Below the pieces are notes generated by a model that was not told where the DNA came from, searched no databases, and saw only the letters and a program-made list of their open reading frames with translations. A program made the translations under genes and the position numbers. Below are positions 1 through 64,000 of a stretch of 64,000 bases of DNA, one piece after another. Positions within the stretch are counted from its first letter, which is position 1, and every line of letters begins with the position of its first letter. The stretch comes from Clostridia bacterium. GTDB lineage: Bacteria; Bacillota; Clostridia; Christensenellales; CAG-138. The DNA is taken from contig JAFYJD010000025.1 of NCBI GenBank assembly GCA_017538255.1, positions 131,573 to 195,572 of the forward strand. The letters are read 5' to 3'.

Positions 1-1128
1 ATAGGTATACGGAACGCGCTTGCGATTCATCCAATAGGCGAAGGCGTGCCCCGCTTCATGGGTAACGACCTCTATGTCGCCCTGCGTGCCGTTGAAGTTC
101 GCAAAGATGAACGGGCGCTCATACAAGGGCAGATCGCTCTGATAACCGCCGCCCTCCTTGCCCTCGGTCGAAAGCACGTCCATAAGTTCCTCATCGAGCA
201 TCGTGCGGAAATACTCGCTCGTTTCGGGGGAGAGTTCATCATAGAACTTTTTGGCTTCGTTAAGGATATCGTCCGCACTTCCTGCGGGGCGGGGATTTCC
301 GCTTCGATAGAAGAGCAGGTCGTCCGCATAGGAGAGCGGATAGGGCTTACCGATTCGCTTTGCCTGATCGCGTTTTATGCGCTCCGCTATCGGAACGACG
401 TATTTCACCACGGCGGCGCGGAACGCCTCCACATCCTTTTCGGTGTAGCAGTTGCGCTCCATACGGTAGTAGCCTAGGCGTGTATAGCCGCCGTAGCCGA
501 GGAGTTTGCCCATTTCGTCCCGCAGTTTGGTGAGTTCGTCATAGATGCCGTCGAGCCTTGCACGGTTATCCTTAAACCATTGACCCTGAACTTTCCACGC
601 CGACAGACGGCGTTCATCGTTTAGATCCTCTTTGAACGGCGCCATCTGTGAAAGCGTGTACTCGCCGCCCTCAAACGGTATTCTTGCCGAAGCGAGCAGC
701 TCGTCGTATTCACTGACGAGCGCGTTTTCGCGCTGAAGCTCCTCGATAAGTTCGGGCGAGAAGGTCTTTTTCGCCATCTCGGTCTTCATAAACAGCAGCT
801 CGCCGAATTCCTTTTCAAAATCCCTGCGGAATGGCGAAGCGATCAGCGCCTCGTTCCACTCCTGCTCAAACTCCTCGCACTCGGGCAGAAACTCGTCCCA
901 AAAATCCTTTTCCGCATCATAGAACTCATCGCGTGTGTCGATCGAATGGCGAATGTACGCAAGCGTGATAGGCGTATCAACGCGCTTGTACTCGGTATCG
1001 TATTCAATAAAGACCTGGCGGGCTTCATCATAGTTTTCGGCATTTTTCAGCTTTTCGGTCAGCGCCTTGATATTGCGCTTGATCTGCTCGCCGTCGGGGC
1101 GGGCGTAGGGCATCTCTTTAAAATTCAT
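1..1128 (-). CDS. M3-family oligoendopeptidase F-like zinc metallopeptidase, N-terminal 376 codons (C-terminus lies beyond the window start)
   Basis: Absent from the ORF track because it has no stop in the window. My translation of the minus strand from ATG 1128 (RBS AAGGAG in caaaggagataacacaATG) stays open to nt 1. HEAGH (HEXXH zinc motif) is encoded at 46-60. Confidence 0.8.
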   Translation of the reverse strand, partial: MNFKEMPYARPDGEQIKRNIKALTEKLKNAENYDEARQVFIEYDTEYKRVDTPITLAYIRHSIDTRDEFYDAEKDFWDEFLPECEEFEQEWNEALIASPFRRDFEKEFGELLFMKTEMAKKTFSPELIEELQRENALVSEYDELLASARIPFEGGEYTLSQMAPFKEDLNDERRLSAWKVQGQWFKDNRARLDGIYDELTKLRDEMGKLLGYGGYTRLGYYRMERNCYTEKDVEAFRAAVVKYVVPIAERIKRDQAKRIGKPYPLSYADDLLFYRSGNPRPAGSADDILNEAKKFYDELSPETSEYFRTMLDEELMDVLSTEGKEGGGYQSDLPLYERPFIFANFNGTQGDIEVVTHEAGHAFAYWMNRKRVPYTY

Positions 1129-1231
1129 TGTGTTATCTCCTTTGTATTTTATTGCTTATTATACCTTTTTGCATACCGTACCGTCAACGGTATAGCAGTC
1201 TTCGCCGAAGATGATCTTAACGAGGCCGCCC

Positions 1232-1741
1232 TTACAATTTCAAAACCGAGGGTATCTCGTCCCAGCCCTCGGGCAGTTTCTTTTCCTCAAAGCCGGACGA
1301 TGCGTAGAGTTTGCGTGCGACCTCGTTTTTGGGATCGTATGAGAGCCAGCAATAAGCGGCTTCGCCCGCAGGGAAGGTTCGGATGAAGTCCAGCGCGAGC
1401 GCAAGCGCGGTTCTGCCGTAGCCCTTGCCCTGATGCGCCGCATCTACCATAAAGCGCCAGAAAAGATAGCTTTTTTCAGCGTAATACGGCCTTTCATCCT
1501 CCTCGCCGTCGTAATCGTTCCTGTAATCATAGCCGATCATCATAAAGCCGACTGCCTCATCATCCGCATAGATCGCGAGGGGCTTGGCGTACCTGCCCGA
1601 AGCGTTGACCGCATACGCCTCGGCAAGACTGAACATATTGGACGCCACAAAGTTCTTCTGCTCCTCTGTGGGCTTGAGGTCGAGAACGGCCTCAATGTTT
1701 TTCGTGTTTATCTCCCTAAGGGTTATCTCCCTGTTTTCCAT
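1232..1741 (-). CDS. GNAT-family N-acetyltransferase
   Basis: ORF 1232..1828 trimmed to the internal ATG at 1741, which follows AAAGGAGAAAC. The acetyl-CoA-site-like motif QGKGYGRTALALAL is present. Confidence 0.75.
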   Translation of the reverse strand: MENREITLREINTKNIEAVLDLKPTEEQKNFVASNMFSLAEAYAVNASGRYAKPLAIYADDEAVGFMMIGYDYRNDYDGEEDERPYYAEKSYLFWRFMVDAAHQGKGYGRTALALALDFIRTFPAGEAAYCWLSYDPKNEVARKLYASSGFEEKKLPEGWDEIPSVLKL

Positions 1742-1850
1742 TTTTGTTTCTCCTTTGATAGTTTGCTTTGCAAAGCTCCATATAGATATTTTCATTCGGG
1801 TCCTCGCCCATTTCGATAACGAAATCATATTTTTTGTTTTTTTCTTTTGC

Positions 1851-2339
1851 CTATTGTAGCAAACATTCGTATATCAGAATGTCGGCTTCATCTTTTAATA
1901 ATACTGCATTGGGCAATTGATCGATAAGCGCGATGCTGTGATCGTTTCCTCGTTTCAGATCAAAAAGAACGCTTTTCAGCCCCAACGATTTAAGATAGTC
2001 CATAACTGCCAAGACGGAATCAACAGCTATGTGTTTTCTTCGGAATGGAGATGCCACCCAATAGTACAGATACAGTTCGCCTTTGCTCTGATCGTAATCA
2101 TACAAGCCTACTCTGCCGCACGGCTTGCCGTTATAGCAGATCACAAAGGTCTCCTCAAAGGGTGGGTTCTTTTCATCAACATAAGCAATGTCATATTCAA
2201 GTTTATAATCCTCGCCAATGGAAAACCATTGACTGATTTCCTTCAAATCCGACTTGAGTAACGGAAAAAGCGAAGCAGCATTCGCACGATCTATCGGCTT
2301 TAATAGAATACTGTGATTGACAAGCAAAGTGGTTTCCAT
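1851..2339 (-). CDS. GNAT-family N-acetyltransferase (RimJ/RimL-like)
   Basis: 162-aa ORF with GNAT-like size and core (WVASPFRRKHIAVDSVLAVMDY). It is in tandem with the preceding GNAT gene. Confidence 0.6.
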   Translation of the reverse strand: METTLLVNHSILLKPIDRANAASLFPLLKSDLKEISQWFSIGEDYKLEYDIAYVDEKNPPFEETFVICYNGKPCGRVGLYDYDQSKGELYLYYWVASPFRRKHIAVDSVLAVMDYLKSLGLKSVLFDLKRGNDHSIALIDQLPNAVLLKDEADILIYECLLQ

Positions 2340-2369
2340 AGTTTTTCTCCTTAGTTCTGTTTAATTTAG

Positions 2370-3353
2370 TCAATCATCCAAATAACCTAAGTTCTTCTGT
2401 TTCTTATACGCCTTATGACGTTTGGAGATCTCCTTCGTTTTGGCATAGTTGTTCGACCTTTCCGAGCCGAGCTCGCGGTAGAGTTTGAGCCTGCCTTCGC
2501 TCAGTTTGCCGCTTGCTATCGCCGCTTTCACGGCACAGTCGGGCTCGCCTTCGTGCCTGCAATTTGCAAATCTGCACAATTTTTCAAGCTCAACTATGTC
2601 TGAAAAGGCATCGTCCACCCCGTCCTCCGCGCAGGCAACGCCGATCTCGCGCATACCAGGCGTGTCTATGATGAATGCGCCGCAGTCAAGGCGGATCATC
2701 CGGCGGTGCGTGGTGGTGTGCCTGCCCTTGTCGTCACGCTCCCTAATCGCGGCGGTTTTCATGATCTCTTCGCCTGCAAGCGCGTTGATGAGCGTGGATT
2801 TGCCCGCACCGGACGAGCCCATAAGGCAGATCGTTTTTCCCTCCGTGAAATACTCCCAGAGCGCTTCGAGCCCTTCCCCGCTGAGCGCGGAAACGGCGTG
2901 TACGCGAAGCTTATCCGAAACCGCGGCGACCTCGAAAGCGTACCTATCAACATCCGAGCAGAGATCGGCTTTGGTGAGTATCGCAATTGGAACGCAGCCG
3001 CCCGCAAGCGCAATGCTCGTGTATCTTGCAATTCGGCTAACGCTGTAATCCTCGTTCAGCGAAGTAACGATAAAGCAAAAATCCACGTTCGCTGCCATGT
3101 ACTGGACCTGTCCCTGCCGAAATACATCTGGGCGCGAAAGCAGACTTTTTCGTGCAAGAACATGCTGAATAACCGATTCGCCCGAGGGATTATATATGAA
3201 TGAAACATAATCCCCTACGATCGGAAGTTCGGCGGGCGACCCGTCGTAAAAACCACCCTTGAGTTTCGCGAAAACCTCGCTGTCCTCAAAGTCAATTATG
3301 AAACTGTTTTTTCTTATCTCGCAGATCCTGCCGAGTTCAAATTGATTTTCCAT
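2370..3353 (-). CDS. rsgA: ribosome small-subunit-dependent GTPase A
   Basis: P-loop GSSGAGKSTLINAL, a circularly permuted GTPase layout, and a C-terminal Cys/His cluster CRFANCRHEGEPDCAV. GGAGA RBS before the ATG. Confidence 0.9.
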   Translation of the reverse strand: MENQFELGRICEIRKNSFIIDFEDSEVFAKLKGGFYDGSPAELPIVGDYVSFIYNPSGESVIQHVLARKSLLSRPDVFRQGQVQYMAANVDFCFIVTSLNEDYSVSRIARYTSIALAGGCVPIAILTKADLCSDVDRYAFEVAAVSDKLRVHAVSALSGEGLEALWEYFTEGKTICLMGSSGAGKSTLINALAGEEIMKTAAIRERDDKGRHTTTHRRMIRLDCGAFIIDTPGMREIGVACAEDGVDDAFSDIVELEKLCRFANCRHEGEPDCAVKAAIASGKLSEGRLKLYRELGSERSNNYAKTKEISKRHKAYKKQKNLGYLDD

Positions 3354-3734
3354 TTAAGTAATCTCCATCGGTATTTTGTGCGTTACAGTATGGAGACCTC
3401 GGCTTGGCCCGAAAAGTGTAAAATAAAACCGTGACAGGAGCCACGGCCAAAAAACTGATTTAATTCTTCAGGAATTAAAATACACAAACCGAGGTCAACA
3501 TACGATATTCAACTGCCTTGTAGTTATTTTGAATGTTCATTTTAGTTTACCTCGCTTTCTTTATTATTTGGCAATATCAGTATAACAGATGCACACTCAA
3601 AAGTCAACACGGTTTTTTATAAAACGGGCATTGTATGGCAAGCCTCCGAAAACGCATATCCGGCCTTATATGCCCCCATTGAAGTTCGGTTTTGCCGATT
3701 TTCTATAAAAGTATGGCGCAAACCGCAGTTTTGA

Positions 3735-3743
3735 TGGTATAAT
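3735..3743 (+). promoter_or_regulatory. extended -10 element (TGgTATAAT) upstream of the MBL-fold gene
   Basis: TG at 3735-3736 and TATAAT at 3738-3743, about 55 nt before ATG 3798. No good -35 was seen. Confidence 0.3.
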
Positions 3744-3797
3744 ATGATCGTAACTTGCGATATGCATTTAATGAACATAGTTTAGGAGACTGATGTA

Positions 3798-4652
3798 ATG
3801 CTGAAAAGATTTATAAAAATCGTTCATACGATAATTGCGTTTAGTGCGGCTCTTTGCCTGCTTATTTCCTGCGCCTGCGTCGGAAAGCACAATAACGATC
3901 TTCAAGTGTGTTTTTTAAAGGTCGGCAAAGCGGATGCGATCGTGCTTGTTGAGGACGGGAAATGTCTTGTGATCGACACCGGCGAGGATGACGACGGCGC
4001 GGACGTGGCGCAATACATCAAGTCGCACGAAATAGCCGCAATAGACGTTCTAATCATCACACATTACGATAAGGATCATATCGGGGGCGCTGAAAGGCTT
4101 ATAAACGAATTCAAGATAGAGCGAGCGATATTGCCTGACTATGCTCCGGAAAACCCGATGTACGACGCACTTATCAGCGCGCTTGGCGACGCTAATATTT
4201 CGGTTGAACGGCTCGATAAGCCTACGGAGTTTGCGTTTGCTTCATCAACTGTCAAAGTGGAGCCGCCGAGCGAATATCCAAAAGCCGATGGCGGCAAGGA
4301 AACGGATAACGATTCCTCGCTTATCACGACGGTCATCCACGGCAAAAACAGATTTGTATTTATGGGCGATGCAGAGAAAAAGCGCATACGCGATTATCTC
4401 GACAATGGCGACGCACAGGCGTGCGATCTTATCAAAATGCCGCATCACGGCGACTATAACAAGGCGCTGAAAGAACTCATCGAGCGGCTTTCCCCAAAGT
4501 ATGCCGTCATATGTTCATCGGATAAGAATCCCGCAGAGTCGCGCACTCTCGATTTGCTCAATGACAGCGGATGCAGCGCTTACGAAACTCGCGCCGGCAA
4601 TGTGATCGTTATAAGCAGCGGCACTAAACTTACGATAAGGCAATCGCGCTGA
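3798..4652 (+). CDS. MBL-fold metallo-hydrolase (ComEC C-terminal-domain-like), probable lipoprotein
   Basis: Signal peptide with a lipobox-like LISCAC, an ITHYDKDHIGG metal motif, and a later MPHHGD. AGGAGA RBS. Confidence 0.75.
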   Translation: MLKRFIKIVHTIIAFSAALCLLISCACVGKHNNDLQVCFLKVGKADAIVLVEDGKCLVIDTGEDDDGADVAQYIKSHEIAAIDVLIITHYDKDHIGGAERLINEFKIERAILPDYAPENPMYDALISALGDANISVERLDKPTEFAFASSTVKVEPPSEYPKADGGKETDNDSSLITTVIHGKNRFVFMGDAEKKRIRDYLDNGDAQACDLIKMPHHGDYNKALKELIERLSPKYAVICSSDKNPAESRTLDLLNDSGCSAYETRAGNVIVISSGTKLTIRQSR

Positions 4653-4783
4653 AAAGGTCGTTGAAGCGCCTCAAAGCTATGCTTCCTGCTCATTATCCGT
4701 TGTTCCTGCATAGAGTTTTTTAAAATGCCCCGAAAAGCATACGCCGGTTTCATTTTTCAGGCAAATATGCATAACAGAAAATA

Positions 4784-4830
4784 AAGATCTCTCCTGCCTT
4801 GCACGGCACGAGAGATCTTGTTCTTTGAAT
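4784..4830. terminator. bidirectional intrinsic terminator between convergent genes
   Basis: 10-bp stem aagatctctc/gagagatctt (4784-4793 / 4810-4819), flanked by an A-run on the left and a T-rich run on the right. Confidence 0.6.
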
Positions 4831-4892
4831 TGTTTACAAGCCGAACGCGTTACCCGAGAAAGCAATCGGCTTCGGCGTTTTAAGCGCGAACT

Positions 4893-5573
4893 TTACGCCA
4901 CGATATCGCCCTTATGAGTGATCAGCGTTACATCGCCTACGCCATCATACTTTGAGAGTTTCTCGATAAATCTTGTATTCCTGTTCTTTAAGCGAACCTC
5001 CGCCGTGAGTTCAACTACGCCTTCGCGCGCGACCTTGCTCTTGACCTTATAATTGCCTATATGGCCAAGCAGCGAATCGACAGCCTCACGTCCGCGTTCG
5101 TCATAGTGAACGATAAGCAAGTAGGATTCATTGCCATTGCGGCGAACAAGGTTCAGAATGACCATAGCCGCACCGATGATCACAGCGGCAATTATGGCCT
5201 CAAGATAGTACGCAGTTCCGACGGCTATACCCTCGCCGACGGCCCAGAACATATACACGGTATCAAGAGGATCCTTGACCGCAGTTCTGAAACGGATTAT
5301 CGACAGCGCGCCGACCATACCGAGGCTCAAGGTAAGGTTATTGTTAATAAGCATCAACATAAGCGCTGTAACGACGCAGAGTATTACATAACTGATATTG
5401 AGGTTCCTCGAATACAGCACGCCCGAAAACGTCAGCCTGTATATGAAGAATACGAAGAGACCTACCGCCAGCCCGAGAGCAAGCGTTACCAGGAGTTTTG
5501 AAAACTCGATCTGCATAGAGAAAACATCTCCGAAGCTTGTAGCAGCACCTAAAACATTGTTCATTTGATTCAC
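4893..5573 (-). CDS. DUF4956-like integral membrane protein
   Basis: 226 aa with several TM helices and the segment GALSIIRFRTAVKDPLDTVYMFWAV that I associate with DUF4956. GAGGTG RBS. Last gene of the CotH/VTC cassette. Confidence 0.7.
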   Translation of the reverse strand: MNQMNNVLGAATSFGDVFSMQIEFSKLLVTLALGLAVGLFVFFIYRLTFSGVLYSRNLNISYVILCVVTALMLMLINNNLTLSLGMVGALSIIRFRTAVKDPLDTVYMFWAVGEGIAVGTAYYLEAIIAAVIIGAAMVILNLVRRNGNESYLLIVHYDERGREAVDSLLGHIGNYKVKSKVAREGVVELTAEVRLKNRNTRFIEKLSKYDGVGDVTLITHKGDIVA

Positions 5574-5625
5574 CTCATAATAATATTCTTATTTTTTGGC
5601 GCAAGCGCCGTATTTGATTCGTTGA

Positions 5626-6327
5626 TCACATTTCAAATTGGCGGCAAAGCACATACTTGCTGACCGCCGAACGAACGGGAGCGTCCGCCTGAACTATCGA
5701 CGCGATAAAGTCCGGAAGCACTTCGTCGAACTTAACCTCAAGTACTACGATGCCCGACGGAAGCACCGGGTATGTCGGAAGATCGGGGTCAAAAATATCC
5801 GTCATCCTGTATGCGGATCGAATATCCTTGTCGAACGTTACGCGGACGTTGCCGTACGGGAATACATACGGTTCACGCATATAATCCACCAGTACGCGAG
5901 GACGCATAGGCTCGAGTTTGAACTTAAGTTGCAGCTGCCGCGCGAACGCCTCGTCCCTTTCCGCCAAGAAGCCATAATCGCCTTTAATCATACGGCGGCA
6001 CTCGTCCGGCGAAATAGATATGCTGTCCTTCTTGATGTAGCTGCCTTCCTTGTGCTTACACTCAAGTTTTATCACACCGTCGTCAAGGTTATAGATCCTT
6101 ATCCTGTGTTTATCCCTAAAATCCACACCGCTCATCTTATCTCGGAACGCGGAATCCTCCAAGTCGTCAAAGTAAAGACTTCGTATAAAATACTCACCTT
6201 TTGGACCGGCGTTCTTATCCCTCGACATCAACGCTCCGATGCGCTTTGATATTACCCGATAATCCGCATAGTTCAGATAGTATTTAAGCTCGTGCCTATA
6301 TCCCAGAGGCTGGTTTTTAATCTGCAC
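5626..6327 (-). CDS. VTC-domain (polyphosphate-polymerase-like triphosphate-tunnel) protein
   Basis: YRHELKYYL near the N-terminus, then IRSLYFDD, RIRIY and LEVKF beta-strand motifs typical of VTC/CYTH tunnel folds. I prefer GTG 6327 (GGAGG 9 nt upstream) to the track start at 6333. It overlaps the CotH stop by 11 nt. Confidence 0.7.
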   Translation of the reverse strand: MQIKNQPLGYRHELKYYLNYADYRVISKRIGALMSRDKNAGPKGEYFIRSLYFDDLEDSAFRDKMSGVDFRDKHRIRIYNLDDGVIKLECKHKEGSYIKKDSISISPDECRRMIKGDYGFLAERDEAFARQLQLKFKLEPMRPRVLVDYMREPYVFPYGNVRVTFDKDIRSAYRMTDIFDPDLPTYPVLPSGIVVLEVKFDEVLPDFIASIVQADAPVRSAVSKYVLCRQFEM

Positions 6328-9300
6328 CGCCAAAAACCTCCTTCATATATTCATTGCTCAAACCGAACATTGTCTTGATGCTCTTGCGCATCTCTGCCGG
6401 ACGCATCTCGGCATATGTGCGGATCTTTTTGATATTGCGCTCAAATCTGTCATACGTTGCATAGTTTATCGGATCAACGTAATTGAAATACGGTGAGTCC
6501 TCCGAATTGAACAGACTTCGTTCACGGGCTATCTCCGGACTGACTTGTTCGTAGAGTTCGTCTATGCATTTCAGAACGTGCTGCGTTTCAAAAACAGTAT
6601 TCATCAGATAACCGAATCGCCTAAGAAACGCATCACGCCAATCGCTTCTTTTAAGAAGTTTATTGAAAAGCGTCGACATCGGTCGTTCATTCTCGCGGCG
6701 GGCCGAGAGCGTACTATGCTCGTAACTGTTCCAGCCCCAACAGAAATCGTAATAAATGAAGCGCCATTTGCCGTTATCGCCGCATCTGTACATCTGGATA
6801 TTCCAATAATCCGTATTGCCTACGTATATCTCGCAGATCATATAATCCATAAAGGAATCGAGGTCGATGCGGTCGGCTACGTATTTATAATTCTCCTCTT
6901 TTGTAAGATCAATGGTTTCGATATAATCAAGGAGCGTAGTCCACTCCTTTGGCGAGCCGTAACTGGCTCGCGATCTGCCCTTAACAAGGATCATATCCGA
7001 CGGATCGTCCCAGTCCTCATGGAATGCAACGAAGAAACGGTTGCGTTTTTCCCTCATAAAATAGACGCCCCAATACTTTCCGTTAAGGTAAAGCACGTAG
7101 GTCTTGTAATCCTGATAGAGAAATCTGACGTCGGAGTCCTTAAGTACGGCAACGGAGAGTTCGTCCCTTATCTTGCCGTTGGCTTGATCCTGCGCGCCGC
7201 ACCTTAAAACTAGGGACTTATAACTGTCGGTGTCCTGATCCTCAAAGAAAGCGTAGTTCATACGATCCTTGCCGTATTCGTCCCGCGCCATCACGGCAAA
7301 CCCCTTTTGTTCCCTTCCCCTGCCGTATGAGCCGGATATGCTGATGCCTATATTCTGCTCGAATACGCACTGACCGTCATCATTGAAAACTTCAAACGAT
7401 GCAGGCCTTTCCCAATCCTGCCAAAACTGAGCGGTTTTCCAGTACGGCCACGAATCCTCTTCCGAACTCCATTGGTCGCCGTAGGCATATATGCCTGTTT
7501 TGCTGCTCCAAAGATTGTCCGGCGCCGTTACAAGAGATATCACAGGCAGCGTGTGGTCTACTTGATCCGCAGAAAGCAGATAAGTTCCTGTTTTTGACGA
7601 AAAACCGTTGAAGTAGCCTTCGCGGTATGTAACGGCACGGATGACTGTATTCTTGTTGACCTCAATGGGGCCCGAATACTGCGCGGAACCTCTGCCTGGC
7701 TCGGTGCAATCCGTTGTATAATAGATGACTTCGCCGGGCTCGCACGAAAGTTCTACGGTCATAGGCGCATCATAAATACCCGGATTCACGCTGAATACAG
7801 GTACCGAAGTGCTTCCGCGGAAAGCGGCTTCCGTATCGTTCGCTTCATTGGGTGTTGCCTTTGTGTAGAGCATTACCTCGCCCGAACTTGAACGACCGAG
7901 GGTCATCCCCGGAAAAAAAGCGGGGCTTTTGATCTTATCTATGCAGCTGCCGTTTGAATTAAAGAGATAAACCGTTTCACCCGAAGAGGATATGTTGAAT
8001 CCTGTTATCAGTTGAGGGTCTGTTATCCCCATAGATTTTTCGCTGTCAAGCGCAAGCACACAGAGATACTGACCCGCATCGATAACGGTTCCTTCGGGAA
8101 ACGTGAATTCGCCCGGATTTCCCGGTGATAAACTCAAGCCGCATCCCGAAAGATCGAACGGCTCGTTATTTGCATTATAAAGTTCGATATAATCCGGATA
8201 GAATGCTTTTTGATTATCCGGCGTAAGTTGTATCCCGCAATCGCCTGTACCGGCGATCTCGGATATGAATATTCCCTCCGGCGGCACATATGCGGTAACG
8301 AACGCTTCATAACCGTCCTGTGTATTGGGATAACCCGGCGTCGGCTTGTCTGTCTTTTCAAACTCGCCCGTACCGTCGGGTACTCTTTGGAACGACTCGT
8401 CATGTCCGGCACGGCTGTATTCCATACTGTCTATCAGATTTCCGTCCCGATCAGAGATCAATATGCTCTCGCCATATGCCGCAAGTCCAAACGCAGCGTG
8501 GAAAACGGTTTTTCCGGAGTTTGGATCGATCGTACTCTCCTGTGGTACGGGAACATAACCTCCGTCCTCCCCTTCCGTACCGGCCGATACGCAGAATACT
8601 ATAACATAATCGTGCGCCCCGATCTTAGCTCCTTCCGGGAAGGCGTATTTTTGCGGTTTTGATGGATTGTCGGACAGGGTTATGCCGGACAGATCCACCT
8701 CGGCGTCGCTCAAATTATAGATTTCGACCCAATCCGGGAAACTGCCCGATCCGTCGTCAAGAACGGTTCTGTTGGATGGCATAACTTCGTTTATCGCAAG
8801 CACGCCTTTAAACTTTGAAACCGCATTCGGCTGACCCGGGGCATTCTGCGCCGCGGCCTTGTATGCCGCGATACCGGCTTCATTATTCGGAAAGCCAGGC
8901 GATGGCTCAAGTTCGTCCCAAGAATCGTTGATGAGGGCAAGCGATCTGCCCGGGATCGTTTCGCGCAGTTCTATGCTGTCTTTAACATCACCCGAAGGCT
9001 TATAGAGTATTACCTCGTCGAATGCGGAGAGGCGGAATCCTGTATGCATATTGCCGATGCTTGTATCGCCCGAGCACCAAATCACAAGGTATCCGTCTGG
9101 CTCGAGTTCAACACCTGCCGGTATCGCATATTTTACACCTTTTTGCAGGCTGTCGCTCAACCCCCAGCCGGTTAAATTGACCCTGCTGTTTCCCGCGTTA
9201 TGAAGTTCGATAAAGTCATATGTTCCGCCGTCCGGCGCGACGACCTCACCGCTGTTTTTGAGAAGCACTTCGCTGATGACTATATCCATAGTCGACGCGC

Positions 9301-9388
9301 CGCCGCCCTTTGAGGCAATGACCGCCACTATAATAATTATTAAAATAACAAGTATTGCCGCCACGGCGATCGTTACTGCTCTCTTCAT
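6317..9388 (-). CDS. membrane-anchored CotH-family kinase-like protein with three lamin-tail-domain repeats
   Basis: N-terminal TM helix. Three LTD-like modules (ISEV..FIELHN, INEV..WVEIYN, ISEI..YIELYN). A chitobiase/FN3-associated-like segment (IYYTTDCTEP). C-terminal CotH-like region (YVLYLNGKYWGVYFMREK ... YWNIQMYRC). Confidence 0.8.
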   Translation of the reverse strand: MKRAVTIAVAAILVILIIIIVAVIASKGGGASTMDIVISEVLLKNSGEVVAPDGGTYDFIELHNAGNSRVNLTGWGLSDSLQKGVKYAIPAGVELEPDGYLVIWCSGDTSIGNMHTGFRLSAFDEVILYKPSGDVKDSIELRETIPGRSLALINDSWDELEPSPGFPNNEAGIAAYKAAAQNAPGQPNAVSKFKGVLAINEVMPSNRTVLDDGSGSFPDWVEIYNLSDAEVDLSGITLSDNPSKPQKYAFPEGAKIGAHDYVIVFCVSAGTEGEDGGYVPVPQESTIDPNSGKTVFHAAFGLAAYGESILISDRDGNLIDSMEYSRAGHDESFQRVPDGTGEFEKTDKPTPGYPNTQDGYEAFVTAYVPPEGIFISEIAGTGDCGIQLTPDNQKAFYPDYIELYNANNEPFDLSGCGLSLSPGNPGEFTFPEGTVIDAGQYLCVLALDSEKSMGITDPQLITGFNISSSGETVYLFNSNGSCIDKIKSPAFFPGMTLGRSSSGEVMLYTKATPNEANDTEAAFRGSTSVPVFSVNPGIYDAPMTVELSCEPGEVIYYTTDCTEPGRGSAQYSGPIEVNKNTVIRAVTYREGYFNGFSSKTGTYLLSADQVDHTLPVISLVTAPDNLWSSKTGIYAYGDQWSSEEDSWPYWKTAQFWQDWERPASFEVFNDDGQCVFEQNIGISISGSYGRGREQKGFAVMARDEYGKDRMNYAFFEDQDTDSYKSLVLRCGAQDQANGKIRDELSVAVLKDSDVRFLYQDYKTYVLYLNGKYWGVYFMREKRNRFFVAFHEDWDDPSDMILVKGRSRASYGSPKEWTTLLDYIETIDLTKEENYKYVADRIDLDSFMDYMICEIYVGNTDYWNIQMYRCGDNGKWRFIYYDFCWGWNSYEHSTLSARRENERPMSTLFNKLLKRSDWRDAFLRRFGYLMNTVFETQHVLKCIDELYEQVSPEIARERSLFNSEDSPYFNYVDPINYATYDRFERNIKKIRTYAEMRPAEMRKSIKTMFGLSNEYMKEVFGGAD

Positions 9389-9435
9389 AATTAAAACCTC
9401 CGCGTATTACAACCATATTCAAATACACTTAGACT

Positions 9436-9464
9436 ATTTTATCATATTCGTCATAATTATGCAA
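9436..9464 (-). promoter_or_regulatory. sigma-A-type promoter for the CotH cassette
   Basis: The minus strand reads TTGCAT-17 nt-TAAAAT, about 45 nt upstream of ATG 9388. Confidence 0.5.
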
Positions 9465-9582
9465 TATCTATTTTAAAGCCGTTTCAAGCGCGTCGTCTGC
9501 GCTGTTTCACGGCTTTACTGCGGTTTGAATGTTCAACCTTATGCAACCAAGTCGCGCTCCACTGTATTATGCGAGGCTTGAG

Positions 9583-9627
9583 CAAAAACGAAAACGCCGT
9601 TGCGAACGACATAAGTCCGCAACGGCG
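9583..9627 (-). terminator. intrinsic terminator after tRNA-Ala
   Basis: 11-bp stem acgccgttgcg/cgcaacggcgt followed by TTTTCGTTTTT on the minus strand. Confidence 0.7.
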
Positions 9628-9703
9628 TGGTGGAGCATAGCGGACTCGAACCGCTGACATCCACACTGCCAGTGTGGCACTCTACCAGCTGAGCTAATGC
9701 CCC
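9628..9703 (-). tRNA. tRNA-Ala (anticodon GGC), CCA encoded
   Basis: 76-nt cloverleaf folded by hand. The acceptor stem GGGGCAT/ATGCTCC has the G3:U70 Ala identity pair. The anticodon loop is CTGGCAG and the T-loop is TTCGAGT. Confidence 0.9.
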
Positions 9704-9715
9704 GAAACGCATTGT

Positions 9716-9743
9716 ATTATACAACATCGTTTCGAATTTGTAA
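9716..9743 (-). promoter_or_regulatory. sigma-A-type promoter for tRNA-Ala
   Basis: The minus strand reads TTACAA-16 nt-TATAAT. The -10 ends about 12 nt before the tRNA 5' end. Confidence 0.55.
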
Positions 9744-9771
9744 AGTGCTAATTTAATATATTGATCAAAAA

Positions 9772-10809
9772 TCAAGCATCGCGCGCTTTTGAAAAAACGC
9801 TCTTGGCCCTGACGTCGCCGTTTATGTCGCCGCATTTAACATCACAGCCCGCATTTACGTCGCCGCCTATGTCTGCGCAGCATATATCACGACCCGCACG
9901 TGCATCGCCACCTATGTCCTCACAGTTGATATTGCCGCCTGCCTGCACATCCCCCTCGACACCGGCGCAAGAAACATTGCCGCCCGCTCTGACATCGCCG
10001 CATATACCTTTACCATTGACATTGCCTCCCGCATTCACATCGCCCTCTATGCCGCCGTTTGCGCTGACGGACGCGCCTGATTTGACAGCGCCGGTGATTG
10101 CGCCGCAGTTAACCCCGGCATGAGCAACTACATCGCCCGATACATCGCCCTCGATCGCTGCGCTTCCGAACACCTCAACCTTTTTGATCTTGGAAGCGGG
10201 ATCGACCGCTATTTTAAGGGGCTCGCCGATCTCTTGCGCTTCGACGATCTGGTTTCCAATGCACCAAAACGCCCGTATCACGCCGTCGTTTGGAAGTTCG
10301 TTGAAGGTTATGCCGGCATAGGGGTTATGGACGCATTCATCATTTGAAGCGTCTGTTCTTTCGGAATGCGTATCGCTGCCGTTCCCTGATGCCGTGCTCC
10401 AAATGCCGCTATACGCTCTTTGCATATTCTCACTAATTGACGATGCGATTTGCTGCTCGATCTGTTTTTCTATCTCTCTTTCGATCTCTCTTTCGATCAT
10501 ATTATCAATATCTGTTTCGCAGTTGTGATCGACACCGCCATCTTCCATACCCGCTTCAGGCTCCGAACAGCGGTCGCGCATTTCTCCGAGCGCGGGTTCG
10601 GGATCCGTTTCCTTGTTCAGCAGATCGTCGAGCGTGATACCGAAAAAAGCAGCGATCTTCGGCAAAAGTTCGATATCCGGATAGGATGCCCCCGTTTCCC
10701 ATTTTGATACCGCCTGGGTTGTTACGCCAAAGGAATCCGCAAGTTGTTCCTGCGTGAAGCCGCATTGTTTGCGAAGCGATTTGAATCTTGATGCAAATCT
10801 TTCTTTCAT
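9772..10809 (-). CDS. XRE-family HTH protein with an acidic linker and a C-terminal bactofilin-like beta-helix repeat domain
   Basis: N-terminal HTH_3 signature (QEQLADSFGVTTQAVSKWETG). EREIEREIEKQIEQQI linker. C-terminal repeats GDVxAGGNVxCxxxx. Confidence 0.7.
   Translation of the reverse strand: MKERFASRFKSLRKQCGFTQEQLADSFGVTTQAVSKWETGASYPDIELLPKIAAFFGITLDDLLNKETDPEPALGEMRDRCSEPEAGMEDGGVDHNCETDIDNMIEREIEREIEKQIEQQIASSISENMQRAYSGIWSTASGNGSDTHSERTDASNDECVHNPYAGITFNELPNDGVIRAFWCIGNQIVEAQEIGEPLKIAVDPASKIKKVEVFGSAAIEGDVSGDVVAHAGVNCGAITGAVKSGASVSANGGIEGDVNAGGNVNGKGICGDVRAGGNVSCAGVEGDVQAGGNINCEDIGGDARAGRDICCADIGGDVNAGCDVKCGDINGDVRAKSVFSKARDA
9775..10044 (-). repeat. six tandem 45-nt (15-codon) coding repeats
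   Basis: Units: GDVNAGGNVNGKGIC / GDVRAGGNVSCAGVE / GDVQAGGNINCEDIG / GDARAGRDICCADIG / GDVNAGCDVKCGDIN / GDVRAKSVF... Confidence 0.8.
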
Positions 10810-10924
10810 GGTTTTGTCCTCCGTTCATCTTTGTTCGAGGCTCGTACGCCACCCCGTGTGGTTCAATTCTATACGCAAAAAACCGAATAAATCAATAAAA
10901 TGTTCGTTGAATCGTTAAACAGTC

Positions 10925-10953
10925 AGGCGATTCAACCAATGGTTGAATCGCCT
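10925..10953 (-). terminator. strong hairpin downstream of the glycerate kinase gene (weak U-tract)
   Basis: Perfect 13-bp stem aggcgattcaacc/ggttgaatcgcct with a 3-nt loop. The downstream run is only partly T-rich. Confidence 0.4.
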
Positions 10954-10963
10954 TAATGCAGAA

Positions 10964-12505
10964 TTAACATTGTATAGAGTCAAAAACCGAAAGCGCGGCG
11001 CAGAAGAGTCGGCTCTTTGCCTCATCCTTTGCGGTCTCGCCGCTGAGCGGCGCTTCCGACGCCGCTATGACTTCGACATCGCCTCCGTCGAAAGCCAAGC
11101 CGCAATCATCGCCCAAACAGCCCGCGATCACCTTTACGGCTTTTCCCTCGGCGACCGAGCGGGCTATGACCGCGCCTACCGCCTTTGCTCGGCTCGTGCC
11201 GTCAAACCTGCCCTCGCCCGTTATCACTATGTCGGAGCGCTTCAGTTTGGCATCGAAGCCGAGCGCATCGAGCACGAACTGTGCGCCGCCCGTCAGTTTC
11301 GCGCTGAACAGCGCGGCGAGCATCGCGCCGATGCCTCCCGCAGCGCCCATACCCGCGCCTTTGCAGAAGTCCCTTCCCATACGCGCATCGTAGAGGCGTT
11401 CAAGGTTTTTCATACCGTTTTCGAGTTCGATCAGTAAACCATCATCGATATGCTTCTGCGGACCGAATACCGCCGTCGCTCCGTTTTCTCCGGTCAACGG
11501 GTTGTCAACGTCGCACAGCACGGTGATCTCGATGCCTACGAGTTCGGGCACGGTCGAAGAAGTGTCTATCGACGCGATCCTTGCAAGGTTTTGGGGTATC
11601 GCCTCAAGTTCCATTCCGTTTTCGTCCAAAAACCGTACGCCGAGCGCTGAAGCCGCGCCGATGCCGCCGTCGTTCGTTGCCGATCCGCCAACGCCAAGAA
11701 GTATACGTTTTGCACCCGCCTTTGCCGCTGCGAGTATGAGTTCGCCCGTGCCCTTTGAAGTGATGCGCATCGGATCAAACGGCGGCTCAACGAGTGTCAA
11801 TCCCGAAACGCTCGCCATTTCGATCAGCGCGGTGTAATTATCAATAAAATAGTATTCGGCGTTTACTGTGCCTCCGAGCGGATCGCTTACATCACAAAAA
11901 CATTTGTACCCGTTCAGTCCCGAGGCAAGCGCACGGGCGGTGCCGTCGCCTCCGTCCGCCGTTGGCACGGAAAGCAGTTTATATCGGCCTTTAGAAACGC
12001 TTGCCGCCCGTTTTAACACCTCGATGACCTCGAACTGATCCAAGGTGCCCTTGAACTTATCGGGCGCGAGAAGCACGACGGGTTTCGGTGCGTAAGGCTC
12101 CGCGCCGTCGGTTTTTATTATGCACAACTTTTTTTCGCCGCCCGAAAGCATTCCCTTTTCATCGAACTCGCCGCAATCGTCAAGCCCTTCCAGTTTGGAA
12201 ACGGCGTTTGTTTGGATGATCGGACGATGCTCAGTCAGCATATCTGTGATATTCCTGCGGTTTTGAATCGCGTTATAAAACGCCCGAGTTTTCGAGAGTC
12301 CCTGACCCATAAATACGGCTGTTAGTATCTCTGCGGAATCGAATTCATCGATCTTGCAATGCCCGATATAGAGATGCATCCCTCCGAGCAGTTTTCCGTC
12401 TATATTTGAAAGGAGTTTAGATATGATTGCCGAAGCATCGTCGGCATAGTCGCGCACGTCTACGGGATCGAATCTCAAACCGAGCGCAAAACGGATCACT
12501 TCCAT
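10964..12505 (-). CDS. glycerate kinase with an N-terminal extension of about 140 aa
   Basis: The GlxK/GarK-type core starts at VVLLAPDKFKGTL, followed by ADGGDGT and LLGVGGSATNDGG. Start set at ATG 12505 (AGAGG RBS), 20 nt after the upstream stop. The track ORF extends to 12610. Confidence 0.8.
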   Translation of the reverse strand: MEVIRFALGLRFDPVDVRDYADDASAIISKLLSNIDGKLLGGMHLYIGHCKIDEFDSAEILTAVFMGQGLSKTRAFYNAIQNRRNITDMLTEHRPIIQTNAVSKLEGLDDCGEFDEKGMLSGGEKKLCIIKTDGAEPYAPKPVVLLAPDKFKGTLDQFEVIEVLKRAASVSKGRYKLLSVPTADGGDGTARALASGLNGYKCFCDVSDPLGGTVNAEYYFIDNYTALIEMASVSGLTLVEPPFDPMRITSKGTGELILAAAKAGAKRILLGVGGSATNDGGIGAASALGVRFLDENGMELEAIPQNLARIASIDTSSTVPELVGIEITVLCDVDNPLTGENGATAVFGPQKHIDDGLLIELENGMKNLERLYDARMGRDFCKGAGMGAAGGIGAMLAALFSAKLTGGAQFVLDALGFDAKLKRSDIVITGEGRFDGTSRAKAVGAVIARSVAEGKAVKVIAGCLGDDCGLAFDGGDVEVIAASEAPLSGETAKDEAKSRLFCAALSVFDSIQC

Positions 12506-12524
12506 GGTTTTACCTCTTGTTCGC

Positions 12525-13739
12525 TTATCGGCGCGCTTCGAGCGCTTCGCCGTCCGCAAGCCCCGATTGATAGCGTTTTTTCTTTTTGGCACCGCTTCGC
12601 ATATAAACATTCAGCACAAGCCCGACGGCGATCAGGTTTGTGAGCATATTCGAGCCGCCGTAACTGATGAACGGAAGCGGTATGCCCGTAACGGGCATCG
12701 CGCCCATCGTCATACCGATGTTTTCAAATATATGCGCCGCGAACATACCGACAACGCCGACTACGATGCATTTGCCGTAGTTGTCGCGTGCGCGCGAGGC
12801 GATATAGAGCCACCTGAAAAGCAGTATGAAGAAAACGAGTATCAGTACAGTTGCGCCTATAAATCCGACAGCCTCGGTTATTCCGCTGAATATGAAGTCC
12901 GTATGCCTTGCCGGAACATAACGAAGCTGCGCAAGCGTCGGTTCACCGAAGAAGCCCTTGCCGAAGAGTCTTCCCGAGCCAATGACCATTTTGGATTGAT
13001 TTACCTGATAACTCGCATTGCTGTCGACGTTTGCCGGATTTATGAATACATCGATCCTCTTGCGCTGTTCCTTGGTCAGGATGTACTGATACACGAGCGG
13101 GAGCCCGATCATGCAGAGCCCCGAAGCCGGGAGCACATAGTACCATTTAATGCCGGCGACGAAGAAGATCGAGACCATTATGACGATAAGAACTATGGCG
13201 GTGCCGTAATCGGGCTGAAGCACGATCAAAAGGAACGGCAGAGCGGTTATCGCAAGCGCGATGCCCACATCGGAAAAGCGTTTAAGGCACCCCTGCTCGT
13301 CCATCGCCTTTGATACATATTTGGAGAGCATCAGTATGAGCGCGATCTTGCAGAGTTCGCCCGGCTGGATCGCCCTTTCGATCGAATCGAATACGAACCA
13401 GCCCTGCGCGCCGCCGCGCACCTTGCCGAATACAAAAAGCATAAGCAAAAGCCCGATCACCGCACCGTAGCCCCATATGGTTATTGGCTTAAATATGCTG
13501 TAATCGAGGATCAGCACTATTACGAGCGCGGCAAAGCCCACAATGAAGTTGACCATATGCTTTTGCAAATATTCCATATTGAACTTTGACATATAGTCCG
13601 CAAGCCCCTTCTCCGAGCCGTCGAAAGGTTTTGCCATAACCGAAGCGAGCGCGACCGTGCCGAAAGCGATAAGCCCCAGCACGATCAGCACCGTCATCCA
13701 GTCTATCTTTTTAAAGTTGAAGCGTTCAAGAAAGTTCAT
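12525..13739 (-). CDS. FtsW/RodA/SpoVE-family (SEDS) peptidoglycan glycosyltransferase
   Basis: 404 aa, polytopic, with SEDS-like motifs LQPDYGTA, RHTDFIFS and PLPFISYGGS. Confidence 0.85.
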   Translation of the reverse strand: MNFLERFNFKKIDWMTVLIVLGLIAFGTVALASVMAKPFDGSEKGLADYMSKFNMEYLQKHMVNFIVGFAALVIVLILDYSIFKPITIWGYGAVIGLLLMLFVFGKVRGGAQGWFVFDSIERAIQPGELCKIALILMLSKYVSKAMDEQGCLKRFSDVGIALAITALPFLLIVLQPDYGTAIVLIVIMVSIFFVAGIKWYYVLPASGLCMIGLPLVYQYILTKEQRKRIDVFINPANVDSNASYQVNQSKMVIGSGRLFGKGFFGEPTLAQLRYVPARHTDFIFSGITEAVGFIGATVLILVFFILLFRWLYIASRARDNYGKCIVVGVVGMFAAHIFENIGMTMGAMPVTGIPLPFISYGGSNMLTNLIAVGLVLNVYMRSGAKKKKRYQSGLADGEALEARR

Positions 13740-13760
13740 CCGTTAAGCAGTTCTCCGCCG

Positions 13761-15194
13761 TCAGATAATGTATTTTGGATCCTTTTGAGATGCGCTGTTG
13801 AGTTCGGCAAGTTTTTCGTCATAGCCGGGTTTCCCGAGCAGGGCGTATGTCGCGTTCTTGCCCTCTTCGACTCCCGGCTGATCGAAAGCGTCGATGCTGA
13901 GCAATTCGCCCGCAAAGGCCGTCTGGAGTTCAAACAGCATCAACACCTGTCCGATCGTGAACTCGTTGACCTCGGGAAGAATAATGGTTTTATTCATATG
14001 CCCACTGACCGTAACAGCGTGCTCGGTCGCGACGCGCTCCGCGTTGATGAGTTCGTTCAGCGTGTGCCCCGAAAGGAAGGCTACATTTGGGATATCGTCG
14101 AACGCATGCGGTATCCCGACAGTCCGCCTGAATGACTCGACGCCGATGAACGTTATGGTCTTGTCAAACGGGCCGTCGGTATACAGTTGCACCTGCGAGT
14201 GCTGATCCGTAACGCCGAGCGCCTTGACCGGCGTTTGCCCAAAGCGCAGCGTCCTGCCGTTCTCCGTTCTTTTTTTTCCGAGTGATTCCGCCCAAAGCTG
14301 CGCATACCAGTCCGCGAAGTATTTAAGCGAATCGGCATAGGGCATCAGAACGCCGATGTTCGCGCCGTGCTTTTCCATCGCGAGCACCTCAAGCCCCGCG
14401 AGCATAAGCGCGGGATTTTTTTCGATCTCGTCCGTTGAACAGAGTTCGTCCATGAACTGTGCGCCGTCAAGCAGTTTTTCGATGTCGATACCCGCGACTG
14501 CGGCAGGAAGAAGCCCGACTGGGCATAATTCCGAGAATCGGCCTCCTACGCCGTCGGGAACGACGAAAGCAGTAAGGCCGTATTTTTTCGCAATGCCGAT
14601 CAGGCTGCCCTTTTCGCTGTCGGTCGTGGCGATCAAACGGTCTTTGAGCGCATCCTCACCGAAGCGGTCTATGAGCAAGCGCACGACGATCAGCAGTTGG
14701 GACATGGTTTCCGAAGTGCTGCCCGATTTGGTGATGACGTTGAAAACGGTCTTTTCAAGGTCGATCACATCAATAAGCGCCGCCATACGTTCGGGATCGA
14801 TATTATCCTCTATGAAGATGCGGGGCGCTCCTGCGGCGGCTTTTTTGAGGTCGTTATGCCTAAGATGCGCGAGCGCCTGCTGAACGGCAATCGGACCGAG
14901 CGCGCTGCCGCCGATGCCAAGTAGCACGAAATTATCGGCGGTTTGACGGATGTTTGCGGCAACAGCCTTGATTCGTTCTATATTGGGGCGTTCCGATCTG
15001 TACAGATCGCGCCAGCGCATAGAATCGCGCTTTGCTTCGGCGCTGTTCAGCGCGGCTTTGAGGCGCGGCTTTATCTCATCCAGTTCTTCCATGGTAATGC
15101 CGTGTTCACCCACCGCTGAAGTGAGCATATTGTTGTAATCCACGCGGATGCGCATAGACCCGCTGTCAAAATGATCGCAGTTATAGGAACGCAT
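13761..15194 (-). CDS. pgi: glucose-6-phosphate isomerase
   Basis: LLGIGGSALGP and ITKSGSTSET motifs. Start trimmed to ATG 15194, which follows GGAGG. Confidence 0.85.
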   Translation of the reverse strand: MRSYNCDHFDSGSMRIRVDYNNMLTSAVGEHGITMEELDEIKPRLKAALNSAEAKRDSMRWRDLYRSERPNIERIKAVAANIRQTADNFVLLGIGGSALGPIAVQQALAHLRHNDLKKAAAGAPRIFIEDNIDPERMAALIDVIDLEKTVFNVITKSGSTSETMSQLLIVVRLLIDRFGEDALKDRLIATTDSEKGSLIGIAKKYGLTAFVVPDGVGGRFSELCPVGLLPAAVAGIDIEKLLDGAQFMDELCSTDEIEKNPALMLAGLEVLAMEKHGANIGVLMPYADSLKYFADWYAQLWAESLGKKRTENGRTLRFGQTPVKALGVTDQHSQVQLYTDGPFDKTITFIGVESFRRTVGIPHAFDDIPNVAFLSGHTLNELINAERVATEHAVTVSGHMNKTIILPEVNEFTIGQVLMLFELQTAFAGELLSIDAFDQPGVEEGKNATYALLGKPGYDEKLAELNSASQKDPKYII

Positions 15195-15265
15195 TGGTCG
15201 CACCTCCAAAATTACTCAATTTATATTATAGCATAAATCCAAGCAAAAATGAATATGTCGATCAT

Positions 15266-15293
15266 AAAAAAGAAACGCCGCAGGCGGCGTTTC
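15266..15293 (-). terminator. intrinsic terminator after proS
   Basis: Stem aaacgccgc/gcggcgttt followed by CTTTTTTAT on the minus strand. Confidence 0.65.
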
Positions 15294-15307
15294 GGAAGAA
15301 GTTCAAA

Positions 15308-17047
15308 TCAGATGCTCTCGGGGACTTTGGCGTTGACCTTTGCCACGAGTTCCGCGATCATATTTCTGATCGTTTCCGCTGCGGTTTCGGGAGCGATATC
15401 GTCCCTAAAGGACTTATCGCGCGCGGAGAACTCAAAGCAATTCCTCGAAAGCGTTTTGGGGCTTATGACCACGCGAAGCGGCGCGCCGAGAAGGTCGGCA
15501 TCCGAGAACATAACGCCCGCGGATACCTGTCTGTCGTCAAACAGCACTTCCACGCCCGACGCAACAAGTTCTGCATACAGTTTTTCCGCGGCGCTTTTTA
15601 CGCCCTCATCATCGATGCGAAGCGCACATATCTGCACCTGCCACGGCGCGATGGTAATAGGCCAGATCGGACCGTAATCGTCGTGATGCGCCTCACACAC
15701 GGATGCGATGAGCCTGCCGACGCCGATGCCGTAGCAACCCATTATGGGGTGCTTTCTTTCGCCGTTTTCGTTATCGTAGGTCATACCCATCGCCTCGGTA
15801 TAGCGTTTACCAAGCTGGAAGATATTGCCGACCTCGATGCCGCGATTGATGCTGAGCGAATGCTTACCGCAGTTCGGGCAAACGCCGCCCTCGACCGCTT
15901 TTGCGATATCCGCGAACTCGGTGCCGACGGGCAAATCCCTTTCGGGGTTAAAGCCCGACATATGGTACTCTTCCCTGTTCGCGCCGCAGACAAGGTTTGT
16001 TGCGCCGACGAGCGAACGGTCGAAGAGCACGGTCGCCTTGGTCTTGAGCCCAACGGGACCGATATTGCCTGCGGTGAGATCCGCGTTTTCAATCTCGACC
16101 GCCGGATGCACCTCCGCCTTGATGAGGTTGGTCAGTTTGGTTTCGTTTATCTCAAGATCGCCGCGAATGAATACAAGCACGTATGAATCGTCCTCGTTGC
16201 GCTGATAAACGACCGCTTTACAGGTCTTGTCCGCCGTAACGTTAAGCATCGCAGCGACCTCCTCGATCGTCTTTGCTTCGCCTGTAAAGACGTCGCCAAG
16301 CGGCAGAAGTTCGCTGTCCGCGGTGTTTTCTATCAGGGCTTCGCAGGCTTCCATATTGGCTCGGAAGCCGCACTCGGGGCAGAACACTATCGAATCCTCG
16401 CCGATGCCTGTAAGGAGCATAAACTCATGGCTGACCTTGCCTCCCATCATACCGCTGTCGGATTTGACAGCGATGACCTCGGGAAGTCCGACGCGCGCAT
16501 AGATGCGCTCGTAGGCGCGGTAGGCGCGCTCATAATAGGCTTCGAGATCCTCCTGCGAAGTATGGAACGAATACGCGTCCTTCATCGTAAACTCGCGCAC
16601 GCGGATCAGACCGCCTCTGGCGCGGGGCTCGTCCCTGAACTTGGTCTGGATCTGGTAGATCATAAAGGGGTACTTTTGGTAAGTTCCCGCAACATTCATC
16701 GCAAGATGTACCGCAGCCTCCTCATGGGTCATACCGAGCACCATATCGGCGCCGCTCCTGTCCTTGAAGCGAAGGAGTTCCTTTCCGATGGAATCAAAAC
16801 GACCCGACGATTGCCAGAGCGTTGCGGGCATCACAACGGGGAAAAGCACCTCTTGCCCGTCGATACGATCCATCTCCTCACGAATAACAGCCTCTATCTT
16901 GTTGGCAATGCGTTTTGCCGGCGTAAAAAGCGAATAGATGCCATTTCCGACCTGCTTCATATAGCCGCCGCGTGTCATAAGGTTTTGGCTTTCGATATCG
17001 TAGGCACGTTCCTTAAAGCGTTCGCCGAGTATGTTTCGGACTTTCAT
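15308..17047 (-). CDS. proS: proline--tRNA ligase (bacterial type with an inserted editing domain)
   Basis: 579 aa with class II motifs (FRDEPRARGGLIRVREF, GCYGIGVGR) and a central insertion domain. Confidence 0.9.
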   Translation of the reverse strand: MKVRNILGERFKERAYDIESQNLMTRGGYMKQVGNGIYSLFTPAKRIANKIEAVIREEMDRIDGQEVLFPVVMPATLWQSSGRFDSIGKELLRFKDRSGADMVLGMTHEEAAVHLAMNVAGTYQKYPFMIYQIQTKFRDEPRARGGLIRVREFTMKDAYSFHTSQEDLEAYYERAYRAYERIYARVGLPEVIAVKSDSGMMGGKVSHEFMLLTGIGEDSIVFCPECGFRANMEACEALIENTADSELLPLGDVFTGEAKTIEEVAAMLNVTADKTCKAVVYQRNEDDSYVLVFIRGDLEINETKLTNLIKAEVHPAVEIENADLTAGNIGPVGLKTKATVLFDRSLVGATNLVCGANREEYHMSGFNPERDLPVGTEFADIAKAVEGGVCPNCGKHSLSINRGIEVGNIFQLGKRYTEAMGMTYDNENGERKHPIMGCYGIGVGRLIASVCEAHHDDYGPIWPITIAPWQVQICALRIDDEGVKSAAEKLYAELVASGVEVLFDDRQVSAGVMFSDADLLGAPLRVVISPKTLSRNCFEFSARDKSFRDDIAPETAAETIRNMIAELVAKVNAKVPESI

Positions 17048-17081
17048 ATTTGTTCTCCCTAAATCAATACATAATGAGTTT

Positions 17082-17108
17082 GGAGCCGCCCGTTATCCGG
17101 GCGGCTCC
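17082..17108 (-). terminator. GC-rich hairpin after groEL (no clear U-tract)
   Basis: Perfect 11-bp stem ggagccgcccg/cgggcggctcc with a 5-nt loop, 34 nt downstream of the groEL stop. Confidence 0.35.
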
Positions 17109-17141
17109 CACGATCCGTCCCGCTGAGCGGGGGGAAGTTCA

Positions 17142-18803
<1,662 letters not shown>

Positions 18804-19088
18804 TTATTCAACGACCGCGAGTATGTCGCTCTGGCGAACGATGATGTACTCCGTACCGTCGAGTTTGACTTCGTTGCCCGCGTACTTGGAATAGATGACC
18901 TTATCGCCGCGTTTGACGGTCATTTTTACCTCTTTGCCGTCAACAAGACCGCCGGGGCCGACTTCGACGACTTCCGCCATCTGCGGCTTTTCCTTGGCGT
19001 TGCCGGTAAGAATGAGGCCGCTCTTTGTGGTCTCTTCGACCTCGCAGGTCTTGATAACAACTCTGTCGAATAAAGGCCTGATTTTCAT
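18804..19088 (-). CDS. groES: co-chaperonin GroES
   Basis: Track ORF trimmed to MKIRPLFDRVVIK at 19088 (RBS AAGGAGG). 94 aa. Confidence 0.95.
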   Translation of the reverse strand: MKIRPLFDRVVIKTCEVEETTKSGLILTGNAKEKPQMAEVVEVGPGGLVDGKEVKMTVKRGDKVIYSKYAGNEVKLDGTEYIIVRQSDILAVVE

Positions 19089-19169
19089 ATTGGTGTTTCC
19101 TCCTTGAGTTTGACTTTGCGAAGCGCAGGGGCATCCCCGCCGCACGCAATATTATTACCGATAATTGGT

Positions 19170-19197
19170 ATTATATCCCGAGCGAAGAATATGTCAA
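19170..19197 (-). promoter_or_regulatory. sigma-A promoter for groES-groEL
   Basis: The minus strand reads TTGACA-16 nt-TATAAT, about 80 nt upstream of the groES ATG. Confidence 0.6.
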
Positions 19198-19248
19198 GCA
19201 ATGTGCCGAAGTGTTAAAAAATATATCTCGGTTTTTTGCACTTTTTTG

Positions 19249-19277
19249 TTGCAATCCGCTTTCCGATGCTATATAAT
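19249..19277 (+). promoter_or_regulatory. sigma-A promoter for the leader peptide and ABC exporter operon
   Basis: TTGCAA-17 nt-TATAAT on the plus strand. Confidence 0.6.
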
Positions 19278-19314
19278 GCTACCGATAAAACTATAAGGAA
19301 GGAGGTCCGCACAA

Positions 19315-19410
19315 ATGAACAATACTTTTTCTCTTGAATTCGCACCCTGTGCATTCGTATGCCCGTTTTCCCTGCGCGCGACCTCTTTCGGAGCCGTCCT
19401 CATCTTCTGA
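19315..19410 (+). CDS. putative 31-aa leader peptide (MNNTFSLEFAPCAFVCPFSLRATSFGAVLIF)
   Basis: Too short for the ORF track. Very strong RBS AAGGAAGGAGG 9 nt before the ATG. It lies between a consensus promoter and a terminator hairpin, upstream of the ABC exporter genes. Confidence 0.5.
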   Translation: MNNTFSLEFAPCAFVCPFSLRATSFGAVLIF

Positions 19411-19436
19411 TGCGCTCCCCTTCCGTCCGAACCGAT

Positions 19437-19470
19437 GAGCCGCAGGCGTCGCCGCGGCTCTTAATTTTTT
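19437..19470 (+). terminator. intrinsic terminator / attenuator in the ABC exporter leader
   Basis: Stem gagccgc/gcggctc (19437-19443 / 19454-19460) followed by TTAATTTTTT, 36 nt before ATG 19507. Confidence 0.6.
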
Positions 19471-19506
19471 GCTGAAAAAAGTCCCCCCCTCGGGGCAAGA
19501 GGTAAT

Positions 19507-21387
19507 ATGGAAACCACAATTAAAACGGTCAACAAATCCACGAAGGCCGAAAAGAAACTTATACGAAAACAGAAGTGGAAACTCGTGCGCGAGTTCAGCC
19601 GCGGTACCAAACTGCATTTTTTGCTTGGTATAGTCGGTATCATCGCCGCCATCATATCGCAGTACCTTATCCCTCTCATCACGAGTTTTACGATAGACTA
19701 TGTATTAAAGGATTTTGCCGACGTCAACTACTCCGGCAGCATAGTTCTTGCGCCATGGATCGAAAACCTGATCTCACTGCTCGGCGGCAAAGAGTTTTTG
19801 ATCCGGCATTTTTACATTATGGCGCTTGCGCTGATACTGATGAATGCATTGAACGCATTTGCTGTCTACATAAGGCGCAGCCGCGTTGCAATGGGCTCCG
19901 AAACGCTTGCGTACAATATGCGCACGCGCCTTTACGCGCATCTTGCAAATCTGCCATACGATTATCACAAGCATATCTCAACCGGCGACATAATCCAGCG
20001 CTGCACATCTGATGTCGATACGATCAGGCGCTTTGTGCAGAATCAACTTCTTGAGATGTCCCGCACGATAATGATGATAATCATTGCATCGTACATAATG
20101 TTTTCGATGAATACGACGCTCGCGCTCGCTTCGATCGTTATGATGCCGTTTCTCGCACTCGCGTCCTTCCTGTACTGCCGCGGCGTAAAGAAGCATTTTG
20201 CCCTGTCAGACGAGGCCGAGGGCGCGCTGAGCGCGGTAATTCAAGAGAACGTCACCGGCGTTCGCGTTGTACGGGCGTTCGGTCAGCAGCGTTCGGAACT
20301 CGATACATTCAACGAAAAGAACGACGATTATATTAAAAAATCCATTAAACTGAGCGACATTATGGCGCTGTTTTGGGGGTTTTCGGATATGTTTGGCTAT
20401 ATCCAGATCGCCATAAGCCTCTGCGTCGGCGTTTACTTCGTGCTAAATGGACGTATATCCGTCGGAGAGATGCTCGTCTTTTCATCCTACACCTCGATGC
20501 TCGTATGGCCCGTACGTCAGCTCGGACGCATACTTGCCGACCTTGAAAAGGCGGGCGTTTCGCTCGGCAGGCTCAATGAGATACTTGTTGAGCCCGTTGA
20601 AAAGGAACCCGGAAAAGCGCTCAAGCCCGAGATCCTCGGCAGCGTTGAGTTCCGCGGCGTTGGCTTTGGATACGAGGACGGACAGGACGTATTGAAAGAT
20701 ATCTCGTTTACCGCAAACAGCGGTGAAACGGTCGCTATACTCGGCTCCACCGGCTCCGGCAAGTCAAGTCTTGTTCAACTCTTACAGGGACTCTATACCC
20801 CGCGCGAGGGTGAAATACTTATCGATGGCGTGAACATAAACGATATCGAGCGCCATCATCTCAGGCGCAATATCGGCATCGTGCTTCAAGAGCCGTTCCT
20901 GTATTCAAGGTCGATAATGGAGAACATCCGCATCGCAAAACCCGATGCGTCCGAAGACGAAGTATACGACGCCGCTGCCGTCGCCTCGATACACGAAGTT
21001 GTTAAGGGCTTTGAAAAGGGCTACGATACCGTCGTCGGAGAAAAGGGCGTGACGCTCTCGGGCGGTCAGAAACAGCGCGTTGCGATCGCCCGTATGCTTA
21101 TGCAGAAAGCGCCGATAATCATACTCGACGACTCGATGAGCGCCGTCGATACCGAAACCGACGCCGCCATCCGCGACGCGCTTTCCGCAAGGCGCGACGG
21201 CTGTACGACGTTCATCATATCGCACAGGATAACTACGCTTTGCCGCGCCGACAAGATAATAGTACTCGAGGGCGGCAGGCTGATACAGATGGGTACGCAC
21301 GACGAACTCATCAACAAAGACGGTCTTTACAAGCGCATCGCCGATATACAGACGCGCAATGAAGACGATACCGAGGAGGTGTCTTAA
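19507..21387 (+). CDS. ABC exporter permease/ATPase fusion, half-transporter carrying the degenerate ATP site
   Basis: Six-TM domain plus NBD. Walker A GSTGSGKSS and signature LSGGQKQR. Walker B is IIILDDSMSAVD, with Asp where the catalytic Glu is expected. Confidence 0.9.
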   Translation: METTIKTVNKSTKAEKKLIRKQKWKLVREFSRGTKLHFLLGIVGIIAAIISQYLIPLITSFTIDYVLKDFADVNYSGSIVLAPWIENLISLLGGKEFLIRHFYIMALALILMNALNAFAVYIRRSRVAMGSETLAYNMRTRLYAHLANLPYDYHKHISTGDIIQRCTSDVDTIRRFVQNQLLEMSRTIMMIIIASYIMFSMNTTLALASIVMMPFLALASFLYCRGVKKHFALSDEAEGALSAVIQENVTGVRVVRAFGQQRSELDTFNEKNDDYIKKSIKLSDIMALFWGFSDMFGYIQIAISLCVGVYFVLNGRISVGEMLVFSSYTSMLVWPVRQLGRILADLEKAGVSLGRLNEILVEPVEKEPGKALKPEILGSVEFRGVGFGYEDGQDVLKDISFTANSGETVAILGSTGSGKSSLVQLLQGLYTPREGEILIDGVNINDIERHHLRRNIGIVLQEPFLYSRSIMENIRIAKPDASEDEVYDAAAVASIHEVVKGFEKGYDTVVGEKGVTLSGGQKQRVAIARMLMQKAPIIILDDSMSAVDTETDAAIRDALSARRDGCTTFIISHRITTLCRADKIIVLEGGRLIQMGTHDELINKDGLYKRIADIQTRNEDDTEEVS

Positions 21388-21389
21388 TA

Positions 21390-23252
21390 ATGGAAGAATT
21401 CGATTCCGATATCCTTTTGGAAGAGGAAAAAAGCAAAAAAATAGATTGGAAACTTTGGAAAACGCTGTTTAAATACGCGTGGCGGCATAAGTTTATGTTC
21501 GTGCTGATCTGTGTATTCAACGTATTCGTCGCACTCGGCGATATTATCTATCCCCAGCTTACGCGCTACGCGATCGACAATATCATCGCAAATGGCGCGG
21601 CGGAAGGCACGGGCAAGATAATACCGTTTGCGTTTATGTACTTTGCGGTCATCGTGTTTCAGTTCTTATGCGTCATCGGGTTCATACTGTTTTGCGGCAG
21701 GCTCGAGTTCCGAATGAGTTATGATCTGCGGCAGGATTCGTTCAAAAAACTTCAGCAGCTGTCGTTCTCATACTACGACAAGACCGCCGCGGGTCATATA
21801 ATGGCCAATATGGTCAGCGATATCCCCCGCCTTTCCGAAATGGTCGCGTGGAGCGCCACGGGCATATTTTGGATCGTCGGTATGATCGTATTCAGCGTCG
21901 TTATGCTTATCGCAATGAACTGGAAACTCGGGCTCATCGTACTTATGATAATGCCCGTATTGACCGCCGTCAGCGTATACTTCCAAAGGCGCATCCTTGC
22001 TCAGCAGAGGATCGTGCGCAAGCAGAACTCAAAGATCACCGGCGCGTTCAACGAGGGCATAATGGGCGCGGTTACCACAAAAACGCTCGTTCGCGAGGAG
22101 CGCAATTTTGAAGAGTTCAAGCACGAGGCGACGACGATGAAGCGCGCTTCGATCAAATCGGCGGCACTTTCCGCTATGTTTACGCCGATAGTTATGACGC
22201 TCGGCTCCCTTGCGACCGCAATTGCGCTCTATGCCGGCGGAAGAACGGTAATAGCGCCGACGATACTCGGAACGACGATGACGATAGGCGTGCTTTCATC
22301 GTTCCTGTCGTACACTACCTCGCTGTTCGATCCCCTTATGGACCTTGCGGGCATACTTGCGGAGATGCAGAGCGCGCAGGCCTGCGCGGAGCGCGTCATA
22401 TCCCTGCTCAATGCAAAGAGCGATATCGTCGATACCCACGATGTCATCGAAAAATACGGCGACTGCTTCGCCCCGAAGCGCGAAAACTGGGAAGAACTGC
22501 TCGGCGACGTCGATTTTTGCGATGTGTCGTTTGCTTACAAAGAGGGTGAAAAAGTGCTTAAGGATTTCAACCTTTCCGTAAAGCGCGGCGAGAAGATCGC
22601 CCTCGTCGGCGAAACCGGCGCAGGCAAGAGTACGATAGTCAACCTTGTATGCAGGTTCTATGAGCCCACCGCCGGCCGGATACTTATAGACGGCACCGAC
22701 TACCGCGAGCGCAGTCAGTTGTGGCTTCAGGATCGGCTTGGGTATGTGCTTCAATCGCCGCATCTATTCTCCGGCAGCATAAGGGACAATATCCGCTACG
22801 GACGCAAGGACGCGACCGACGATGAAGTAGTTGCCGCCGCCAAACTCGTACACGCGGACGAGTTCATATCGGGGCTTGAAAAGGGCTACGATACCGAGGT
22901 CGGCGAAGGCGGCGCAAGACTTTCGACAGGGCAGAAGCAGCTTATCAGTTTTGCCCGCGTCATCCTTGCCGACCCGCGCATATTCGTGCTTGACGAAGCC
23001 ACAAGTTCGATAGATACCGAAACCGAGGCGCTTATTCAGAGCGCTATCGGCGAGGTATTGAAGAACAGAACGAGTTTTATCGTCGCGCACCGCCTTTCCA
23101 CGATACGCTCCGCCGACAGGATACTCGTTATCCGCGGCGGCAGGATAACCGAGATGGGCACTCACCGCGAACTTATGAAACTCGGCGGGTATTATCACGA
23201 CCTGTACACCACGCAGTTTGCCAATAACAGCACGGAAAAACTGCTTGCATAA
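21390..23252 (+). CDS. ABC exporter permease/ATPase fusion, half-transporter carrying the consensus ATP site
   Basis: Walker A GETGAGKST and Walker B IFVLDEATSSID (Glu present). The signature is the non-canonical LSTGQKQL. It starts 2 nt after the upstream stop. Confidence 0.9.
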   Translation: MEEFDSDILLEEEKSKKIDWKLWKTLFKYAWRHKFMFVLICVFNVFVALGDIIYPQLTRYAIDNIIANGAAEGTGKIIPFAFMYFAVIVFQFLCVIGFILFCGRLEFRMSYDLRQDSFKKLQQLSFSYYDKTAAGHIMANMVSDIPRLSEMVAWSATGIFWIVGMIVFSVVMLIAMNWKLGLIVLMIMPVLTAVSVYFQRRILAQQRIVRKQNSKITGAFNEGIMGAVTTKTLVREERNFEEFKHEATTMKRASIKSAALSAMFTPIVMTLGSLATAIALYAGGRTVIAPTILGTTMTIGVLSSFLSYTTSLFDPLMDLAGILAEMQSAQACAERVISLLNAKSDIVDTHDVIEKYGDCFAPKRENWEELLGDVDFCDVSFAYKEGEKVLKDFNLSVKRGEKIALVGETGAGKSTIVNLVCRFYEPTAGRILIDGTDYRERSQLWLQDRLGYVLQSPHLFSGSIRDNIRYGRKDATDDEVVAAAKLVHADEFISGLEKGYDTEVGEGGARLSTGQKQLISFARVILADPRIFVLDEATSSIDTETEALIQSAIGEVLKNRTSFIVAHRLSTIRSADRILVIRGGRITEMGTHRELMKLGGYYHDLYTTQFANNSTEKLLA

Positions 23253-23276
23253 CCATAGATCAAGGAGCCAAAGCCA

Positions 23277-24623
23277 ATGCGCGATCTGCCCGCACCGTTT
23301 TCAGAACGAATGAAGCGCCTGCTCGGGAACGAGTTTGACGCGTTTATCGACAGTTTTTCGGAGCCACCCGTTCGCGGCATACGGATCAACACGCTTAAGA
23401 TAACAAAAGAGCGTTTTACCGCGCTCTGTCCTTGGCGTACCGAGCAGGCGGAAACGCTTGAAGAGGGGCTCGTGCTTTTGGACGAAGCGGAGCATATCGG
23501 CCTCCACCCCTACCACGCAGCGGGACTTTTCTATGTTCAGGAACCGTCCGCGATGAGCGTTATCGCCGCCGCGGACGTCGCCCCCGGAATGCGCGTTCTT
23601 GACCTCTGCGCGGCGCCCGGCGGCAAATCGGGCGGGCTCGCAGCAAGGCTCAACGGCGAAGGGCTGCTTGTTTCCAATGAGATCGTCAAAAAGCGCGCCG
23701 TACAACTTGCGCGCAATCTCGAACGCCTCGGCGTTGTTAACTCGATCGTATCCTGCGCACATCCCGACGCGATCGCGGGCGCGCTCGGCGGGTATTTTGA
23801 CAGGGTCATCGTGGATGCGCCCTGTTCGGGTGAAGGTATGTTCCGCAAGGACGAAACGGCGATCGACGAATGGTCGCCTGAACATATTGCCGCCTGCGCC
23901 GTGCGCCAGAGCGCAATCCTCGACAGCGCCGCGAACTGCGTTATTCAAGGCGGCAAACTTATTTATTCGACCTGCACCTTTTCCGAGGAGGAAAACGAGC
24001 GCACGGTCGAAGCGTTTATCAAGCGGCATCCCGAGTTTGAACTCGAGTTCGCGCACAGGCTCTATCCGCACCGGCTGAAGGGCGAAGGGCATTTTGTTGC
24101 GCGGCTCGTTAAACGCGGTGATCCCGCCTCCCCCGCTATCGCGCCCGCCAAATCAAAACCCTGTGCAAAACGCTGCACGAAGTCCGAGGAGGTGTTGGCG
24201 CTCGAGTTTTTGGAGCCTGTCTTTGGTTTTCAAGCGGTCGAGGCCGTGCGCGGCAAGCTGATGACAATGAACGGCCGCGCGTATTATCTGCCGTTTGCCG
24301 CGCCCGACGCCGCGCTGTCCCTGCCGATCGTATCCTTAGGCGTTGAGGTCGGCGAATTTGCGGGAAATAGATTCAAGCCTTCGCATTCGCTGTTTATGGC
24401 CGCGCATTCGTTTAAGAGTAAATTTGCGCTTGAACTGGGGCTGAACAGCCCCGAACTTGCCGCATATCTGCGCGGCGAAACTGTCATTTGCCCGGATATT
24501 GCACAAATGAAGGGGTATTGCCCCGTAACCATCGACGGCTTCCCCATAGGTTTTGCGAAGATCGTCGACGGCGTTGCGAAGAATCATCTTCCAAAGGGGC
24601 TTACCGTGAACAGGATCTGTTAA
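23277..24623 (+). CDS. RsmF/RsmB-like rRNA cytosine-C5 methyltransferase (NOL1/NOP2/Sun family)
   Basis: SAM motif DLCAAPGGKS and catalytic Cys motifs DAPCSGEGMFRKD and YSTCT. C-terminal extension. Confidence 0.85.
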   Translation: MRDLPAPFSERMKRLLGNEFDAFIDSFSEPPVRGIRINTLKITKERFTALCPWRTEQAETLEEGLVLLDEAEHIGLHPYHAAGLFYVQEPSAMSVIAAADVAPGMRVLDLCAAPGGKSGGLAARLNGEGLLVSNEIVKKRAVQLARNLERLGVVNSIVSCAHPDAIAGALGGYFDRVIVDAPCSGEGMFRKDETAIDEWSPEHIAACAVRQSAILDSAANCVIQGGKLIYSTCTFSEEENERTVEAFIKRHPEFELEFAHRLYPHRLKGEGHFVARLVKRGDPASPAIAPAKSKPCAKRCTKSEEVLALEFLEPVFGFQAVEAVRGKLMTMNGRAYYLPFAAPDAALSLPIVSLGVEVGEFAGNRFKPSHSLFMAAHSFKSKFALELGLNSPELAAYLRGETVICPDIAQMKGYCPVTIDGFPIGFAKIVDGVAKNHLPKGLTVNRIC

Positions 24624-24667
24624 GGCACTTGCAAAAAAGCAATACTTGTAGTATCATATTAACACTT

Positions 24668-25020
24668 GGGGGCGTACATGGTTTCGACGGGGATCGTGGA
24701 TGCCGGATAAGCGAGCCGAAGCCCCGTGCTTCGTTAAAAACGGGAAACTCTTAAAAATAACCGACGAATATAACTTCGTACCCGTCGCCGCTTAATCGGC
24801 GACCGTCCGCCCGCAGTTGCCCACGACTGCGGATACGGGCGTCATTAAAGTGGGGAACCAGCCGCGGCCTGTTCCGACCGCGGTGGGATCAAGGGACTAC
24901 CGAAAGCGCGATCCTGTCGGCAGGAGCGTGAAATAGGGAATGCTAAAATACCGACTACGCTCGTAGAAAGTCTTGTAGACAGTTTTTCGGACAGGGGTTC
25001 GATTCCCCTCGCCTCCACCA
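24668..25020 (+). ncRNA. ssrA: tmRNA (SsrA), 353 nt including CCA
   Basis: The 5' end GGGGGCGTACATGGTTTCGACGGGG pairs with the 3' end ...GGGGTTCGATTCCCCTCGCCTCCACCA (G3:U wobble). The in-frame tag ends ...DEYNFVPVAA-TAA (stop at 24793-24795). The resume codon is not certain. Confidence 0.95.
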
Positions 25021-25024
25021 ATGC

Positions 25025-25050
25025 AAAAAGGAGCATCTGTGCTCTTTTTT
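25025..25050 (+). terminator. intrinsic terminator after ssrA
   Basis: Stem gagca/tgctc, extended by A/T pairs (aaaaaggagca tctg tgctcttttt), ending in T6. Confidence 0.6.
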
Positions 25051-25193
25051 GTAATTGATCCTATGGAGGAATCGAACGCCCGAAGCGTCCGTCCGGTGGA
25101 CGAAACAGACGCTGAGGGTCGGAATTATCGGCATAGGCGATTTGCAAAGTTATTTGATTGTTTTGTGCAACAAATCCAAAGGACAGTTATCAT

Positions 25194-26576
25194 ATGAGCA
25201 GACTAATTGTATCTTTTACGTCATTTCCCGCCAGAATTGATTCGGTAAAGACGGTTCTCGACAGTTTATATCAGCAGACGCTGCAGGCCGATGAGATCAT
25301 CCTGTGGCTTGCGGAAGAACAGTTTCCAAACGGAGAAGCCGATCTGCCGCTCCCGTTGCGTGAGGATTTGGAGGCAAAAAGATTCACTCTCCGTTGGTGT
25401 GATGATCTCGGATCTCACAAGAAGTATTTCTATGCCATGCAGGAATATCCCGAGGATATTATTGTAACTGTTGATGATGATACTTATTATCATCCCGATA
25501 CGCTGCAAACGCTTATGGAAACGCATACCCGTTTCCCTCGCGCCGTTGTGGCAAAGACCGCTTCGCTTGTTCTTTTTGATCCCGCACTTTGTCCCCTTCC
25601 TATAAGCGAGTGGCTCTTTGATTTCCAACTCCTTACAGAACCGTCAATGCTCTTAATGTCAATAGGTGCCGGGGGCGTTCTTTATCCGCCTCATTCTGTC
25701 AGCAAAAAGATCTTTGACAAGTCATTTATACTTGAAATGTGTACTGCAAACGGAATGATATGCGGCGACGATCTGCTGCTTAAAGCGGGCGAGATGCTTA
25801 ATAGAACGCCGGTAGCAACAGCGAAAAGCAAACCATATTATAACTTGCCAAACACGTCTGGAACTGCTCTTGCTAAGTTAATGCCAAAAGAGATTCACAA
25901 GGACCTGCTTATTCTGATGTATCAAGAAAAATTTCAGGATGCTTTTGATAATGAATCCGCACAGCGTCTGAAAACCGCAGTATCAGATTTTGACAAAATG
26001 GACAACAAGTATGGGCTGCGAAAAAAATATTGGCTATCAAGACCTTTGCGGGACTTTGAAAGGCAGTTTGCGTATCTTATACGGCACGATGCGCCAACCA
26101 AACCCGATACATTTGATTATAAACGAATCCAAAACGTCGCATCGTTTGCGGCAAAAGTCTTTACCGCTTATCCGCCCGCCTGTGATGATCTTGATGACGA
26201 GGCCGCAAAGGCGCTTAGTGCTTTTCGGAAGAAACTGCTCGATATTCCGGGTATCGCGGAGTTTGCCAAGACGGACGCTGTTATAAAAGGATTTGTTGAT
26301 TACGGTGTGGCGCTAAACAAGGTGTGCATAATCAGTTTTCATAGCATCAATATCTATATGCAGAGTTTGAAAAACTGGCAATCATTTATGTCGGCCAATC
26401 CGGAGTGCGATCCGATTCTCCGCAAAGGATATGAGGACTTCCTTGCCGACACCAAGTTCCAAATAGGCAGAGCCAACTCCATTTTATCAAAAGCCGAAAT
26501 ATATGAATGGATGCTGGCATACGCAGATGCCTTGAATGATTATAAGAAATTGCAGATGAAGATCAGCCGTGAATAG
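25194..26576 (+). CDS. putative GT-A-fold glycosyltransferase with a helical C-terminal domain
   Basis: Track ORF trimmed to MSRLIVSFTSFPARI at 25194. DXD-like TVDDDTYYHPD. The region looks more AT-rich than its neighbours by eye. Confidence 0.55.
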   Translation: MSRLIVSFTSFPARIDSVKTVLDSLYQQTLQADEIILWLAEEQFPNGEADLPLPLREDLEAKRFTLRWCDDLGSHKKYFYAMQEYPEDIIVTVDDDTYYHPDTLQTLMETHTRFPRAVVAKTASLVLFDPALCPLPISEWLFDFQLLTEPSMLLMSIGAGGVLYPPHSVSKKIFDKSFILEMCTANGMICGDDLLLKAGEMLNRTPVATAKSKPYYNLPNTSGTALAKLMPKEIHKDLLILMYQEKFQDAFDNESAQRLKTAVSDFDKMDNKYGLRKKYWLSRPLRDFERQFAYLIRHDAPTKPDTFDYKRIQNVASFAAKVFTAYPPACDDLDDEAAKALSAFRKKLLDIPGIAEFAKTDAVIKGFVDYGVALNKVCIISFHSINIYMQSLKNWQSFMSANPECDPILRKGYEDFLADTKFQIGRANSILSKAEIYEWMLAYADALNDYKKLQMKISRE

Positions 26577-26637
26577 GCATATCAAAAGAATATGCTCATT
26601 GGTAAAAAGGTTTTGCGCGTGTCATCGGCAGTCGCAC

Positions 26638-26666
26638 TTGACAGGCGCAGCGCGGATGTGTATAAT
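26638..26666 (+). promoter_or_regulatory. consensus sigma-A promoter
   Basis: TTGACA-17 nt-TATAAT, 48 nt upstream of ATG 26714. Confidence 0.6.
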
Positions 26667-26713
26667 CAGAGCGTGCAAAGTTTTGTTCAACTAATAAAAA
26701 AACGAGGTTAAAT

Positions 26714-27289
26714 ATGCTGCTGACAGGACATACTTTTGATAAAAACGGCGCCCCTCTCGGCGGCGTTGACGTAGAGATCAAGGACGAAAGCTTTCAAACC
26801 GTTTATAAAACGCAAAGCGACGGATCGGGTTTTTATTCGCTGGAAGTGCCCGACGGTCGCTATCCGTTTTTGATGGCAGTGCGCGATTACGGCACCCGTT
26901 ATCTTGAATACTGGTGCAACGATATCGATCTGACGCAGGACAGGGAACTTGATATTCGCATAGATTCGCTCGAGGTTTACGGGCTGAATGTTTTCCGCGT
27001 CAAAGGCGCCTACCCCGCTCTCACCGTCTATTTCCGCCCTATGAGCCTCATCAAGTTCCACCGCGGCGAAACGGATATCTGCCCGGACATCAAGCGCATC
27101 CGTGTTTGTGTCAACGGCGAGGAAGTGCCCGTGCTGATTGAAAACAAGGTGTCCGAGTTCATCGGCGAAGGTAGTCTTTACGCATATCTCATCCAGGTCG
27201 GTCTGCCGTCCACCGGCAAATGGGAGCGGCTTGATGTTGAGATCTTTGATTCCGAGGACGCATACGGCGCGGCGAGCATCTTTTATTGA
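26714..27289 (+). CDS. hypothetical protein with an N-terminal carboxypeptidase-regulatory-like (beta-sandwich) domain
   Basis: LTGHTFDKNGAPLGGVDVEIKDESFQTVYKTQSDGSGFYSLEVPDGRY matches the CarboxypepD_reg pattern. GAGG RBS. Confidence 0.6.
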   Translation: MLLTGHTFDKNGAPLGGVDVEIKDESFQTVYKTQSDGSGFYSLEVPDGRYPFLMAVRDYGTRYLEYWCNDIDLTQDRELDIRIDSLEVYGLNVFRVKGAYPALTVYFRPMSLIKFHRGETDICPDIKRIRVCVNGEEVPVLIENKVSEFIGEGSLYAYLIQVGLPSTGKWERLDVEIFDSEDAYGAASIFY

Positions 27290-27300
27290 TATAAAACCGA

Positions 27301-27343
27301 AAGCGCGGTGAAAGCAAAAACTTTCTCCGCGCTTATTTTTTAT
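27301..27343 (+). terminator. intrinsic terminator
   Basis: Stem aagcgcgg/ccgcgctt with inner gaaag/ctttc pairing, followed by ATTTTTTAT. Confidence 0.7.
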
Positions 27344-27391
27344 ATCGCTCTTTATATGCCGCGCCTTTATATCCGGATGCCCAATACCGTT

Positions 27392-28774
27392 TTACGTATC
27401 CACATGGATATGCACGCGCCGCAGCGGAACATCGAGTATGTGCAGCACGAGTTCATTTGAATAAACGTCGACACGCTTTATAATGATATCGAGGAAATAC
27501 TGTTTTTCGAGCCGTGTCAGATCATTGAAGTCCTTGAGATGATCGAAGAGCGCCGCGACCGAGTCTGCACTTTGCGAATAGAGTTCACATAGATACTCGA
27601 TGTATTCCTTTTCGATCCAACGCAGCATCAAACCGCCCTTCAATTTTTCCATACGCTCCATAGAGCGCATATTCGGCGTTTCCGTCGAAGTCAAAAATGC
27701 CTCGTGGACTTCGTTTTCTTGTATCCTCAGTTCTTCCTTTAGTACATCGAGCGCGGATCTCACTCTTGATGCTTCTGTTTTTGCGCGGATAAGGCAGGCT
27801 CGTTTCAGTTCATCAATGCCGCCAAGATAGTTTTTGACTATGAACTCCGTCGCCGCGCGTTCGACAGAAAGCGCAAATAGGCGCTTGCCGCTCGAAGTAT
27901 AATACGGCAGTCTATTTCCATGCTCCTCATACGCTCTTTGCATTCTTTTGCCGTCGCAATAGACCCTCGTTATAAGAAAGTGCGGCTCTAAGTCCTCTTC
28001 ACCGCTCCGTTTTTTAAGAAGCGCGGACGCCTTCAGCCAAGTGCCGAGCCCGACGAGCGCGGGTTCTTCGCCGCCGTCCTCACCGAATACGCCGATATAG
28101 CGCGGGCTCTTTATCATTGAATAGAGTTGATTTCGCGATATCCTTTTGGCTTTCGGATACAGTTGTTCAAGCCGTTCCGCGATCTTTGCCGGCATAAGAC
28201 CCTGTGCAAAGAGTTCGAATGCGCTGCCGACAAGCGCGCCGTCCGCTGGATCGCGCGCTATTATCCCGCACTCGCGCTTATAACCCGTCGGCAGTTTGCC
28301 GCCGCTTTTTATGCCCAAACCGTTTTTGTTGATGATGCGCGCAAATCTTGGCGGATGCTTTCCGACTGAGTTGTATTCAAGCACGGCTTTCATAATTTCG
28401 TCCTCGGGAGCACGCTTTATACAGCCCGCTATGAAAACTGGTCTTATTCCCATCGCTTTGAGATAGTGCTTCATTGCCTCCGGAGTCGCTTCTTCAAAGC
28501 GCAGACAGTCGGGATTCGGCATAACAAGCGTTATCGCCCGCCCGCGCAGAAGCTTAAAAAGCGCAAACAACGTGAGCGGCGCTCCGTCGTCGCGGTCGTA
28601 AAGCACGCTCGAAATATTGAAACCGAGCCTGTTTGCATATAAGATCAGTTCCTTTTCGAGTGCGTCCGCCTGCGTTTTGTTCGCTGCGCGAAAATAGGCA
28701 ATTGCGTCTTTAAGCAAATGCTTTTCTTCGCCAGAGGAGCGCTCCTGCTCGGTTTTGTCCGGATTGACTTGCAT
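27392..28774 (-). CDS. large-serine-recombinase homologue lacking the catalytic serine and the zinc-ribbon cysteines
   Basis: Resolvase-like N-terminus AIAYFRAANKTQ, where YxRVSTxxQ is expected. Recombinase-domain pattern PTGYKRECG..LVGSAFELFAQG..KIAERL..LYSMIKSPRYIG. Coiled coil, then a C-terminal LEKQYFLDIIIKRVDVY. Confidence 0.65.
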   Translation of the reverse strand: MQVNPDKTEQERSSGEEKHLLKDAIAYFRAANKTQADALEKELILYANRLGFNISSVLYDRDDGAPLTLFALFKLLRGRAITLVMPNPDCLRFEEATPEAMKHYLKAMGIRPVFIAGCIKRAPEDEIMKAVLEYNSVGKHPPRFARIINKNGLGIKSGGKLPTGYKRECGIIARDPADGALVGSAFELFAQGLMPAKIAERLEQLYPKAKRISRNQLYSMIKSPRYIGVFGEDGGEEPALVGLGTWLKASALLKKRSGEEDLEPHFLITRVYCDGKRMQRAYEEHGNRLPYYTSSGKRLFALSVERAATEFIVKNYLGGIDELKRACLIRAKTEASRVRSALDVLKEELRIQENEVHEAFLTSTETPNMRSMERMEKLKGGLMLRWIEKEYIEYLCELYSQSADSVAALFDHLKDFNDLTRLEKQYFLDIIIKRVDVYSNELVLHILDVPLRRVHIHVDT

Positions 28775-28897
28775 AATCTGCCCCTATCCCATACTCTATC
28801 ACTTTTTTATTCTATCGCATTATTCAAAAAAATCAAGTTATGTTTTGCTGTATTTGGCACGTTTTTGGCAATAAAGCGTAAAGTTTGTTGGCATTTG

Positions 28898-28926
28898 TCA
28901 TATTTTGTGATGCTCCGAAATAAACT
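28898..28926 (+). promoter_or_regulatory. possible sigma-E-type sporulation promoter upstream of sigK
   Basis: TCATATT-14 nt-AATAAACT, compared with the Bacillus sigma-E consensus as I recall it (-35 ATA-containing heptamer, 14-nt spacer, -10 CATACAHT). The -10 matches at 6 of 8 positions. Confidence 0.3.
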
Positions 28927-28959
28927 CAGATAAACAAAAACAGTATTCAAGGGGGTTTT

Positions 28960-29652
28960 ATGTTCGGCGCCGTATTTGAGTTTTTTAGGAGCATATTCCT
29001 ATTCGTCGGAATGGTTTCGCACAAGAACAGTTTTCCGCCAACGCTTTCCGCCGACGAAGAGCGCGCGCTCGTTAATCGGCATATTGACGGCGACAGGCAG
29101 GCGCGGGATCTGTTGATCGAGCACAATCTGCGGCTGGTTGCGCATATCGCGAAAAAGTACGCAACGCCCACAAGGAGCATCGACGACCTTATCTCCATTG
29201 GCACGATCGGGCTCATTAAGGCCGTTGAAACGCTTGATCCCGACAAATGCCGCTCCGTCGCCGGCTATGCTTCACGGTGCATCGAAAATGAGATACTTAT
29301 GTATATACGCTCGGACAAAAAGCACGCGCGCGAGGTGTCGCTTGAAGAATCGGTCGGCATAGACCGCGACGGTAACGAGATCACGCTCTCCGACATACTG
29401 CCGAGCGAAGACGGCTCCGTGCTTGACAAAGCGATCGTCAACTCAAACAGCAGGCTTATACGCGAAACGATCAGCAAAAAACTGACCGAGCGCGAGCGCA
29501 GGGTCGTCATCCTTCGCTACGGGCTTATCGACGGCAGATGCTATCCCCAACGCGAAGTCGGCAAGATGCTCGGCATATCACGATCATATGTGTCAAGGAT
29601 CGAGAAAAAGGCGCTTGATAAACTAAACTCCTGTATGACTGGCAGGATATAA
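28960..29652 (+). CDS. sigK: sporulation sigma factor SigK (pro-sigma-K, uninterrupted)
   Basis: Hydrophobic pro-sequence ending ...SHKNSFPPTLSADEE, then IEHNLRLVAHIAKKY, DLISIGTIGLIKAV, CIENEILMYIR and ISRSYVSRIEKKAL. It stands alone, not in a spoIIGA-sigE-sigG context. Confidence 0.85.
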   Translation: MFGAVFEFFRSIFLFVGMVSHKNSFPPTLSADEERALVNRHIDGDRQARDLLIEHNLRLVAHIAKKYATPTRSIDDLISIGTIGLIKAVETLDPDKCRSVAGYASRCIENEILMYIRSDKKHAREVSLEESVGIDRDGNEITLSDILPSEDGSVLDKAIVNSNSRLIRETISKKLTERERRVVILRYGLIDGRCYPQREVGKMLGISRSYVSRIEKKALDKLNSCMTGRI

Positions 29653-29693
29653 AAACATCCCGCGATAAGTATCGCGGGATATCTTTATCTGAT

Positions 29694-31679
29694 TCAATAT
29701 CTTTCGTGCTGATTGCGGCCGCCGGGGACGAATCCGTCCTTTTCGTATTTATCGGTCATATCCTTGACCTTTTGGATGAACTCCTCGTTGGTCTTGGTGC
29801 GGTAGAACATATTGAGCACCTGCTCCGTCGCGTCGGTCGTATTGCCGCCCGAGAGCATTCGCCTTATAGTATCCACACATTCACGCTCATCCTCCGTCAG
29901 GAGAAGTTCGTCGCGGCGCGTGCCGGATTTGTAGATATCCACCGCCGGGAATATGCGCTTTTCGGAGAGTTTGCGGTCGAGGTGTATCTCCATATTGCCC
30001 GTGCCCTTGAACTCTTCGTAGACCATATCGTCCATCCTGGAGCCCGTTTCCACAAGTGCGGTCGCAATAACGGTCAGGCTGCCGCCGTTTTCTATGTTTC
30101 TTGCCGCGCCGAAGAAGCGTTTGGGCTTATGGAGCGCACCCGGGTCCATACCTCCCGAGAGCGTTTTGCCGGTTGAGTTTATCGTGAGGTTGTAGGCGCG
30201 CGCGAGCCTTGTTATCGAGTCCATAAGCACTACAACATCCTTGCCGAGTTCAACAAGGCGCATCGCCCTTTCAAGTACCATCTCGGCAACGCGGGTATGG
30301 TGGTCGGGCAATTCGTCGAAGGTCGAATACACGACTTCGCCCTTTATTGAGCGCTGCATATCGGTAACTTCCTCGGGTCTTTCGTCAATAAGGAGCACGA
30401 TAAGATGCACGTCGGGATGGTTTTCGCTGATGCCGTTTGCTATCGACTTGAGCAGAGTGGTCTTGCCCGCCTTTGGCTGGGAAACGATCATACCGCGCTG
30501 ACCTTTGCCGATCGGCGCGATAAGGTCTATAAGCCTGATCGCAAGATTGCTCTTTGCGTCCGCACCGGCGGTCTCGAGCGTCAGCCGCTCGTTCGGGAAG
30601 ATGGGAACAAGATCCTCAAACGATTTGCGCTGAACGGTCTCATCCGGCGGCATACCGTTGATCGCGGTGATGTACATCAGGGCGACATAGCGTTTGTTTT
30701 CAAGCGTTTGCCTTGTTTTTCCTGCGACCAGGTCGCCGTTGCGAAGACTGAAGCGGCGTATCTGCGAATTGGATATGTAAACATCGTTTGCGCCTTGGAT
30801 ATAGTTTTCTCTGCGAAGAAAACCGTAGCCGTCCGGCATTATCTCGAGCACGCCCTCCGCGTCCTCGCATTCGCCCGATTCGAGTATCTCGGGAACGGCG
30901 GGGTTGCTCGTTCCGTACTCGGCGTTATAATACTGCTCCCTGTACACGCCTTGATTATAGCCGTTTTGCGGCGGCATCTGATTCGTATTGTGATAGGGCT
31001 GATACCCTTGCTGTATGGGCATCTGGCGATAATCCTGCTGCTGATACGTGTCCTGCTGATAGGCGGCGTACGGTTCGCTCTGACGCTGTCTGTACGCGTC
31101 CTGGCGGTATTCCTGATACTGGTATTGGTTTTGGCGGGGCTGAGTTCTGCCGTTTCTGATCTGCTTATTATAAGCGTTCTGCTGTTTGTAGGCGTTTTGA
31201 CCTTGGCTCTGGCCTTGGCGCTGTTGATACTGCTGCTGATACGCGGGCCTTTCCTGTTGATACTGGCGGGATTTTTGCTGATAATCGCCCACAGCGGGCT
31301 GGGAATAGCCGAATCGTCTGCCCGAGTAGTTCATACCCATCTGCTCCATGCCGATATCCGGCTCATCTATTTCATCCATCGGCGGGAACATATCCTCGTC
31401 GTCATAATCGGGCATACCGGTCTGCGGCGCGTCCATAACTTTTGACGGCCCGCCGTCCACAGCCGAACCGGGCTCCGCATTGACGGGGCTTTTCTTTTCG
31501 GGTTTTGCGGGCGCGTCTGAAGCAGGCTCCAAACCGCGTTTTGCCGCGTTTTGACCGCCGTTCATAATGATGTCAACGAGTTCGCTCTTTCTGTACTTTG
31601 TGATCGATTTTACGCCCTGCGCCTTTGCTATCGTCCTTAAACTTTCAAGACTTTTGCCGAGCATTTCTTCACGCGTCAT
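29694..31679 (-). CDS. rho: transcription termination factor Rho with a long N-terminal low-complexity insertion
   Basis: Rho_N-like [31 protein letters not shown]-binding GYGFLR, Walker [10 protein letters not shown], and a C-terminal [11 protein letters not shown]. Start set at ATG 31679 (GGAG 6 nt upstream). The track start at 31691 is an alternative. Confidence 0.92.
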
Positions 31680-32036
31680 AAAAAACTCCATTCATATAGA
31701 TGTCAATGACAGAATAATACCAATGCTATGCGGGACTAAATAATACTATGCATTGTTGAAAAATTAATGATTCCCTAATATTTTAGTGGATGATCCGAAT
31801 CAATTTCGATAGTATTATACCTTGTCTTCTCGCTTTTGTCAACTTCGATTTTTCTGTATTTATACGCTTTTTTGTTGGTTTTCCAAAATATTTCCCGGGA
31901 ATAAGGCGCGTCTGCTCTTTGGTCGTACAAAATCGTTCGTTTACAAATCTGGCGCTGCGCGATCAACTTCTGTGATATGTCGAAACTGCAATTTGGGCAA
32001 TCGCGAATATTTATATGCTTTATCTGCGGAACCGGG

Positions 32037-32068
32037 AAACGGAGAGGGCACCTCTGCCCTCTCCGTTT
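32037..32068. terminator. GC-rich hairpin downstream of the S24 repressor gene
   Basis: 13-bp stem aaacggagagggc/gccctctccgttt. The T-rich run lies on the plus-strand side only. Confidence 0.45.
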
Positions 32069-32079
32069 ATGTTTCTGTT

Positions 32080-32862
32080 TTATTCGACTACCCTGCCGAC
32101 TACTCGGAACTCAGCGTTTTCGCCGATCTTTATCGGCGGGTATTTTTTGTTGAGCGATATAAGTTTTATGCCGTGCTCGGTGTCGAGTTTTTTGCAGTAT
32201 GCCTCGCCGTTGAGAAGGAATATCCCGATCTCTCCCGATTGGAGTTCCTGCTGCTGGCGCACGTAGACGATCTGCCCGTCCGAAAATGCAGGCGTCATAG
32301 AATCGCCGCTGAGCCTGACCGCAAAGGTCGCCGTTTCGGGGACGGTAGCGTCCGCGTCTATCATGGTATATGCATCGCCGTCAAGAAAAACGCCCGTGCC
32401 TGCGGATGCCGGCAGGTCGTAAAGCGGTATCTGCCGAATGCGCTTTACCTCACGCACTCGATGGGAGAAATATGCGTTTTCGTTAAGCATAGCGATGTAT
32501 TCGTTCGCCCTTTCCCTGCCGAGTTTGTTGAGTCCCGCAAACGGATCGGAACCGCTCTCGATACCGCGGAAAGTTTTGAGTACGTCGGTTATGCCGAGTA
32601 TGCGGCAGAGGCTGATGAACTGGATCGCGTCCGGCAGGCTGTCGCCGTTCTCCCATTTGCTGACGGCGCGGTCGGTTATCGTGCTTTTGCCCCAGCGTTC
32701 GCAATCGCGGCTGATCGCCTCGGCTATCTGTTTTTGTTTCAGTTTTTTTTCGGCGCGAAGCACCGCAAGTTTTTCTCCGAACGAAAGTTCGTTGAAATCG
32801 CGTTCCGCGCGGTCGCTCTTTTTGGTTTTGGAAGTTTTGACCTTATCCGTATCAATTATCAC
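32080..32862 (-). CDS. XRE-family HTH repressor fused to an S24 LexA/cI-like autopeptidase domain
   Basis: HTH (KQKQIAEAISRD...AVSKWENG). The C-terminal SGDSMTP serine motif and a later Lys (CKKL) are typical of S24 peptidases. GTG start preceded by GGGGAGGG. Confidence 0.8.
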   Translation of the reverse strand: MIIDTDKVKTSKTKKSDRAERDFNELSFGEKLAVLRAEKKLKQKQIAEAISRDCERWGKSTITDRAVSKWENGDSLPDAIQFISLCRILGITDVLKTFRGIESGSDPFAGLNKLGRERANEYIAMLNENAYFSHRVREVKRIRQIPLYDLPASAGTGVFLDGDAYTMIDADATVPETATFAVRLSGDSMTPAFSDGQIVYVRQQQELQSGEIGIFLLNGEAYCKKLDTEHGIKLISLNKKYPPIKIGENAEFRVVGRVVE

Positions 32863-32970
32863 GCTATGCCCTCCCCTATGTGTTTTATTGTTGCTTCCAT
32901 TATACCGCCCCTTGCCCGTGATTGCAAGAGTTTTTTGAAAATATTTTCTCTTTATCAGAGAAAATTGTTG

Positions 32971-32999
32971 TTTACAACTCCTGTTTGGAGTGTTATACT
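32971..32999 (+). promoter_or_regulatory. dinB promoter with an inverted repeat in the spacer (candidate operator)
   Basis: TTTACA-17 nt-TATACT. The spacer contains actcc-tgttt-ggagt. An imperfect palindrome GGAGTGTTATAC..TATACTCC spans the -10. Confidence 0.5.
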
Positions 33000-33047
33000 T
33001 ATATTATACTCCTATAAAGAGAATATTTTGGTATTTTGAGGTGTGTT

Positions 33048-34310
33048 ATGGAAAGTTTGATCGACACGAACGCTGTGCGTATGGGCAGAAGCATCCTGCA
33101 TATCGATATAAACAATTTTTACGCGAGCGTCGAGATACGCGACGACCCTTCACTTCGCGACCTTCCCGTTGCGGTATGCGGCGATCGGGAAGCGCGGCAC
33201 GGGATAATACTTGCCAAAAACTACAAGGCAAAGGCGTACGGCGTAAAGACCGCCGAAACGATATTCGAAGCAAAACGCAAATGCCCCGATATAGTGCTCG
33301 TGCCGTCGCATTTTGAAAAATACGAGCAGATAACCATAGAAACGCGCAAACTGCTTTCAACATACAGCGACCGCGTTGAGCCCTTCGGTATGGATGAGGC
33401 GTGGATAGATATAAGCCCCTATGCGCCAACGTCTGTCGACACACGCGCCATCGCCGACGAGATACGCCGAAAATACGTGTCCGAGTTCGGGCTGACCGCG
33501 TCCGTCGGCGCGAGTTTCAACAAGGTGTTCGCCAAACTCGGCTCCGATATGAAAAAGCCCGACGCGACCACCGTCATAACACCCGCTGATTTTCGCGCCG
33601 TCGTTTGGCCGCTTCCCGTTGATGACCTGCTGTTTGTTGGGAGCAGTACCAAATCAACGCTCAATGCGCGCGGGGTGAAAACTATCGGCGACCTTGCAAA
33701 CACCGATGAGGCTCTCGTTAGATCGTGGCTCGGTAAAAACGGCGTGGCGCTGAGGCGCGCGGCAAACGGGCTCGATACTTCAAGCGTTGTGCCGACGGGC
33801 GGCGAAGGCGCTATGAAGAGCATCGGCAACAGTTTCACTCCGCCGAGCGATATCAACGATCTTGACGAGGCGCTCGCGCTGCTGCAGTCGATAAGCGAGA
33901 GCGTATCCTATCGAATGCGCAAGCACGGCGTACTTGCGGGCACGGTGGTATTGAGCGTGCGCGACAATTCGCTTATAACCTTTGAGCGTCAGGCAAAACT
34001 CCCCTGTCCGAGCGCGATCGCGATAGAACTTCGCAACGCGGCTTTTGAACTTTTGAAAGCAAACTATCAATGGCATCGCCCGATACGCAGTCTCGGCATC
34101 CGCGCGACGGCGCTGACGGATGCAGCTTCGCCGCTTCAAACGAGCCTGTTTTTGGATCATGAGGCGCGGAACAGACGTTTTTCCTTTGAAAACGCGGTCG
34201 ATGAGATCCGCAATGCCCATGGCAAGACCAGTATCCTCGCAGGACGGGTGTTTGCCCAAAAAAAGGTCGAGGGCGCGATACATTTGGACGGACTTTATGC
34301 TTTGAGATAG
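33048..34310 (+). CDS. dinB: DNA polymerase IV (Y-family)
   Basis: ILHIDINNFYASVE, FGMDEAWIDIS and SVGASFNKVFAKLGSDMKKPD motifs. Start trimmed to ATG 33048 after GAGGTG. Confidence 0.9.
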   Translation: MESLIDTNAVRMGRSILHIDINNFYASVEIRDDPSLRDLPVAVCGDREARHGIILAKNYKAKAYGVKTAETIFEAKRKCPDIVLVPSHFEKYEQITIETRKLLSTYSDRVEPFGMDEAWIDISPYAPTSVDTRAIADEIRRKYVSEFGLTASVGASFNKVFAKLGSDMKKPDATTVITPADFRAVVWPLPVDDLLFVGSSTKSTLNARGVKTIGDLANTDEALVRSWLGKNGVALRRAANGLDTSSVVPTGGEGAMKSIGNSFTPPSDINDLDEALALLQSISESVSYRMRKHGVLAGTVVLSVRDNSLITFERQAKLPCPSAIAIELRNAAFELLKANYQWHRPIRSLGIRATALTDAASPLQTSLFLDHEARNRRFSFENAVDEIRNAHGKTSILAGRVFAQKKVEGAIHLDGLYALR

Positions 34311-34366
34311 GGCGAATAAAAGCGCTTTATTCGAATAAAGTTATAAAAAACGAAAGCGGTGAAAGA

Positions 34367-35440
34367 ATGATAAAACTGCATATAAGCGCGCAGATGCCCT
34401 GCGCCGTCGGCATATTTTCGGATGCTTCGTGCCTGTTCGGCACCGATAAAAGTGTGTTTGAACTTGATGCGGACGGAAGCATTCTTGTAAAAATATCGCC
34501 TATCGTATGCGCCGGCGAGTATGTGCCTGCCGAAACGGGTGTTCGTTTGGATATCAAAATTGAAAACGGCATAAAAACGCTTTTACTCGATAGTACGTAT
34601 CGGGACAACGCCGAACTGATCGACTGGGGTTTTGATCTTTATGAACTCGAGCCGCGGTTTTTGTTTTATCGGTCAAGGCCGCTCCCGCCGCAAACACTCG
34701 ACGAAGCGGAGTTTGTTTCAAACGGCAACCGCTGCGAACTGACGCTGTTTACTGATAACGGTCTGCTTTTGGAAACGCGCTCCTGCGGCGCCGAGCGCAC
34801 GTACTCGCTCGGTGCCGGTCAAGGCGGAACGCTGCGCACGCTCGACACCGGCAAAGCCGTTATACTCATCGTTGAATGCGAAACTGTATGTGAAGACAAG
34901 ACCATGCTCCCCCGACCCGAAAAGATGAAGAGGGTGCTTATCATAAACGAAAACTTCGAGACCGTTGGCGAGATCAGATCCTCAAACTGCCGCTTTGAGG
35001 ACGGTTATCTTATTTCGATCGAGCCGCTCGGCACCGTGCTTGGACATGAGGCGCGGCGAATGTACGAACTTACGGAGAACGGCGCGGCGGAACTGTCTGA
35101 TGAAGCGGAGGTCGGATTCTTTTCGCACGAGAAAACAACGCCGAAGGACGGTGTTGAAACGGCTGTGGCGTTTTTGGAATGCCTGCTTCTCGGCAGGGAG
35201 GATGAATGCCTTTCGCTCATCTCGCAAGGGTTGGCGAACCGCACGGACTACGATACGATATGCGAGTTCTTCGGCGACTTTGACAGATGCAAAAAAACTC
35301 CGTTTTGCAGTCAAAACGGAGCGGTAACAGTCGGTACCGTTTCCGATGAAACGGCAAGAGCGTATGTATTTGACGTTGAAAACGGGCTTATCCGCGACGT
35401 TTCCGAATACGCGCCCGAAGCACAGTTTCAAAGCGAATGA
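34367..35440 (+). CDS. hypothetical protein (no family recognised)
   Basis: 357-aa ORF immediately downstream of dinB with a GGTGA-type RBS. Its 3' end overlaps the convergent ABC-2 permease gene by 53 nt. Confidence 0.5.
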   Translation: MIKLHISAQMPCAVGIFSDASCLFGTDKSVFELDADGSILVKISPIVCAGEYVPAETGVRLDIKIENGIKTLLLDSTYRDNAELIDWGFDLYELEPRFLFYRSRPLPPQTLDEAEFVSNGNRCELTLFTDNGLLLETRSCGAERTYSLGAGQGGTLRTLDTGKAVILIVECETVCEDKTMLPRPEKMKRVLIINENFETVGEIRSSNCRFEDGYLISIEPLGTVLGHEARRMYELTENGAAELSDEAEVGFFSHEKTTPKDGVETAVAFLECLLLGREDECLSLISQGLANRTDYDTICEFFGDFDRCKKTPFCSQNGAVTVGTVSDETARAYVFDVENGLIRDVSEYAPEAQFQSE

Positions 35441-36545
35441 GGGCGGATAACGCAAGCATCAATAAAGCGAACACAGCGAGTATCGCCAACGATGCGGCGC
35501 TCCCGTTGAGCGCGTCAAGATACTGCCCCTGAGGTGTGAAGAGCGCAAGTCTTTTCATAGTTTCTATGGACGAAAGATCGGCAAAGCAGCCGCCCGCAAG
35601 GCTCGTGATAAACGCCGTCAGCGGCACCGCGATTTCCGTTCTTGCCGATGAGGAACAGGAGCCGATAAGAAGTGCGAGCGAACTTGCGGCAAGCAGATAG
35701 GTAAAGCCGCAGATCACAGAATACACCGTGATGCGCTCGCACTTTATTATCAGCGACAGCGCGAAGACCGCGCCGCCTAACAGCATCAGCGCGATCAGGT
35801 CTGCGGCAAGATCGACCGCCCTGCCCGCTTCGACTGAGCCCATACGCATCCTGACGGCGCGGGCGTCGTCCGAGCCCGTGAATACGCCGAGCATCAACAC
35901 GATCAACATCATCACGAACGCGCAGAAGCCCGCATAGCGCGGCGCAAACGCTCCGAGCACCGTGCTCGCCGCAACGCCCGATCCGATGCGGCTCACTTCG
36001 AGCGGCAGGTCTTCATCCGATATATGTTTTATGAATGCTTCATCGATGCGCGCTCTTTCATCCGCGTTCGACGCGGCTCCATTAAGACTTGAAAAATAAT
36101 CGGGCGCGTTTAAACGGGCTTTTAATACTACCGCCGTCCCTGCGATCAACTCACGCGCCGCTTCCGATGAAGAAACGCCCTTTGCGGGTGTGTAATTAAG
36201 CGCGCTCTCGCCTGATGTGAGTTTTTCGGCAAAATCATTGTCGATCATAAGCGTGCCCTCGGCAACGCCTGACTTTTCGAGTTTTTCGGCTGCCGTTTTA
36301 TCCGCACACAGAATGACCTCCGCGCCGCTGTTCATACCTTCGAGCATATCTATATACGCCTTTGATTCGGCGGATGCAGCATTGTCGATTACCGCGATAA
36401 CGAGTTTTTGATTGCCCTTTGTGCCGATCGCGTCCCGCGCGGCAAAAAACATCAGCGCGGCGCAAACGAACACTGCCGCCGCCATCACACAGCCGCCGCA
36501 CATCGCACGCAGTTTTTTAACGGAAATTGCCAACGCTTTCATCAT
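35388..36545 (-). CDS. ABC-2-type transporter permease
   Basis: TM1, then a large extracytoplasmic loop, then a C-terminal TM bundle. Its ATG overlaps the upstream stop (ATGA). Confidence 0.7.
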   Translation of the reverse strand: MMKALAISVKKLRAMCGGCVMAAAVFVCAALMFFAARDAIGTKGNQKLVIAVIDNAASAESKAYIDMLEGMNSGAEVILCADKTAAEKLEKSGVAEGTLMIDNDFAEKLTSGESALNYTPAKGVSSSEAARELIAGTAVVLKARLNAPDYFSSLNGAASNADERARIDEAFIKHISDEDLPLEVSRIGSGVAASTVLGAFAPRYAGFCAFVMMLIVLMLGVFTGSDDARAVRMRMGSVEAGRAVDLAADLIALMLLGGAVFALSLIIKCERITVYSVICGFTYLLAASSLALLIGSCSSSARTEIAVPLTAFITSLAGGCFADLSSIETMKRLALFTPQGQYLDALNGSAASLAILAVFALLMLALSALIRFETVLRARIRKRRG

Positions 36546-37825
36546 ACGCCGCTCCTTTTGACGAGCCGTTTGCCGCGTCTTTGTGTTCCAAGAAGAAATG
36601 CAATAAACGATACCGTAACGGCGATAGTTATTATGAGCGCAAGCGGGACGATGCTTGAGAGCATAATGCCGCTTTTATTTGAAAGCGCATTTATAAGATG
36701 CTTGGCGTTTGATACGGCACCGATTTTTTTGGCGTATTCGGGCAGGAGCGCGAACGGATAGATCGCGCCGCCAAAGAGCAGCGAAAGCGCCGTCGCCATG
36801 CCGCCCGCAAGCATAAATTGCTCCGTATTCCCTGTTATAAAACCAAAAGCAAGCACGACGAAGAAGCAGGAAAGGAACGCGAATATCAGCGCAAGAAGCG
36901 GCAGCATCCCCGCGCCGCCGAGTTCCGGACGGAGTATCAGTATCAGCGGCACTATGCCCGCGGAGCAGAATACCGCGCCTGATACGAGTTTTGAGAGTAT
37001 CAGTTCGATAACGTTTCCGCCTATTGAAACGAAACGGTCAAACAGGCCCATTCTTCGCTCGTCTGGCATAGTCTTGACAACGCCGAGTGAAACGAGGAAG
37101 AAGAGCATAATAGCAGCCGCCGCAAAGAACGTGTTTTTTACGTTCGATTCGATCTGCGCCATACTTTCACCGTCATATAAAACTGAACGGCGCCCCAAAG
37201 CGCCTTCGATTATCGATGCGGCGGCGGAGTCAAGATATGCATCAAGCAGTTCTCCGTCCTCGTGAAAGTTTTCGCCGTAGCGCTCCGTATAAGCGGCGCT
37301 CCAGGCGGCGCGTTCGCCCGCGATTATTCGTGCAACGCCCGATATGATATTCTCGGTTATGCGGCTTTCGACCGCCATTTTTTCGTTTGTATAGAGGCGT
37401 ACACGGGTTTCATCCTCGGTGTAGAGATCGTAAAAAAAGTCCGTCGGGATAGTGATTATCGCGGCGCAATCCTTGAACGCATCGACAGAAAAAAGAGCGT
37501 CCGATCGTTTGATATTTCCGTTTTCTTCCGTATCTATTGTGTCGAAAGCGCCCGAAGTGATATCTTCCGAGGTGTAGACCTTTACATTTGAAAACAGGTC
37601 GATCTCTTTGAACTGGGAAATGAGCGACCTTGACATCAATGTTTCGTCAAGGTCGTAAACCGCAACCGCAAACGGCTTCACGGAAAGGTCCGCCGCTGCG
37701 GTATCGTTCGATCCTGCAAGCATCAAAAGCGCCGCGAGCGCGGGAAGCAGCAAACTCAATATGCCCGATGCCGAAAGGAACAGGCAGATATCCTTGTATA
37801 TGCTTGCGAAAAACGACTTCATCAT
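36542..37825 (-). CDS. ABC-2-type transporter permease
   Basis: Track ORF trimmed to MMKSFFASIYKD at 37825, where the ATG overlaps the ATPase stop (ATGA). Same topology as the downstream paralogue. Confidence 0.7.
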   Translation of the reverse strand: MMKSFFASIYKDICLFLSASGILSLLLPALAALLMLAGSNDTAAADLSVKPFAVAVYDLDETLMSRSLISQFKEIDLFSNVKVYTSEDITSGAFDTIDTEENGNIKRSDALFSVDAFKDCAAIITIPTDFFYDLYTEDETRVRLYTNEKMAVESRITENIISGVARIIAGERAAWSAAYTERYGENFHEDGELLDAYLDSAAASIIEGALGRRSVLYDGESMAQIESNVKNTFFAAAAIMLFFLVSLGVVKTMPDERRMGLFDRFVSIGGNVIELILSKLVSGAVFCSAGIVPLILILRPELGGAGMLPLLALIFAFLSCFFVVLAFGFITGNTEQFMLAGGMATALSLLFGGAIYPFALLPEYAKKIGAVSNAKHLINALSNKSGIMLSSIVPLALIITIAVTVSFIAFLLGTQRRGKRLVKRSGV

Positions 37826-38445
37826 ACGATCCTGCCGCCGCTGAGTTCCACCGTGCGGTCGCAAACGCGCGCAATCTCGTCGCCATGGTGCGATACGAGC
37901 AATACCGCGCAGTCGATCCGCTTCAACCGCTCTATCGCCGAGAGTATGGATTCGACCGACGCGGTATCCGCGCCGACCGTCGGCTCGTCGAGCAGCAAGA
38001 GTTTTACGTCGCCAACGAGTGCGCACGCAAGGTTCAGGCGGCGCTTCATTCCTCCCGAATATGAGGATACACGCTTATCCGCCTTATCCGAAAGCCCGAC
38101 AAGTTTCAAAAGATATTTTATTCGGACGGCTCTGCGCTTGCCGTACAGACCGATCGCCGACGCCCAATAGCGCAGATTCTGCCGGCCCGTGAGCGAGGTG
38201 TAAACGGCGAGATCCTGCGGCACATAGCCGAGTTCTCCCGGGTCAAATTTCTGCGTTTCGACAGCGCCTGCGTCCTGTTTTTCCACGCCCGCGATTATGC
38301 GAAGCAATGTGCTTTTACCCGCGCCGTTCGCGCCGATGACGCCGACCACCTCGCCTTTTTTTACGGTAATGGAAATCGGCCCCAATACGCAATCGGGACC
38401 GTAGGATTTTGTGATATCGGTTATTCTTATAAGTTCATCGTCCAT
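37822..38445 (-). CDS. ABC transporter ATP-binding protein
   Basis: Walker A GANGAGKST, signature YSGGMKRRL, Walker B LLLLDEPT. Confidence 0.88.
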   Translation of the reverse strand: MDDELIRITDITKSYGPDCVLGPISITVKKGEVVGVIGANGAGKSTLLRIIAGVEKQDAGAVETQKFDPGELGYVPQDLAVYTSLTGRQNLRYWASAIGLYGKRRAVRIKYLLKLVGLSDKADKRVSSYSGGMKRRLNLACALVGDVKLLLLDEPTVGADTASVESILSAIERLKRIDCAVLLVSHHGDEIARVCDRTVELSGGRIV

Positions 38446-38454
38446 ATATCGATC

Positions 38455-40137
38455 TTACATAATGCTGAGTTTGAGCATAAAGCGCGACAGCACCTTCATA
38501 AGTTCAGACGAAAGCGTTTCGCCAATATTCCTTATCTGAGCTTTGCTGTTCACCACCGTTACTGTGGAATCTGGAGTTTTTATGTCTGAAGCCCTGTCCG
38601 TAGTATGATAGTTGTACGTTATGCTTTGCGGAAGTTCATAGCCGAACATCTCCGTCGATTGACCGAGGTCCAACGTAAAGATATGGTCGGTGCCGCCCTC
38701 CTCGCCCGCTTTTACCGAAAGCGCGAAGGATGTCTGTTCGCCAACATACGAATATGGATAGTCTGCTTTTATATCATATTCACCGTGATTGATGCCTAAC
38801 GCGGATTTTTTAGTTTTATCCATATCGGATACTGCAACGATCAGTTTTGCTTCCTCTACGGGCATATCTACGATTATGGTGCCGTATAGCAGCCCTGCCT
38901 TTTCTTCAAGATCGACAAGCACCGATGCTATGAGTCCATCTTCGTTCTTTACGGCAAGATAGAGTTTGTTGTCGTAGCGTTCAAACTCGATGCCGCCTTT
39001 GTCGGTCGAGATATACTGCGCGATCGCTTTGCCCTTTTTCGTTACGACCGTCCAAGTGAAGTTCGCTTCCTTGATGGCGCGCGCCGTCTTGTCGGCGTTT
39101 GCACAGAGTTCATCGCCCGCTTTCTCAAACAGCGGCAAGAGGCCCTCGCTCCTGTTCAGCCCCTCATAGGAATAGTAGCGGGCAAGCAGGGATAAAAGCA
39201 CATTCGCATAGTCTTCGCCGACGTACTCGATCGCGAGCGAAAGCACGTGATCCGAGAGTTTTTTATCACCCGCGAACTCTTTTCCGAACGCCCGTATCGT
39301 ATCGGCAACGCGCTCCTCATCGGGCGTGAATGTGATGCGCTTGCAACCCTTGACCTTGGCAGAGATACCATTGAGTTCAACGCTGCCGCCCGTCATTTCG
39401 AAGTCTTCCGAGTCGAATGCCTTTATAAGTATCTTTTTGTAGCGGTTCTTGATACGGTCAAAACTCTTTTCAAGGTTGGCGACCGATTTGTATTCGAGTT
39501 TTTCGCCGTCTGTGATCCCAGCGACAAATTGAGCAAATCTGCCGTTATTTATAAGGTAGTACTCTTTTGAGAGTTCCGGCAGGTAAAAGCCCACATTCTC
39601 CTTATCGGCCGTAAATGTGCCAGAGATCACCGATGAGCCCTTATAATCTATGGAAGCGCCTATGATATGCGAGCCGTCTGCGTTATCGGTATTGAAATTT
39701 AAGGTGATGTTTTTAAGGAGTTTTTCAACGTCCGGATCCGCGCCCGCGACCGAAACGACGGAAAGCGAGCCGTCCGTCGAAATATTGGCAAAATCCGGCG
39801 CGTAACTGCCGTTCAACATCGCTTCCACGTTGCTGTTTCGATCGTTTGAAACAAAGAAAGCTTTTTGCGCGCGCGCAAAGCGGAGCATCGGGCTGTAGTA
39901 GAACTTTAGAGCGAATACCGCGCCGACGATCAGCAAAAGAGCAAGCGCCGAAAGCAGCACAGCCGTTATGACCTTTTTCTTGTTGGACTTTTGTTTTTTC
40001 GGCACCGGGGGGATATGGAACTGTTCGTTTGTTTCCTCCGTTTCGCCTGCGGCGAACTCCACGGTCTTCATCCCGCAATCCGGACAGAACTTATCGCTGT
40101 CCGAAAGCGTCGTATTGCAGTTATTGCATTTGCGCAT
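38455..40137 (-). CDS. zinc-ribbon membrane protein with a large extracytoplasmic domain
   Basis: N-terminal CNNC...CPDC zinc ribbon, a lysine-rich stretch, one TM helix, and about 470 aa outside the membrane. GGAGG RBS. First gene of the ABC-2 operon. Confidence 0.65.
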   Translation of the reverse strand: MRKCNNCNTTLSDSDKFCPDCGMKTVEFAAGETEETNEQFHIPPVPKKQKSNKKKVITAVLLSALALLLIVGAVFALKFYYSPMLRFARAQKAFFVSNDRNSNVEAMLNGSYAPDFANISTDGSLSVVSVAGADPDVEKLLKNITLNFNTDNADGSHIIGASIDYKGSSVISGTFTADKENVGFYLPELSKEYYLINNGRFAQFVAGITDGEKLEYKSVANLEKSFDRIKNRYKKILIKAFDSEDFEMTGGSVELNGISAKVKGCKRITFTPDEERVADTIRAFGKEFAGDKKLSDHVLSLAIEYVGEDYANVLLSLLARYYSYEGLNRSEGLLPLFEKAGDELCANADKTARAIKEANFTWTVVTKKGKAIAQYISTDKGGIEFERYDNKLYLAVKNEDGLIASVLVDLEEKAGLLYGTIIVDMPVEEAKLIVAVSDMDKTKKSALGINHGEYDIKADYPYSYVGEQTSFALSVKAGEEGGTDHIFTLDLGQSTEMFGYELPQSITYNYHTTDRASDIKTPDSTVTVVNSKAQIRNIGETLSSELMKVLSRFMLKLSIM

Positions 40138-40235
40138 TATTTTCCTCCTCGGTCGATCTTATATTGGGTATAACTCTAAATTATATTTTACAGTATCATA
40201 ATAGCGATGTCAATATAAAGAAGTTTTTTACGGCG

Positions 40236-40718
40236 CTATTGTGCACGCGCGATCCTCTCCCACGCCAATATCAGCGCTTCAAGCGAAACCGCCGCGTTTG
40301 CGGGGCTTGTGGAAGGGAGCGGAACGGCTTTTATTCCCGTTTTAGGCTCGATATGCTTTTCATATAGTTTTGCCGCAGTTTTGCCGTTTACGTAGACCGT
40401 TTCGATCTTCGCTGAAGCGAGAATCGAGGAAATGTCGTTCACGGCGGCGTTTTTTATCTTGGCGTCCGATGAGTTGACTATATCGCAGCTCGCGATAACA
40501 TCCCAAAGCGCGATGCGATGACGCAAGAGAAACGCTCGCTTTTCGCCAACTGTTTCGGGTAGTTCGTCAGAAAAGACCGCAGCGAGAACGCACCAGAAAC
40601 GATTGCGCGGATGTCCGTAAAAGAACATCGTTTCCCTGGATTTTACCGAAGGAAAACTGCCGAGGATCAGTATTTTTGAATCGGCTGCGAAAAGCGGCGG
40701 TATCGGGTGTACCGTCAT
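40236..40718 (-). CDS. DNA-deoxyinosine glycosylase (UDG superfamily)
   Basis: LILGSFPS and PSTSPAN motifs. Start trimmed to ATG 40718 after GGAGGG. Confidence 0.75.
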   Translation of the reverse strand: MTVHPIPPLFAADSKILILGSFPSVKSRETMFFYGHPRNRFWCVLAAVFSDELPETVGEKRAFLLRHRIALWDVIASCDIVNSSDAKIKNAAVNDISSILASAKIETVYVNGKTAAKLYEKHIEPKTGIKAVPLPSTSPANAAVSLEALILAWERIARAQ

Positions 40719-40816
40719 ATGCGTTCCCTCCAAACATATTGTTTACATAACGATTTTACCACCTTGAGCGAAAACAGTCAAACCTGCGATACGAGGCAAT
40801 ATATTTAACAGCTCTA

Positions 40817-40858
40817 TTGACTTTGAGCGCCTCTGGCGTTAAACTGTTAAGTGCTTAA
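40817..40858 (+). promoter_or_regulatory. marR-operon promoter plus a near-palindromic candidate operator
   Basis: TTGACT-17 nt-TAAACT (40817-40845), immediately followed by TTAAGTGCTTAA (40847-40858). Confidence 0.4.
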
Positions 40859-40909
40859 TTGTAAAACGCTTAATGGTTTTATAAAAACTCTTATCGAAAG
40901 GAACTGTGT

Positions 40910-41401
40910 ATGCTAAAAAAACAACCTCGGCTCGGTTGGAAACTGCATAGACTGGATCTGCTTATGCAGTTGTATCTGCGTTCAAACGGCGACGATGTGA
41001 TACCGCCCGCGCAGATGCGTATGCTTGAGTTCATCGCCTCGCACCCCGGCTGTACGCAGGCGGATGTCGCGGAAGAGATGCAGGTTTCGCCCGCATCCGT
41101 CGCGCAGAGCATAAAGCGTATCGAAGCGTCGGGCTATGTCAGCCGAGCGGCGTGCAAGGGCAATCTCCGTGCCAACAGCCTCGAGATAACCCCGAGCGGC
41201 ATCGACGCCGCAGCGCTCTGCCGCAAGGTATTCGACGGGCTCCAGGATCGGATGCTTCTCGGTTTTTCCGCCGACGAGCGCGAGGCGCTCGATTCTATGA
41301 TAACGCGGCTTATGTCCAACCTCGAATCCGGCGATACGGGCTCGATGAACAATATGGAACTGTCCCTGCTTGTAAAGGCTGACGGCGAAAAGCGCAAATA
41401 A
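40910..41401 (+). CDS. MarR-family transcriptional regulator
   Basis: 163 aa with a winged-helix pattern (QMRMLEFIASHPGCTQADVAEEMQVSPASVAQSIKRIEASGYV). Confidence 0.85.
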   Translation: MLKKQPRLGWKLHRLDLLMQLYLRSNGDDVIPPAQMRMLEFIASHPGCTQADVAEEMQVSPASVAQSIKRIEASGYVSRAACKGNLRANSLEITPSGIDAAALCRKVFDGLQDRMLLGFSADEREALDSMITRLMSNLESGDTGSMNNMELSLLVKADGEKRK

Positions 41402-41431
41402 TACCGCATATATAACAAGGAGTTTATTTAT

Positions 41432-43168
41432 ATGATAAAAAAACTGTTCCCCGCCGTGCGCGGATATGAACTGCATTCTTTGGGTGCGTCGTTTATGATT
41501 ATACTCGAAGGCGTTCTTGAGATCATGATACCGTTCTTTATGACAAAACTCATAAACGACGGAATCGATGTTCCGAATCCCAGTATGCGCGTCATTTTGA
41601 CCTATGGCTCGCTGATGCTGCTTATGGCGGTGTTTGCACTCATCACGGGCGCGCTCTGCGCGAGGTTTGCCGCCGTCGCCGGCACGGGCTTTGCCGCAAA
41701 TCTTCGCAATATGCTCTTCCGCAAAGTGCAGGATTTTTCGTTTGCGAACGTTGACAAGTTTTCAAGTGCAAGCATCGTAACAAGGCTCACGACCGACGTT
41801 ACGAACATCCAAAATCTTTTTACTATGCTGATAAGGATGACCGTTCGCAACTTCATAATTATGATAACGGCGTTCTGCTTTGCCGTTGCCGTAAACCCGA
41901 AACTCTCGCTTGTTTTCGCCGTTACGATACCTCTGCTTGCCGGCATCATGCTGTTCATTATGATAATGGCGCATCCGTTCTTTGAAAAGATGCTCACAAG
42001 GCTCGATCTTATGAACGCGAAGGTACAGGAAAACCTTATCGCAATGCGCGTTGTAAAGGCGTTTGTTAAAGGTGAAGACGAAAAGGTCTCCTTCAACGAT
42101 TCCGCGCTCGCGCTCAAAAAGGCGCAGCTTGCCGCGGAGCGCATCGTCATTTGGAACAACCCGGTGTCGCAGCTTATCTTCTACGCCGCTATGATCGCCG
42201 TTTGCTATTTCGGCGGCCGGCTGATAATCGACGGCAATATGAAGATCGGCGACCTTTCGGGCTTCCTTGCCTATATCGGGCAGATCCTCTCAAGCGTAAT
42301 GATGCTATCGATGCTGTTCGTCAGTTTCATCATCACCCGCGCCTCACAAAAGCGCATCGCCGAGATACTTGACGAGAAGATCGACATAAGCGATGATGAC
42401 GCGGATGCTTCCCTCGAGGTGCCGGACGGCAGCGTTGAGTTTTCGGACGTAAACTTCTCCTACGCCAAGAACCCCGAAAACCTTACCTTGACCGGCGTCA
42501 ATTTCTCCGTGCGCTCCGGTGAAACGATAGGCATAATCGGCGGCACGGGCTCCGCAAAGACCACGCTTGTTCAACTGATCCCGCGCCTTTACGAAGTGCT
42601 TTCCGGCAGCGTTAGCGTCGGCGGACACGATGTGCGCGAATACAAACTGCACACCCTGCGCGACAAAGTTGCGATGGTGCTTCAAACCAATCTGCTCTTC
42701 AGCGGCACGATAAGGGAAAATCTCAAATGGGGCAACGAAGACGCCACCGATGCCGAGATAGAGGCCGCCTGCCGCGCCGCCTGCGCGCACGACTTCATTA
42801 TGAGTTTCCCGCACGGCTACGACACAGACCTTGGTCAAGGCGGCGTCAATGTTTCCGGCGGTCAGAAACAGAGGCTGTGTATAGCGAGGGCACTGCTTAA
42901 AAACCCGAAGGTCGTTATACTCGACGACTCCACGAGCGCCTGCGACACCGCGACCGACGCTTCGATCAGAAAGGCGCTGAAAACGGAACTTGCCGGTACG
43001 ACCACCTTTATCATCGCCCAGCGCATCGCTTCCGTTATGGACGCGGACAGGGTAATGGTGCTTGACGACGGCAAACTCGTCGCTTTCGACACGCCGGAAA
43101 GGCTGCTTGAGACCAATGACATCTACAAAGAGGTCTACGAATCCCAGATGAAAGGAGCTGAAGCGTAA
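41432..43168 (+). CDS. ABC exporter permease/ATPase fusion, half-transporter carrying the degenerate ATP site
   Basis: Walker A GGTGSAKTT and signature VSGGQKQR. Walker B is VVILDDSTSACD, with Asp in place of the catalytic Glu. Confidence 0.9.
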   Translation: MIKKLFPAVRGYELHSLGASFMIILEGVLEIMIPFFMTKLINDGIDVPNPSMRVILTYGSLMLLMAVFALITGALCARFAAVAGTGFAANLRNMLFRKVQDFSFANVDKFSSASIVTRLTTDVTNIQNLFTMLIRMTVRNFIIMITAFCFAVAVNPKLSLVFAVTIPLLAGIMLFIMIMAHPFFEKMLTRLDLMNAKVQENLIAMRVVKAFVKGEDEKVSFNDSALALKKAQLAAERIVIWNNPVSQLIFYAAMIAVCYFGGRLIIDGNMKIGDLSGFLAYIGQILSSVMMLSMLFVSFIITRASQKRIAEILDEKIDISDDDADASLEVPDGSVEFSDVNFSYAKNPENLTLTGVNFSVRSGETIGIIGGTGSAKTTLVQLIPRLYEVLSGSVSVGGHDVREYKLHTLRDKVAMVLQTNLLFSGTIRENLKWGNEDATDAEIEAACRAACAHDFIMSFPHGYDTDLGQGGVNVSGGQKQRLCIARALLKNPKVVILDDSTSACDTATDASIRKALKTELAGTTTFIIAQRIASVMDADRVMVLDDGKLVAFDTPERLLETNDIYKEVYESQMKGAEA

Positions 43169-45114
43169 TGAGTCCCGCTCCCAAAAGTTCCGAAAGAATA
43201 GTACGCGGTCCCGGCGCGCGCGGCGGCCCGAAGTTCGCAAAGCCGAAAAACACAAAGGGCACCTTCATGCGCCTTTTACGTTACTTCAAAAAATACGCGG
43301 CAACGCTCATCATCGTTACCGTATGCATCATAATTGCCGCCGAAGCGAATGTTTTCGGCACGGCGCAGCTCAAAACGCTCATCGACGACCATCTTGCACA
43401 GATGGTTGCCAACGGCCGTACGAGCGAACGCTGGGCGGCGTTTACTTGGGCGATAACGCGCATGGGACTTGTGTACCTGATCGGCGCAATATGCATCTAC
43501 ATACACTCGCGGCTTATGCTTCGGGTATCCACGGGCATACTCTACGATATCCGCACCGAGATGTTCTCCAAGATGCAGAAATTGCCGATCAAGTATTTTG
43601 ACTCCCATACCCACGGCGAGATTATGAGCCGCTATACCAACGATACCGACAGTATGCGCGAGATGCTCGGGCAGAGCATTCCCAATCTAATCAACAGCAT
43701 TTTCCGCGTCGTCAGCGTATTCGTTATGATGGTGATATTGAGCCCCCTGCTTACTGTAATCACCGTTGTTATGCTCGTGCTTATGATAACCGTCGTCAAG
43801 GCGCTTGGCAAACGCAGCGGCGCGTTCTATAAAAAGCGTCAGGCGGCGCTTGGCGTTGCGAACGGCTATATTGAGGAGATGACCGAAGGACAGAAGGTCG
43901 TCAAAGTATTCTGCCGCGAGCAGATGACCAACGAGCGTTTTGCTCAGCTCAACGACGAACTTCGCAAAGCTGAAGCGGGTGCCAACACCTGGGCAAGCAT
44001 ACTGATGCCGATAATGGGCAACCTCAGTTATATCCAGTACGCGATAACCGCCGTCATCGGTACTCTGATGGTGCTCGCGGGCATCAAGGGCAACTATCCT
44101 GTGCTCCTGACGCTCAGCGTCGGCAGTCTTATCACCTTCCTGCAGTACACAAGGAACTTTGCTCAACCCATCACAATGATGAGCCAGCAGTTCAACTCCA
44201 TTCTCTCCGCGCTCGCGGGCGCAGAACGGATATTCGCGCTGATCGACGAAGCGCCCGAAGAGGACGAAGGCCGCGTTACGCTTGTGAACGCGCGTATCGA
44301 CGAAAACAGCGAGCTGCGAGAGTGCACCGAGCGCACGGATATCTGGGCGTGGAAAACCCCTGACGGCGAACTCAGGCGAGTTCGAGGCCATGTTGAGTTC
44401 AACGACGTTACGTTCAGTTATGACGGCGAAAAGATCGTGCTTGACGATATCAGCCTGTACGCAAAGCCCGGTCAAAAGATCGCTTTTGTAGGCTCGACCG
44501 GCGCCGGCAAAACGACGATCACCAACCTGATAAACCGCTTCTACGATATCCAGCAGGGCGAGATCACCTACGACGGGTTCAATATCCGCGATATCGAAAA
44601 GGACGCGCTCAGACGCAGTCTTGCGATGGTGCTTCAGGACACGCATCTGTTCACGGGGACTGTGCGCGAGAATATCCGTTTCGGACGCAAGGACGCGACC
44701 GACGATGAGATCGAGCGTGCCGCAAAACTCGCAAACGCGCATTCATTCATAATGCATCTTCCCGAGCGCTATGACACTATGATCGTTGACGACGGCGAAA
44801 ACCTCTCTCAGGGGCAGCGCCAGCTTATCGCCATCGCGCGCGCGGCGATCGCGGATCCGCCCGTGTTGATCCTTGATGAAGCGACCAGTTCCATCGATAC
44901 ACGCACCGAGGCGCTCATCGAAAAGGGTATGGACGAACTTATGAACGGCCGCACGGTATTTGTCATCGCACACCGTCTGTCGACCGTTCGCAACTCCAAC
45001 GCTATTATGGTGCTTGAACAGGGCAAGATCATCGAGCGCGGCGATCATCACGAGTTAATCGAGCAAAAAGGCAGGTATTATAAACTCTATACGGGCGCGT
45101 TTGAATTGAGTTGA
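43168..45114 (+). CDS. ABC exporter permease/ATPase fusion, half-transporter carrying the consensus ATP site
   Basis: Walker A GSTGAGKTT and Walker B VLILDEATSSID. The signature is the non-canonical LSQGQRQL. Its ATG overlaps the upstream stop (TAATG). Confidence 0.9.
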   Translation: MSPAPKSSERIVRGPGARGGPKFAKPKNTKGTFMRLLRYFKKYAATLIIVTVCIIIAAEANVFGTAQLKTLIDDHLAQMVANGRTSERWAAFTWAITRMGLVYLIGAICIYIHSRLMLRVSTGILYDIRTEMFSKMQKLPIKYFDSHTHGEIMSRYTNDTDSMREMLGQSIPNLINSIFRVVSVFVMMVILSPLLTVITVVMLVLMITVVKALGKRSGAFYKKRQAALGVANGYIEEMTEGQKVVKVFCREQMTNERFAQLNDELRKAEAGANTWASILMPIMGNLSYIQYAITAVIGTLMVLAGIKGNYPVLLTLSVGSLITFLQYTRNFAQPITMMSQQFNSILSALAGAERIFALIDEAPEEDEGRVTLVNARIDENSELRECTERTDIWAWKTPDGELRRVRGHVEFNDVTFSYDGEKIVLDDISLYAKPGQKIAFVGSTGAGKTTITNLINRFYDIQQGEITYDGFNIRDIEKDALRRSLAMVLQDTHLFTGTVRENIRFGRKDATDDEIERAAKLANAHSFIMHLPERYDTMIVDDGENLSQGQRQLIAIARAAIADPPVLILDEATSSIDTRTEALIEKGMDELMNGRTVFVIAHRLSTVRNSNAIMVLEQGKIIERGDHHELIEQKGRYYKLYTGAFELS

Positions 45115-45126
45115 GCGCGGTATCGT

Positions 45127-45158
45127 CGGGGCCGGCAAATACGCCGGCCCCGTTTTTG
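45127..45158 (+). terminator. intrinsic terminator after the ABC exporter pair
   Basis: 10-bp GC stem cggggccggc/gccggccccg followed by TTTTTG. Confidence 0.8.
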
Positions 45159-45245
45159 TATCAAGCGGCGCGAAAACGGGATAAGCGCATACGAGTTTTA
45201 CCGACCCCCATTCTGTTTCCTATACGAAGCGGGCGCACGGATGTA

Positions 45246-45274
45246 TTGCATTTGTAAAAAAACTATGTTATACT
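45246..45274 (+). promoter_or_regulatory. sigma-A-type promoter for the HprK-like / rSAM / PqqD cassette
   Basis: TTGCAT-17 nt-TATACT. Confidence 0.5.
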
Positions 45275-45346
45275 TATTTACTGTGATTGAAGCGGCAGTA
45301 TTATGCCATTTCGGCGCAGAATAATGATTTGGGGCAATATTCTTCA

Positions 45347-46207
45347 ATGATCGCCAAATACCGTTTTGCGGACGTCAACGTGCTTATAAAGACCGATTTC
45401 GAGTTTGAACTCATCAACAAATTTGATGAGTTCCGCTATGAGTTCGGCAAGCCCGATCTGACATACGAGTACTATATGCAGAACGGATTTGAGACCCCCG
45501 ATTATCCACCGATCTATACCGATTCTTTTTGTCGTGTCTATCGCAAGGACGGCATAACCTATCGTTATTTTACAGCGATGCCCGATAATCAGTACAATGC
45601 GCTGATAACCGACGAAGCCGCCTCCGATGGCGTGTTCAAGGTGTATCTGCAAGGCTTGCAGGAGCCTGTATACTTCACCGAACTTCGTCTATTCAACTAT
45701 TTTGCCGTCGAACACGCTATGGCGCTTTTCGGCGGAGTGCTGCTCCACTCGTCCTACATAATCCACAACGGCGAGGCGATACTCTTTTCCGCACCGTCCG
45801 GAACGGGCAAATCCACACAAGCTGACCTTTGGCACAAGCATATGGGCTCGCTCATAGTAAACGGCGATAGATCTTTGCTTAAGATCGAGAACGGAGCGAT
45901 AAAGGTTCATTGCCTTCCATACTGCGGATCGTCCAATATCAGCAACAACATAACTGCGCCGCTCAAGACCATAGTTATTCTGAGGCAGGCGCCGTACAAC
46001 AAGATCACTCGACTCCGTCCCGCCGAAGCGTTCAAGCACATCTACTCCGAATGCTCCGCAGATATATGGTACGAAAATGATGTGCGCGTTATCGGCGATA
46101 TAATCGAGACCGCAATCAATACCGTTCCCGTTTACAAACTCGAATGTCTGCCTGACAAAGACGCCGTTCATACTCTCGCCGGCGCGCTCGGGATAGAGTG
46201 CAAATAA
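45347..46207 (+). CDS. HPr-kinase-related P-loop protein (HprK C-terminal-domain-like)
   Basis: LLHSSYIIHNGEAILFSAPSGTGKSTQADLW...NGDRSLL resembles the HprK/P C-terminal catalytic domain. I chose ATG 45347. The track start TTG 45287 lies only about 13 nt after the predicted -10. Confidence 0.6.
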   Translation: MIAKYRFADVNVLIKTDFEFELINKFDEFRYEFGKPDLTYEYYMQNGFETPDYPPIYTDSFCRVYRKDGITYRYFTAMPDNQYNALITDEAASDGVFKVYLQGLQEPVYFTELRLFNYFAVEHAMALFGGVLLHSSYIIHNGEAILFSAPSGTGKSTQADLWHKHMGSLIVNGDRSLLKIENGAIKVHCLPYCGSSNISNNITAPLKTIVILRQAPYNKITRLRPAEAFKHIYSECSADIWYENDVRVIGDIIETAINTVPVYKLECLPDKDAVHTLAGALGIECK

Positions 46208-46239
46208 CGCTCAAGACTATTTTATAGGTGGTACACCAA

Positions 46240-47529
46240 ATGAGAAACGATCCCGTACAGGCACAGATCGCCCGTCAATTATCGGCAGAACCTAAACTTG
46301 TTACCTACCTTTTTACAAAGGCAGGTGTTAGAAAGGTTCCGCTTTCGGGCACATTTGAGTTGACTCCGCGCTGCAATTTCAACTGCAAGATGTGCTACGT
46401 TCACCTCTCCAAAGAGGAACAGGAAGCTCGCGGTCGAGAACTAACTGCCGCCGAATGGATAGCGCTCGGCGAAGAATGCAGCAAACAGGGTATGCTCTTT
46501 TTGCTTCTCACCGGAGGCGAGCCCCTTATCCGTCCCGATTTTCGCGAGATCTATCTCGGGCTCAAAAAACTCGGTCTTATACTGTCGATCAACACCAACG
46601 GATCGCTGATAGACGACGAGATGATCGAGTTTCTCAAAGCCAACCCGCCGTATAAGCTCAACATCACTCTCTACGGCTCGAGTCCCGAGGTCTACAACGA
46701 AGTAAACGGCAACCCGGCCGCGTTTGAAAAGACATACCGTGCTATCAAGGCGCTTAAGGAAGCGGGTCTTGCTGTTAAACTGAACTGCAGCACCACCCAG
46801 TACAACAGGGATGATGTTGGCAATATCTATAATCTTGCGGCCGATCTGAATATCCATACCCAGATTGCCGAGTATATGTTCCCGCCGATGCGCATCTCCG
46901 CCGAATCCGCGGGCAAAGCCGTAAGGCTCAGCGCAAAGGAAGCGGGTCGGGAGATGTTCCTAAACATCAAGCGCCGTTCCTACGACGAAAAACTCTATCT
47001 TATGAGGCTTAGGAAGGTCGCCAGCGGCATAAAGGTCATCGACGAAGACGCCGAATGCCTTGATGTTCCTACCGCGGAAACGCTCACAGCGACCGAGCAC
47101 ATCCGCTGCCGCGCCGGCTCCTGCGCATTCTGGGTATCCTGGGACGGCAAACTCTCCCCCTGCGGTATGATGGTCGAGCCTTCGTGCAGCATAACCGAAC
47201 TCGGCTTTGCCGAAGCGTGGGAGCGCGTTTGCGAGGCTACCCGCGCCATTATGATGCCGCCCAAGTGCACAAACTGCGACAAGCGCTTTGCCTGCGTCGT
47301 ATGCGCGGCGTCCACCTATTGCGAAACGGGCTGTTTTGGCAAGGATGAGCCCACCTACATATGCGAGATGATCGAAGAGTATCTGCGCATTGTTCATGAA
47401 GAATACGAACGCCTGTTAAAAGAGGGCGCATACGAAGATATTCTGAAAGAAGAGGCGGAAGCCCGCGAAAAGGCTCTCGCCGCCGCAGAGGCACAGGCAA
47501 AACCCGAGGCCGAAGGCAAAAAAGAATAA
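46240..47529 (+). CDS. radical SAM enzyme with a C-terminal SPASM-type auxiliary cluster domain
   Basis: CNFNCKMC (CX3CX2C, 46372-46395). C-terminal CRAGSCAFWVSWDGKLSPC (CX12GX4C) and CTNCDKRFACVVC (CX2CX5CX2C). Start at ATG 46240 after AGGTGG. Confidence 0.85.
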   Translation: MRNDPVQAQIARQLSAEPKLVTYLFTKAGVRKVPLSGTFELTPRCNFNCKMCYVHLSKEEQEARGRELTAAEWIALGEECSKQGMLFLLLTGGEPLIRPDFREIYLGLKKLGLILSINTNGSLIDDEMIEFLKANPPYKLNITLYGSSPEVYNEVNGNPAAFEKTYRAIKALKEAGLAVKLNCSTTQYNRDDVGNIYNLAADLNIHTQIAEYMFPPMRISAESAGKAVRLSAKEAGREMFLNIKRRSYDEKLYLMRLRKVASGIKVIDEDAECLDVPTAETLTATEHIRCRAGSCAFWVSWDGKLSPCGMMVEPSCSITELGFAEAWERVCEATRAIMMPPKCTNCDKRFACVVCAASTYCETGCFGKDEPTYICEMIEEYLRIVHEEYERLLKEGAYEDILKEEAEAREKALAAAEAQAKPEAEGKKE

Positions 47530-47552
47530 TTTATCGAAAAAGGAGACTGGAT

Positions 47553-47813
47553 ATGCAACTGAAGAACAACTACATCATCCGCGAGATAATGGGCGACACC
47601 CTGCTTATTCCCGACGGCGAGCACCTTTTTGAGTTCAACGGGATTATCACGCTGAACGAACTCGGCGTATTCATACTCAAATTGCTTCCGGATGTGGAGA
47701 GCGAAGATGAGATCGTCAAAAATATACTCGAAGAATACGAAGTTGACGAGGCGACAGCCAAAAAGGATGTTTGCGATTTTATGGAACAGCTCCGCGCGAT
47801 CAAGATAATCTGA
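47553..47813 (+). CDS. PqqD-family protein (RRE-type peptide chaperone)
   Basis: 86 aa. The size and pattern (ITLNELGVFILKLL...EDEIVKNILEEYEVDEATAKKDVCDFMEQL) are typical of PqqD-like proteins. AAGGAG RBS. Confidence 0.75.
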   Translation: MQLKNNYIIREIMGDTLLIPDGEHLFEFNGIITLNELGVFILKLLPDVESEDEIVKNILEEYEVDEATAKKDVCDFMEQLRAIKII

Positions 47814-47840
47814 TACTCTTTATTTGCAAAATGCCCATAT

Positions 47841-47874
47841 AAAAAACGACCGTTTTTACGGTCGTTTTTATTTG
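47841..47874. terminator. bidirectional intrinsic terminator (PqqD gene / rpoD)
   Basis: Stem aaaacgaccg/cggtcgtttt flanked by A- and T-runs. Confidence 0.75.
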
Positions 47875-47880
47875 CATTCA

Positions 47881-48969
47881 TCACTCGATATAGTCCTTGA
47901 GGCGTTTGCTTCTCGACGGATGTTTGAGTTTTCTGAGCGCCTTTGCTTCGATCTGACGGATGCGCTCGCGGGTAACGTTGAACTCCTTGCCCACGTCTTC
48001 GAGAGTTCTGTTCTTGCCGTCAACAAGACCGTAGCGGAGTTTGAGCACGCGCGCTTCACGGGGAGTCAGCGTGTTGAGCACCTCGGTAAGCTGCTTTTTG
48101 AGCATCGCGTAGGTCGCCATACTGTCGGGTGCTGGCGCTTCGTCGTCGGGGATGAAGTCGCCGAGGTGGCTGTCCTCCTCCTCGCCGATAGGCGTTTCGA
48201 GCGATACGGGCTCCTGCGCGATCTTGATGATCTCGCGCACCTTTTCCTCGCTGTAGCCGAGTTTCTGGGCGATCTCATCGGGACGGGGCTCGCGGCCGAG
48301 TTCCTGAAGCAGTTCGCGGTTTACGCGGACAAGTTTGTTTATCGTTTCGACCATATGCACGGGAATGCGGATGGTCCTTGCCTGATCTGCGATCGCACGG
48401 GTTATTGCCTGACGGATCCACCAGGTCGCATAGGTCGAGAACTTATAGCCTTTGCGGTAATCGAACTTATCGACCGCCTTGATGAGACCGAGGTTGCCTT
48501 CCTGGATCAGATCGAGGAACTGCATTCCCCTGCCCACATAGCGTTTTGCGACGCTGACTACAAGGCGAAGGTTGGCTTCTGTCAACTGCTGCTTTGCCTC
48601 TTCGTCGCCGTCCGCCATACGCTGGGCGATCTCCTTTTCCTCTGGTTCTGACAGAAGCGGTACCTTGCCGATATCCTTGAGATACATACGCACCGGATCG
48701 TCTATGGAGATGCCCTCTGCAGCGGCGAACTTTGCGCTGATCTCGACGACCTCGTCTGAAGCGAGTTCGTTCTGATCCACTTCCTCAACAACGTCGATGT
48801 TCGCGTCCTCAAAGCGGTCGTAGACAACTTCCATCTGGTCGACATCGAGCAGGTCTCCGCCGAGCGTGTCTATGACCTCTTTATATGTCAATTCGCCCTT
48901 GTCCTTGCCCCTCTCGATCAACTCGTCCACCTTGCGCATTGACGACATTCTCTCTTGTGTTTCCAACAT
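47881..48969 (-). CDS. rpoD: RNA polymerase primary sigma factor
   Basis: 362 aa with conserved regions 2 to 4 ([36 protein letters not shown]; [20 protein letters not shown]). GGAGG RBS. Located downstream of dnaG. Confidence 0.95.
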
Positions 48970-49021
48970 ATTTTATACCTCCAAAGGTTTTTTCTTTTGT
49001 TAATTGAAGCGCCATGGCGCC

Positions 49022-50806
49022 TTAATCCGTATCGGAGCGGTTTTTCTTTATAAGTTCCATCTGCATCCTCAAAAGTTCTGCGCGCTTTTGAGGATCGGTT
49101 TCCGCCGTCATCCTGTCGGACAGGGCGCGGATCTCATCCTCCCTCTCGCCGCGCAGTATCGCCGAGATGCAGTCCGCCGCAGTATCTATAGGATTCAGGA
49201 TATCCTCGGACTGCGCCGCCGCGTCGGCGGCCGCGTCCGCGACCTCGCCCTCAAATCCCGCAAGCAGGCTTCGCATATCGACCTTGCTGTTTCTTTCATA
49301 GGCGGTCTTAATCGCTTGTGAAAAGCGTTTGAGCGCCGGCTCTGTAAAGAGGTCATACGAAAAACCGTTCAGTTGCTCTATTGAAGCCGCAACGCCTCTG
49401 TCCGAAAGCATACAGGCCAGCAGCATTATCTCGATCTTTACGCGCTTATCAAAGCCCGTCGGCCGCTTATAGGCGCCGGGGATGCTCTCCCCCGCTTTGG
49501 TTCCCGTTTCCGTGGGTTTACTTAGGCCGCATTGCTGTTCTATAACGCTTACTGCGATGCCGCTCTTTTCCGATACGGTTTTGATGTATCTTGCGCGTTC
49601 GACCGGAGAAAGCGAAGCAAGCAGCGAGCAGGCGTTTTCGGCAAAGGTCTGCCTTCCGTCCGGCGTGTCCATATTTACTGATGCGGCAAGATGCTCTATC
49701 TTGAATTGGACCGCCGTAAGCGCGGAATCGCGAAGGCTCAAAAACGCGCCGCGCCCGTATTTTCGGATGTATTCGTCGGGATCGTCGCCGCCCGGGAGCA
49801 TTATCACACGCGGCTCAACGCCGCCCCGGGTGAGAATGTCCACACCTCGGAGCATCGCCTTTTGACCCGCGGCGTCGCCGTCGTAGGCGTACACCGCCCG
49901 CTTTGCAAAGCGACTCATTAGGCGCACCTGCTGGCTCGTCAGCGCCGTGCCGAGCGACGCGACAGCGTTGTCTATACCGTTTTGATGCAGGCTGATAACA
50001 TCCATATAGCCCTCGGCGATGATGAGTTCGTCGAGTTTTTTGCCCTTCATCATATTGATGGCGTATACATTGTGTTTTTTGTCATAAACAGGCGTGGTGC
50101 CCGTGTTCATATACTTGCGTTCGCTCTCGTCGCCTTCGATTATCCTGCCGCCGAACGCGAGCACGGTCCCACTTGCCGATATTACGGGGAACATCAGCCT
50201 GCCTCGGAAAAAGTCGAATGTACGTTCCCCGTCCTTGCGGCCTTTGACGCAAAGTCCCGCCGAAACGAGTTCGTCGCGCGTGTAGCCGAGTTTTTGCATA
50301 TGCACATACAGGGCGTCCCAATCGTTCGGGGAATAGCCGAGCCCGAAGCGCTTTGCGGTATTCGGATCGATGCCGCGGCGTTCGAGATATTGCCTTGCCT
50401 TCGCGCCCTCCGCGGAGCGCAGCACACCGTAATAGAATCTTGCCGCCTCACGGTTTGCATCGTAGAGCCGGTCCCTAAGCGCCTTTTCTGCGATGAGTTT
50501 GGCGTCGTCTATCTCATCGGGCATATTCATACCCGCGCGCTGAGCGAGAAAACGCACGGCTTCGGAATAGGACAGGCTCTCCGCCTGCATAATGAACTGG
50601 ATCACGCTTCCGCCCGCCTTGCAGCTGAAACAATGAAAAAGCTGCTTGTCTGGAGAAACAGAGAACGACGGGTTTCGTTCGGGGTGGAACGGACAATGGC
50701 CCCACATTCTGCCGCCCTTTGATTCAAGGCGCGTATACTCCGAAATAACGGAAACGATCTCGTTTTTGTTCATCAGTTCGTTCATCCACGATTCCGGAAA
50801 TGCCAT
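49022..50806 (-). CDS. dnaG: DNA primase
   Basis: CHC2 zinc finger (HCPFHPERNPSFSV...FHCFSCKAGG) and a TOPRIM region (IIAEGYMDVISL). Start trimmed to ATG 50806 after AGGTGG. Confidence 0.92.
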   Translation of the reverse strand: MAFPESWMNELMNKNEIVSVISEYTRLESKGGRMWGHCPFHPERNPSFSVSPDKQLFHCFSCKAGGSVIQFIMQAESLSYSEAVRFLAQRAGMNMPDEIDDAKLIAEKALRDRLYDANREAARFYYGVLRSAEGAKARQYLERRGIDPNTAKRFGLGYSPNDWDALYVHMQKLGYTRDELVSAGLCVKGRKDGERTFDFFRGRLMFPVISASGTVLAFGGRIIEGDESERKYMNTGTTPVYDKKHNVYAINMMKGKKLDELIIAEGYMDVISLHQNGIDNAVASLGTALTSQQVRLMSRFAKRAVYAYDGDAAGQKAMLRGVDILTRGGVEPRVIMLPGGDDPDEYIRKYGRGAFLSLRDSALTAVQFKIEHLAASVNMDTPDGRQTFAENACSLLASLSPVERARYIKTVSEKSGIAVSVIEQQCGLSKPTETGTKAGESIPGAYKRPTGFDKRVKIEIMLLACMLSDRGVAASIEQLNGFSYDLFTEPALKRFSQAIKTAYERNSKVDMRSLLAGFEGEVADAAADAAAQSEDILNPIDTAADCISAILRGEREDEIRALSDRMTAETDPQKRAELLRMQMELIKKNRSDTD

Positions 50807-50961
50807 CGTTTCACCACCTGTCCGAATAGAATTGAAGCGACCTAAAAATACATTATTATTCAAATCCCAACAACTCTCTATTACTTCGAAAAAGCGCCAA
50901 TCCCTGCACGCTGATACTCAAATTCCCGTAAAAGTCCCAATATATTATCAGTAATGTGCAT

Positions 50962-51393
50962 TTATAGGATATTCCCTATCGAAAGGCGGTTGTATTCCGC
51001 GAAAAGTTCTATGTACGCGAGTATGCCGGAAAGCGCCTGCGTGTATTCGTTAACGTCGCCGTTTGTACCGAGTTCCACCATTTCGCCGGAGAATCGTTTC
51101 AGTTCGTGGATGTCCCTATGGCTCGCAAACAGCATAAGCCGAGTTTCGTTTTCTTCGATTATCGCGTCGATCTCTTTTGCTATCGAAAAAACTCGCGCGT
51201 TATCCCCCGCTTGCGCCGCATCGAACGCCTCGTAGACAAGCGGTTCGATCCTGTTGTGCAGCGAATCCGTAAACATAACCGATACTGCAAAGATCGCGGC
51301 AAGGAACACGATCGAAGCGACGAGCGCGATATTTGCGGCAAGCGAACGGTTTTTCAGATGTTTTATGAGCCTTTTGTCGATACTCGTGTTCAT
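50962..51393 (-). CDS. DUF4363-like small membrane-anchored protein
   Basis: 143 aa with one N-terminal TM helix. Its ATG overlaps the stop of the upstream DUF421-like gene. DUF421/DUF4363 is a recurrent Firmicute gene pair. Confidence 0.6.
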   Translation of the reverse strand: MNTSIDKRLIKHLKNRSLAANIALVASIVFLAAIFAVSVMFTDSLHNRIEPLVYEAFDAAQAGDNARVFSIAKEIDAIIEENETRLMLFASHRDIHELKRFSGEMVELGTNGDVNEYTQALSGILAYIELFAEYNRLSIGNIL

Positions 51394-52121
51394 TTTTGTT
51401 TACCTTTTTTGAAGTTGCTTAGTGTGAGAACTCTTGCCTCCTCAACAAACTTTTCTTTTTGCTGAGCGTGAAGCGTTCCGTCTGCGTCGAGTGCGGCGTA
51501 GAAGCATTTTTCCGCGCTGCCCGCGCCCATTCGCCTCAATGCTTCGCAGAGGGTCTTTTCTTCGATGCCGGAAGCGCGAACGGCGTGCTTATGCAGCTTC
51601 CCGTCCATAACGAGTATGACGGACGGCGCGGACGATTCGGCGCTTAGACCGAGATCCTCACGCGACGGCTGCTGCTTTTCGCTTTTGAGCATCACACTCA
51701 AACTGCCGTTTGTTTCAAGTATCGCATACTCCACATCCGAAAGCGAGAATACGTCCTTTAAGCGCAGCTGCTCATATAGATCGGACAGGCTGTAATTTGC
51801 TGACTTCATCGCGCTCTCGCAAACCACCCCGTGCGAAACGATCACGACGGGGCTGCCGCATACGAGTTTGCGCAGTTTTTCGCTTTTAAGCGACGCAAAC
51901 GAAACTAAGCGCTGAACTATGAACAACGCAACGATCGGTATGATGCCGTATAACAGCGGTATCGCGGTATCGCCCATTGGAAGCGAGGCAAGATTGGCGA
52001 TCAGCAGCGTAACAGCAAGATCGAACGGCTGCATCTCGTTGATCTGCCTTTTACCCATCAGCCGAAGCACGACGAACATCAAAAAATACACCAAAAGCGT
52101 TCTGACGAACAATGTTGACAT
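51390..52121 (-). CDS. DUF421 (YetF-like) membrane protein
   Basis: N-terminal TM region with RLMGKRQINEMQPFDLAVTLLIA, followed by a soluble C-terminal domain. Confidence 0.7.
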   Translation of the reverse strand: MSTLFVRTLLVYFLMFVVLRLMGKRQINEMQPFDLAVTLLIANLASLPMGDTAIPLLYGIIPIVALFIVQRLVSFASLKSEKLRKLVCGSPVVIVSHGVVCESAMKSANYSLSDLYEQLRLKDVFSLSDVEYAILETNGSLSVMLKSEKQQPSREDLGLSAESSAPSVILVMDGKLHKHAVRASGIEEKTLCEALRRMGAGSAEKCFYAALDADGTLHAQQKEKFVEEARVLTLSNFKKGKQK

Positions 52122-52837
52122 AATAATTCTCCTTTATTGTTGAGTTTTTCCTTAAAGTGATTATTTGATACAAAACAAAGGAAAATTGTAAAGCGCTGTA
52201 TGCGATAAAACCTAAAATTGCGAGTTGATGAGATTGTTAAAAAGAAATAGTGTTGGCATAACGAGCAAATCGGACTGCGCTTTTATGCGTAGTCCGAAAC
52301 TTTACGCCGATACCCATCCATAGCCTTGCACGGCCATATCGATAAAGTTAGACAGCAGTACCAATGACAGAAAAACTGAATAACAAGCCATATTACAAGG
52401 ATGGCAAACAAGATCCATTTGCCTGCAGGCTGAAACAAGTAATAGGTGATCAGACCTATGCTTGTATAGACAGATCATGCCAAACTACGCGCTCTTGATC
52501 CCTATTCCTTCAACCAGAAGCAGTTTACCGAAACGCCACGTTATCGTGCATCCCGGAAACCATATCTAAAGAAATAATTGCGCAATTAACGCAAATACCA
52601 TTTACCCTCCTTCGATTTCCCAATTCACGATTTCTCGCCGTCTATTATACCGACGATTTATGAACATTTCTACCGATAAAAACAGCCGGGACACCCCGAC
52701 TTCCACAACTTACCCCTCAAGCGGCGAAACTGCTGTAGGAATAATTAAATTGTATCAATCTCGGTGTTTTTATATCGAGGAACTTTTTATCGCCCGGCTG
52801 GGGATCGAGAACCTCCACCATAAGCGGACGCATAGAG

Positions 52838-53042
52838 TCAGGCGCTTGCGCATCGTTTCGATCTCTCAAGCAATCCGGCGCGCGACTTTCGGCCCTCGAG
52901 CGGCTTCGCTGCGTTTTCGGGTATCATAAAAGGGTGCCCTTGCGGATAACGCCGGGTATCTTGCCCTCAGCGCATAGCACACGCACGCGCCGCACAGTAA
53001 GCCCCCATTTTCAGCCGCTTTTGATACTTTGATATAGTCCAT
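52838..53042 (-). pseudogene. frameshifted small HTH (MerR/excisionase-like) DNA-binding protein gene
   Basis: GGAGG RBS plus ATG 53042 gives MDYIKVSKAAEN. The expected continuation KWGLTVRRVRVLCAEGKIPGVIRKGTLL and then MIPENAAKPLEGRKSRAGLLER appear only in the two other frames, so there are at least two frameshifts. Confidence 0.65.
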
Positions 53043-53371
53043 TGGAGTTCCTCCGTATCGTTTAGAAGAATACACAGCATATTATACTTAAAATTAGGAA
53101 TAAAATCAATGACGGGATTAGAAATGACGAGGATAAATGTTCCCTTTTATTCAATATAAACATAGCATGAAACCCCTTTTGCGGTATATGGCAAATGTCT
53201 GCATCTTGATATTGTGTTGCAGTTGTAAATGTGTCCCTCTATCCGGTACGGATCACTTCGAGAAGAACATCAAACAGGATACGCGCCAAGGCGTTGCGGT
53301 GGAGTATGTGCCGCAGGCGATAAGCGAATAAACATTATCAAGTATTTAACACAACATTCGTACCGAAAAGA

Positions 53372-53416
53372 GTAAAACAAAACGAGCATTGATCCCAAAT
53401 CCGTTATCAATGCTCG
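53372..53416 (-). terminator. intrinsic terminator after the tRNA-Ser pair
   Basis: 11-bp stem cgagcattgat/atcaatgctcg followed by TTTTGTTTT on the minus strand. Confidence 0.75.
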
Positions 53417-53419
53417 CTA

Positions 53420-53512
53420 TGGCGGAGAAGGAGGGATTTGAACCCTCGCGCCCCTTCGCAGAGCCTACTCCCTTAGCAGGGGAGCCCCTTACAGCCACTT
53501 GGGTACTTCTCC
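53420..53512 (-). tRNA. tRNA-Ser (anticodon GCT), long variable arm, CCA encoded
   Basis: Hand fold: acceptor GGAGAAG/CTTCTCC, anticodon stem-loop ctccc-CTGCTAA-gggag, long extra arm, T-loop TTCAAAT. Confidence 0.88.
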
Positions 53513-53517
53513 GTATA

Positions 53518-53606
53518 TGGCGGAGAGAGAGGGATTCGAACCCCCGGTGCCTTGCGGCATCACCGGTTTTCAAGACCGGCTCCATAAACCACTCGGACAT
53601 CTCTCC
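53518..53606 (-). tRNA. tRNA-Ser (anticodon TGA), long variable arm, CCA encoded
   Basis: Hand fold: acceptor GGAGAGA/TCTCTCC, anticodon stem-loop ccggt-CTTGAAA-accgg, long extra arm, T-loop TTCGAAT. Confidence 0.88.
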
Positions 53607-53623
53607 CTATTCACAACAAGGGC

Positions 53624-53652
53624 ATTATAACAAAGCGAGTGCCCGTTGTCAA
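53624..53652 (-). promoter_or_regulatory. consensus sigma-A promoter for the tRNA-Ser pair
   Basis: The minus strand reads TTGACA-17 nt-TATAAT. The -10 ends 17 nt before the first tRNA. Confidence 0.65.
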
Positions 53653-53784
53653 GCACAATCGACACGGTTTTTGTATACAATGCTGTTCGCCGCATAAAAA
53701 AGCAATGCGTTTTCGGCTTATGTATGCTATAATAGTATGTGCAGGTACTCAAGTGTATCATACGGCAGGAAAGGAGCAATCATT

Positions 53785-54453
53785 ATGAAAAGAACGATCA
53801 TCGTAAAGGGCGTCGGAACGCTCAAAACCAAACCCGACCGCGTTAAACTGACCCTTACTCTCGAGGCGCGGAACAAGGACTACGAGACCGCGATGCGGCT
53901 GTCCGACAAGCAGATCGCCGACCTCGGCGCGGCGCTTGTCGAGGCGGGCTTTGACAAGAACGAACTCAAGACCACCAACTTCAACGTTCATACCAATTAC
54001 GAGGGCGTTCACGACGAGCGCGGCAACTACCGCACGGTGTTTGACTGCTATATCTGCATGCACGATCTGACGCTCACCTTTGATTATGACAACGCGCTCA
54101 TTTCGAAGGCGCTTTCCGCGATCGCCAAATGCGAGGCCGATCCCCAACTTAACATCGCATTTACGGTTAAGGATCCCGCAGCGATAAAGGATAAACTGCT
54201 TGCTTCTGCCGCAGAAAACGCGCACAAAAAGGCCGAGATCCTCTGCGCGGCTTCGGGAGTTCAGCTCGGGCAGCTCATCAATATCAACTACAACTGGGGC
54301 GATGTAAACGTGTATTCCAACACACGCTTTATGAACGCCAAGAATTCTGTTGCTAATGAGGGCTATGGCGCGGCGCTCGCCTTTGACTCATCGATGCTTC
54401 CGGAGGATATAGTTTCTCAGGATTCGGTCAACTTTACCTGGGAAATCATCTGA
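53785..54453 (+). CDS. SIMPL (DUF541) domain protein
   Basis: Track ORF trimmed to MKRTIIVKGVG at 53785 (AAAGGAG RBS). The pattern fits SIMPL/26-kDa periplasmic-antigen-like proteins. Confidence 0.7.
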   Translation: MKRTIIVKGVGTLKTKPDRVKLTLTLEARNKDYETAMRLSDKQIADLGAALVEAGFDKNELKTTNFNVHTNYEGVHDERGNYRTVFDCYICMHDLTLTFDYDNALISKALSAIAKCEADPQLNIAFTVKDPAAIKDKLLASAAENAHKKAEILCAASGVQLGQLININYNWGDVNVYSNTRFMNAKNSVANEGYGAALAFDSSMLPEDIVSQDSVNFTWEII

Positions 54454-54463
54454 TAAATCGACA

Positions 54464-54495
54464 AAAAAACGCCGTATCGACCGATACGGCGTTTT
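54464..54495. terminator. bidirectional intrinsic terminator
   Basis: Stem aacgccgtatcg/cgatacggcgtt flanked by A7 and T4. Confidence 0.75.
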
Positions 54496-54503
54496 GATCG
54501 CGG

Positions 54504-55100
54504 TCATTCCGCATCCGACCGTGCCTGAACATCCGGCACGGTTTTTATTATGCGCCGAAAACTGCCGTTTTCAAACTCCAGCATAAAGCCACAGCCGGGC
54601 TCGGCCTTATAGTCGTACCTTGTGCCGGCACCGACGAGCCTTGAAAGAACGCCGCCGATCACTCCGCTGTGGGTGATCACGACCGCGTCCTCCCCCGCCT
54701 CCGCTATCCTTTTGATCGCCGCGAGCGCACGCTCCGTTACGATGTTTCCGCTCTCGCCGTTTGGGCAGACGTTTGCTTCGTTATCGCCCGTTATCCATTC
54801 GATAAAGGCGGGATCGTCCTTGAGTTGTTCGTATGAGCGCATCTCAAAATCGCCCAAGTCTATCTCCCTTAAATCAGTCAGAGCCTCGTGCGGAACATCA
54901 CCGTAGAGTATTTTAAATGTTTGCTCCGTGCGTAGCATACCGCTTGTATAATACCTTTTTGCCTTGGGATAGCCGCCCTCATCCCTGAGCGTTTCCAATT
55001 GACGAACGCCTTCGCTTGTAAGCGGAATATCGGTACTTCCATAGTACAGTCCGTTAATATTGCCCTCGGTCAGCCCGTGGCGGATCAGCGTAAGGATCAT
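54504..55100 (-). CDS. cobC: histidine-phosphatase-family protein, probable alpha-ribazole phosphatase
   Basis: LIRHGLTEGN (RHG motif). Start trimmed to ATG 55100, which overlaps the upstream stop (ATGA). Last gene of the cob nucleotide-loop operon. Confidence 0.75.
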   Translation of the reverse strand: MILTLIRHGLTEGNINGLYYGSTDIPLTSEGVRQLETLRDEGGYPKAKRYYTSGMLRTEQTFKILYGDVPHEALTDLREIDLGDFEMRSYEQLKDDPAFIEWITGDNEANVCPNGESGNIVTERALAAIKRIAEAGEDAVVITHSGVIGGVLSRLVGAGTRYDYKAEPGCGFMLEFENGSFRRIIKTVPDVQARSDAE

Positions 55101-55477
55101 TTGAGTACCTCCGCTATACCGTAGAATACGCGAATAACGCTTTCGGCGCGCCTCGCAAGCGCGCGCAGCACTTCGCCGTGCAGTTCGCGCCACGCACGCT
55201 CGATTTTATCAATCGGCACCACCCCGCTGCCGATCTCGCGCGAGATGATTACGGCGTGCGGGCCGAGCGTTGCGAGCACGGCGAGCACTTCTTCCGTGGT
55301 TTTGCCGTTTTCCGCCGCGCAACGGGTCAGCGCTTCGAGATGATATGCGCACATAAACTCCGAGGCTTGATCCTGCTCCTCTGCGGCAAGGTCGATGCAG
55401 TCGCTTTTTGATAAGCCGAAGTTTTCAAGCGCATAGGTCAGTTTTCCGTTATATGCGCCGCCGATTATGAGTACCAT
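55097..55477 (-). CDS. short CobU-like protein with a degenerate P-loop
   Basis: 126 aa. It has IIGGAYNGKL where CobU has GGxxSGKS. The C-terminal ISREIGSGVVPIDKIERAWRELHGEVLRALA resembles the CobU C-terminus. Confidence 0.5.
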   Translation of the reverse strand: MVLIIGGAYNGKLTYALENFGLSKSDCIDLAAEEQDQASEFMCAYHLEALTRCAAENGKTTEEVLAVLATLGPHAVIISREIGSGVVPIDKIERAWRELHGEVLRALARRAESVIRVFYGIAEVLK

Positions 55478-55486
55478 AGTTATCTC

Positions 55487-56233
55487 CTATCCGATTATCG
55501 CAAGTATCAGCGTTCCCGCAAGTTCGGCGGCGGTCAGCGCAAAACCCGAGATATCGCCGTTCATTCCGCCGAGCCCCTTAACGCCGCGAAGCGTGCAGAG
55601 CCAGAACACCGCCGCTGCGGCAAGCGGCGCGATGCCTTTGACGCCGAAAAGCACTATCGGCAAGACAAAGCACGCAGTCATTACGAGCGCGAGGAACACC
55701 CTGTACGCGGGCTTTGCCTCGGTTTTTGAGTATTGGCTCGAGTCCATAGCGCGAACGGAGAGCACCGCAAGCCCCGCGCAGGCGCGAGTCGTTATCGGTA
55801 TCACCGCAAGCACGATGTGTAGCGCGCGGTCGAACTCCGCCGTAAGAAATACGCAGAACTGGGCAAGGATCACGAGTATCAGCGCGATAACACCAAACGC
55901 GCCTATATGCGGATCCTTGAGTATTCTGCGCTTGGTTTCAAGATCCCTGCGCGAGAGTAGCGCATCCGCAACGTCGGAGAAGCCGTCGAGATGGATAAAG
56001 CCGGTTATCAGCCACGGGAACGCCGCCAAAACAAGCGCGGCAAGCGGCTTTGGGCAACTTATCAGCGGCATAAGGTATGCGATAAGCGCCCATAAAACGC
56101 CGATTATGAGCCCGATGAACGGAAAGACGGCGAGCATACGGGCTCCGGCGTTCTCGTTCCATTTGGTGAACGGACAGGGTATCGCGAGGAACATTCCCCA
56201 CGCCATAAAGATCGCGTAAAACCAAAGTTTCAT
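55487..56233 (-). CDS. cobS: adenosylcobinamide-GDP ribazoletransferase (cobalamin synthase)
   Basis: 248-aa polytopic membrane protein with GFIHLDGFSDVADAL and GGMNGD motifs. Confidence 0.85.
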   Translation of the reverse strand: MKLWFYAIFMAWGMFLAIPCPFTKWNENAGARMLAVFPFIGLIIGVLWALIAYLMPLISCPKPLAALVLAAFPWLITGFIHLDGFSDVADALLSRRDLETKRRILKDPHIGAFGVIALILVILAQFCVFLTAEFDRALHIVLAVIPITTRACAGLAVLSVRAMDSSQYSKTEAKPAYRVFLALVMTACFVLPIVLFGVKGIAPLAAAAVFWLCTLRGVKGLGGMNGDISGFALTAAELAGTLILAIIG

Positions 56234-56799
56234 TCTATGCCCCCCTTATTGATAAAGATCGCCTCGCCCTTATGCGCGATGACGCTGCCGGCACAGGCTT
56301 CATAGACGGCGTTCGCTTCCTTTGCGATCCCGCGCAAGATATACGCAAGACCTTTTAGATACGCGTTCGTGTATTCGTCGAATATGCCGCCGTCCCTTAA
56401 AATATCGTCCGCAACGAAAACGATGTTTTTGACGCGCTTTGCAAGTTCCATCGTGTCCGCGAGCACCCTTTCGGGAGAAGACGCATCGAACGCGAACTCG
56501 CCGTTCGCCGTTTTGAACATCTCATTTGCAAGAAGCGCGGTAAAACTGTCGAAAAGCACGGTCGCGCCCTCGCCCATCGCTTCGCCCTCGAGTATGTTCT
56601 CGGAGCGTTCTACCGTTGTAAAACCGAGCCCGTCGCGCTCTGTCAAATGTCTTTTGATGCGCGCAAGATCCTCGCCGTCGGTCGGCTTCATCGTGGCGAA
56701 ATAGCAAAGCCCCCCGCCCGTATCCAGTTGTTTGGCGATTTCCTGCGCGATACGGCTTTTGCCGCTCTTGCTGCCGCCGACGATGAGTACGATCATCAA
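56230..56799 (-). CDS. cobU: bifunctional adenosylcobinamide kinase / adenosylcobinamide-phosphate guanylyltransferase
   Basis: P-loop VGGSKSGKS. 189 aa. Overlaps cobS and cobT by 4 nt each. Confidence 0.85.
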   Translation of the reverse strand: MMIVLIVGGSKSGKSRIAQEIAKQLDTGGGLCYFATMKPTDGEDLARIKRHLTERDGLGFTTVERSENILEGEAMGEGATVLFDSFTALLANEMFKTANGEFAFDASSPERVLADTMELAKRVKNIVFVADDILRDGGIFDEYTNAYLKGLAYILRGIAKEANAVYEACAGSVIAHKGEAIFINKGGIE

Positions 56800-57899
56800 G
56801 TTAAGTCCCCGTTTTTTCTTCGCAGTTCGTCAAGATAGCCATCGTCTATGTGCGCCTGTTCAAAGGTCGCCATACCGTTCATCGCGGCGCAGGCGGCCTG
56901 TATCACGCGAAATGCGATCGGACAGCCGCTCCCCTCGCCAAGTCGCATATCAAGCAGCAGATACGGCTCCTCGCCGAACGCTTCCGCGGCAAGGCGATAG
57001 CCCTTTTCGGCGGAGTAATGCGACAGGAATATGTACTCGCGCACAGACGGCGCGAGGTGCAGCGCGATCAGTGCGGCGACGATCGAGATAAAGCCGTCCA
57101 CAACGGCGGGTATGCGGTATTTGGCGCACGCGAGGAACGCGCCTGCCATTGCCGCGATATCGAGCCCTCCGACCTTTGAAACGACGTCTATCGCATCCTC
57201 GGGATCGGGGCTGTTCAATTTCAGTGCGTCGTCGATGACGCGAATCTTGTTTTCAAACGCGGCGTCCGTTAGTCCGCCCCCCCTGCCGGCAACTGCCGAA
57301 GCGGGCGCTCCGAGCAGGCACGCAAGCACCGCCGCCGAAGTGGTGGTATTGCCGATTCCCATCTCGCCTACGCCTACGATGTCAACGCCGTCCGCTTTGG
57401 CCTGTTCGACCGCCTCGATGCCCACGAAGATCGCGCGCAACGCTTCTTCTCGAGTCATGGCGGGACCCCGTCTTATGTTGGCGGTGCCGCGGCGGATGCG
57501 CCTTGCGACCACGCCCTCAAACTCACCTTCCGTGTCTATCCCCACGTCGAAAACGCGCACCGAATCGCCGAAATAGGCGGCGATCGATGACATACCCGTT
57601 ATGTGGCGCGTCATATTGATGCTTTGTGCGAGGGTTACCGATCTTGGCGTTATCGCGACGCCCTCATCCACAACGCCGTTATCCGCTGAGAAAACGAGCA
57701 CGCGGCAGACGCTTATTGTGTTGTCGATCCTGCCCGTTATCCCGGCGAGTTTTACGGCTATCGATTCGAGTTTTCCGAGGCTTCCTATCGGTTTTGCGAG
57801 CGCCGCCTGTCTGCGTTTTGCCTGTTCAACCGCGGCTTTATCCGCAGGCTCGATCGAGCATATGAACGCTTTTAATTCCTGTTCGGCGCGTGAGTTCAT
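56796..57899 (-). CDS. cobT: nicotinate-nucleotide--dimethylbenzimidazole phosphoribosyltransferase
   Basis: GEMGIGNTT motif. Start trimmed to MNSRAEQ at 57899, which overlaps the upstream stop (TAATG). Confidence 0.88.
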   Translation of the reverse strand: MNSRAEQELKAFICSIEPADKAAVEQAKRRQAALAKPIGSLGKLESIAVKLAGITGRIDNTISVCRVLVFSADNGVVDEGVAITPRSVTLAQSINMTRHITGMSSIAAYFGDSVRVFDVGIDTEGEFEGVVARRIRRGTANIRRGPAMTREEALRAIFVGIEAVEQAKADGVDIVGVGEMGIGNTTTSAAVLACLLGAPASAVAGRGGGLTDAAFENKIRVIDDALKLNSPDPEDAIDVVSKVGGLDIAAMAGAFLACAKYRIPAVVDGFISIVAALIALHLAPSVREYIFLSHYSAEKGYRLAAEAFGEEPYLLLDMRLGEGSGCPIAFRVIQAACAAMNGMATFEQAHIDDGYLDELRRKNGDLT

Positions 57900-58672
57900 T
57901 ATATGTACCCCTTTTGTGCAAGCCATTCGACGCTTGAAGCGCAATGCTGGTTTTCGACGGTAAAACTCGCCGTCGGGCAGAGAGAAAGCACTGTGTCGAT
58001 GAACTCTACCATAGGCACGGTGCCCTCTCCGAGCGGGCTGTGGAGGTCTTTGTCGCCGAGATTGTTGTGGATGTGGATGTGTTTAAGATACGGACTCATC
58101 GGCTCGATCCACCCCATCGGCGGCAGGGACGAAACATTGCAGTTGGCGTGCCCCGCGTCGAGACAAAGCCCAAGGCGCGCGTCGCCCACGCCTTTTACGA
58201 TTTCAACGAGCATATCGGGCGAAGGCTCCATCACATTTTCGAGCGCGATATTCACCGGCGCGTCGACCGTTTTTAAAAACGCTTTATAGAAATCGATCGC
58301 ACTTTCGACATAGTATTCGGGATAGTAGACCTGCGGGATATAGCCGCCGTGGAAAACGAGATCGGATATGCCGAGTTTTAGGGCGGTATCTATCGCCTGA
58401 CGGTAGCGAAACGCGGCGAGTTCCCTCGCGCGCGGATCGATGGCACAGGGCGAGAGTTCCGCAAACGGCGCATGGAGCCAAAACGAGCCTATGCCGCGCA
58501 TATCCGCCTTGATACGCTCCAATCTTTCTTCGTATCCGTTATCGAGATGATACGCCCAGCAAAAATCGGCGATCTCGAGCCCGACGCCGTGCTGTTTCGC
58601 AAGCGAAACGCTGTCGTCGCCGATCGTTGACAGATGAAGTTTGTGTGTTATAGTTTCAGGCAAACGCCTCAC
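57899..58672 (-). CDS. xylose-isomerase-like TIM-barrel protein (sugar phosphate isomerase/epimerase family)
   Basis: 257 aa with HAPF, VFHGG, ALEN, LDAGH and HIHN metal-ligand-type strand ends typical of this fold. First gene of the cob operon. The GTG start is uncertain. Confidence 0.6.
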   Translation of the reverse strand: MRRLPETITHKLHLSTIGDDSVSLAKQHGVGLEIADFCWAYHLDNGYEERLERIKADMRGIGSFWLHAPFAELSPCAIDPRARELAAFRYRQAIDTALKLGISDLVFHGGYIPQVYYPEYYVESAIDFYKAFLKTVDAPVNIALENVMEPSPDMLVEIVKGVGDARLGLCLDAGHANCNVSSLPPMGWIEPMSPYLKHIHIHNNLGDKDLHSPLGEGTVPMVEFIDTVLSLCPTASFTVENQHCASSVEWLAQKGYI

Positions 58673-58836
58673 CCCCGCAAGCGCGATTATTCTATTATAT
58701 TATCACATCGGCCCGTTTTTCTCAATAGCGAGCGAAGCGACTTCGTTTGTCGACAGAAAAAACAGTTGCAAATATTCCTTAAATGCGGTAAAATGCAAGT
58801 GGTAGCGATTACCGATCAACTTAAAGGAGTACCACT

Positions 58837-59175
58837 ATGGAAGAAGAAAGAGATTTTGTTGTATTTACCGATGACGACGGCAATGATTTTGAGCTTGATA
58901 TCCTGTTCTACTTTGAACACGAGAACAAGGAATACGCCGTGCTTATCGACGCAGAGGGCGAAGAATGCGACTGCGAAGACGAGGACTGCTGCCACGACAC
59001 CGACGTGTACATTATGCAGGTAGTCGTCAATGAAGCCGACGATACCGAGGAGTTCATCTCCCCCGCCGATGAGGATATGGAAAAACTCATCGAGATCGTT
59101 CAAGCCAAGTTCGACGAGGACGATGAATGCGGCTGCGGCTGCGGTGAATGCGGCTCCGAATGCGAGCATAAATAA
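58837..59175 (+). CDS. DUF1292-family acidic protein with Cys-rich insertions
   Basis: VVFTDDDGNDFELDILFYFEHENKEYAVL is the DUF1292 core. Extra CDCEDEDCCH and C-terminal ECGCGCGECGSECEHK. AAAGGAG RBS. Confidence 0.7.
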   Translation: MEEERDFVVFTDDDGNDFELDILFYFEHENKEYAVLIDAEGEECDCEDEDCCHDTDVYIMQVVVNEADDTEEFISPADEDMEKLIEIVQAKFDEDDECGCGCGECGSECEHK

Positions 59176-59237
59176 CCCCCCAACAACCGCCCGCCCCCAA
59201 ATGGGAGCGGGCGGCAAATATCTATACGGAGGCAAGT

Positions 59238-60353
59238 ATGGAAAATGTAAAGCGAATTAAATGGCTTGACGTTGCGCGTTCTTTGGCGATCATATCGATC
59301 ACCTGCAATCACGCGGTCAACCGCAGTTTCAGCACCGAGGTGGGACAGTACGCCGAATTTTTAAAACTGCCGTTTGCATACACCGTGCTCAAGGCGGTCA
59401 TCTATGCGTTCAGCCGCATCGGCGTTCCTCTTTTTTTGATGATAACCGGCGCGCTTATGCTTAACAAGGATTACGAAAAAGAGGGCACGATCGGCCGCTT
59501 CGTCAAGCATAACTGGCTTCAGCTTTTCATCACCACCGAGATCTGGCATATTATACTCTTTATCTATATGCAGATATCGCCCGATTCCGCACTTCGTACC
59601 GATGGCGTCATCGCCTGCCTTATAAGTTTTGTTAAGACCCTGCTGTTCATTGACCCCACGACGTTCGGCAGTATGTGGTATATGCATATGATCCTTTGCG
59701 CGTACCTTTTGGTGCCGGTCTTTGCGATCGCTTTGAAGCGCATCAAGGCGAGTTATTTTATCATCCCCATCGCCATTGTCGCGATATCAGGGTTGATCCT
59801 TCCCGACGTCAACGGCACGCTGCACGTTCTCGGCAGCGGCAAAACGGTCTCGTTCGCGCTGTCCGCCGCCAATGTATTTTCGATATTTGCCGCGTTTATG
59901 CTGTTTGGCTATTTTGTTACGCAAAAGGATCTTCTTAAAAAGTTTAAAACGCCCATAATCGTGCTTTTGATGCTGCTGTCCTTCGCGGCGTTCTGCGCGT
60001 TCCAGATCTGGTGCTACTCAAAAGAGCCCGACTTCGTGGTCGCTGAGGGCTACAGAAGCATATTCTGCTTTGTGCCCGCGTTGTTCTTGTTTGAACTATT
60101 GCGCCGGCTGAATTATGGCGAGCGATTTGCAAGCGCGGCGACTTTTCTTTCGCGCATCGCGTTCGGAATCTACTTTGTGCATATCTGCATTATGCAGGGA
60201 CTTACAGAGATTTGGGGGCGCATATTTCCAAGCGTCAACTACCTGCCCAAATTCCTGCTGCTTGAAGTCGTTTCGTTCATAGGCTCGATAGTCGTCATAC
60301 TCGTTCTCGGCAAGATAAAATGGTGCAGAAAGAATCTGTTCGTTATAAAATGA
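59238..60353 (+). CDS. acyltransferase-3-family membrane protein
   Basis: Ten or so TM helices. The N-terminal IKWLDVARSLAIISITCNH is typical of acyltransferase 3 / OatA-like proteins. Confidence 0.75.
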   Translation: MENVKRIKWLDVARSLAIISITCNHAVNRSFSTEVGQYAEFLKLPFAYTVLKAVIYAFSRIGVPLFLMITGALMLNKDYEKEGTIGRFVKHNWLQLFITTEIWHIILFIYMQISPDSALRTDGVIACLISFVKTLLFIDPTTFGSMWYMHMILCAYLLVPVFAIALKRIKASYFIIPIAIVAISGLILPDVNGTLHVLGSGKTVSFALSAANVFSIFAAFMLFGYFVTQKDLLKKFKTPIIVLLMLLSFAAFCAFQIWCYSKEPDFVVAEGYRSIFCFVPALFLFELLRRLNYGERFASAATFLSRIAFGIYFVHICIMQGLTEIWGRIFPSVNYLPKFLLLEVVSFIGSIVVILVLGKIKWCRKNLFVIK

Positions 60354-60613
60354 TCCCTAAATAAATACCGAAAGTATGCCGAGTTTTTCGGAATGTAAAA
60401 GCGCTCGATGTTCGGGCGCTTTAGTTTGCCGTTAGCCGAATTCGTTGGTTGCCTGTTTTCATTATATGTGATATAATCAGACAAATATCGCATCGTTTCG
60501 TGGCTGCATCAGGCTCTTGAGCGTAAGGTGCCGATATTTTCGATGGTGATCGGCGCGGCGCTGATGGCGCTAACGTTTATACTGTAAAACAATCCTGCCG
60601 GAGGAACGTACAA

Positions 60614-61309
60614 ATGACAAAAAAAGCCGCCGCAAAACAAAAAAAGACAAGCCTGAAAAAGGTACTGCTCATATTGTTCCTGCTCTCTGCTTTCGCTGCC
60701 GCAGCGGTGTTCGTGCCAAACGCGATAGTGAAGGCAAGTCAGGAAAAACGAATAATCTCGCTCGAAGAGGCGGCGGAGTTTGAAAAAGCCGACTGCATCC
60801 TTGCGCTCGGCTGCCGCGTGTACTCAAACGGCAGTATGAGCCCGATGCTTCAAGACCGCGTTCAACTCGCGCTTGACGTTTACAACGCTGGCGTGAGCGA
60901 TAAACTGCTAATGAGCGGCGATCACGGGCAGGCGGACTACAACGAGGTACAGGCTATGAAGGACTACCTGATCGAAAACGGCGTCTCTTCCTCTGACGTG
61001 TTTATGGATCACGCGGGCTTCTCCACCTACGACAGCCTCTATCGTGCGAAAGCGGTCTTCAACGCAAATAGGATCATCATCGTGACGCACCGATTCCATC
61101 TTTACAGGGCACTCTATATCGCCGAAAAACTCGGGATCGAGGCGTACGGCGTTGCGGTCGAGGATCTTTATGGAGGGAGCACTCGCCGCGAGATCCGGGA
61201 GATACTCGCACGGGACAAGGACATTGTAAAGTGTATTTTCAAACCGAAGCCGACCTACCTCGGTGACGTCATCGATGTGCGCGGCGACGGAGACAGGACG
61301 AACGACTGA
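60614..61309 (+). CDS. SanA/YdcF (DUF218) family protein
   Basis: N-terminal TM helix, then DCILALGC...SPMLQDRV...MSGDHG...YNEV pattern. Confidence 0.75.
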   Translation: MTKKAAAKQKKTSLKKVLLILFLLSAFAAAAVFVPNAIVKASQEKRIISLEEAAEFEKADCILALGCRVYSNGSMSPMLQDRVQLALDVYNAGVSDKLLMSGDHGQADYNEVQAMKDYLIENGVSSSDVFMDHAGFSTYDSLYRAKAVFNANRIIIVTHRFHLYRALYIAEKLGIEAYGVAVEDLYGGSTRREIREILARDKDIVKCIFKPKPTYLGDVIDVRGDGDRTND

Positions 61310-61341
61310 CAGGTGGCATACATAATCGTTGATCGTTCGTT

Positions 61342-61370
61342 AAAGAAGGATAAAAATCCTTCTTTTTTAA
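61342..61370 (+). terminator. intrinsic terminator
   Basis: Stem aaagaagga/tccttcttt followed by a T-run. Confidence 0.65.
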
Positions 61371-61547
61371 TTTTCTGCCGCTATCGCATTCCCTTTTCTT
61401 CCGCGCATTAGTTGGCTTCTTCGGAAGACGAGCACTTTATTCTCCCCGCGACGTTTGCGGCATACCAATGCCCTGCCTGATATGAAGCTATTCAATGCCG
61501 CAGTTTATGCGCGGGGCTGTTTTTATGCTTTTATGCTTCGTATTCTG

Positions 61548-61576
61548 TTGACACCGCAGAGTGATGATGGTAAAAT
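61548..61576 (+). promoter_or_regulatory. sigma-A-type promoter for the helicase-loader operon
   Basis: TTGACA-17 nt-TAAAAT, 35 nt upstream of ATG 61611. Confidence 0.5.
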
Positions 61577-61610
61577 CAAACTGAACAATACGATGATATC
61601 GAGGCTCCCG

Positions 61611-62825
61611 ATGAACACGCTTCTTGTTAAAAACAGCGGGCTTTTTGCCTTTACACCCGTTGACAACCGTTTTATATCGAATCTGATGCGCGAGGCAGGC
61701 GAAACCGAACTCAAGGTCTACCTGTACGCGCTTATGCTTGTTCACAGCGGCGGCGACGCTTCGGAGATCGCGCCCGCGCTCGGACTGACCGAGGATGAGG
61801 TGCAAAACGCTTTCCGCTACTGGGAAAAACAGGGGCTTGTGCGGCTGATCTCGGGCGAGGGCGAAAACCTTGCCGTTGAGTTCCTCCCCACCGCCGTCGA
61901 CGAAAACGTCGTCAGCGCGCGCAATCTTCGCTATTCATCGCTTATCAAAAAACTTCAATCCTCGCTCGGAACGCGCAATCTGACCGGCTCCGAACTGCAG
62001 CGCATCTACGATTGGGTGGAGATATTCCGTTTTGAGGAGGACGCCGCCGTCAAGATCGTGGAGCATTGCCTTGCCGTCAAGGGCGCACGGGTGCATATCA
62101 ACTATATGGACAGCGTTGCAAAGCGCCTTGCCGCCGACGATATGCTCTCTGCCACGGCTGTGAGCGCGAGTTTTGAACGCGAAAAGGAACTTTCAAGCGG
62201 TGCCGCCGTCATACTCAAACGCTGGCGGCTTTCACGAAGGCCGACGGAGGACGAACTTGCTCTCTACGAAAAATGGACGGGCGAATGGGGCTTTTCCGCC
62301 GAAGCAATCGATATTGCGCTCGGCGAGATGACCGCCGTGGAACGCCCCAACTTCAAATACCTCGACGCCGTACTCGCGTCCTACCGCGAGAGCGGAAGCA
62401 TAACAACGGACGCGCTCCGCGAGATGCAGCGCAGGCAGGACATAATCGCGGAACTCGCGCATCAGGCGTTCGTTCGCGCCGGACTGAAGCGCAAGGCGAG
62501 CGCGTCGGACAGGCATCAGTTCGACCTTTGGGCGAACGAATACGGAATGAGCGCGGAGATGATACTGTTTGCCGCGGACACCGCCGCTTCGAGCGCGAGC
62601 CCTTTTGCCGATATGCGAAGGCGCATCGAGGACTGGCACAAGCGCGGGATCGCAAGTTATCAGGCTGCTAAAAACGATCACGACGCTTCGGGCGATACCG
62701 GCAAAACAAGCAGGAGTTCCAAGGTTTCCCGCTCGCTCAATTACCGCCAACAAAAATATACAGCCGAGCAGTTGAAGGCGCTCGGCGTTGATCTTGGAGA
62801 GGATGTATACAGCGATGAAGATTAA
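61611..62825 (+). CDS. DnaD-domain replication initiation / membrane attachment protein (DnaB-like in the Bacillus sense)
   Basis: Track ORF trimmed to MNTLLVKNSG (GAGG RBS). Two DnaD-like repeats (YWEKQGLVRL; FKYLDAVLASYRESG...). Followed by a DnaI-like gene. Confidence 0.7.
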   Translation: MNTLLVKNSGLFAFTPVDNRFISNLMREAGETELKVYLYALMLVHSGGDASEIAPALGLTEDEVQNAFRYWEKQGLVRLISGEGENLAVEFLPTAVDENVVSARNLRYSSLIKKLQSSLGTRNLTGSELQRIYDWVEIFRFEEDAAVKIVEHCLAVKGARVHINYMDSVAKRLAADDMLSATAVSASFEREKELSSGAAVILKRWRLSRRPTEDELALYEKWTGEWGFSAEAIDIALGEMTAVERPNFKYLDAVLASYRESGSITTDALREMQRRQDIIAELAHQAFVRAGLKRKASASDRHQFDLWANEYGMSAEMILFAADTAASSASPFADMRRRIEDWHKRGIASYQAAKNDHDASGDTGKTSRSSKVSRSLNYRQQKYTAEQLKALGVDLGEDVYSDED

Positions 62826-63783
62826 GTCTTATGAGGTCAGACGCGCGATCGAGGACGAACTCGCCTCACGCCGCCTTGAGGTAAAGCGCATCAGACAGGC
62901 CCGTGAAGACGAGGCGTATTCCGCCGTGCCCGAACTGAAGGAACTCGACGCTCGGATGCGCAGCGAGGCGATAAGGCTCGGCCGTACAATTATGAACAGC
63001 AAGAGTGAGAATGCGTCCGTTGAGGCTGAGCTCGCGATCCGTCTTTTGCAAAAAAAGCGGGCGGAACTGCTCAAGTCCAACGGTTTCAGCGAGGATCATC
63101 TCGATTTTGAATACATCTGCCCCGATTGCCGCGACACAGGACGCGTAAACGGCGAACTCTGCCGCTGCGTGCTCCAACTCGCCGTAAACACCGCGTTTGA
63201 GGATTCCGGCATCGACCGCGAGCAGAACTTTGAGGCGTTTGATCTGACGCTTCAGAAGGAGGCTAAGAACCGCTCCGCTATGAAGAAGATACTCGACGCG
63301 GCGACCACCTACGCGGATTCCTTCCCCGATAACGAAAAAAAGGACATCCTGTATTTCGGGATGCCCGGCGTAGGCAAGACATATCTGCTAAACTGTATTG
63401 GCGCACACGTGCTTGAAAGAGGTTATTCGGTATTGAAGATCAACGCGCATCGGCTTATCCGCCTGACAATCGACGGTTTCAGGAGCACGCCCGACGACAG
63501 ACCCGATTTTTCGCTGCCGGATCTGTTAATCATCGACGATCTCGGCACGGAGCCGATGATACCCAACATCACCGTTGAAACGCTGCTCTCGCTCGTGTGC
63601 GAACGGCAGTCGCTGAACAAGGCGACGCTGTTTGCGACGAATCTTGACATCGCATCGGACGGAAGCGGCGTTGAAACGCTTCAAACGCGCTACGGCGAGC
63701 GCTTTGCTTCGAGGCTCATCGCGCCCGCACGCGTTAAGATACAGGGCGTATTGACCGAAAACCTGCGCCTCAGCGTACGCTGA
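62815..63783 (+). CDS. DnaC/DnaI-family helicase loader ATPase
   Basis: Zinc motif CPDCRDTGRVNGELCRC, Walker A GMPGVGKTYL, Walker B LLIIDDLGTE. Start ATG 62815 overlaps the upstream gene's end. Confidence 0.8.
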   Translation: MKIKSYEVRRAIEDELASRRLEVKRIRQAREDEAYSAVPELKELDARMRSEAIRLGRTIMNSKSENASVEAELAIRLLQKKRAELLKSNGFSEDHLDFEYICPDCRDTGRVNGELCRCVLQLAVNTAFEDSGIDREQNFEAFDLTLQKEAKNRSAMKKILDAATTYADSFPDNEKKDILYFGMPGVGKTYLLNCIGAHVLERGYSVLKINAHRLIRLTIDGFRSTPDDRPDFSLPDLLIIDDLGTEPMIPNITVETLLSLVCERQSLNKATLFATNLDIASDGSGVETLQTRYGERFASRLIAPARVKIQGVLTENLRLSVR

Positions 63784-63799
63784 AAACTTATTTGACCTT

Positions 63800-64000
63800 T
63801 TACCGCTCGGGTGCATCCTCTTCGCGCTCGGCGGTTTTTCTTTTGTTTTTGATGCGGTCCACAATCTTTTCGTAGCAGGAAGTTATCTGTTTTTGGAACA
63901 GGAACATAATAAGGAATATCGCGATCAGCGGCAGGGTGAACAGCGCCGCGGAGAGTATGTCGCCGTTTATGAGTTGCTTGCCGACGGCGCAAAGCGTGAA
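63800..64000 (-). CDS. C-terminal 66 codons of an unidentified membrane protein (gene enters from beyond the window end)
   Basis: Not in the ORF track. The minus-strand frame is open from nt 64000 to TAA at 63800-63802 and encodes ...LFTLPLIAIFLIMFLFQKQI... followed by a basic tail. Confidence 0.4.
   Translation of the reverse strand, partial: FTLCAVGKQLINGDILSAALFTLPLIAIFLIMFLFQKQITSCYEKIVDRIKNKRKTAEREEDAPER

Follow-up and report, generated by a model that had tools for sequence, protein, structure and literature searches.

The window, that is, the whole 64-kb stretch of DNA that was analysed, contains at positions 45347-47813 three adjacent co-directional genes, which encode a P-loop protein, a radical SAM/SPASM enzyme, and a small PqqD-family protein (Table 1). 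The open reading frames were found where the initial annotation had placed them, and its intergenic distances of 20 or 32 nt and of 23 nt are correct from the ORF coordinates. The three proteins correspond to accessions MBR4435920-22 (locus tags from IKS90_07505). Translation of the P-loop protein could also begin at a TTG at 45287 or 45329, but the alignment of homologues favours the ATG at 45347. The ATG of the radical SAM gene at 46240 has an AGGTGG sequence 8 nt upstream, and the possible GTG start at 46228 falls inside this ribosome binding site. The start of the PqqD gene at 47553 is also preceded by AAGGAG.

Table 1. Features of the three-gene locus and its surroundings (positions in the window)
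Feature	Position	Strand	Basis or remark
MarR-type regulator (context only)	40910-41401	+	ORF translation
Heterodimeric ABC exporter pair (context only)	41432-43168, 43168-45114	+	ORF translations
Intrinsic terminator closing the upstream MarR-ABC-ABC operon	45127..45152	+	10-bp all-GC stem, then T run
Two micro-ORFs, rejected as precursors	45241-45324, 45303-45350	+	Comparative evidence
Probable trio promoter: -35 TTGCAT, 17-nt spacer, extended -10 TGtTATACT	45246..45274	+	Sequence reading
ScmC-family HprK/PEPCK-fold P-loop protein, 286 aa, putative peptide Ser kinase	45347..46207	+	Pfam PF27840, fold match
Radical SAM/SPASM enzyme, 429 aa	46240..47529	+	Pfam Radical_SAM, Cys set, predicted fold
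Discrete PqqD-family RiPP recognition element (RRE), 86 aa	47553..47813	+	Pfam PqqD
Bidirectional terminator common to the trio and convergent rpoD	47842..47869	.	12-bp stem between A and T runs
rpoD	47881-48969	minus	Convergent with the trio

The three genes have a promoter and a terminator of their own and make up an intact unit. A hairpin scan recovered the bidirectional terminator described in the initial annotation, as well as a second terminator-like hairpin, which separates the trio from the upstream MarR-ABC-ABC operon. The locus was compared with two species-level relatives, L090 and L091, which have 64-67% identity to it and share its ABC-trio-rpoD context. In L090 the PqqD gene is followed by the same hairpin and the end of rpoD, and in L091 an equivalent hairpin is located 3′ of the ABC gene. 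The promoter proposed earlier, TTGCAT (45246-51)-17-TATACT (45269-74), scores only 8/12 to the consensus and was left out of the consensus-scan list for this reason, but its position and form are kept in L091 (64% identical), where the counterpart is TTGCAA-17-TGCTATAAT and the extended -10 TG is retained. An Rfam scan of the 40-52 kb region of the window gave no match in the 5′ UTR of the trio. The GC content of the locus is not anomalous, and it gives no support to a horizontal-transfer island.

This layout also bears on whether the ABC exporter pair and the trio could together make up one functional unit of five or six genes, serving export or immunity. The junction between the second ABC gene and the trio is kept in L091, where the C-terminus of this gene lies directly upstream of the trio, and in several relatives, such as L053, L055, L069, L012, and L028, a single ABC exporter gene is located directly 3′ of the cassette. 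The L053 cassette is that of a cultured organism, Intestinibacter bartlettii DSM 16795. However, the ABC pair and the trio are separated by a strong terminator and by a conserved promoter that belongs to the trio, and the ABC pair is headed by a MarR regulator, as is usual for efflux operons. Other members of the same sub-clade have no adjoining ABC pair, and the identity to cluster-linked ABC genes is only about 25%. We regard such a joint unit as unlikely.

The P-loop protein, which contains the motif LLHSSYIIHNGEAILFSAPSGTGKST quoted in the initial annotation, was matched together with all 120 of its top homologues to the Pfam family ScmC (PF27840), the membership being taken from a precomputed listing rather than from a recomputed score. 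A scan of the protein at E values up to 0.1 against a Pfam set without the ScmC model returned no match, Hpr_kinase_C included, and a profile of the family found no HprK among PDB sequences. The NCBIfam matches were weak, with 24.9 bits to ScmC (TIGR04249; E 1.1e-5, cutoff 125), which covers the P-loop half only, 17.8 bits to HprK_rel_A (E 1.4e-3, cutoff 200), and 13.3 bits to HprK_rel_B (cutoff 200). The AF2 model of the protein (pLDDT 92.5) had as its top Foldseek matches in the PDB exclusively ATP-PEPCK and HprK/P structures (1knx, 1kkl, 1kkm, 1jb1, 3tqf, and 2qmh; E 2e-6 to 1e-4, probability 1.0, TM 0.3-0.5). The predicted structure thus agrees with the HPr kinase/phosphorylase-type layout noted earlier and points to a PEPCK/HprK-type P-loop fold, while the resemblance to HprK is at the fold level only, the NCBIfam scores being far under their cutoffs. 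Among 29 homologues H134, the P-loop APSGTGKST (with K155), and the NGDR motif (with D174) are invariant. The kinases of lasso peptide pathways require a catalytic His-Lys-Asp-Asp tetrad (PMC9266682). In a manual alignment to the HprK motif GKSE...(V/I)ADD the residues H134, K155, and D174 are kept, and the first Asp appears to be replaced by Gly (NGDR versus ADD). As only three of the four tetrad residues are retained in this alignment, the protein may not be a kinase, and it is regarded as a putative one.

The identity of the second protein as a radical SAM enzyme is well supported by the Pfam Radical_SAM match (5.7e-25) and a full set of SPASM cysteines. The motifs reported in the initial annotation are all present: CX3CX2C is formed by C45/C49/C52, CX12GX4C by C290-G303-C308, and CX2CX5CX2C by C343/346/352/355, with C375 in addition; every one of these residues is conserved in 100% of 61 homologues. 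The Pfam SPASM HMM itself scored below its threshold (14.7 vs 21.5 bits). The alignments of the NCBIfam models AlbA, SkfB, and StsB start at about model residue 100, which indicates that the enzyme has no fused N-terminal RRE, and its C-terminal helix (residues about 385-429) is lineage-specific and rich in Lys, Glu, and Ala.

The initial annotation had recognized that its reading would fail if profile searches placed this enzyme in a family that does not modify peptides, such as cofactor-biosynthesis enzymes or anaerobic sulfatase maturases, and if the 86-aa protein were not PqqD-like. A rival reading of this kind is that the enzyme serves in cofactor synthesis or protein maturation (heme b/d1 synthesis, MoaA-like, or anaerobic sulfatase maturase), with its neighbours being coincidental. 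The best NCBIfam scores were indeed those to AhbD (heme b synthase), NirJ2, and MoaA, and anSMEcpe is found among the top Foldseek matches of the AF2 model (pLDDT 85.7). However, even AhbD, the nearest to its cutoff, reached 119.7 bits against a cutoff of 500; the NirJ, MoaA, mycofactocin, and PQQ equivalogs were likewise all under cutoff, and the best scores are 4-5 fold below the curated values. The top structural matches are the RiPP maturases SkfB, SuiB, and PqqE. The synteny of its gene with that of a PqqD RRE is obligate, and it extends to a leader-bearing peptide in most relatives; a non-peptide role for the enzyme is highly improbable. Its action on a leader-containing peptide is suggested by the co-localization with such a peptide in 56 of 82 related loci.

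The PqqD-like nature of the 86-aa protein is confirmed by the Pfam PqqD model (1.1e-16; 61.3 bits vs a gathering score of 23.4). Its best NCBIfam match is the lasso-peptide PqqD chaperone (8e-11, under the cutoff), with lower scores to ScmD (19.2 bits, cutoff 100) and PqqD_rel_X (TIGR04353; 16.5 bits, cutoff 35).

Relatives of the P-loop protein are present in at least 576 species genomes, and the trio is a module widespread in species of gut and rumen Bacillota rather than unique to the source genome; a metagenome scan with the P-loop protein of the window gave no match. The initial annotation would also have been undermined by a lack of synteny elsewhere. However, 51 of the 80 related loci fetched keep the three genes together on a single strand inside 4 kb, and 42 of the 80 have exactly the gene order of the window. 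Clustering of the neighbourhoods of the 80 loci revealed no recurrent cyclase or protease family. An MsbA-like exporter often adjoins the cassette in relatives. About half of the loci have the cassette genetically coupled to two further proteins, a secreted VWA-domain giant and a membrane- or lipid-anchored protein whose fold is unknown. No homologue of the VWA giant or of the accessory membrane protein is present in the window, and the 267-aa accessory protein had no sequence match in Pfam or the PDB.

The neighbourhood analysis suggested in the initial annotation did uncover a recurring small ORF: a peptide gene encoding about 80-125 aa adjoins the trio in 56 of the 82 loci. Of 61 members of this family 59 carry a [YW]xxPx[ILVFAM] motif near the N-terminus, 55 have a terminal Ser, and 43 contain exactly four Cys, while a GGAG/GAGG Shine-Dalgarno sequence precedes 38 of 51 of the genes, compared to a background of 10%. 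The leader consensus is MKKxYxKPxIxFExF..[IV]A..C, and the core is variable, usually with four Cys and a CY[HN]xP motif, while Ser is the C-terminal residue or adjoins it. These peptides are not covered by any Pfam or NCBIfam model, and the sole likeness to a sactipeptide precursor is a marginal similarity to StsA (E 0.009, in 2 of 21 peptides). Experiments have defined YxxP as the element of lasso and LPP leaders to which the RRE binds (PMC13381572), and the conserved C-terminal Ser of lasso precursors is phosphorylated by HprK-like kinases (PMC9266682). LPP peptides differ in this respect, as their phosphorylated Ser is located near the leader and not at the C-terminus. The co-localization and the analogy of these motifs suggest that the peptide family is the substrate of the trio in related genomes.

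Two loci from the window's own sub-clade, L086 and L087, carry a family peptide directly 3′ of the PqqD gene; the radical SAM tree places both with the lineage of the window, and a peptide is present in the outgroup L004 too. When the L086 peptide was used as a query, a word-indexed search gave one match and an exhaustive phmmer search four; members of the family have diverged too far to be found with one sequence as the query. A metagenome scan with the alignment of the sub-clade peptides gave no match.

The conclusion of the initial annotation that no precursor is adjacent to the trio can be extended to the whole window: searches of its six frames over 64 kb with two peptide HMMs, one for the 85-aa family and one for the 122-aa family of the sub-clade, and with two regular expressions, gave no match. 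The family does have a recognizable precursor, which is visible only in related loci. The same HMM and regular-expression search also covered the six frames of L001-3 and L081-89. The short flanking sequences available for L090 and L091 showed no precursor, nor was one seen within +/-8-10 kb in the group of loci with EamA context, and a precursor-less trio with intact catalytic residues is also present in a second context, in at least three species (L001-3, L081-85, and L088-89).

The only small ORFs in the transcription unit of the window are the two micro-ORFs which the initial annotation had offered as candidate precursors, one of them containing Cys. Both exist at the coordinates given there and, as already noted, neither has a good ribosome binding site. 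They have neither a Shine-Dalgarno sequence nor a [YW]xxP leader nor a terminal Ser, one of them overlaps the promoter, and neither matches the HMMs of the family peptides. They are also absent from L091, the orthologous 5′ UTR of which is without any ATG, and on all these grounds they were ruled out. The probability that either of them is the precursor is negligible.

A further explanation is that the lineage lost its ancestral precursor, so that the trio now serves an unrelated peptide or protein substrate or is a decaying leftover. Such a loss would account for the lack of precursor-type ORFs in the window, in the short flanks of L090 and L091, and around the trio in the EamA group, and all three contexts concerned are housekeeping neighbourhoods. 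On the other hand, the invariant catalytic residues and the ten Fe-S cysteines are kept across proteins at 50-67% identity, which favours purifying selection over decay. The PqqD protein is 55-73% identical to its counterparts in peptide-containing or sister loci, and thus leader recognition is probably unchanged. Split arrangements also occur in other genomes, as two pairs of loci from MAGs (L030/L039 and L026/L069, the latter on a single contig) each consist of one peptide-less and one peptide-containing cassette. We consider the loss of the precursor rather unlikely, if less so than a joint unit with the ABC exporters.

We lean instead towards the view that the trio is the complete enzymatic core of a widespread RiPP-type system, the precursor of which is encoded elsewhere in the genome. 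In such a system the 86-aa PqqD protein would bind the [YW]xxPx[ILV] leader in the manner of the discrete RREs of lasso and LPP pathways, and would present the peptide core to the RRE-less radical SAM/SPASM enzyme. This enzyme would install radical cross-links, most plausibly Cys-derived thioethers, while the HprK-fold P-loop protein, with ATP, would phosphorylate the terminal Ser, similarly to HprK-like kinases of paeninodin-type lasso pathways. In the lineage of the window, with its ABC pair-trio-rpoD arrangement, the precursor gene would be unlinked from the enzymes and located elsewhere on the chromosome.

The closest parallel in architecture is the SynChlorMet (SCM) cassette, which consists of ScmC, the PqqD-like ScmD, and the radical SAM/SPASM proteins ScmE and ScmF (NCBIfam TIGR04248-04251, Pfam PF27840). 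Haft and Basu are said to have defined it bioinformatically in 2011, reportedly with no precursor identified. The trio of the window likewise combines an HprK-like P-loop protein of the ScmC type with a PqqD-like RRE and a radical SAM/SPASM enzyme, and it too has no recognized precursor adjoining it. However, the window has one radical SAM gene instead of two, and the enzyme scores 88 and 65.2 bits to ScmE and ScmF, respectively (cutoff 400 each), so that all four NCBIfam SCM models are far under cutoff. The SCM cassette is found in Syntrophobacter, Chlorobium, or methanogens, while the family of the trio is found in gut and rumen Bacillota, and relatives of the trio, unlike SCM, reveal a precursor family.

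The trio shares with paeninodin-type lasso and LPP systems a discrete PqqD/RRE, the closest named relatives of which are lasso B1 chaperones, an HprK-fold P-loop protein, an MsbA-like exporter adjoining many relatives, and a family precursor with a [YW]xxPx[ILV] leader and a terminal Ser as in kinase-associated lasso precursors. In contrast, it has a radical SAM/SPASM enzyme in place of the lasso cyclase, B2 protease, SpI-like peptidase, and NTP-transferase, its kinase-like protein is ScmC and not Hpr_kinase_C, and the precursors of its family are longer and contain Cys. The three-gene unit, flanked by the ABC exporter and rpoD, includes neither the Asn-synthetase-like cyclase C nor the B2 protease of a lasso cluster. 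An LPP cluster comprises a SpI-like leader peptidase, an NTP-transferase, an RRE, and an HprK kinase (PMC13381572), the first two of which are absent both from the window and from the recurrent neighbours in the related loci.

The CX3CX2C motif, the seven-Cys SPASM set, and the Cys-containing family substrates are features shared with the radical SAM-SPASM maturases SkfB, AlbA, and SuiB; SkfB, SuiB, and PqqE are the closest solved structures. As in the PqqE-PqqD pair, the enzyme has a separate PqqD partner. It differs from sactipeptide and ranthipeptide maturases in having no fused N-terminal RRE, no equivalog match, and an extra kinase-like partner. In the HPr-rel-A system (TIGR04352 and TIGR04353) a P-loop protein related to HprK is likewise paired with a small chaperone of the PqqD family, but the low scores given above place the window proteins in a different sequence family.

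The initial annotation had called the locus a candidate undescribed system. This holds in the sense that the system is experimentally uncharacterised, but it is not wholly undescribed, as the kinase-like protein is already covered by Pfam ScmC and the architecture parallels SynChlorMet. A literature search on HprK/PqqD/radical SAM and ScmC-type cassettes found no paper describing the trio as a system. To our knowledge, cassettes of radical SAM/SPASM, PqqD, and ScmC-type proteins have been recognized computationally, and we know of no substrate for them.

We tentatively propose, as a possibility to which we give less weight than to the enzymatic core itself, that the trio and the peptide family represent a new RiPP class abundant in gut and rumen Bacillota, with four-Cys radical-SAM cross-links, terminal-Ser phosphorylation, a surface or adhesion role, and a precursor supplied in trans. 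The class may consist of large peptides, with a core of about 55-100 aa, recognized via a lasso-like YxxP leader. The coupling of the cassette to the VWA giant and the anchored protein points to a function at the cell surface or in adhesion, and not to an antibiotic. If this is true, the lineage of the window would be an example of maturation enzymes retained as a stand-alone module among housekeeping genes and acting on a precursor in trans. For genome mining, the window cautions that a cassette which looks orphaned may belong to a real system, its precursor being unlinked. The linking of a very common Bacillota trio to a defined precursor opens the system to direct testing, and it could add a class of combined radical-cross-linked and phosphorylated peptides to the repertoire of gut and rumen microbiomes.

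The three open reading frames described in the initial annotation, together with their spacing and all the motifs quoted for them, were confirmed in the window sequence. Their likeliest starts are ATG 45347 for the P-loop protein, ATG 46240 for the radical SAM (rSAM) enzyme, with AGGTGG 8 nt upstream, and ATG 47553 for the PqqD protein, which is preceded by AAGGAG. The source MAG lists this trio as MBR4435920-22, with locus tags from IKS90_07505, and annotates it as a hypothetical protein, a radical SAM protein and a PqqD family protein. The promoter previously proposed for the trio matches the consensus at 8 of 12 positions and is not among the promoters found by the scan, but its place and form are kept, as TTGCAA-17-TGCTATAAT, in L091, the closest related locus with upstream sequence, and it was accepted because of this conservation. 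The GC content of the region resembles that of its flanks, and an Rfam scan detected no family in it. The upstream ABC pair has a MarR gene at its head and a strong terminator at its end, and it was therefore treated as a separate efflux operon, despite the conservation of the ABC2–trio junction in L091.

The rSAM enzyme matched Pfam Radical_SAM (5.7e-25), while its match to the SPASM HMM was below threshold, and it reached none of the NCBIfam equivalogs, the best being AhbD with 120 bits versus a cutoff of 500. Residues C45, C49 and C52, and seven SPASM cysteines (C290, C308, C343, C346, C352, C355 and C375), are invariant in sets of 61 and of 36 homologues. The structures nearest to its AF2 model (pLDDT 85.7) are the RiPP maturases SkfB and SuiB, followed by PqqE and anSME; the best PDB sequence matches were SkfB and PqqE. 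Alignments to AlbA, SkfB and StsB begin near residue 100 of those proteins, and therefore the enzyme is without their fused N-terminal RiPP recognition element (RRE), which fits a need for a separate PqqD protein. The 86-aa protein has a genuine PqqD domain (61.3 bits versus a gathering score of 23.4), and the named proteins nearest to it are lasso-peptide B1-type chaperones. A C-terminal extension of the rSAM enzyme occurs only in the window lineage (429–432 aa, versus ~370–400 aa in other homologues).

The P-loop protein and all its homologues are assigned to PF27840, named ScmC, by precomputed annotation; a scan of the protein with a Pfam set that lacks this family gave no match. The NCBIfam ScmC model scored 24.9 bits, below its cutoff of 125, the matches to HprK-related kinases A and B were also sub-threshold, and no further family was matched. 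Invariant in 29 homologues are H134, the P-loop FxAPSxTGKSTQA (K155), NGDR (D174, R175), P191, G194 and S196. The 29-homologue alignment gave a confident AlphaFold model (pLDDT 92.5, pTM 0.88). A Foldseek search of the PDB with this model retrieved no structures other than ATP-dependent PEP carboxykinases and HPr kinase/phosphatases (E 2e-6 to 1e-4, probability 1.0), two groups with one P-loop fold in common. The earlier description of this protein as HprK-like thus holds for the fold, while by sequence it belongs to the ScmC family and not to Hpr_kinase_C.

Pattern matching in one genome per species gave at least 599 matches, and tblastn confirmed at least 576 of them. The hosts among the matches listed include Lachnospiraceae, Oscillospiraceae, Ruminococcaceae, Acutalibacteraceae, Erysipelotrichaceae and a Selenomonadaceae MAG, as well as the cultured Intestinibacter bartlettii DSM 16795 and Mediterraneibacter glycyrrhizinilyticus An427. 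The three genes lie together on one strand within 4 kb in 51 of 80 fetched loci, in the exact order of the window in 42, and several genomes have two cassettes. Clustering of all ORFs of the 80 neighbourhoods showed three further recurrent families, absent from the window: a giant secreted protein (median ~1,640 aa) that carries a Sec signal and a VWA domain and ends in a short tail containing Trp; an anchored protein of ~250 aa whose N-terminus holds one TM segment or a lipoprotein signal, without a match in Pfam or PDB; and a small peptide, encoded between these two or at another position close to the trio. A six-gene arrangement occurs in about half of the related loci, in the order giant VWA protein (here 1,000–2,260 aa), precursor peptide (only ~15–20 nt away), anchored protein and trio. 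The layout with the giant VWA protein hints at a cell-surface role.

By the peptide HMM, 56 of 82 loci contain the peptide, with 61 copies in total and a median length of 85 aa. The motif [YW]xxPx[ILVFAM] lies within the first 25 residues of 59 of the 61, with the N-terminal consensus MKKxYxKPEIMFExFxLSTNIAxxC. Exactly four cysteines are present in 43, the last usually within CY[HN]xP, and 55 end in Ser, most commonly as LFNS, while most of the others have Ser 1–2 residues from the end. A strong Shine-Dalgarno sequence precedes 38 of 51 peptide genes, versus 10% background. No Pfam or NCBIfam model exists for the family, whose sole signal was a marginal match of 2 of 21 peptides to the StsA sactipeptide precursor (E 0.009). 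Longer variants (~125–200 aa) retain the leader and terminal Ser. Their leader, WxxPx[IV] or YxxPx[V], precedes NEYVAAC or NNAVSAC, NPNAS forms the C-terminus of many, and they adjoin more divergent rSAM and P-loop copies. One cassette, in a Selenomonadaceae MAG, is preceded by a tandem array of three paralogous precursor genes, whose 80-, 83- and 79-aa products share the ending FNSL.

Coordinates of features in the window and in related loci
Locus	Position	Feature	Remark
Window	9628-9703	tRNA-Ala	
Window	24668-25020	tmRNA gene	predicted tag peptide DEYNFVPVAA
Window	within 35388-40137	ABC-2-type transporter, ATPase (37822-38445) and two large permease-like ORFs	minus strand
Window	within 35388-40137	560-aa protein, N-terminal zinc-ribbon, one TM segment	minus strand
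Window	40910-45114	MarR-type regulator, then heterodimeric ABC exporter pair	stop/start codons overlapping
Window	45127-45152	hairpin terminator	
Window	45246-45274	candidate trio promoter, TTGCAT (45246-51), 17 nt, TGtTATACT	weak consensus match
Window	47395-47529	rSAM C-terminal extension, residues ~385-429	Lys/Glu/Ala-rich, predicted single long helix
Window	47842-47869	hairpin terminator	
Window	53420-53606	two adjacent tRNA-Ser genes	
L005	675-10208	six-gene layout	typical example
L006, L017, L018, L032, L035, L046, L049, L050, L052, L060, L072		six-gene layout	
L028	12409-12834	longer precursor variant	
L058	6357-6755	longer precursor variant	
L074	13443-13820	longer precursor variant	
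L051	11591-12010	longer precursor variant	
L033	5925-6470	longer precursor variant	
L069	6203-6802	longer precursor variant	
L029	5509-7100	three tandem precursor genes	Selenomonadaceae MAG
L081	12520-13513	AhpC/Redoxin-like and membrane protein pair	
L082	11054-12065	AhpC/Redoxin-like and membrane protein pair	
L088	5726-6744	AhpC/Redoxin-like and membrane protein pair	

Discrete lasso RREs recognise a [Y/W]xxPx[L/V/I/F/A] motif. The motif is found again in the linear polyphosphorylated peptide (LPP) family, where a discrete RRE likewise occurs in one cluster with an HprK-like kinase (PMC13381572). In paeninodin-type lasso systems the linear precursor has a strictly conserved C-terminal Ser, which HprK-like kinases phosphorylate and also polyphosphorylate (PMC9266682). 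These precedents for the leader motif and the terminal Ser make the family peptide a convincing candidate substrate of the trio enzymes, although the LPP kinase target is Ser3 of the core and not the terminal Ser, which calls for caution. By analogy, the PqqD-type RRE would bind the YxxP leader, the rSAM enzyme would cross-link precursor cysteines, and the P-loop protein would phosphorylate the terminal Ser in an ATP-dependent manner. The kinase step is the weakest of these; by manual alignment, the protein appears to retain only three of the four residues of the lasso-kinase catalytic tetrad.

The window proteins are 50–67% identical to a distinct sub-clade and at most 48% to the rest. Within it, the trio lies between an ABC pair and rpoD (context A: the window, L091, with the same ABC C-terminus upstream, and L090, with the same terminator and rpoD end downstream), between lysine-fermentation genes/EamA and an AhpC-like gene (context B: L001-3, L081-85 and L088-89, spanning three or more species), or directly before a 122–124-aa family peptide, MKKTYTEPNFYYEDLELSTIVTGDC..C..C..CYNGP..ASL (context C: L086 and L087). 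An NJ tree of the rSAM proteins places C and B as sisters and A as sister to B plus C, and the outgroup L004 has a peptide; on these grounds peptide adjacency is judged to be ancestral, and contexts A and B to have become unlinked. In the EamA-context group an AhpC/Redoxin-like gene and one for a 117–118-aa multi-pass membrane protein always lie 3′ of the trio in convergent orientation, a pair with no counterpart in the window.

Neither HMM nor regex searches over the six reading frames of the 64-kb window detected a family peptide, which bears out the initial view that no precursor is evident, and no homologues of the giant and anchored proteins were found in it. The two micro-ORFs (45241-45324 and 45303-45350) put forward as precursors were rejected, having no family feature and no counterpart in L091. 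The trio is intact, with its own conserved promoter and terminator, its invariant residues and Fe–S ligands are all retained across 33–50% sequence divergence, and several species keep a trio without an adjacent precursor. Read most simply, the window trio would be a maturation module whose putative precursor is encoded elsewhere in the genome; loss or repurposing of the system is a less likely but real rival. Split arrangements have precedents in L030 and L039, found in one MAG, and in L026 and L069, on one contig.

Among known systems, the SynChlorMet cassette matches the trio in architecture and through the Pfam ScmC domain, but the trio reaches the cutoff of none of its four NCBIfam equivalogs and contains a single rSAM gene where that cassette has two. 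Paeninodin-type lasso and LPP systems have the RRE, leader motif and terminal-Ser logic in common with the trio and its peptide family, while their cyclase, proteases and NTP-transferase are missing here. Sactisynthases and the PqqE/PqqD pair have the rSAM/SPASM fold in common with the trio enzyme. A literature search of incomplete coverage found no paper describing the system. The window locus is a typical member of its large family, and it is the finding at the family level that merits follow-up, namely a defined precursor and the often-seen association with a giant VWA surface protein.
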